This document shows positions 1 to 33,468 of a stretch of DNA of 33,468 nt, piece by piece (positions within the stretch are counted from its first letter, which is position 1; each line of letters starts with the position of its first letter). Both the position numbers and the translations under genes were made by a program. The notes under the pieces were generated by a model, which worked only from the letters and a program-made list of their open reading frames with translations, had not been told where the DNA came from and did no database searches. Source of the DNA: Trichodelitschia bisporula (lineage: Eukaryota); the NCBI GenBank assembly GCA_010356995.1, contig ML996710.1:258936-292403 (forward strand), written 5' to 3'.

Positions 1-126
1 CATCGGACTTCCGGCGTCGTCCATCTTCGCCACTTCGGTGTTCGCCGTGCCAAGCCTGCCTTTCCGGGTAACACGACATCGGGTATGCCGACACAGACCC
101 CGTCTACCATCCCACCGGATCCACGG

Positions 127-165
127 CCTAACCCTAACCCTAACCCTAACCTTAACCCTAACCCT
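127..165 (+). repeat. Interstitial telomere-type repeat (CCCTAA) x ~6.5
   Basis: CCTAA-CCCTAA-CCCTAA-CCCTAA-CCTTAA-CCCTAA-CCCT, with non-repetitive DNA on both sides; a (CCCCAA)3 variant lies at ~216-234. Confidence 0.8.
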
Positions 166-202
166 CAATGCCCCTCCCCCTTCCCCTCCCTCATCGAAAA
201 CA

Positions 203-1459
203 TCACCAGCCCAATCCAACCCCAACCCCAACCCTCACTCCCCCGCCTCCTCCTCCCCCCAAAGCAACCAGCTCCCTCCTCCTCCCCCACCGATCACAAC
301 ACGCAAACGCCCACTTCTCCCCCCCCATCCAAACCGCCACATACCTTATGTCAGGGTGTGCAAAAGTGTGGAAGTCACGATGGGTATGGTGCAGGCATGA
401 ACAACTTACTTCCACAAAGATCTATCTGAAGAGCGAGCCACCAGACTCTTTGTTACGGGGTGGGCAGTGGGAACACGGCACACTCGCGTTTTGGATGCGA
501 AGAGGTTCGATTGAAGTTTCTACATAATGAAGGACAAGCGACTTAAGTACAAGAGTGTAAACATCGCTGCTGGTGAGCTTCTCCGAGTGTCTCGGGCGTT
601 GCTAAGGAACATCCCACTCCGGCGGGGTGCGGGAAGGCTGGTGTGACGTGGCAGCAGCCGCGGGGGAAGATCGCGGGGAGCCAATAAGGTTAAGGCCCGG
701 CATTGGTCTCCCACGACACCTTAGCACCCACTTCATCGCGCTCGGCAACGGCGGAAAATCCCTATGCAGTCCCCCCTCATACGCAACATCATGCGCCAGC
801 AGCGCAAACACAACCTTGTTCCCCAGTTCGGCCCACGTAATTCGCCCAATGCCCTTGTCCACCGCCTTATACGCTTTTGTGACTTTGGTTTCGTCGTGCG
901 GCACGAGTTGGGTTAGGAGAGCGGCGGGCTCGGAGGCGAGATGGGCGTGCAGTGCGGACGCAAAGGCGTCGATCAGACCGCATACTTTCTTCCCATTTAA
1001 CTCCTCCTCCCGTCCCTCCAGCCCCTCAAGTATATTTCCAACTCCTCCATCCCCCGTCGAAACTCGTATGCTCCTCCTCCGCCCCGCGCAGCAGCCCCTC
1101 ATCACCTAACTCCGTCCTCCACAAAGGAAATACAAACTCCTCCCCCAAGCGATGATGATTATGCACGACCGCCGCCCAGGCCCGGGTATACGCCACAAAA
1201 TTCTTCCACTGGTGGGGCTGGATGTATGGCGCTTGGTTGTAGACGCTGTTTAGGCCGCGGATGAGCGCGTTGTGAACAAGGGCCATTTCGGTGGCCAGGG
1301 CGGTCGCGACGTCGGTCTGGGGGGGTTAGAGAAGGTAAGAGGCGGGGAAGGGAGGGAGGTGAAATCTTAACGTACCTTGCCGCTCTGGAATTGCGGCGTA
1401 ACCAGTAGCGCGTAGGGCGTGTCGGCCTAGGGTTTTGCGCTGAGGGCAGAGGCGGCCAT
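203..1459 (-). pseudogene. Hemerythrin/HHE cation-binding domain protein, pseudogene
   Basis: ATG at 1459, MAASALSAKP*ADTPYALLVTP (in-frame TAG 1429-1427 where this family has PWAD). Intron 1375-1317 (GTACGT..CTAAC..CAG). Then MALVHNALIRGLNSVY..HNHHRLGEEFVFP..EHTSF, frameshift(s) at ~1055-1022, LIDAFASALHAHL..FPPLPSAMKWVLR, LTR insertion 349-718, and in-frame resumption YVAVWMGGEKWAFACCDRWGRRREL. Confidence 0.85.
349..718. mobile_element. Solo LTR (370 bp) with 5-bp target-site duplication
   Basis: Starts TGTCAGGG and ends CCCACGACA (TG..CA, TGTC/GACA inverted ends). Flanked by CCTTA at 344-348 and 719-723. Removing it restores the HHE reading frame (GTG CTA AGG TAT GTG = VLRYV). Confidence 0.88.
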
Positions 1460-2334
1460 TGTCGAGGTGAGGGAGGTGTTTGCAGGTACACCCCGCGCAG
1501 CGCACCGCAGCGGGAACGCATATATATGCTCTCCCGTCCTCTCGTATTTGGTGTTGCGGTGCGTCGCGCGCTCCGGTGGCGCTAACCTTAGGCTACTTAG
1601 TAAGCTGACGTTAGGCGGCCCGCCATCCTTGTCCAGCCTTGTCTCCAAGATATCGGGCCGTGCTGGCGTGTGTTGGATTCGGGGATACTGCTGTTTCGGG
1701 GTTTGAGGACGGATTTCGGCGCGGTCGTCCGAGGTGTGATTGGCGGGGTACGGATGTGTGTTGGTTGGGAATGATGGGAAGGGGCATACCTGAGTGCGCG
1801 AGGCTGAGGGCATGCTGAGATCTGCAGGGGCACTGAGTGGACGGGAGGCTGCATGAGGCTAGGGTATGGACGTCGAAGGTGTATCCTGCGGAGTGGATAT
1901 AGACAGGTCAGTCCACGATGCCGGACGGGTTGGCCCGTAGTGCACCCAATCCTCCCCTTCTATCGTCGACTGAGCCCACACCCTGACAGTTTTGTCCGCT
2001 CTCCCTCTGTCTTCCACAGGCGGCGGGTTCCGTCACTCTAGAAAGCGTAAGCAGTACTCTGTATACCTCTTAGAAGCTCACAAGACACATTTGGTACACC
2101 GGGCCGCTTCGTGATTGGTGTCAGCACTTCTTGCTCGTAGCTCGTAACAGTTGTTTGACCTGTGACTCCCTATTCGGGGCGGCGAGGTCAGAGTGATGTT
2201 CGGAATAGTGGTGCTGACCGCAGTAAAGCTAATGGAAGTATAGGTTTGAGACGTTCAATAGCTGCGGTTTGAAGAAAGAGGTTGTAAAGAAGAAAGAGAG
2301 AGTTGGAGACAGTCCAGATAAAATTCGTTGCGGG

Positions 2335-2439
2335 TGCTCAGTATCCTCCGATGCTCCTTCCTCTTATTGCGCGCACATTACATCATATGTCTTCCTAAGA
2401 CTGATATGCTCCTTGCAACGGTAAGTACCGTTGATGCCA
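2335..2439 (-). repeat. Dispersed repeat, diverged inverted copy of 16544-16663
   Basis: Reverse complement TATGATGTAATGTGCGCGCAATAAGAGGAAGGAGCATCGGAGGATACTGAGCA versus 16611-16663 TATGATGTAATGCGCGCATGATAGAAGGAAGGAGCAATGGAGGATACTTGGCA, 43/53 identical by hand count; weaker similarity continues upstream. Confidence 0.7.
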
Positions 2440-3295
2440 TAGTGCCATAGATGCCCTGTACGCAGGCATGTACATCAAAGCTTAAGTCGGACTAGGAAAA
2501 AACGTCCGAGTCTACGCCTCCCAGCATTGTCCTCCTGCAACGTAGAGTCGCCTTGATGTCGGCGAGCCGTCGGGTATATGCCGCCAGGTGGCTTCCGTTA
2601 CGTAGGAGTTTAAAAGTCCCAATGGCGGTGCAAGTCTTAAGAGAAGCGGTCACTGTGCGAGGACTAGAACTAGCTGGTGATGAGTGGGTGACCGGGCCGC
2701 CTGCAGTTGCGATAAGATCAATAATATGCCCACTAGCTCTGGGTCTTAAGTATTTTCGCCATGGCAACGTGTCAAACAGGGAGCTCTAATTCAGCGGATG
2801 TTAGCACATATAAGACTACGATGAGCATCAATACTACTCTGCTCGCGGAGCCGGGCGAAGGAACCGCTGAAGAGACTGCCGGGTTGGCTTCCTTGCGGCA
2901 CGGCCTTCTTTACCGGCTGGCAGTAGCTAGCTCCAGATCGCTTATATCGAGCGGAGCACGTTCGGCTTCTAACGTACGATGTGAAGAGTGGATTGTGCTG
3001 GGTAGGAGAATACGGGCTGAGACCGCTATGGTTGGCTATCGAGTTCCGTATTGAAGCTTCGGTGGCTGTAGCCCTGGAATTGTCAGCCCGTCGAGAGAAG
3101 TGACGGTAATGGAGGGAGGCGCCGATAACGTTATAATGGGATACAGTCCAGCTCCGGCCTTCTAGAACTAGTATCAAAATCAGTCCGGAATCCAAGTTAA
3201 GAAAACCGACAGAATCCGCTATTCCGAGGATCTCTATAATTCCCGAGCCCCCAGCCTTACCCGCAGGCCACAGTGCTGATCACCTCGTGGATTAG

Positions 3296-3507
3296 TGTGA
3301 AACCGCTATATCGACCCTAGGGCCGATCTCCGCACCCAACATGCATATAAGATCGGGGCGAATCGGTCCATCCGGCCATCCCATTCCAGTACCGAACCCG
3401 CCTCCATTAGACCCTACCCGTACGCACCCTCATCGCCTCTCCCCGAACCTAGCGGAAACCAACCCTAACGCCGTCCGCAGCGCATCTCTAGACCCCTAGT
3501 TCTCACA
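3296..3507. mobile_element. Possible degenerate LTR
   Basis: Ends TGTGAAAC..GTTCTCACA, internal CATATAAG, and a purine tract GGGGATTGAGAG abutting on the minus strand; no TSD. Confidence 0.3.
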
Positions 3508-4319
3508 CTCTCAATCCCCAAATTGTACTCCCACCTCAAGCGACACCTTTAGCACTCCCGGCCCGCACTCCCGCCTCGGCCGGACCCGCGCCCACCAGAT
3601 TAGCGGATCTACCCGGCGCCGTTTGCTCCTTCCGCAGTACGCATGCGGGGTAACGACCCCGCCTTGAATCTCAGACGCCCATCTCGTTAACCCACGACAT
3701 GCGGGGATTGTCGTCAAATCACAATTATGATACCGGCGCCATCCTGAGCGGGCCTACCACGCAGACCACGCAAAAAACTTCTGAGGTCATGCACGCGCCT
3801 TGCGGGGCCTCGTCTCTTGCACTCACCGCTCGGCAGAGCATCCGCTGTCCCGCCCGCGCCCACATCACCCGTGCTAAAAAAGCAGGGTCCTGATTGCAGA
3901 GCCGCGGCGCGGCTCGGCACGCATTAGCTCGCCGAGTCGAAAAGGACGATATCGCGCGAACCCCATGACAAAAAGACCTGCCCCCACGCCGATTTGAACG
4001 ACGGACCTTTGCATTTCGTGTGCACGGTAGACGTACAAGTGCAACGCTCTACCCCTGAGCTATAAGGGCTGATAGGTGGGGATGGATTATGAATGGCAAA
4101 TGATGAAGAATACAGAAGGCGGATGGGTCGGAGGCGGAGGGCGAGGCTGAGGTGGAGGGAATGCGTGGGGTGCCTAGGTCGCAGGGCTGAGGGGCGGTTC
4201 GCGGGCTTGGAGGACGCGGAACGGACACGATGCGATGTGTTTGGTACCTCCAAGAGTAAGCAAGCTACTATCATTGCGCTGAACGCATATCATACATTCA
4301 AATCCGCTCAGTAACTCCG

Positions 4320-6196
4320 CTAAACATCAACCTTAACGCCCTTCCCATCCGGCCGCACGTGCAAATCAACCCTCTCCACCGCCCCCCTCCGCGCAAGATA
4401 ATTCTTCCTCAAGCGGATATAGCTCACCCCCGCAACCAGGCACGTCAACCCCAGCGCCAAACTCGCCCAATTCATGCTCTCGGTCGTCGGATTCGGGGCA
4501 CCGGGGAACATCGCGCTCACCAAGAAAACAACCAGAAACAAAATCGCCAGGACGTTAAGCACGTTCCCGCCCCAGTGCCCTAAGTTGAACGGTGGAGTGA
4601 CCCGCTTCGGGCCCCAGTTCCGGTCGTGCAGCCGTGCGGCCACGCAGATTGTGTAGCTGACCATGAGGCCTGCGTTGCCGATGGTTTGGATGTTGAGGAA
4701 GGCGGCGTTGGAGCCTAGTGGGACGACGGCGATGCAGCTCCCGATTACGAGTGTTAGAAGCACGGCGTTGAGCGGGACGTGCCGTCCGGGATTTACGCGG
4801 CTTATCCAGCTTGAGTACGGCAGGCCGCCGTCGCGGGCAAACGCAAACAGTTGCCGCGAAGAGGTAGTGTTGGTGTTAACCGACGCAAAGAAGAAGAAAA
4901 AGAAGATGAGTGCGGTCATCACTATCGTCGCCGCGCGGCTCCCCGTCGCATCCCAAATCACTTGTATCCAGGGTTGCCCCGTCGGGCTCGCGAGCACGGC
5001 GTCTACGTCGCCGATTACAAACAGAAACGCGAGTAACATGCTGAACCCCAGGACGTAGTTCACGGCCGTATACCCGAGCATCGCGCGCGGCAGGTTGCGG
5101 CTCGCATCACGCAGCTCCTCGGCAAGATGGACCGCGGAATCGGACCCGATGAGCGTAATAACCGGGCCCGTGATCCCGACGAAGCAGGCCGTGCCGATGC
5201 TGCCCCACCCGGCATTGTCCTGGAAATCGGTAAAAACGGTTTTGGCAGGCGTGTGCTCGCCCATCGCAACCAGCACAATGAGGAACACGAAGAAGGCGAC
5301 GATGTACAGGGCGAAGACGCAGCCTTCAATGACTGGGAGCTTGCGCGCGAGGAGGGTGTTGAAGACGGGGGCGAGGGTGCAGATGAGGATGGTGAGGAGC
5401 ACGGTTTGGTAGGCTTTGGGGACGTAGGCGCTGTTTGCGACGACCCCGAGGCCTTGGAGGGTGGTTGCGCCGACGTTGGCGGCGCCTGGGACGTAGGATT
5501 GCCAGCCGAGGGCGCACATCCAGCCTAGGTGATGTTAGTGATGGACGTGGTGAGGCTGAGACAGAAGGCCGGAGTGACATGAGCCAAAATGCTGAAGGCT
5601 AGCCGATACATAAAGCTCCAACGGGATCAGGGCAAAGGCAGGAATATAAACGGGAGATACACGACGTACCGACAGCATAGCTCGCAGGCTTGCGCCACTT
5701 CGGCGGTGCAAAGACTGAAACCCAATGATACTGGCCTCCCGCAGTGGGCTCGCTGCATGACGTCAGCATCCCCGGCCAAAACATTCGCAGCCCGAAGCGA
5801 AACTCACATGGAAGCCATCTCCGCCATACTCAACACTACAGTAAACAGCCCCACACAAACCGCCAGGAAAACCCAAACAACCCCCGCAGGTCCCCCATTC
5901 ATCAAGCTGTACGCGCCGGTAATCATGCCAAATGGCCAAGTCATCGCGACCATAACCGCATACCCAACGAGGGTGGTGACGCTGAACAACCGCTGCGGAT
6001 CGGGACGTTAGCCCAGCGCCTTGGGTCTAGCGGGAAGGATTCAACCTACATTCAGCTCCTGCTTCCGCCCCATGCGTCGCATGTCCTCCTGGTCAGCCCT
6101 GGTCCCGACCACGGGCGCCTCGACGACATCGTCGAAGACTGCAGCATCGTCGACGCGACGCGAGCGCACCGAGGCTTTTTCTTTGTCACCTGCCAT
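4320..6196 (-). CDS. APC-superfamily amino-acid permease (GABA/choline transporter type), ~539 aa
   Basis: Exons 6196-6050, 5992-5808, 5752-5670, 5524-4320 with canonical splice and branch sites. Motifs MGRKQEL, NGGPAG, SMAEMAS-EPTAGGQYHWVS, GSDSAVHLAEE, SSRQLFAFARDGGLPYS; many hydrophobic helices. Confidence 0.93.
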
Positions 6197-7010
6197 TGTG
6201 TCGGGTCGGAGGTCGTGGGACGCGATGTGAGATGGGCGATGCCTAGTTTAAAGTATGGCGGGGTCGGTGTGATGCCCATGAAGCTCGAGGCGGGGTCGCG
6301 AAGCGAGTGTGCTTGAGGTCTTTGCAATACATGCAAGCCACATCAACCTGCGTCAATCTGCCGCAGCTTCCGGAGTATCAACGTCCATACGAGGGACATC
6401 ACGGGATACTGCGAGGACTGGGGCACGAGTCTCGATGCGAGAGGGCCCGAGTGTGCGTTTAGAACCGACCGGGGGATGAGGACGTTGGGGGCGGGGGAGG
6501 GGCAGAGAAGTAAGCTGACCTGCGCCGCTTCTCTTGCGCTTCAACGGTATTCAGCCGTTACCCGGTCCGTGACCATGTTGCTAATCCGGAGATTGCGTAG
6601 CTGCAGCCGTAGCGTAGGCCGAAGCGACGGGTAGCGCTCTAGCGTTGTCGGTCATTGCTCCGTCTATGCAGGGGGATTTTGGAAGTTGGTGATAGGATGA
6701 GGAGTGGTGGTTGATCAAGCATCCCTGCACGCGAGATACGGTAGGCGCGACGGGCCGACGCGCCCGTAGCGTTTACGGCTAGCGATAGCGCACCCGATTC
6801 GTGGCCCTTCCCGCGCGCTAGGAACGGGAGCCGCGTAGAGATGTTGTTTTTGCGGGGAAGGTGGACATTCTGCGGCCCTCCACCATCAAAACTATGATAT
6901 TTCACGACGCGATGCCCAATCCTCCCATCCTCCTGCTGATTTTTGTCCTGCGCTAGCAGCTTTCTCCATCCGTCTCCCCCGCTCAGAGTCACTTTAAAAG
7001 ATCTTGTAAA

Positions 7011-8062
7011 ATGGGCAAGCATGCGCACCTCCGCCATCGCCTTTGTCGTTCCCGCTGGATCGCTGCCGTACCTAACGCGCAGCTATATACGGCTCCGAAA
7101 ACCGGTTCGCCAGACTGGCGCACGAGAACAAGCAGCGCTGGCTATGGTTTGCGCGACTTCTGGGTATTGTGCTGGTGCTGTTGACGCCCGACGTGGGCTC
7201 GAAGATTGAGTGGAGGCAGTGCGCCATTGACGATGGTGTAGTACTTGAGGTGTATGTGAGTTGCGGGGTCCTAAAAGAGGAGGAGTTGCTGACGGTGCTG
7301 ATATAGCCCGTATACATCATCTACTAGATCTTCCTCTCCCTCCGCGCTGGGCTCGGCAAATCCGAAAAGTGATTCCCCCGCCTCACGCACCTCCGAATCA
7401 CGCCTCCTCTCCACGTTACGCCCCGCCTTCTTCGCCAGCGCATCCCGTCAAACCCTCCCGTCATATGCCTCATGCAAACGCTCTTCACCCGCAATCCCGT
7501 TGCGTGCGCCTCTGGTTATGGTCGATGCTGTCCGCGATCGACGTCGAGACCCTGTTAGGCTGGCTAATTATGGCTGTTGGATGCTAGTCGGTGGATTTGC
7601 TGCGCGCCGGGGAATTGGGCTTTTCTGGCTAATGTGGGTCTTCGGGAGTCTACCGTATATGTTAAGTGCTGATGAACCGCAGGCGGTACGCTGGACTGCA
7701 ATGACGACGTCCGAGACGCTGCTCGAGCTGGCGCTTGTGAGTCCCGTGCGGCTACCGTGTGGGCCGTGGGCTTTCCCGTGGATATGAAGATTGAAGTCGG
7801 CGGCCCGTTTACCTGCCCTTTGATATCCGTCCCCCCTCCCTATCCCAAGCCTAATCACCATCCCAATAGCCCGCCTAGTATCTATCTCCCGCTCTGGACC
7901 TACCTGCACCACTACAACACGATCTTCAGCCAAGGCCACAGCAGCATCGACATCGTGCCCACCATGCTGACAGAGGTGTTCCAGGTCAGTGCGGTTGTGG
8001 CCCCGGCGCCGGTTATAATTCTTTTCTCAAATACAGGTCTCTCGCCGTATCACAAGCCGTGA
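7011..8062 (+). pseudogene. Degraded multi-exon membrane-protein gene (MARVEL-like, tentative)
   Basis: ATG at 7011, GC-AG intron 7015-7082 (CCTAAC branch), exon AIYGSENRFARLAHENKQRWLWFARLLGIVLVLL, intron 7256-7306 (GTGAGT..GCTGAC..TAG), then stops and frameshifts. Later hydrophobic pieces are AIDVETLLGWLIMAVG and C..C-RAATVWAVGF. Confidence 0.4.
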
Positions 8063-8258
8063 TACCGCAAAGGTCGGTTTTATGCCGTCGGGGGGCATAG
8101 GAGGGCTTGTAACTGACGTTCTGCATAAAGGATAAAATCCTCATGTGCGATTAATGTGGTCTCCTCAATATCTCCATCCAGGAAATCGTCGAAGAACTGA
8201 CGACAGAGCCCACCGAGGAAACACGACGGTGTTGAGGAAGCTTTCTCTCAGTTCCGCC

Positions 8259-8449
8259 TTGTCTTCTCGATGGCCTCCGTTGTCTCCTGTGATGACGTCC
8301 ATAAGGTCTCCAAAGATAAATAAAGTTTGGATGCCCCGAGTCCGACAAAGACTACATCGAGTGGCTTCGGGGCGTCCAATCTTTCTTCATCTTTGGCGAT
8401 CTTATGGACGTCATCAAACAGTAGACGGCAGAGCCCACCGAGAAGACAA
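8259..8449. repeat. Long imperfect inverted repeat (arms 8259-8343 and 8363-8449), plus a third partial copy at ~8165-8235
   Basis: Arms align by hand with 14 mismatches and one 2-nt gap over ~87 nt; perfect core GATGACGTCCATAAG / CTTATGGACGTCATC; ~19-nt spacer. Confidence 0.88.
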
Positions 8450-9509
8450 CTCGGTGTTCAATGGTCGCGGATCGCTCTGGATATACACTATCACGGAGCC
8501 AGAGCGCCTGATCACAATCTCAGGCGGTGGTTTGGAAGACAAAGCGATCTCGAGACCTACTAAAATCTAGTGCTAGACAGTCGGGAGCTTTTGTACGTCT
8601 TCTGATTTTAGGGAAAGCGTGTTGATCAATACTCCCTAGACAACGCGCACCGAAGTTTGGTGGAACTAGAGGTGATCCACCTATTCAACAGGGGTTCCTC
8701 TCTAACTTCAGCTCTTCATACTCTTGACTTTGGTATCTCATCCACCTTTTTACTATTTCCACAGGTCAGTCCTCTCTTCCGCCCTGTCCCAGTTATTGAT
8801 CGCTCTCCCCGTTGCTGCCTCACCGAGACACTCCACAATGCCGGCTCGGTAAAATGGCTACTGCGCTCGAACGCATCCGGAATTGGTTGAAACGATGATA
8901 AGCCGTAGTACAGCCTTAAGTGTAGTTATTCCGTCATGTATCCAGGCTTGAAAAATGATTCTAGTGCAACTATACACCGTTCGCACCGAGCGCAATGCTG
9001 TTCCGGCAACGAGCCCCCCACATGTTTTCCGCCGCGGGCCCCGCTTCCAACGGTTACCGAATTGGACCCACATCCCTTATCACCACACCTTGTCAACGAT
9101 GCTGTGCAACAATCGCGGTGGGCCAAAAGTGCATAAACACCGAGTCATGGGTCATCGGCATCTGGCGCGGGAATTTAGCGTCCCCGCCGGGACCTGCATC
9201 AACTTGCCCAGACCACCAACCTTTTCGCCCCCGCGACAAGCTTCCGAATCCCGGTTTGCTCCCGTGGACAAGCCGATCGCCACCAGGATCGCGTGGGAGC
9301 AAGCCCGGTCACGGCCTAAGAATGGACCAACTTCATTTCAATCCCGGCCAATCACGCCCCCCCTCTTGGCAACCTGCCCGAATAGGCAACTGGAAACAGA
9401 CTTCATCCACGCGACGATCGCGAAGCGTATCTACCCCGCGCGCGGACGTGAAGGCACCCTTTGAGCAGGTCGCTGGCCAGGCCGCGTCCACGCCTTTTTC
9501 TCGCAGAGG

Positions 9510-9517
9510 TATATAAA
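9510..9517 (+). promoter_or_regulatory. TATA box of the aspartic protease gene
   Basis: TATATAAA ~55 nt upstream of the ATG at 9572, in GC-rich surroundings. Confidence 0.6.
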
Positions 9518-9571
9518 CCCACAGCCGAGCCCTATGGCATTCGTCCCTCATCCCCCACCAGCCTCGCAATC

Positions 9572-10968
9572 ATGCCCCTCCCCATCCTAACCTCGTCTCT
9601 CCTCTCCCTCCTCCCCCTCTCCGCCGCCCTCACCATCCCCCGCCCCACCCCGCCCCGCCCCGCAACCTTCCACCTCCAGTCCTTCGCCCCCGCCCCCTTC
9701 GCCCCGCCCACCGCTAACATCCCAACCGACAACCATGTCCCCCTCGCGCGCAACCCGGGCTCCACCCGCTCCCGCAGCGCCGCCTACCTCGCCGCCATGC
9801 GCCGCGGCGCCGAAAGCGACGGCGCCTTCAGTCTTTCCACACCCGACTCCCCGGCCACAGCGCCGCTCATCAGCGCCGGCGGCGGCGTCGAGTACCTCGT
9901 GTCCATCACCTACGGCGGCGCGGACGTGAGTGTCATCCTTGATACTGGCAGCAGCGACACTTGGCTCGTGCAGTCCGGGTTCAGCTGCGTGGACGCCAGC
10001 GGCGCGGCGCAGGCGGAGGCGGCGTGTGGGTTTGGGCCGTTGTACAACGGGTCTTTCGGCGCGGGGGAGAAGATTGCGGATCAGAACTTCAATATCACGT
10101 ATGGGGATGGCGAGTTCGTCACTGGCGACATGGGGTACAAGGACGTCACGATTGCGGGGCTGACGGCGTCGCACCAGGAGGTATGCTCTTCTATCCCGCT
10201 ACTGAGCACATGGCTAACCCCCTACCCTAGGTCGCGCTCGGCACCTACGCCTACTGGAACGGCGACAGCATCTCCAGCGGCCTGCTAGGGCTCGCCTACG
10301 CCGCCATAACCAGCGCCTACGCCGGTACCGTCCCGTCCCAGGACACGACGCAAGAACCCTACTCCCCCGTCTTCACAACCATGTACACGCAAAACGTCAC
10401 ATCGCCCATGTTCAGCCTCGCCCTGCAGCGGGGGGCGAACGCGGGGTATCTAGCGCTGGGCGGACTGCCTCCGGTTACGGTGAGCGGGTCCTGGGCCCGC
10501 GCGCCGATTTTGCAGTCTGTGGTTAGGAGGACGGGAATGGCGGAGTATGCGTTCTACACGCTGGTGCCGGATGCCCTGGTGTATGGAGGCAGGAGCCATG
10601 CGAATAGCGCGCAGTACATTGTGGACTCGGGGACGACGCTGGTGTATCTCCCCAGCGCCGTGGCACAGGCGGTGAATAACGCCTTCACGCCTAAGGCAAA
10701 GCTTATTGCATCCCAAGGGGGCTATTTCGTACAGTGCAATGCGAAGACGCCGGATTTTGGGGTCACGATTGGGGGGGTTGTGTTCAAGGTCAGCGCGGCG
10801 GATCTGGTGTATCAGAATCAGCGGGATCCGGCGAGTGGATTGTGCCTCACCGGGGTGCAGGATGGTGGGTCTGGGCCGTATATTTTGGGGGATGTGTGGA
10901 TGCAGAATGTGGTTGCGGTGTTTGATGTGGGCGCGGCGGAGATGCGGTTTGCGGCGCATAGTTATTAG
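9572..10968 (+). CDS. Secreted pepsin-like aspartic protease (family A1), ~448 aa
   Basis: Signal peptide MPLPILTSSLLSLLPLSAA; exons 9572-10180 and 10231-10968 (GTATGC..GCTAAC..TAG); catalytic DTGSSDTW and DSGTT, flap ITYGDG, SGLLGLAY, ILGDVWM. Confidence 0.95.
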
Positions 10969-11408
10969 AGGGGGATTGGGGGCGGATGGTGGTGGGGGGC
11001 GGGATGGGAAGGATTGGAATGTGCGTATAGGATTTGTGTATATGGCTATCTACTCTGTGCATCAGCCTGCGCTGCCGTGCTCCCCTATCAGCCCCTTAGC
11101 CCAGCCCGCCCTTCTATACCCGCACACGTCTGCGCCTCCACCAGGCGGCCCGGTCTTGTATCTGTGCGTCGTTACAGCGAGCGCGTCGTCCTACGTCCCG
11201 CGCTCCGGTATTCGGTAGGGCCGCGGCGCGGAAAGCACGACGGAGGTGCCGGCCAGAGCTGAGATTCCGAGGGTCGTGCCAAATAAATCCGCTCCAGGGT
11301 CGGTCTTCTCTGCTCGGTCCTCGCCGGCTCCACAGTCGAGGAAGGAGGGTGTATCGCTGGCCCGTTCCCCCATCTACCGCAGCTCGCCCACCCACCCCAC
11401 AGCCCGCC

Positions 11409-11457
11409 CACCCCGCACCCCGCACCCCGCACCCCGCACCCTGCACCCCGCACCCCG
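11409..11457. repeat. 7-bp tandem repeat (CACCCCG) x7
   Basis: Seven consecutive units, one of them CACCCTG, followed by degenerate units to ~11476. Confidence 0.9.
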
Positions 11458-11763
11458 CTGACCCTGCACCCCGCTGACTAAGCAAGGCTGCACCCGCGCC
11501 CGCACCGCACACCAAATCCGCACGTGGGAAAATGGTTGGGCAGCGCAAGGCTCCGTCACGTGTATCCTTCCCCCACTTGCTAACTCTCATGACATGGACA
11601 TTTGCCTCACGCACCGCATTATCTCCGTTAATATGTTCTCCTTCGCCTTCGTCCTTCGTCCTTCGTGCTGCGTCCCCTCTTCTCCCCACCAGCCAGCACA
11701 CGCACCATAGTCCCTTGGCTAGAACCGATTGATGTCCCCGTATAAGTCACCTCCACACCCACG

Positions 11764-13024
11764 ATGCCGCGCCTCTCGCACCACCTCGCCTGGCTAGCCC
11801 TCGTCGTGCGCACGCCCGCCCCCCCTCCCCCCCCACCTCCCTTTAACTAACCCACAGATTCCCCCCGCTGCCTCCGCAAATCCCGCCTGGATCACTTCCC
11901 TCGCCTCGCTGGGCGACTCCTACGCCGCCGGCCTCGGCGTCGGAACGAGGACCCACTACTCTTGCTCCCGCTACACAGGCGCCTACCCTTACCTGCTCGC
12001 CGCGCGCCTCGCCTCCGCCGGCACCGCAAACCTCACCCAAACCCACCACGCCTGCTCCGGCCTCACAAGCGTCCAAATCCACGCTCAACAAGTGCCCCAC
12101 CTCCCATCCAGCCTCGACATCATCCTGCTCTCCGCCGGCGGAAACGACGCCGCCCTAGGCCCGGTGCTGGACGCGTGTATCTTCCAGTGGCGCCACGGAG
12201 GGACCGCGGAGTGCGAAGCCGCGCTAAATAATTCGGCTGCACACATCGCCGCCGATCTCCCCGGCAACATGGATGCGCTCCTCACCGCCCTGCTCCCAAA
12301 ACTCAGCGAAAGGGGGCGGATTTTCCTTCCCGGCTATGCGGCGTTTTTTGGCGAGGGGCCGGAGTGCGACGATGTTAGCTGGTGCGTCTGGCCCCGGATC
12401 CCTGCCTCGCAGAGGCAGAATCTCACGCGAGCCCGGCGGGTGCGCATGAATGCCCTTGTCCATCTGGTCAACGTGGAGCTAGCGGCCGCCGCCGCGCGCG
12501 CGGGCCCCCGCGTCCGCTTCGTGCCCTGGGGTTGGGCGGTGGGTGACGTGGCAGGGCGGTTTTGCTCCTCGGGCGTGGTGGAGCCAGCGCCCGAGCGCGC
12601 GGAGACGCTGTTTTGGGAGTGGGATACGGCGGGGGATGGGGATGAGTGGCGGGTGGAGCGGCCGGGGGATCCGGTTCCTAAAGATTCATTTGAGGGGCAA
12701 CTTGGGGGGTGGGTTGCGGAGGGGGCGGGGGTGGCGGTGGCGCGGGGGGAGGGGGAGGGGAAGGGGGACCGGGGGTTGAGGTTTGGGCCGGTGGGGGGGC
12801 GGGAGGTCTGGCTTACGGCTGAGGTGCTGGGGGTTATGGAGGGGAATAGGGTGGGGGTGAGGATGGGGTTGGATGATTTTGTGTTTTGGTTTTTGCCGGA
12901 TAGTTGGAAGAGGGTGTTTCATCCGAGGGCGTTGGCGCAGAGGCTGATTGCTGAGATGGTGTGGAAGGAGATGGAGGGGGCTTGGGGAGAGGGGGGAGTG
13001 GCGGCGCCAAAGGTTGAGCTTTGA
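11764..13024 (+). CDS. Secreted SGNH/GDSL hydrolase (SEST-like lipase/esterase), ~402 aa
   Basis: Exons 11764-11805 and 11858-13024 (GTGCGC..CTAAC..CAG); block I LGDSYAAG, block II ACSG, block III SAGGND, block V RVFHP; hydrophobic N-terminus. Confidence 0.9.
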
Positions 13025-14467
13025 GGGGGGAGGGGGGATGAGGTGGGTTAATGGGGTATTGGAGGTCTGCGGGGCTAAGGCTGAGGTTGGGCACGAAATA
13101 CTCCTAGGCTTAGGCAGTACCAGGTGTTGGCGCTCCGCGATACAGCTGGATGTCTGGAGGTGAACGGTTAGACGGGTTCACGAGCGGCGCTCGGCTGGTC
13201 GAGGTGCTGTTAGGCTATGGATCGCGAAAGGTGCCTCGCCTGATATTCGAGACGGCGGTCGGCGAAGCGTCATCCGCGTAACGGGGGGAGGAAGGCGGAG
13301 ATGTACTACTAGTATCAAGGAAAGATTCCGCTCTCTGGAGCATTGAGATGCCAATCGCGGTGACGAACGCACCGAACGGCAGGTGCAGGTGAAAGAGAAG
13401 GTGACGGCAGGTACTTTACCGTTGAGATGGCGTCCCTTTTGCCAGCTTTATAACGCGGTTAGATATGTTGTGTAAGGATGGTATAGGTGTCCGTATGATG
13501 GGGAGTTAATTGAAGGACTCTGGATGAGTGGCTTGTGCTGACCGCGCGAGTTGACGACGTTGGAAGAGGAGCTGGTCGGCGAGCAGCTACTCGGGCCGAG
13601 GGGGATTAGAAGCACAGGCTTGATACGGACAATAGCTACGGTGCGAAGTGAACGGTTAATATAAAGACGAAGGAGCCGAGAGAGTCCGAGACGCCCGAGA
13701 CGCAAGTACATGATGTGGTAAACGTCGTCTGCTGCTCCTTCCTCCCGTCGTGAGCACATTACCACATCCCTTCCAAAGTATCATGTTCCTTTCCCAGGGT
13801 ATCACGCTTGCCTTGTGGCCTGTTTGCATTGCTGCCTGCTTGGCTGGGATGTGTCTATGCGCACCAGGGGAATGGTTGCGAGTGTTGTGTATTAGCGAGA
13901 TATGGGCGGGAACACCGAATGCGTAGACGACATGGGGAGTTGATGGCGATGCACGAGACTAATGGATGGGGAGGAATCTGGAGGTGCTGGCTGCGATGAC
14001 AGCACCATTTCGCCGAGCTGGGCATCGTGAAGTGTTTTGGTGGGTGATGACGGAGAGGAAGATACCAGGGCAAGACGGAGGAGGGCTGACGCGCGGAGAC
14101 ACGAGATGAGGATGCGATGGCAAAGGTGCGGGGACGAAGAGTTGAGGTCGGAGGAGAGTAGTGTCCGCTATCATGCGTTTGTGCACCGTTGCCAAGCATC
14201 TACGTCACGCGTCGCTGACGCGAGGGAGAGCGAACGGGACACAACAAGGCGAGATATCTTCCTCCGTTCGCGTCTTGCAGCAAGTTCGCCAAGACTCCGC
14301 GACCCATTCACTTCTGCACGCCCACTGGCCTCGCACTTCCTCGAACGAGAACACGCTCTTCGCCACAGGACACGACGCGTCCGTTCGCCATCGGCGTGAG
14401 CCGTGATATACGCGCTCTTGCAACACGAGCTGATGCATTCGGAGATACTCGGAACGAATAGGTGCAA

Positions 14468-14643
14468 CTGTTGGAAAGCGGTGGCTGTTTTCAGCCTTAC
14501 CCAGGTTCAGCCACAGGGCTCGAGTATAAGTAGACTCGGGATCCCCAGCTCTTTGACAATCAAGCAACTTGTTCATGGACAGACGTTCGGTCTAACTTGT
14601 GATGCTGTGATGTCTCCATCAGTCTCACACCTCCTTTTAACAG
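14468..14643 (+). repeat. Dispersed 176-bp repeat, copy A (direct copy at 31600-31775)
   Basis: Ungapped alignment with 31600-31775, ~20 mismatches in 176 nt by hand count. Confidence 0.92.
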
Positions 14644-15240
14644 CAACTAGCCGGGTCGGCAAGGAGCCGCATCTCGTCCGCGGAGCGGGAAGTTGGCACT
14701 CCGCCGCAGACGTCGGACCGGAGGAGTGGGCGAGGTTTCATTGCAGAAAACGCGCATGTCGAGGAGAGGCCGGGTTGGAAGTGAAGCTCGCCCGACGAAG
14801 CCGTAGAGACTGCGCCCCGAGTTCCCCCGCCTAGATGATAGAACAGCCACACCATGACGTCACGTCGCTGTTACGTCGCCTACAGCTGTAGCGGGGAGGG
14901 GCATAAGCCTGCGGTGTGCGCCTTCTATGAGCCCGACAGGCAGGCGTCGCTGTGATGGGCTCTTTTTCACTAGCAGAGGGACGCTCTTTCCTCTCACTCC
15001 CCCGGTTTCGGAGCATGGTCAGGAAGGAACCGTTTGGCCAGGCCTGCAGGAGAACCGAGGACCACCGATACCGGCGGGCGCCGTTATGGAAGAACAGCGG
15101 ATGGCCTAGACCCATAGTAGGCAGACATCTCAGGCTGCACAAGGAAGCATCACACCAAAGCACGGCACACAGACTCAACAAACTCCATCAAACATTCCCA
15201 ACCTATTCTAAGCCACACCTCCGCCCCTCCCCCGCCCCAA

Positions 15241-15977
15241 TCACTTCTTCTGAAAAGCCTCCAGCCCCAACGTCTTCTGCACGGCGGGCCTTTCCAGCAT
15301 CGCCAAATGCCACTTCGCAAACGCCGGCACCTCCGTCTTCCAATCCCACGTCCCCTCGGGGAACATCATATCGATGACCGTGTTCCACGTCAACCACGCC
15401 AGGTCCACATATGTAATCTTGTCCCCCACCAGATAGCGCACTTCATCGCGCCCGCCCTTCTTGGTCAGATGCGCATCGATCACGCCAATTACGCGCTTGG
15501 CCTCGTTTTCGTAGCGCGTGATCGCAGAGGTGAGGTTTTTCTATCCCGTTAGATAGGAGGTAGGCGGGGGGGGGGGGGGGGGCGACGGGGGAGACAAACC
15601 TCCTCGTGGAAAAACTTGAACCAGAAGAGTTGCCCCCAATACGGTCCCTGGCCACTCATCTGGAAATGTAACCAGCTCTTCAGCAACCACTTCTCCGGGC
15701 TCGTAGTATACGTCAACCGTCCCTCCGTGTCGTACGTCTCAACGAGATACTCGCAAATCGCGCCCGACTCGAACATTTTGACCCCGGTGTTTGGGTCTTC
15801 GATTGCGGGGAGACGACCGTTTGGGTTGATGCTGATGTACGGCTCGAACTTGAGTTCTTTCTCGTAGTCGATGCTCTTGATCACGTAGGGCAGACCGAGT
15901 TCTTCGAGGAGGACGGCGACTTTGATGGGGTTGCGGGTTGGGCCGTGGCCGTAGAGGGTGATGGGTTGGAGGGTCAT
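15241..15977 (-). CDS. Glutathione S-transferase, Ure2p-like class, ~225 aa
   Basis: Exons 15977-15600 and 15540-15241 (GTTTGT..CTAAC..TAG); NPIKV, INPNGRLPAI, FESGAI, WLHFQMSGQGPYWGQ, YLVGDKITYVDL; TATAAA at 16096-16091. Confidence 0.95.
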
Positions 15978-16682
15978 TGCGGGGGAAGGGCGTGCGAAAA
16001 GGTGGTTGAGTGTGTGTTGTTGAAGCGGAGTTGAAGTTGAGTTGATGCTGAACCTGATGATATTCTGATACTCCTTCGCGGGCGAGCCTCTTTATAATCC
16101 TCCCCCATCCCTTCCCTCGGCCGGCCACTCCGTCTACCGTACGGTAAGGCTGCGAGCTCACCACACAGCCAAGCCCCGTGCCTAACCCACTGCGTACCTG
16201 ATTTTGTAAGCACGTTCCCCAACTTACTCCCCATCAGCGAGGCTGCAGCGCCGGCACGCAAACCCAGCCTTGTGCCCCGCCATGGGGCGCCTGACTTTGT
16301 CAGCTCATTCCAGAAAGCCATTGCTCATATCGGTATATAGAGTCAACGTTGAGCCGGGCAGCAACTTTATTCCAGCCAAACGCTCGGAGGGGGCTAGGTT
16401 CCGAGCCGTGGATTTCTAATCAGCGGCTGGAGGATTCTCCGCTCCCTTTGTCATCCGCGCAACAACAACCATCCGGGTTACAGATGCGGCGACGGGTGCA
16501 GCGAGCGATCTGGGCACGTGGTTTTTGGCGTAGTGATGATTCCTGGCCGACAACGGTGATGTGGCTTGGAAGGAGCATTCATATGTCAGGAAGGCGCAGA
16601 CTTCGGGGGGTATGATGTAATGCGCGCATGATAGAAGGAAGGAGCAATGGAGGATACTTGGCATCGTGGACTTGAACCTCAA

Positions 16683-16753
16683 TCCTCTCTTCCTCTCTTC
16701 CTCTCTTCCTCTCTTCCTCTCTTCCTCTCTTCCTCTCTTCCGCTCTTCCTCTC
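16683..16753 (+). repeat. Microsatellite (TCCTCTCT) x ~9
   Basis: Seven perfect 8-bp units plus two variant units. Confidence 0.92.
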
Positions 16754-16811
16754 CCCGCCTTCTACTTCAATCTCCTGTTTACGCAGTTGCCGCTGCCTGT
16801 GTACGAGCTTT

Positions 16812-17995
16812 ACTCCCATCAAACGGTATCGCAAAGACTCCCGACACGCGGCATTTCGGCACGAACATATTGAGTAGAGGTGAGTTTGCTTCAGGCAGAA
16901 GCCCTCTGGCATCACGACGATCGTGTGGATAGCTTCAGATTCTTCCTAGCTTATCCCCAAATCCACTCACATTTCTCCCAAGTTGGCTGTATCAAGGCTT
17001 TCCGACAACATCGACAATGCCATCCCTTACAATCTGCCACTCCCACTCAACGACGCCTTCGCAAACGGCAGAAAAACACTTCTCCACCACCTCCTCACTC
17101 TGCCCCGACTCCCATCAAGCGACATCGCGAAGAGTCCCGGCACACGGCATTTCGGCACGAACATATTGAGTAAGAGGTGAGTTGCTTCAGGCAGAAACCC
17201 CTCTGGCATCACGACGATCGTGTGGATAGCTTCACATTCTTCCTAGCTTATCCCCAAATCCACTCACATTTCTCCCAAGTTGGCTGTATCAAGGCTTTCC
17301 GACAACATCGACAATGCCATCCCTTACAATCTACCACTTCCACTCAACGATGCCTTCGCAAACGGCAGAAAAACACTTCTCCACCACCTCCTCACTCCGC
17401 CCCGACTCCCATCAAGCGACATCGCGAAGAGTCCCGGCACACGGCATTTCGGCACGAACATATTGAGTAAGAGGTGAGTTGCTTCAGGCAGAAACCCCTC
17501 TGGCATCACGACGATCGTGTGGATAGCTTCACATTCTTCCTAGCTTATCCCCAAATCCACTCACATTTCTCCCAAGTTGGCTGTATCAAGGCTTTCCGAC
17601 AACATCGACAATGCCATCCCTTACAATCTACCACTTCCACTCAACGATGCCTTCGCAAACGGCAGAAAAACACTTCTCCACCACCTCCTCACTCCGCCCC
17701 GACTCCCATCAAACGGCATCGCGAAGAGTCCCGGCACACGGCATTTCGTCACGAAAACTCGTTAAGTGGTCGTCAGCTGCCCGAGGCAAAAATCCTTTGG
17801 CATCACGACGATCGCGCGGATAGCGTCCGGCACTTCATATATTCATCCCGAATCCACACCCATTTCTCCCACGTTAACCTCATTCAGGCTTCCATCAACA
17901 CTCCCCAATGCCATTTGTACCCTACCCTTTCAAACTCGCCCTTACAAACGGCCGAAAATACTTCTCCACCACCTCCTCACTCCGCCACCCACTCC
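16812..17995. repeat. Tandem array of a ~297-bp unit (three near-identical units plus a diverged fourth overlapping the GH5 stop)
   Basis: Anchor ACTCCCATCAA at 16812, 17108, 17405 and 17702; repeated ORFs at 297-nt spacing (16880/17177/17474); CTTCTCCACCACCTCCTCACTC recurs inside the GH5 CDS at ~17961-17982. Confidence 0.95.
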
Positions 17996-19197
17996 AATCT
18001 TTCTTTAACAACCCCCACGCCTCATCAAACTCCTGCTTCCCGCTGCGGATATAATAACTCCCCGACAACACCCACACCATCCACCCAGCCTTGTTCTGCA
18101 CCAGATAGTCCCTCAAACACGTCGCATACACACTTCCCGCCGTCTTCATGTCCTGCGCAAACCCGAACTCACTCATCACGACCGGCAAAACATTCGCTAC
18201 CCCCTTATCACTCTCGTTCAACGCGTTCCATCCGTGGTTGTACAAGCCCCCGCGTATGTTCCCGCAGTTTTTTTCGTTGTTTTGGTAGTTGTGCAGTTCG
18301 AGCGCGATTTTGTTGGGCAGGAAATCGCTCTTTTTGAGCACCTTTGTGTCGCGTACGACGGCCGTGAGATCCGTGTCGAATCCGAATCCGGAGAGAAACA
18401 CGATGAGGCTCGGATTCGCGGCATGCACCTCGCCCGCCGCGGCGCGCATATGCGTGTACCAGTCGCCCCATTTATAACTCCGCTCCTTGAGCTGCGGGTT
18501 ATTATCCGGTGCGCGCAACTCGTTCCGCAGGCCCACACTCCCCAGCGCCGTCCAGCTCCGCGTCTAGGCGATCAGCCTTTCCCCATCAACCCTAGGGGTA
18601 AGCAAGGCGGGCCGCCTGGGGGGGACTCACATAATTCGCCATAAAGCTCCACCCTCGTTTCCACTTCGCAGCATCGAAATCCGTGTCCCCGAACCAGGAA
18701 TTCCCGTCTTTGGTGCTGCAGCACCACGTCGCGCGGGAGATGTGATTGTCCAAATGCACTACTACACCCGCTTTGCCCAACTCCCGTGCCACGAGGTCGA
18801 ACACCTCCAGCCGTCCCGCCTGTTCCCTTAACCCCGCATTCCTCTTTCGTATCTCCCCCCAAACCCTCGTCCCGTTTTCCCGTCCCAAGGCTTTTATCAA
18901 TCCTTCCTTAGCCGGAACGTCGGACCCCCGCGCCACGTGCTCGTCCACCATTTGCGTGGCGTAGGTGAGGCGCACGACGTTCATGCCCAGCGAGGTGATG
19001 TGCCCTGCGATGGAGGCGGCGGATTGGTGCGCTAGGCCCTCTGGGAGCATGGCTTCTTGGTGGCCGGGCCAGTTTGTCCCGGCGTATGTGACGCGTTTGC
19101 CGGCGGCGTCGTGGATCCAGCGGCCGGAGGTTGTGAGGGGGAGGGGGGGGAGGGCGGCGGAGGCGAGCGCCGCGAGGAGGAGGAGGTGCAGGCGCAT
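17922..19197 (-). CDS. Secreted glycoside hydrolase family 5 (subfamily 16-like, putative endo-beta-1,6-galactanase), ~402 aa
   Basis: Signal peptide MRLHLLLLAALASA; exons 19197-18631 and 18563-17922; YAGTNWPG, GMNVVRLTYA, HLDNHISRATWCCS, acid/base GLRNELR, ELHNY, nucleophile VMSEFG, WVLSGSYYIR. Confidence 0.92.
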
Positions 19198-19453
19198 GGT
19201 CGCGGTGGTGTAATGGGAGAGAAAGGTGTTGTGTGTGGGATGTCGTGAGCTTGAGGTGATCATGTTCCTGGTGGTTAGGGCCTAGCTAGATCGCTAAGCG
19301 GGAGAAATTATATTGGGTCGTATATATGGCGCACATCCGCATTGGACACGCTCCGGCGGAGCCGCGTCTTGCACCAATGTCACAGGTAGATCTCACAAGT
19401 CGAAATCTTCTCGAAATCTATGCTAATGTACATCTCCGTGCCCCCCTAACGCC

Positions 19454-21093
19454 TTAAAGCGTCTCCGCCCTCCCCAACACCCACATCAAATGCCTCCAAC
19501 TTAACGCCGGATTCATCCCCGGCCCCATATGCCCAGTAGCATACCCCTGACTCCACATAAGTCCCCTCTCCTGATGCTGCACCCCAAGTTCCTTCCCGCC
19601 CTCCCCTAGTATCCTCGCCCTCGGCCTCTCCTGGAAGCCCAGCGCTCCACCCCACGTCATATTCTGCAACGCCAACAACGTCCCATTACTCATAATAATC
19701 ATATCATAATCTCCATTCGCCACCAAAACCCTCCTCGTCCCATCCACCACCCGCGGCAACGCCCCAGCAATAGGATCGGGACTCAAATCCCCTTCCCGTT
19801 GGGGTCCGCCGAAACCGCTGAACACGCGGCGCGTGGAGCAGAGGGACCATTTTGTGTTGGGAGGGGCGTGGAGCGCGCGTTTCACATCTGCCCGCGCGAA
19901 ATATGCGCCTTGGCCTTTCATCGTGCTGCGCGGCGTGGGGCAGCGCTCGCTCACGTCGTACACGTTGAAGCAGGAATTCGCCTGCCGCGCCACGCGCTGC
20001 GCGCGGGAGAAGACGTCGCAGCGCATGTTACGTGCGGCCGGGGGTTGCGGGCCGGGCGGCGGGAAGGACAGGTAGCGGTCCATGTACTTGTCGTACCCGC
20101 ACGTCTGGTGTAGTTTATCAACGTCCTCTAGCGCGCTTGGGGAGAGGCGCATAGGTCCTACGTTGGCGCGGAGGAACGGCGCGGCGGGGATTTGCTCCTG
20201 CGTTATGTCGAAGGCGCCGATTGTCGGGTCGTAGATTAGCGCGCCGGCTAATGGGAGACCCGCTGCGAGGAAGGCGGAGCCGATGTAGGGGACGTAGCGG
20301 CCGGCGTAAGATTCGCCTGTGAGATAGATTTTGTACGTTGTGGTGGAGGGGAAGGTGCGCGTGAAGGTGCGGAAGAAGGAGAGGAAGTCGGCTGCTATGT
20401 CGTCTTGCGACTTTGCGCGGGGGGTGCCGGTGGAATAACCGGTACCGACGGGTTGTTCGACCCTGGAGGGGGGTTAGATTATTGGGGTTGGATTTAGGGG
20501 GGGGGGGGATATGGCGGGGAAGGATATGGGGTAACTAAGTACCAAAGCATGTTCGTGGCGTTGGTCCAGCTGTACTCGTTTATGCGCGAGGCTGTCGCGC
20601 CGTCGGGCCAGACGAAGCGGCCGTTTTCGTGGAAGAAGCCTTCGAGGGAGGAGCAGCCCGGCCCGCCGTTGAGCCAGATTGTGATTTCATCCACTGGCTC
20701 GCCGACGCGCGGCTGAAACACAAAAAAAAGTGTCCTGGACGGATCGGAGGCGCTGATGGGGAGGTTGCCGCTGTAGAGTTCCCCAACCGGGAAGGGGATG
20801 TCAGGGAGGCTGGTGACGCGGAAGGCTGCATCATGTCAAGCTCGTTAGCATGGATCTCGGGGCAATATGGAGGGAAGGTGGGGAGGGGGTGACGAACGCG
20901 CTGTCAACTCGCTGTAGAACCGGAAGTTGGCTGTGTCCTCGACCGGCGCGGGCGCGAGGCCCAGGCGCGAATCCATTCCCGGGCCTGAGGCGAAGAGCCG
21001 CGCGGCGTCGCTGAGCAGGCCGGATGTCTCCATTGGGCCGGCGGAAGCGCCTGCGAGGAGGCCCAGCAGGGCGGCGGTGGCGCGGAGAAACAT
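19454..21093 (-). CDS. Secreted serine carboxypeptidase (family S10), ~495 aa
   Basis: Exons 21093-20898, 20825-20543, 20462-19454; IWLNGGPGCSS, NMLWVEQPVGTGYS, YLTGESYAGRYVPYI, NGDYDMII, TGHMGP. Confidence 0.94.
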
Positions 21094-23374
21094 GGTCGGT
21101 CGGGGGAAAGAGAGCGTAGACGGTCGCGAGGTGATGTCGTAGACGGAGACATGTTTTGTGGGGCTGTAAGTGTTATAGGTCCAGGAACTGCCGATGTGAG
21201 ATTGATTGCGTCTGGGGCAAATGGCCGGCGGTGTTCTGGAAGCTAGGACTTGGGGGTGAGATTGCGAGTTTGGGCGGAATAGGGCTTTAGTAGGGGGGGG
21301 ATATATGGCACGGAACGCAGGGTGATCGGGACGCGCTGTGTATCCGATAAGCTTAAGCGATGCTTTGCTGTACGGTACCTATGGGAAGTGATTCCTCGGC
21401 ATTTTGCTTAAGATCTGGACTGCCGTAGAGTGTGGATGGATCTTCCGCTCCGGACAACTCTTCATTGATGTTGACTTGAAGTCGAATGGGACAGCCACTC
21501 CCACAATGGGCCTGAGAGGCCGGAATATCCTCCAAATACCTGACACTGACGTGTAGAATGGCTATGTGCATTGAAGCGTACATCTCTCAAAGATATACGT
21601 ACCTAGAGCGGTAATGCCATCTGCCGGGGAAGTCTCCTAGCTAGATTAATGGCGTCTGCCCTAACGAGATAGGCTCAGATCTGGCACGCAAGAACTGCCT
21701 ATCCATTGTGCACCGCAGGTAACTGTCGCTTAAAGTACCGGACGGCAATCAAAAAGCGGAGTGATAGGGCGGAGAAACTCCGCATCAGACGGATGTGACT
21801 CTCAGCGGCCTCACGATTCGTGACTGCTAGGAATTGGAAACTGCTTGTTCGCCGCACTCGCAGATTTCTGTTGCGTCTTCATGCATTATGGAGTGGAGAG
21901 TGGTCAAGTATGCGAGCGGTGTTAATGGGAAGTTGGGTTTGATGCGTCTCAAAGTAACCATGAACGGAGGATAGTCTAGGGAAGCCGCTCTCCCGCATCC
22001 TGTACCAAGAATCCACGAATCAGAACATGCGAAGCACGAAAAGAGTGCCATTCGGTAACCGGCCGTTTCCAAGAAATTCCCCGAGCCGTATACGGGCGGC
22101 CCTGCATCCGAGCGGCTAAGCCCCTGGCGCTCACCAAGCGAGCTGCATCTGATTCGGACCGACGGCATGGCGCAGCTCTGGGATTTTAGCAGTCTCGGCC
22201 CGGCGAGCGGGACAAGGCGGATATGTCTGAAGCGTTAGCCTCTGCCTAGGAGTGGTGAGTGGCCGACCACGCGTTCGGAGAAGAGGAAACTGTCAAGGTG
22301 CTTTGTGCTAAAAGGCACTCGTTCCAGAACAGTAGCAAGATGTTGTAAAACGAGCGTCTGTCGAACAAGCACTTCATCTAATGTTGTTCGGCCCGGAGAA
22401 CCGGAGGATCAAGTCGTTCGTGAGCGCCCGGGAGAAATCTGTCAGCTCCCTGTCCAAGGAAACGCGCCGGTTGGCATCCACGCCGACCGAAAGCCATGGT
22501 GGCTGCAAAATGAGGGCCGAAGGATACCGACGGCCCGTCCATTCCTCGCCACGCGCAAAATGCGGTCCGCACCGTCCCCCGGAGTCTGAGGGAAGGGCAG
22601 TTCCGGGTGGCCATCCGGCCACTCATCCCTCTCACGGACCGTCTGCGAGTCCTCAGTAAGCCAGCAAGCAAAAACGAAAGAGCACGTAAGTGCATCTCCA
22701 CATGTCAATCCCCATCTCAACAGATGGTCCACGCAGTTAGCTTAGCAATCGGCTCACCACCTCCACACACCGAAGGGAGACTCACCCAAAACAAGCACCA
22801 TCAACCCGCCGGCACCTGACGCGCATCGAAAGCGAGAACGAAAACCCGGGGATCCTCCCAGATCTACAGCCAATAGAGCATTGGCGGCAATTTGGACGGC
22901 GATGCGATATATTACCCTCGAACCCGATACGTCTTGGCAGCGGGCGCCGCATCTCGCTCACGCCCCGTCAGGACCTCACGCGCATCGGCCGGCACACTGA
23001 ATTCGGTCAGGAGATTAGCCAGAACTACAAATCGGGGATTCGATGCGTTCACGAGCAAATTTCGCACACCCGCGTCATGAAGAAGCGGAAAAATCCCCGA
23101 CGGAAGGAAGCGCAGTTTTGCGGGCGCTCAGCCTCGCGCGCCGATCCACCCGCCCTGACACCACGATCGCGCTGCCGTGCGGAGTATATTACCCCAATCT
23201 GAGCCGTGCATAATTTCCGCCCGCGCGGCGCGCCGTCAAGCTTTCGCGCCAGCTCGCACCCGTTCGTTTAGCTTAGCAGGTGGCGCGGTCGCCTGTGGGT
23301 CATAAATCATATAAGGCTGGGCTGCGGAGGGCGGGGAGTGGAAACCTACGACTCTACCTACCACGCTCCTTACC

Positions 23375-24286
23375 ATGCTGTCCTCCGTCGCTCTTTTCGC
23401 AGTCCTGGTGCCCGCTGCGCTCGCGCAGGGCGGATGTTCGCCACTTGAGCTGATCTACGCCCGGTAGATCCTCCCCCCCCCCCCGATGAATGGATGAAGC
23501 TGACCTGCTAGTGCGACCACCGAGCCGCCCGCCAAGTACTCCGCAGGACAATTCGACACCGCCGCCGCGCGGTCCTGGAGCAAGGGCTACGGCGCCGCGG
23601 GATACAGTCTGTTTACGAATGTGTCGGCGCTGATTCCGGGCGCGACGGGGTATCCGGTGCATTACCCGGCTGATATGGGCGGGAGCTCGCCGAATGAGGG
23701 CACCGCGGATATGTTGAAGCATATTGAGGAGAGGGCGAAGGCGTGTCCGCAACAGAAGTATGCTCTTGGGGGGCACAGCCAGGTGCGTGATAGAGGGACA
23801 TGATGAGAGGGGGGAGCTAATGTGGTCAGGGTGGATTTGTGACCACTGGTGCTATCCCGAAGATGCCGGCCAACATCCTCTCGCGCATCGTCGCGGTGAC
23901 TATGTTCGGCAGCCCCGCCTGCCCGACGCAGGTGCGCAACCGCTGCATCTCGTACTGCCAGTCCGGCGACAGTGTGTGCGCCAGCCGCGGTGGGGGCAGC
24001 CCGAAGGGCGCGAAGGGCGCGAAGCTCGGCGGTTTGGTGGAAAGGGAGGCGCTGTGGGCGATGGCGGCGCCGGAGTGTGCGCAGTATGCTAGCAAGCCGA
24101 CGAGTGGGCTGGGAAAGGGCGGGCATTTGGGGTACAATGCTGGTGAGTGGGGAGAGCGAGGAGATGGGATTGTGATGCTAATGGGGTACAGATGGCTTGT
24201 ATGTCCGGGCGGCAGCGTGCTACATCGCGGCGCAGTTCAACAAGGGCGGTGGAGCTGCGGGGGGTGCGGCGGCGCTGGAGCAATAG
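23375..24286 (+). CDS. Secreted carbohydrate esterase family 5 (cutinase/acetylxylan esterase-like), ~255 aa
   Basis: Exons 23375-23463, 23512-23782, 23830-24142, 24192-24286; signal peptide, C..LELIYARATTEP, VHYPA, CPQQKYALGGHSQGG, MFGSP, YCQSGDSVC, GHLGY; TATAA at 23310-23314. Confidence 0.9.
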
Positions 24287-24586
24287 TTGAGTATGTATAT
24301 GCAATTCGAGAGCTGATGACTTTGTTGTTGCGTTCATGCTGCGAGCGTTGAAGAGCGATAATGGGGATGAAGTCGGGATGTTGGTGTTGAGAGGGGATGG
24401 AGGGCCCCCTAAAGAAGTCGTAGCTGCCCGGTCCGCAAAAGCGCTAGAATCAGGCGGCTACGACTTTCTCAGTTGCCCGGTGGACCATGGGCTGACAAAG
24501 CATCAACACTTTCGGACAACAACACTTCGCCGCATTCCCAGAACGTCTTTACACTACATCTAAACGCAGTACCATCATCACACTCC

Positions 24587-25751
24587 TCACTTCGCTACGG
24601 CAAACATAATGTTCATCAACGCCATCTCCTCCGCCATCCCACCGCCATGCTGCGTGCGCCTACTTCCATCAGCTCTCTCCGCTTCCTGGGCGCACAAGAC
24701 TTACGGTGGATGTAGTCCATGATCGTAAAACGCCTCAATGGTGACATTATCCCCCTTGACCACCTTGACCGGATCATTGCATATGGTCATATGGTCGATG
24801 GTGAGCCACTCACCCACACCAGACCGGCCATACACCGCCTGGCTGTCGCAGACTTGCTTCCCATTCACGAGAACGAGGATATTGACCCCGCCGTCTAGGA
24901 CCGTCAGCCCGATCTCTAAAAGAAGCAGACAAGCAGAACAACCCACCATGAACATGCCCCCTCGCCGTCACAATATACCCATCTGCCACCACCCTAATCG
25001 GCGCCTTGCTCTTCACACTCCACTTCGTCTGCCCCGCCGGCGCCTTGAACACCCCCCCTCCAAACAGCGAATCGCACTGCCCCGCCGCAACAACCTGCAC
25101 ACTCGTCTCCATCAGCCCCTCCGGCCGGCCAGGCACGTACTCGATCTCCGCAACACTGTACACCGTCTGCTGCTCCGCCCGATAATTAACCACATCCCCA
25201 CCAAGCACCACCCGATCCCTCTCCCCCACCCAGTAACCCGCATTGAACAGCCCATCCCGCGTACTGTACAACACGTCTCCGCGGTCCTCACTTCCGCCCA
25301 TAAAAATACTCACCGGACTCGCCACCCCGCCCCTCGTCCCGCACCCAAAAACCCCTTTCTCCCTATGATCCAAATCCACAAACATGAGATGGTGATTATA
25401 CACCCCCGCGCCCATCCCCGCCGCCGCCCCATCGGCAAACACAACGCTCGCATTCCCCCTCAGCAGCGTCACCCCGCGCGGCCACGCCCCATCCGCGCTG
25501 TAGCTCCACGCCGTCCCCGCGGGGTCCATGCTGAGCGCGTTCCCCGTCCGGGCACTTGCGTTTGCGGCCTTGAGCACGTGCGGCCCGTACCAGATTCGTT
25601 GGCGGATGGCGCCGGCGCGCAGGACGGTTGGGGGGAGGGACTCGATTTTGAAGGGCGCGAGGGGGGCGGGAGCGCTGAAGAGCTGCCGCGGGGAGAGGGT
25701 TGGGGGTAGCGCGGCGGCGCTGGCGGCGAGGAAGAGGGTGGGCAGATGCAT
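24587..25751 (-). CDS. Uncharacterised secreted protein, ~355 aa, with copper type II monooxygenase-like (PHM/DBH, SURNod19-like) motifs
   Basis: Exons 25751-24947, 24894-24705, 24659-24587 with canonical splice and branch sites; signal peptide MHLPTLFLAASAAA; GVYNHHLMF, ARGHVHDGG, C-terminal EEMALM. The gene model is solid; the function is inferred. Confidence 0.82.
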
Positions 25752-26567
25752 CGTAGGTGGTGGAGGGGGTGGTGGGTGTTGGGGGAGTGGGGGGGAGGCA
25801 GGGCGGCGGAGAGGCGGGGTATACATACCGACCGGGACGAGGGTATACGACGCGCATATTGAGCCACGCGCGCTGCTAAATGGTGATGTGTGCTCCGTGG
25901 AGGGACCGTGGAGTATGATGGGTTTTAAAATGGGCCACGGAAGGCTGTTCAATATACCCATGGCTACGGACAGGGTGCTGAGTCAGCTCGTGTAAGTTGT
26001 CCTCTGCGTGTAGGATACGGCGAGGGCGGCCTACGGGAGGGAAGACCGGCGGCGCTGGTACTTGGGCTGTATGTGGACTGGATGAAGATGAGCGTCGGGG
26101 ATAGGATTGAGTCTGAAGTTGGGGGAGAAGTGCTACGGAGTGTCGTTGTCGTTTTAGCATGTATAGTTAGTTTCTCTAAGTATTAGATATAACCATGCTT
26201 CCGATAGGACGTAGGGACGGGCTACGGGAAACTCGTGCGTATGGGCTAGACGGCGATAGATGATGTCAGCTGCAAGGGTGGTCCGGCTTGCAGCCTTTTG
26301 CGCTGCAGATCTTCAGTCTTGCGGCAGCGCGAGGCTGGCGATTATGTGTTACGGTAGTCTCCTCGGAATCACGCGGTGCGAATCGAAACAATCGTCAGAC
26401 CCGGTTCATTTGGGATATCGCCATCGAAATCCTTCATCCCATCATCAACGGACCGGCCGTGAAATTCAATCCACCGCATTCTGCATACCAAAGTCCCAAA
26501 ACTCCACAGTGGCCCATACGATCCAGCCAATTTAGTCTCCAAGCCCACCTCACCCACCACCAACCAC

Positions 26568-28805
26568 CTAAGCCAACGTCATAGTCTCCCCACTCGGCAT
26601 CCTCGCCCCATACTCCAACTTCAGCACACAAGCCTGCCCCTTCCCCAAAGACACATTAAACGCAATCTCTCCCCCCTTCTTCAGCACCGCCGTCGCCCGC
26701 CCCCACTCCTTCCGCCCCTCCACCGCACTCCCCCCAGTCTTCACCGCATCCCCCTCCCGCCCCAACCCCCTCGGCTCCAAAATCTCAATCTTGAGGCGCT
26801 CATCCTGGCTCACCGGCACCTGGTCCAGAACAAGCAGCTCCACGGGCGTGCTCTTGTTGTTGGTTAGGATAACGGAGCGCGTGTACTGGTGGCTGCTTTC
26901 TTTGCTTAGGAAGCCGAGCGTCGCGCGGTGCACCGTCGGCTTCGTATAGCTGACATGCAGCGCCGGATCGACTCCGAGGGAAAGGATGAAGGTTTGACCC
27001 GGCGCCACGCGCGTGAGCACAGTGTTCCCGAGGAAACTCCCATCCAGCGTAACTCCCGCATTCCCGCGCAGCAGCGTAACAGCCGAACTCGGATTGCGCA
27101 CCCGGGCACGCAGAAACGCACTCGCGCGCAACTTCGGGACTGCAATATGGCTCAGGACGATATTCGTCGCCGTGAGCGTTACGATCTTGTGCCTCCGTGC
27201 CAGAGACGAGGGGGCCAGGGTGCGCGTGCCCGGGATTTCGTAAGTCGCAGTTAGGCCGTAGTCCTCCCAGGTTGATTCTTGGAAATCAATGGCCGACTCC
27301 GAGGGCGAGGAGGCGCCGGGGGCGGAGCGGCTGGGGTGGGGCGCGTCCTGGAAGGCGTATGCCAGTTGAATCTTCTGTTGCTGCTCATGCAGTAGCAGTT
27401 GTTGTTGCTGATGCTGCAGTGATATTGGTGCCATTTGCTGGGCGCTGTACATGGCCATTGCCGGCGCCTGCTGCGGCGGGGGAGGGGCGGCGTTGCTGTT
27501 CCCGAAGAGGCCAGTTGTGTTACTGCTGCCGAAGACGCCGCCGCCGCCGGCTTGGGCTGGTTCGGGATACTGCTGCCGCGCCATCCACATCATTTTCTTC
27601 GATGGTGCGCCCATGTTTTTCTCCTTCATGTTCAGCCGCTGCATGTACCCCCCCGGACCCACTTCCTGCGCGTTCAGCAGAGCGTCGCCGTCGGCACTGT
27701 ACCCTAGCTTCACGTTCCACACGTTCATGGTTGGCGGCTTGTCGTCGAGGCCTGAGAAACTGGTCTGCGACGTGCTGAGGCTGACCTTCGCATCGCGCCA
27801 CGTCTCGGACGTGTGGTTCGAGAGTTCGGCGCGGTACGTGATGCTCGCCGTCTTGTTGACGGACGAGACATCGATGTCATACCGCGGGGTCCAGAACGCA
27901 TCGGTCGTCACATACGACAGCTGCAGCGAGACATTGCGCTCTACCTGCTCCGTCCCCTCGTCGAGCTCCTCCGGCGAATTCTTAGACAACGTAACCGACC
28001 CGATCGAGCCGCGCCGCGAGCCAGCCGGCGTGTCGACCGCGGACTCAAGGTTGAGCTTAATGCGGTACGTCTTCAAGGGCCAGAACTTCTCATGCTCGGC
28101 GCGCACCCGGCGTGCCTCGCGACGGAGTTCCTCGCGCTGGCGCCGCGCGGCCCAGCGTGCCGCGTTCTTCTCTTTGAGGGCGGCGACCTTCGCGCGCTGC
28201 GGCTCTTTGTTGGCGCGTTTGCGCTCGGATTCCTTGCGCGCGCGCTGCTTGGTCAGGGAGGCGATGGTGTCGGTAGCGGACTGGCGGATGCCGAAGAGTC
28301 TGTCACGTTCCTTCTCGTAGACAGCGAGGGCATTGCTCAGGGCCTCGGCGGTGCATTCCTTGACTTTAATGTCGGAGAAGTAGGACTGCAGGGTCGCGAA
28401 TTGCTGGTCCACGGAGCCGATGCGGTCTTCCTCGGCGGTGAGTTTGGCGCTCAGCTCTTTAATTTCCTTAGAGAGGGCCTTGACGGTAGGGATGTCGTCG
28501 TCGCTGCACGACTCCTCGTCCGAGGAGTCTTCTTCGCTTTCGGACTCCGAGGGGTACACGTCTTCGAATTCCTCCTTGTTGGGCACGAGGTCGACGGTGA
28601 TGTCGGTGATGGTGACGGATTTGCCACGACCTTCAATTTGGACGGACTGCTCGTCGACGGCGGGGGCGAGACCGTGGATTTCGATCTCGTTGAGGCCTGG
28701 CGCGAGTTGGATGTCGGGGATGTTGCGGACGATGTGGGCGCGGGACGGGTAGAGCGTGACGGATTTGGTGGGGAGGTCCTTGACCTCGAAGATTTGAGGT
28801 GCCAT
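26568..28805 (-). CDS. DUF4140/DUF4139 domain protein (mucoidy-inhibitor-A-like), ~745 aa
   Basis: Intronless ORF with likely start MAPQIFEV; SVTLYPSRAHIVR, coiled-coil middle, LSYVTTDAFWTPRYDI, NHTSETWRDAKVSLST, DGSFLG, LSLGVDP, VLDQVPVSQDERLKI. Confidence 0.9.
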   Translation of the reverse strand: MAPQIFEVKDLPTKSVTLYPSRAHIVRNIPDIQLAPGLNEIEIHGLAPAVDEQSVQIEGRGKSVTITDITVDLVPNKEEFEDVYPSESESEEDSSDEESCSDDDIPTVKALSKEIKELSAKLTAEEDRIGSVDQQFATLQSYFSDIKVKECTAEALSNALAVYEKERDRLFGIRQSATDTIASLTKQRARKESERKRANKEPQRAKVAALKEKNAARWAARRQREELRREARRVRAEHEKFWPLKTYRIKLNLESAVDTPAGSRRGSIGSVTLSKNSPEELDEGTEQVERNVSLQLSYVTTDAFWTPRYDIDVSSVNKTASITYRAELSNHTSETWRDAKVSLSTSQTSFSGLDDKPPTMNVWNVKLGYSADGDALLNAQEVGPGGYMQRLNMKEKNMGAPSKKMMWMARQQYPEPAQAGGGGVFGSSNTTGLFGNSNAAPPPPQQAPAMAMYSAQQMAPISLQHQQQQLLLHEQQQKIQLAYAFQDAPHPSRSAPGASSPSESAIDFQESTWEDYGLTATYEIPGTRTLAPSSLARRHKIVTLTATNIVLSHIAVPKLRASAFLRARVRNPSSAVTLLRGNAGVTLDGSFLGNTVLTRVAPGQTFILSLGVDPALHVSYTKPTVHRATLGFLSKESSHQYTRSVILTNNKSTPVELLVLDQVPVSQDERLKIEILEPRGLGREGDAVKTGGSAVEGRKEWGRATAVLKKGGEIAFNVSLGKGQACVLKLEYGARMPSGETMTLA

Positions 28806-29764
28806 GCTGTATGACTGCTGGATGGTGCGATAATAAGCAGGATCGTGTATCACAAATGACGAGAGTTTGAATGGTGGAGTTGAGATGGCAAAAGACGGGC
28901 GGATGAAGAGACAGGAGAACAGAGGGGGCGCGTCCCTTTTATGCACGATTCCCGAGCACTCGCTGCTGGCTAATGTGTTACAGTATAATCATTGATTGCG
29001 GGTGTACATCTATGATTTGGCCCTCCGTACGCATACTTTGACTTGACGCTCTTGTCCCGCAGCTGGCGCCTCAACGGCTGCCTGCCCCGACCGGTGTGCA
29101 CCTGTGGCTTGATTGGCGTTCGGTGGCTGTGGCTGGTGGGGGTGATGTGGCTTGAAAGTGGGGGGCTGCGGGGAAATTGAGGGGTTGCCAAGTGCGTTGC
29201 ACAGCCTTGTGCGGGGGGCTAGGAAATGATTGCCAGCCTTTGGCTTGTTTTTGTGGAGGCGCAAGGTGTTCACTTTACGAAGGAGGAAAAGGGGTGAGAA
29301 CGCGAGGGAAGGAAGCGCTGCGGCAAGTACGGTACGATGGTCATGGTAAACGCTGTGACGTCGTGCTGAATGGCCAGAGAGATGTGGATGTGTTAAAATG
29401 AAGTGTGAACTTGACTGAGTTGCTTAATCGACTAGCAGTGGGAAGTGAGCTGACTATAAACATCGCCAGGAGACGATCCCTGTCTCTTGACTCCACTCCA
29501 GCCACCCCAAGTTGCCGCCACAAATTCAACAGATGCCCCAGGCCGAATACTAGCAAGGTTTTCCTGAGATCGGTACTTCGACGTCGTCTCCCATCTTCCT
29601 TCTCATCCCAACTTCACCACTCATCATCACAAAGTCCTTAGTCCTTTATTGTATCGCGTCATTGCCAATTCTGGTCAAGCAAAGTCCCAGTAGAGAGCAA
29701 ATGCCTTTTGTCCCAGTCCGAAGGCCAACAGGTGCGCGAATCGACATTGCGGCATCTCAGTCCT

Positions 29765-29939
29765 AGTCGCAGTCATGCTAATCCCGCGCGATGAAAATCA
29801 TATGGAAACGGGATAAGATTGTGGTCTGGAAATTGACGTTTTCACCCGGAGACCTGAGATCGTCATACCGTCCGAAAATCGTGTTCGCGGCGTTGAGGAC
29901 GCTCGTACGCGAGCTGAGAATCGTGGTGATCCCCGCCTT
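29765..29939 (-). pseudogene. mcm5: Isolated fragment of MCM replicative helicase subunit 5 (AAA+ sensor-1/arginine-finger region)
   Basis: [55 protein letters not shown] matches the MCM5-type string [52 protein letters not shown]; no MCM-like sequence is visible on either side. Confidence 0.9.
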
Positions 29940-30713
29940 AGAGGCTAGGTCTTCATACAACTTCATAAGTAGATATCGGAGCCGTTTAAAATGAGTGCTG
30001 AGTTGCTTAATTTTTAACTTTCAGGGCCATGCGCGGCCTTGATGCGTGCCCTCGCCGATCGCTTCTGGTGTTGCCATCATGGTGATCTGCCTTTGATAAT
30101 CTAGCGGAAGACACAACGAAAGAGCAACTCCCAGCCAAGCAGCAATGAAAGAATCAAAAAGGGAAGGACTCGATAATCCAGAAGCTACGGATCGCCAGCT
30201 GCCATGGGGAGAAAAAATGCTCCTGGTTTCTCTTGCAACAGACGCGTCGCTACTATGTGACATGGTCTCAGCGCGCCAGGCCCTGCCAGGGCGTTGCTGA
30301 ACCATACCACGTGATGCAGCCGCTCGGTGCCAAGCCCAGTGTCCACTGCCACCCCGCACCTGCATTCCACTTCTAGACCTTTCACGTTTCCTCTTCATAG
30401 CAGTATTTTCAGTCATACACGCATTCTGTGCATTCAATGTCCCAGACGTTGCCCGTGACACTATGGCAGCAGCTACCGCCCCGTCGAGGGTTCCAAAATC
30501 TGAAATGTGGAGGATGCTTTGGAAGTCTGGCAGGCCGAGCCTCCCACCTACAATTCCACCGGAACTGCTTCTGGCCCACTGGCACTGATATTTTCCTTCA
30601 CTAGTACTCCGCTATCCAAGTTCCAATATCATACACGCCCGCCATAAGGAGATGCTGAAATATTTACGTCCCGCACCATCGCCATTCAGTATACTTTAAC
30701 CAAATCAGCTATC

Positions 30714-31665
30714 ATGACCGACGTCCTGGGCTTCCCAATCCATGTACGTTTCTCACCGCAACGGCGATTGCAAAGGGGCCAGCATGCTAACCGAATAGGG
30801 AGTGAATGTTCTCGTGCACAAAGCATACGGGGCGCTATTCTTCTTCAAGGACGGGTGCGTTGTGGGCATTCTCCTCCCGGATGACTGCGTCGCCGTCCGC
30901 ATCGACAACATGGACCCGGATGTGACCCCGGAGCAAATCTTCATCTCGTACTTCCGCAAACAATATGTCACCGAGGCGGATGTTACGATCGTCAACAAGG
31001 ACGACTCGTCATACCGCCAAGGGACGGAGAAGGTATCGACGATTGTGAAGGTGCCGACCTCGGCCGTCGGCAAGCGCTTCTGCGTACTGAATGCACATTT
31101 CGACGCACTGAACGGAAAACTGGACCCACATTGGCTCATCCACTCACCATCGAAGTCCGGTCTGCGTACCTTTGATTGCCACCGCATTCTAGTATCGTGG
31201 CTCGAGGCCAAACAGAAGGCCCTGGACGTAGCCCGCAGTACGCTGGTGCAGGAAGGCGCTGTTCCTTGGACTGCTCGAATGAGGGCCCCCTGAGGCGTAG
31301 CACGTATTCGCTTCAGGAACGAGAGCGACGTGTACAACGTCTTGAAGACAATAGCCAACTCTCCGAAGTTTAAAGATCTTGAGGCCTCGCAGATCTTTTC
31401 CGTCAAATTTTGTATTCCATACGCCCTCGTAACGGCAAGTACGTCTCAGCTGGAGCCTCTTAAGGCCCGGGCTGTTGCAAGCAAGGTTCAGATTAGCTTT
31501 CGGAGAGTACATGGGCACGACGGGGATCTTTACAACGTCATCATCTTCGAGAGCCTGAACAAGGATTGTCTGACCTCCACCACTCGTGAGTTGGAGACTC
31601 TGCTGGAAAGCGGTGGCTGTGTTCAGCCTTACCAAGTTTCAGCCACAGGGCTCAAGTATAAGTAG
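30714..31665 (+). pseudogene. Truncated, stop-interrupted gene resembling the N-terminal region of fungal RBR/IBR-domain proteins (tentative)
   Basis: ATG at 30714, intron 30744-30798 (GTACGT..GCTAAC..TAG), ORF to TGA 31291-31293 that continues in the same frame to 31665. The 3' part overlaps repeat copy B. The family call rests on remembered motifs (GALFFFKDG..LPDDCVAVRI; CHRILVSW). Confidence 0.6.
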
Positions 31666-31775
31666 ACTCGGGATCCCCACCTCTTTGACAATCAAGCAAC
31701 TAGTTTATGGACACACCTTTGGTCCAACTTATGATGCTGTGATGTCTCCCTTGATCACACATCCCCTTTTAACAG
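31600..31775 (+). repeat. Dispersed 176-bp repeat, copy B
   Basis: ~89% identical to 14468-14643 by hand count. Confidence 0.92.
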
Positions 31776-32014
31776 TGTCACGGGGTGCGCTTGGTCACAA
31801 TGAACACCTTTGGGAAAACAGTGAAGGTCGCGTAAGCAAGAGAGTATGCACTCTACACTTGGGATGGGTATTTGACGGGCTGGCTGCACGGGTGATTGTT
31901 GAGGATCAGAAACAGAGCGAGCGGATAACCTTCGAGAAGGTGATCGGGCTTGCTATATGGATTGGTATCGATGCCCGAGTAATCGTTGTCCCGGCCCGGC
32001 GGGTGGAGGCTCGT

Positions 32015-32701
32015 CATCGAGTTAGCCTTGCGCCCTGAAATGGCTTCTCCCACGCGCGCCGCACGACACCCGTGCTCCCGAAATCTGGCGTCACGCACGT
32101 GTGCTGCCCGTGCGGCACATTACGGTCGCCAGTCAACCTAACGCCCAGCAACTAGCCCTTGTACATTCCGTTCATCCACCAGCGTGCCCGACACACCCGC
32201 CTCGATACCCCTCGCGAGCCACGTGAGCAGTCTGCGCTCGAGCAGCGCGGCCTCCGGGGCGGAGAAGGGCAGTTAAATGGGCGCGTCAAGCTGCAGCAGC
32301 ACGAGGAACTCCTCGCCGCGGCCGTGGTAGTCGCCGGCCCAGATGCCGCGGTATGGGCGGGATGGTGTGACGGTCACGGCCTTTTCGGACAGTGAGGCCC
32401 AGGTCGCGAACTCGAAGGTCGGGTTGTAGGGCAGCTTGGGGAGGAGGGAGAGGATTTGCAGCTTGTTACGCGGGATGCGGAAGGAGGCGGTGCTCATGTC
32501 GGCGGTGGGGGTGGGGGTGTGGTCCGCGTGGAGGGCGTCTTCGATGAAGGCTTTCCAGAGCAGGTCGCCTTGGGCATGGGTGCGGAGGGCGTGGGATGTT
32601 CGCGCGAGGAGGTCGTGAGACGGGGGGAAGGGAAGCCTAGTCGAAGCAGCGGCAGGGGTGGCGCAGGTGAGGCTGGTGGCGCGGGTGGAAGTGGCGCTCA
32701 A
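32015..32701 (-). pseudogene. Fungal F-box protein (FBXO31/cyclin-D1-binding-like C-terminal domain), pseudogene
   Basis: TPSRPYRGIWAGDYHGRGEEFLVLLQ, TAA at 32275-32273, a frameshift near 32170, then GMYKG*LLGVRLTGDRNVPHGQHTCVTPDFG..EKPFQGARL (family pattern GIWVGDYSGHGCEFL..KLTGDPNVPRGEYTF). Confidence 0.7.
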
Positions 32702-33182
32702 GAATCGGGCTCGCTGTGTAAGATCTCAGATGGCGTACGCAGGATTATTCGCCTAGCATACCAACATAGCTTCACGTCAGTTTTATCAATGGAGGCTGAT
32801 GAGAGGATTTGTATGCGTGACCGTCTCCCTTTTCCGGCTTATACCAGGTTGAGCTAGGGCCTAATTCCGTCTTCATAAAAGCTCTGCTCGACACAAGAAC
32901 TGGGAGTGGCAAACATTGAACACAGCCACCACATTCCATCATATCTTCTCTATGCACCGAAGGAATGGTTAATTCCAGATGTTTCCACATCCCCGATGCA
33001 TTGAAGCTAGTACATCACTGACGTGGCGGCATTTTATACACAACCGTTACTATTTGTTATTGGAGTGTTTGATTTCAAAGCCGTACCATTTATTTGTAAT
33101 CCATTGCCACTTGTGCTCCTAAAAAGGTATAAAAAAACAATGGCTGCAACGGAGGTGGGTGGGGAGGAGGTTAAGAGACGCT

Positions 33183-33468
33183 TCAACAAGTGAATTCCAT
33201 CCACAGTACTCGGCCAGATGAATACCCCAATCCAATCCTACCCCCGTGAACGGCGATGACGGTCGGACTGCGATACCCGACTGGAAGCCAAAGACGTTTT
33301 TCCGCGCCTATGGTTATCCATTCCTCGACAATTCTGAAACGTGGGGGATCCGATCCGGAGCCTGGCGACTGCTTGCCGTACAGCCAGAAGGCCACGGCGT
33401 TGATATCCGACTGGCGCCAGGGCGTCTGCAGCGCCTTTCCCGAGCCGGCGTCCCACAGCCTGACCGTC
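33183..33468 (-). CDS. 3' end of a HET-E-like WD40-repeat protein (probable NACHT-WD40 NLR), cut by the window edge
   Basis: Open frame from the edge: TVRLWDAGSGKALQT..INAVAF, then the typical NWD tail WI....LWLPVGYR...AVHGGRIGLGYSSGRV. The NACHT domain is not in the window. Confidence 0.82.
   Translation of the reverse strand, partial: TVRLWDAGSGKALQTPWRQSDINAVAFWLYGKQSPGSGSDPPRFRIVEEWITIGAEKRLWLPVGYRSPTVIAVHGGRIGLGYSSGRVLWMEFTC

Follow-up and report, generated by a model that had tools for sequence, protein, structure and literature searches.

A divergent SURNod19 protein of Trichodelitschia bisporula is a candidate copper oxygenase with a predicted carboxylate at one copper-ligand histidine position

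The closest described systems for the gene reported here are the copper monooxygenases peptidylglycine hydroxylase (PHM) and dopamine beta-hydroxylase (DBH), and the SURNod19 family. In animals, PHM serves to finish peptide hormones, and DBH produces noradrenaline. Passages of two papers give H107, H108 and H172 as the CuH ligands of PHM (PMC6123673, PMC12164859); in the available text of the latter, the mutants H107A, H108A and H172A retain at most about 5% of the activity, and H172A slows hydrogen abstraction 12,000-fold (PMC12164859). SURNod19, or MtN19 (PF07712), occurs in plants, Dothideomycete fungi and actinobacteria, and no biochemical function is reported for it in the literature found. 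All SURNod19 papers among the matches listed concern plants; Nod19 combined with cupredoxin led to a plant ncRNA review, and combined with monooxygenase to plant transcriptome papers. According to excerpts of one study, miR398, the microRNA of copper deficiency, has bean Nod19 among its validated targets, and plant Nod19 falls in copper deficiency (PMC3882225), evidence that concerns a distant plant member of the family. In a 2026 paper on the soybean SURNod19 family, the words 'copper' and 'alphafold' are absent from the main text as available (PMC13355928). Searches that covered journals other than subscription ones yielded no title linking Nod19 or SURNod19 to the PHM fold, and no literature on Nod19 with peptidylglycine or on nodulin 19 with copper and monooxygenase; the term fungal type II copper monooxygenase likewise returned no literature. 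Curated fold databases may already group SURNod19 with the PHM fold, a link that any structure search could reveal.

The window (the whole stretch of 33,468 nt of T. bisporula DNA that was analysed) carries on its minus strand a three-exon gene, organised as the preliminary description of this DNA had proposed; its two GT..AG introns measure 52 and 45 nt. The spliced coding sequence is 1068 nt long and encodes 355 aa plus a stop. The parts of the gene are as follows.

25710..25751, minus strand: probable signal peptide, residues about 1-14, judged by hydrophobicity only
24947..25751, minus strand: exon 1, with the predicted signal peptide, the N-terminal jelly-roll with the H-type metal site, and the first strands of the C-terminal domain
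24895..24946, minus strand: intron 1, 52 nt, GT..AG; its exact span is skipped by one contig
24705..24894, minus strand: exon 2, the bulk of the C-terminal domain, with C284, C307 and the conserved H330
24660..24704, minus strand: intron 2, 45 nt, GT..AG, backed by homologue C-termini
24587..24659, minus strand: exon 3, with E-E-M344 (Met codon 24625-24623), the putative CuM methionine, equivalent to PHM M314

The N-terminal 16 or so residues are hydrophobic (9-residue Kyte-Doolittle means 1.0-2.1), and the product is predicted to be secreted. Contigs of two runs presumed to be RNA (one sample, one study) cover the gene body and leave 24334-24534, on the side of the cutinase, uncovered; among the runs listed none is recorded as RNA. 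The gene is real and looks transcribed. Intron 1 is precisely absent from one of these contigs, which has a depth of 3.4 and a short side of 29 letters. The longest contig retains both introns, two contigs read through intron 2, and no contig of these runs was seen to splice it; in one sample of presumed RNA, such retention proves nothing either way. Separately from the gene's own contig, contigs of the same runs cover a short upstream stretch (25824-26160). By the reading frame, retention of intron 2 brings in a stop shortly past H330-P-P, so that the product would lack the Met ligand. The frame of exon 3 is backed by homologue C-termini; P0004, for instance, ends ...HNGGMAEEMAL.... The deposited homologue P0003 has an unrelated C-terminal tail without the Met motif, which fits the idea that the Met exon, formed only by splicing, is easily missed by ORF-level annotation, as had been anticipated for this gene.

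The surroundings of the gene contain the following features.

23507-24120, plus strand: cutinase pieces, convergent with the SURNod19 gene
26568-28802, minus strand: one long ORF for a protein with DUF4140, DUF4139 and an insert of low complexity rich in Gln
17922-19281, minus strand: two ORF pieces, by eye a secreted protein like glycoside hydrolase family 5 (GH5), neither with a Pfam match at E <= 0.001

An aspartyl protease, a GDSL lipase and a serine carboxypeptidase lie upstream of the gene, so that its original placement opposite a cutinase and among secreted hydrolases was accurate. The convergence with the cutinase is taken as location only and is not counted as functional evidence.

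On profile evidence, the protein is a divergent SURNod19 member. With the exons scanned separately, exon 1 gave no Pfam match, no exon matched PF01082 or PF03712, and exon 2 alone gave a weak match to SURNod19 that stays below the Pfam cut-off of 25 bits (E 0.08, 12.2 bits). Close homologues score 24.9-28.4 bits against PF07712, and one of them, P0018, which is 43% identical to the spliced protein across residues 33-353, exceeds the curated cut-off. Among the 111 aligned homologues, 99 match PF07712 at E <= 0.1, mostly in the C-terminal domain, in agreement with the early suggestion of a SURNod19 link; two match Cu2_monoox_C (PF03712) at the same threshold (best E 0.0058). The Atlas clusters nearest to P0018 are SURNod19 (score 0.95); language-model look-alikes are Cu2_monooxygen clusters, though only at 0.81. 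The word 'undescribed', applied to the protein at first, therefore holds for its function and not for its family, for which a Pfam name already exists.

The family profile found 1,399 representatives at E <= 0.001. Most homologue matches are unnamed, and those with a name belong to Dothideomycete fungi (Trichodelitschia, Tothia, Microthyrium, Venturia, Eremomyces and Coniosporium) and bear no meaningful protein names. The genome of the window itself gave 24 matches, two pairs of which represent one gene each, leaving at least 22 loci; a Pfam search of this genome adds three more places, and six places exceed the PF07712 cut-off. Eighteen distinct loci were examined: HH is present in all 18, HxH lies within one frame in 13, and D/E-x-x-N occurs in 15 (3 Asp, 12 Glu), the other three being uncaught by the pattern. 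Two of the paralogues (L004/L005, G000:C10:57176-59538) adjoin each other in divergent orientation. Outside fungi, 38 of 401 sampled Actinomycetota genomes match, four of which are flagged unpublished and were excluded from later counts. Meanwhile, P0092 as a query in GTDB gave two short weak matches only, and PF07712 matched neither those two genomes nor 14 controls.

For fold comparison, the full-length homologue P0018 was modelled in place of the spliced protein, using an alignment of 111 sequences. The model is all beta (pLDDT 93, pTM 0.90). A Foldseek search, a comparison suggested at the outset, placed DBH and PHM rows first (E 1.4e-6 onward), and in an exhaustive structure search the best entries were PHM, at Z 14.4 (236 aligned, rmsd 5.1) and at Z 13.7, with DBH next (Z 11.4) and then PNGase F (Z 7.8). 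The similarity to PHM is remote in sequence, at 13% identity with an rmsd of about 5 A. The AlphaFold model of exon 1 of the window gene is nearly all beta strand, in keeping with the beta-strand character first read from the letters; it gave no Foldseek match at E <= 0.001, and its top rows by structural alignment are DBH (Z 9.2) and PHM (Z 8.4). That alignment ends with residue 268 on PHM 244 and DBH 414, the second CuM histidines of these enzymes. At the profile level, all 10 rows matched by a bridging profile were PHM chains, at weak E values of 0.26-0.33 and with HH on the HH of PHM, and the C-domain profile matched bacterial PHM-like proteins with 92% probability (E 6e-7), GHLH falling on GHMH and EEM on DEM. 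Searches of PDB sequences with P0013, A2, A3, A8 and A9 returned no PHM; a single bacterial PHM-like protein found nothing relevant among PDB sequences, and the alignment of a two-sequence PHM-like profile was confined to the C-domain. The models thus predict the two-domain PHM/DBH fold that the preliminary description had inferred.

The putative metal ligands and the other residues discussed below are located as follows.

25389..25394, minus strand: H120-H121, equivalent to PHM H107/H108, aligned on the HH of PHM
25284..25286, minus strand: D156, a second conserved acid
25194..25196, minus strand: D186, start of DVVNYR, proposed as third ligand of the H site and as counterpart of PHM H172, by profile alignment on the His of QVHY
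25185..25187, minus strand: N189, a conserved Asn, the final residue of strand E181-189 in the model
24948..24956, minus strand: H266-x-H268, the CuM histidines, equivalent to PHM H242/H244, by conservation and by structural and profile alignment

The HH, HxH and E-E-M motifs recognised beforehand at 25394-25389, 24956-24948 and 24625-24623 thus correspond to H120/H121, H266/H268 and M344. Conservation was counted in 109 fungal-type homologues, drawn from 228 by alignment start (<= residue 100), alignment end (>= 325) and length (<= 480 aa); as the homologues were collected by similarity, the figures are somewhat inflated. H120 and H121 are each present in 109/109, H266 in 106/109 and H268 in 107/109. 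M344 is found in 68 of the 70 homologues that reach its column, the other 39 stopping sooner and mostly resembling unspliced gene calls. This near-invariance, together with the C-domain profile match, supports the HH pair and the HxH..M set of CuM as originally assigned. Four cysteines are also kept (C137 108/109, C226 107/109, C284 109/109, C307 109/109). H330 (24712-24710, minus strand) is present in 103/109 and mostly missing from bacterial members; lying in the loop ahead of the Met, it could be an extra ligand or a substrate contact. Residue 156 is acidic in 101/109 (Asp 65, Glu 36) and Glu in most bacterial members; it aligns with an Asn of PHM and has no acidic counterpart there, and a role as substrate or metal contact is possible.

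The third ligand of the H site is where the family departs from PHM. At positions 186 and 189, neither the window protein nor any of the 109 homologues has His. Position 186 is Asp in 55, Glu in 51, Met in two and Gln in one of the 109, i.e. Asp or Glu in 106; in 26 actinobacterial loci, counted by hand (30 less the 4 unpublished, 20 of the 26 being placed by alignment), Met stands there in 13, an acid (Glu or Asp) in seven and His in six. A column whose exchanges are confined to His, Met, Asp and Glu shows the pattern of a metal ligand. The register was fixed through bacterial PHM-like proteins. A profile of 26 of their N-domains matched rat PHM at E 1.8e-4, with QIHY on QVH172Y of PHM, and revealed a three-residue insertion in rat PHM just ahead of QVH172Y. 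The N-domain profile of the family aligned with the bacterial PHM-like profile without gaps across the strand, putting Asp186 on the His and Asn189 at His+3, although this alignment is weak (probability 14%, E 0.002). According to these sequence comparisons, the second site appears to be altered to His-His-carboxylate, with D186 at the position of PHM His172; N189 is probably structural. The earlier proposal of an altered H site was therefore right as to the change, which appears to run through Asp186 and not through Asn189.

The actinobacterial relatives suggest how electrons may be supplied. A C-terminal cupredoxin-like tail with C-x2-H-P-x(1-3)-M is present in 13/13 loci with Met-186 (L031, L034, L036, L041-L046, L048, L049, L051, L052) and in 0/13 loci with His, Asp or Glu, by a hand count that ignores relatedness, so that the loci are not independent events. 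Pfam gave weak Copper-bind or Cupredoxin_1 matches for six of eight Met forms, all below the curated cut-off, and one Atlas cluster combines SURNod19 (87%) with Copper-bind (43%). Many of the best 120 of 2,863 bacterial matches are automatically named plastocyanin; twelve proteins hand-picked from these 120 comprise nine with Met, eight of which bear the cupredoxin-like tail and one, shorter, does not, plus two with His and one with Glu at position 186, all three lacking the tail. Taken together, the sequences suggest redox catalysis with a second site tuned to the electron donor. Two further kinds of architecture were observed. Five Glu-type bacterial members (L023, L024, L026, L027, L029) are fused to a preceding membrane-spanning region and an extended linker rich in His, an arrangement suggestive of anchoring in the membrane and of a tether that binds metal. 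Meanwhile, two actinobacterial true three-His PHM-like proteins (L053:871-2586, L054:904-2712) have a CxxCH heme-binding motif upstream in the protein, which may be another fused electron carrier on the PHM fold.

Compared with PHM (PDB 1SDW, 1OPM, 6ALA), the window protein shares the predicted two-domain beta-sandwich and secretory pathway, and HH, HxH and the C-terminal E-M in matching order and register. It differs in its low identity, in the Asp at the His172 position, and in its Pfam profile, the homologues giving no Cu2_monooxygen match and, in all but two cases, no Cu2_monoox_C match. PHM R240 stands two residues before H242, and N316 and Y318 of PHM bind peptide. The window protein likewise has an Arg two residues ahead of H266, which is unconserved across the SURNod19 family, but its residues after the Met are unlike N316/Y318, and no lyase partner was seen for it. 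DBH and tyramine beta-monooxygenase (PDB 4ZEL) have the same catalytic-core fold, with H268 on H414; unlike them, the window protein has no DOMON or dimerisation domain, and its third H-site ligand differs. The actinobacterial SURNod19-cupredoxin fusions have the same catalytic core and CuM set but differ in Met-186, in the C-terminal cupredoxin-like domain and in the conserved cysteines, which are mostly absent. PNGase F and related double jelly-rolls have a related fold, yet score far below PHM, and they are not known to carry the His/Met metal sets. The protein most likely works in the manner of PHM but appears to have a carboxylate where the three-His set would have its third member, and for this reason it is not classed as a PHM/DBH member.

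The explanation that we favour, and that we rate as somewhat better than an even chance, is a secreted type II copper-monooxygenase-like SURNod19 enzyme with an intact CuM site, a His-His-carboxylate second site and an outside reductant. Copper on H266/H268/M344 would bind O2 and oxidise a C-H bond in an organic substrate outside the cell, and a second metal, most likely copper, on H120/H121/D186 would supply, store or relay the second electron. A carboxylate ligand should favour Cu(II), which probably makes reduction more difficult here than at the three-His site of PHM, and an outside reductant stronger than ascorbate would be required. As the fungal protein has no fused electron carrier, an extracellular carrier would be needed. 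Alternatively, the domains may be closed, both metals sharing an oxygen species. The divergence among the paralogues, of which there are at least 22, suggests diverse extracellular substrates rather than peptide-hormone amidation; our guess for these substrates is plant-surface or cell-wall compounds. The PHM mutants cut both ways: the near-inactivity of H172A could mean that loss of the His is loss of PHM-type chemistry, and, by analogy, the very importance of the His would require an Asp there to change the chemistry.

Other readings of the same sites were weighed. One, which we consider unlikely, keeps the PHM fold and CuM and places Fe, Mn or Zn on the two His and the carboxylate; the enzyme would then be a mixed-metal oxygenase, or it would work with a single copper, its second metal being structural. 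Two His and one carboxylate are a common ligand set for Fe(II), Mn and Zn, and the conserved acid at position 156 could join such a site; however, close bacterial relatives carry His or Met at 186, residues suited to copper, and those with Met carry a fused cupredoxin-like domain. We give the same low rating to an enzyme that would act as a copper oxidase or peroxygenase, or would handle superoxide, using H2O2 after a priming reduction as an LPMO does, and would not be an O2-coupled monooxygenase. A second site that is hard to reduce suits chemistry without a second electron, and plant Nod19 follows oxidative stress in the excerpts available (PMC3882225). By TM, the P0018 model also agrees best with 6ALA (0.50, the remaining PHM rows listed giving 0.34-0.43), and it is slightly closer to chain A of DBH than to chain B (TM 0.41 and 0.37). 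Passages of the PHM papers mention a closed H108A structure (PMC12164859) and call DBH chain A closed (PMC6123673), and the resemblance of the model to 6ALA is a faint hint of a closed arrangement. Against this, the domain angle of a predicted model weighs little, and both metal sites are strongly conserved.

A non-catalytic secreted copper binder or shuttle on a PHM scaffold seems to us quite improbable. Other fungal enzyme look-alikes serve copper uptake (Bim1/X325). In the available text on PHM, His172 is critical to catalysis (PMC12164859), which would agree with a loss of activity here; but at least 22 paralogues, a complete O2-binding His-His-Met set and carrier-fused relatives fit catalysis better. 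Least credible is the version of the preliminary description in which Asn189 of DVVNYR replaces the third CuH His, which we reject: Asn189 is conserved in 107/109 and, in an ungapped count from the preceding Gly motif, lies at the same distance as the PHM His, but that distance contains the three-residue insertion relative to bacterial PHM-like proteins, the gapless profile alignment places D186 on their His, and position 189 is Asp, Gly, Ser or Trp in the bacterial members with His at 186.

The favoured reading, in which a SURNod19 enzyme keeps its CuM site intact and draws on an outside reductant, makes the protein a candidate new kind of copper oxygenase, predicted to use a carboxylate at the position of one copper-ligand His. 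A broader proposal, which we regard as doubtful, is that SURNod19 of fungi, plants and actinobacteria forms a third, so far unrecognised branch of the copper oxygenases with the PHM fold, one whose second site has been retuned (His, Met, Asp or Glu) to the electron donor, the fungal His-His-carboxylate form being an expanded, LPMO-like secreted class acting on plant polymers or surface lipids. Nature supplies variants with His, Met, Asp or Glu at the position of PHM His172, and these bear on how the two coppers of PHM cooperate. The analysis also leads to a biochemical hypothesis that can be tested, both for Nod19, which has been studied genetically as a family of plant nodulation and stress, and for a fungal family of at least 22 copies in this genome. 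If the fungal form does oxidise plant material, it would represent a new class of secreted oxidative enzyme.
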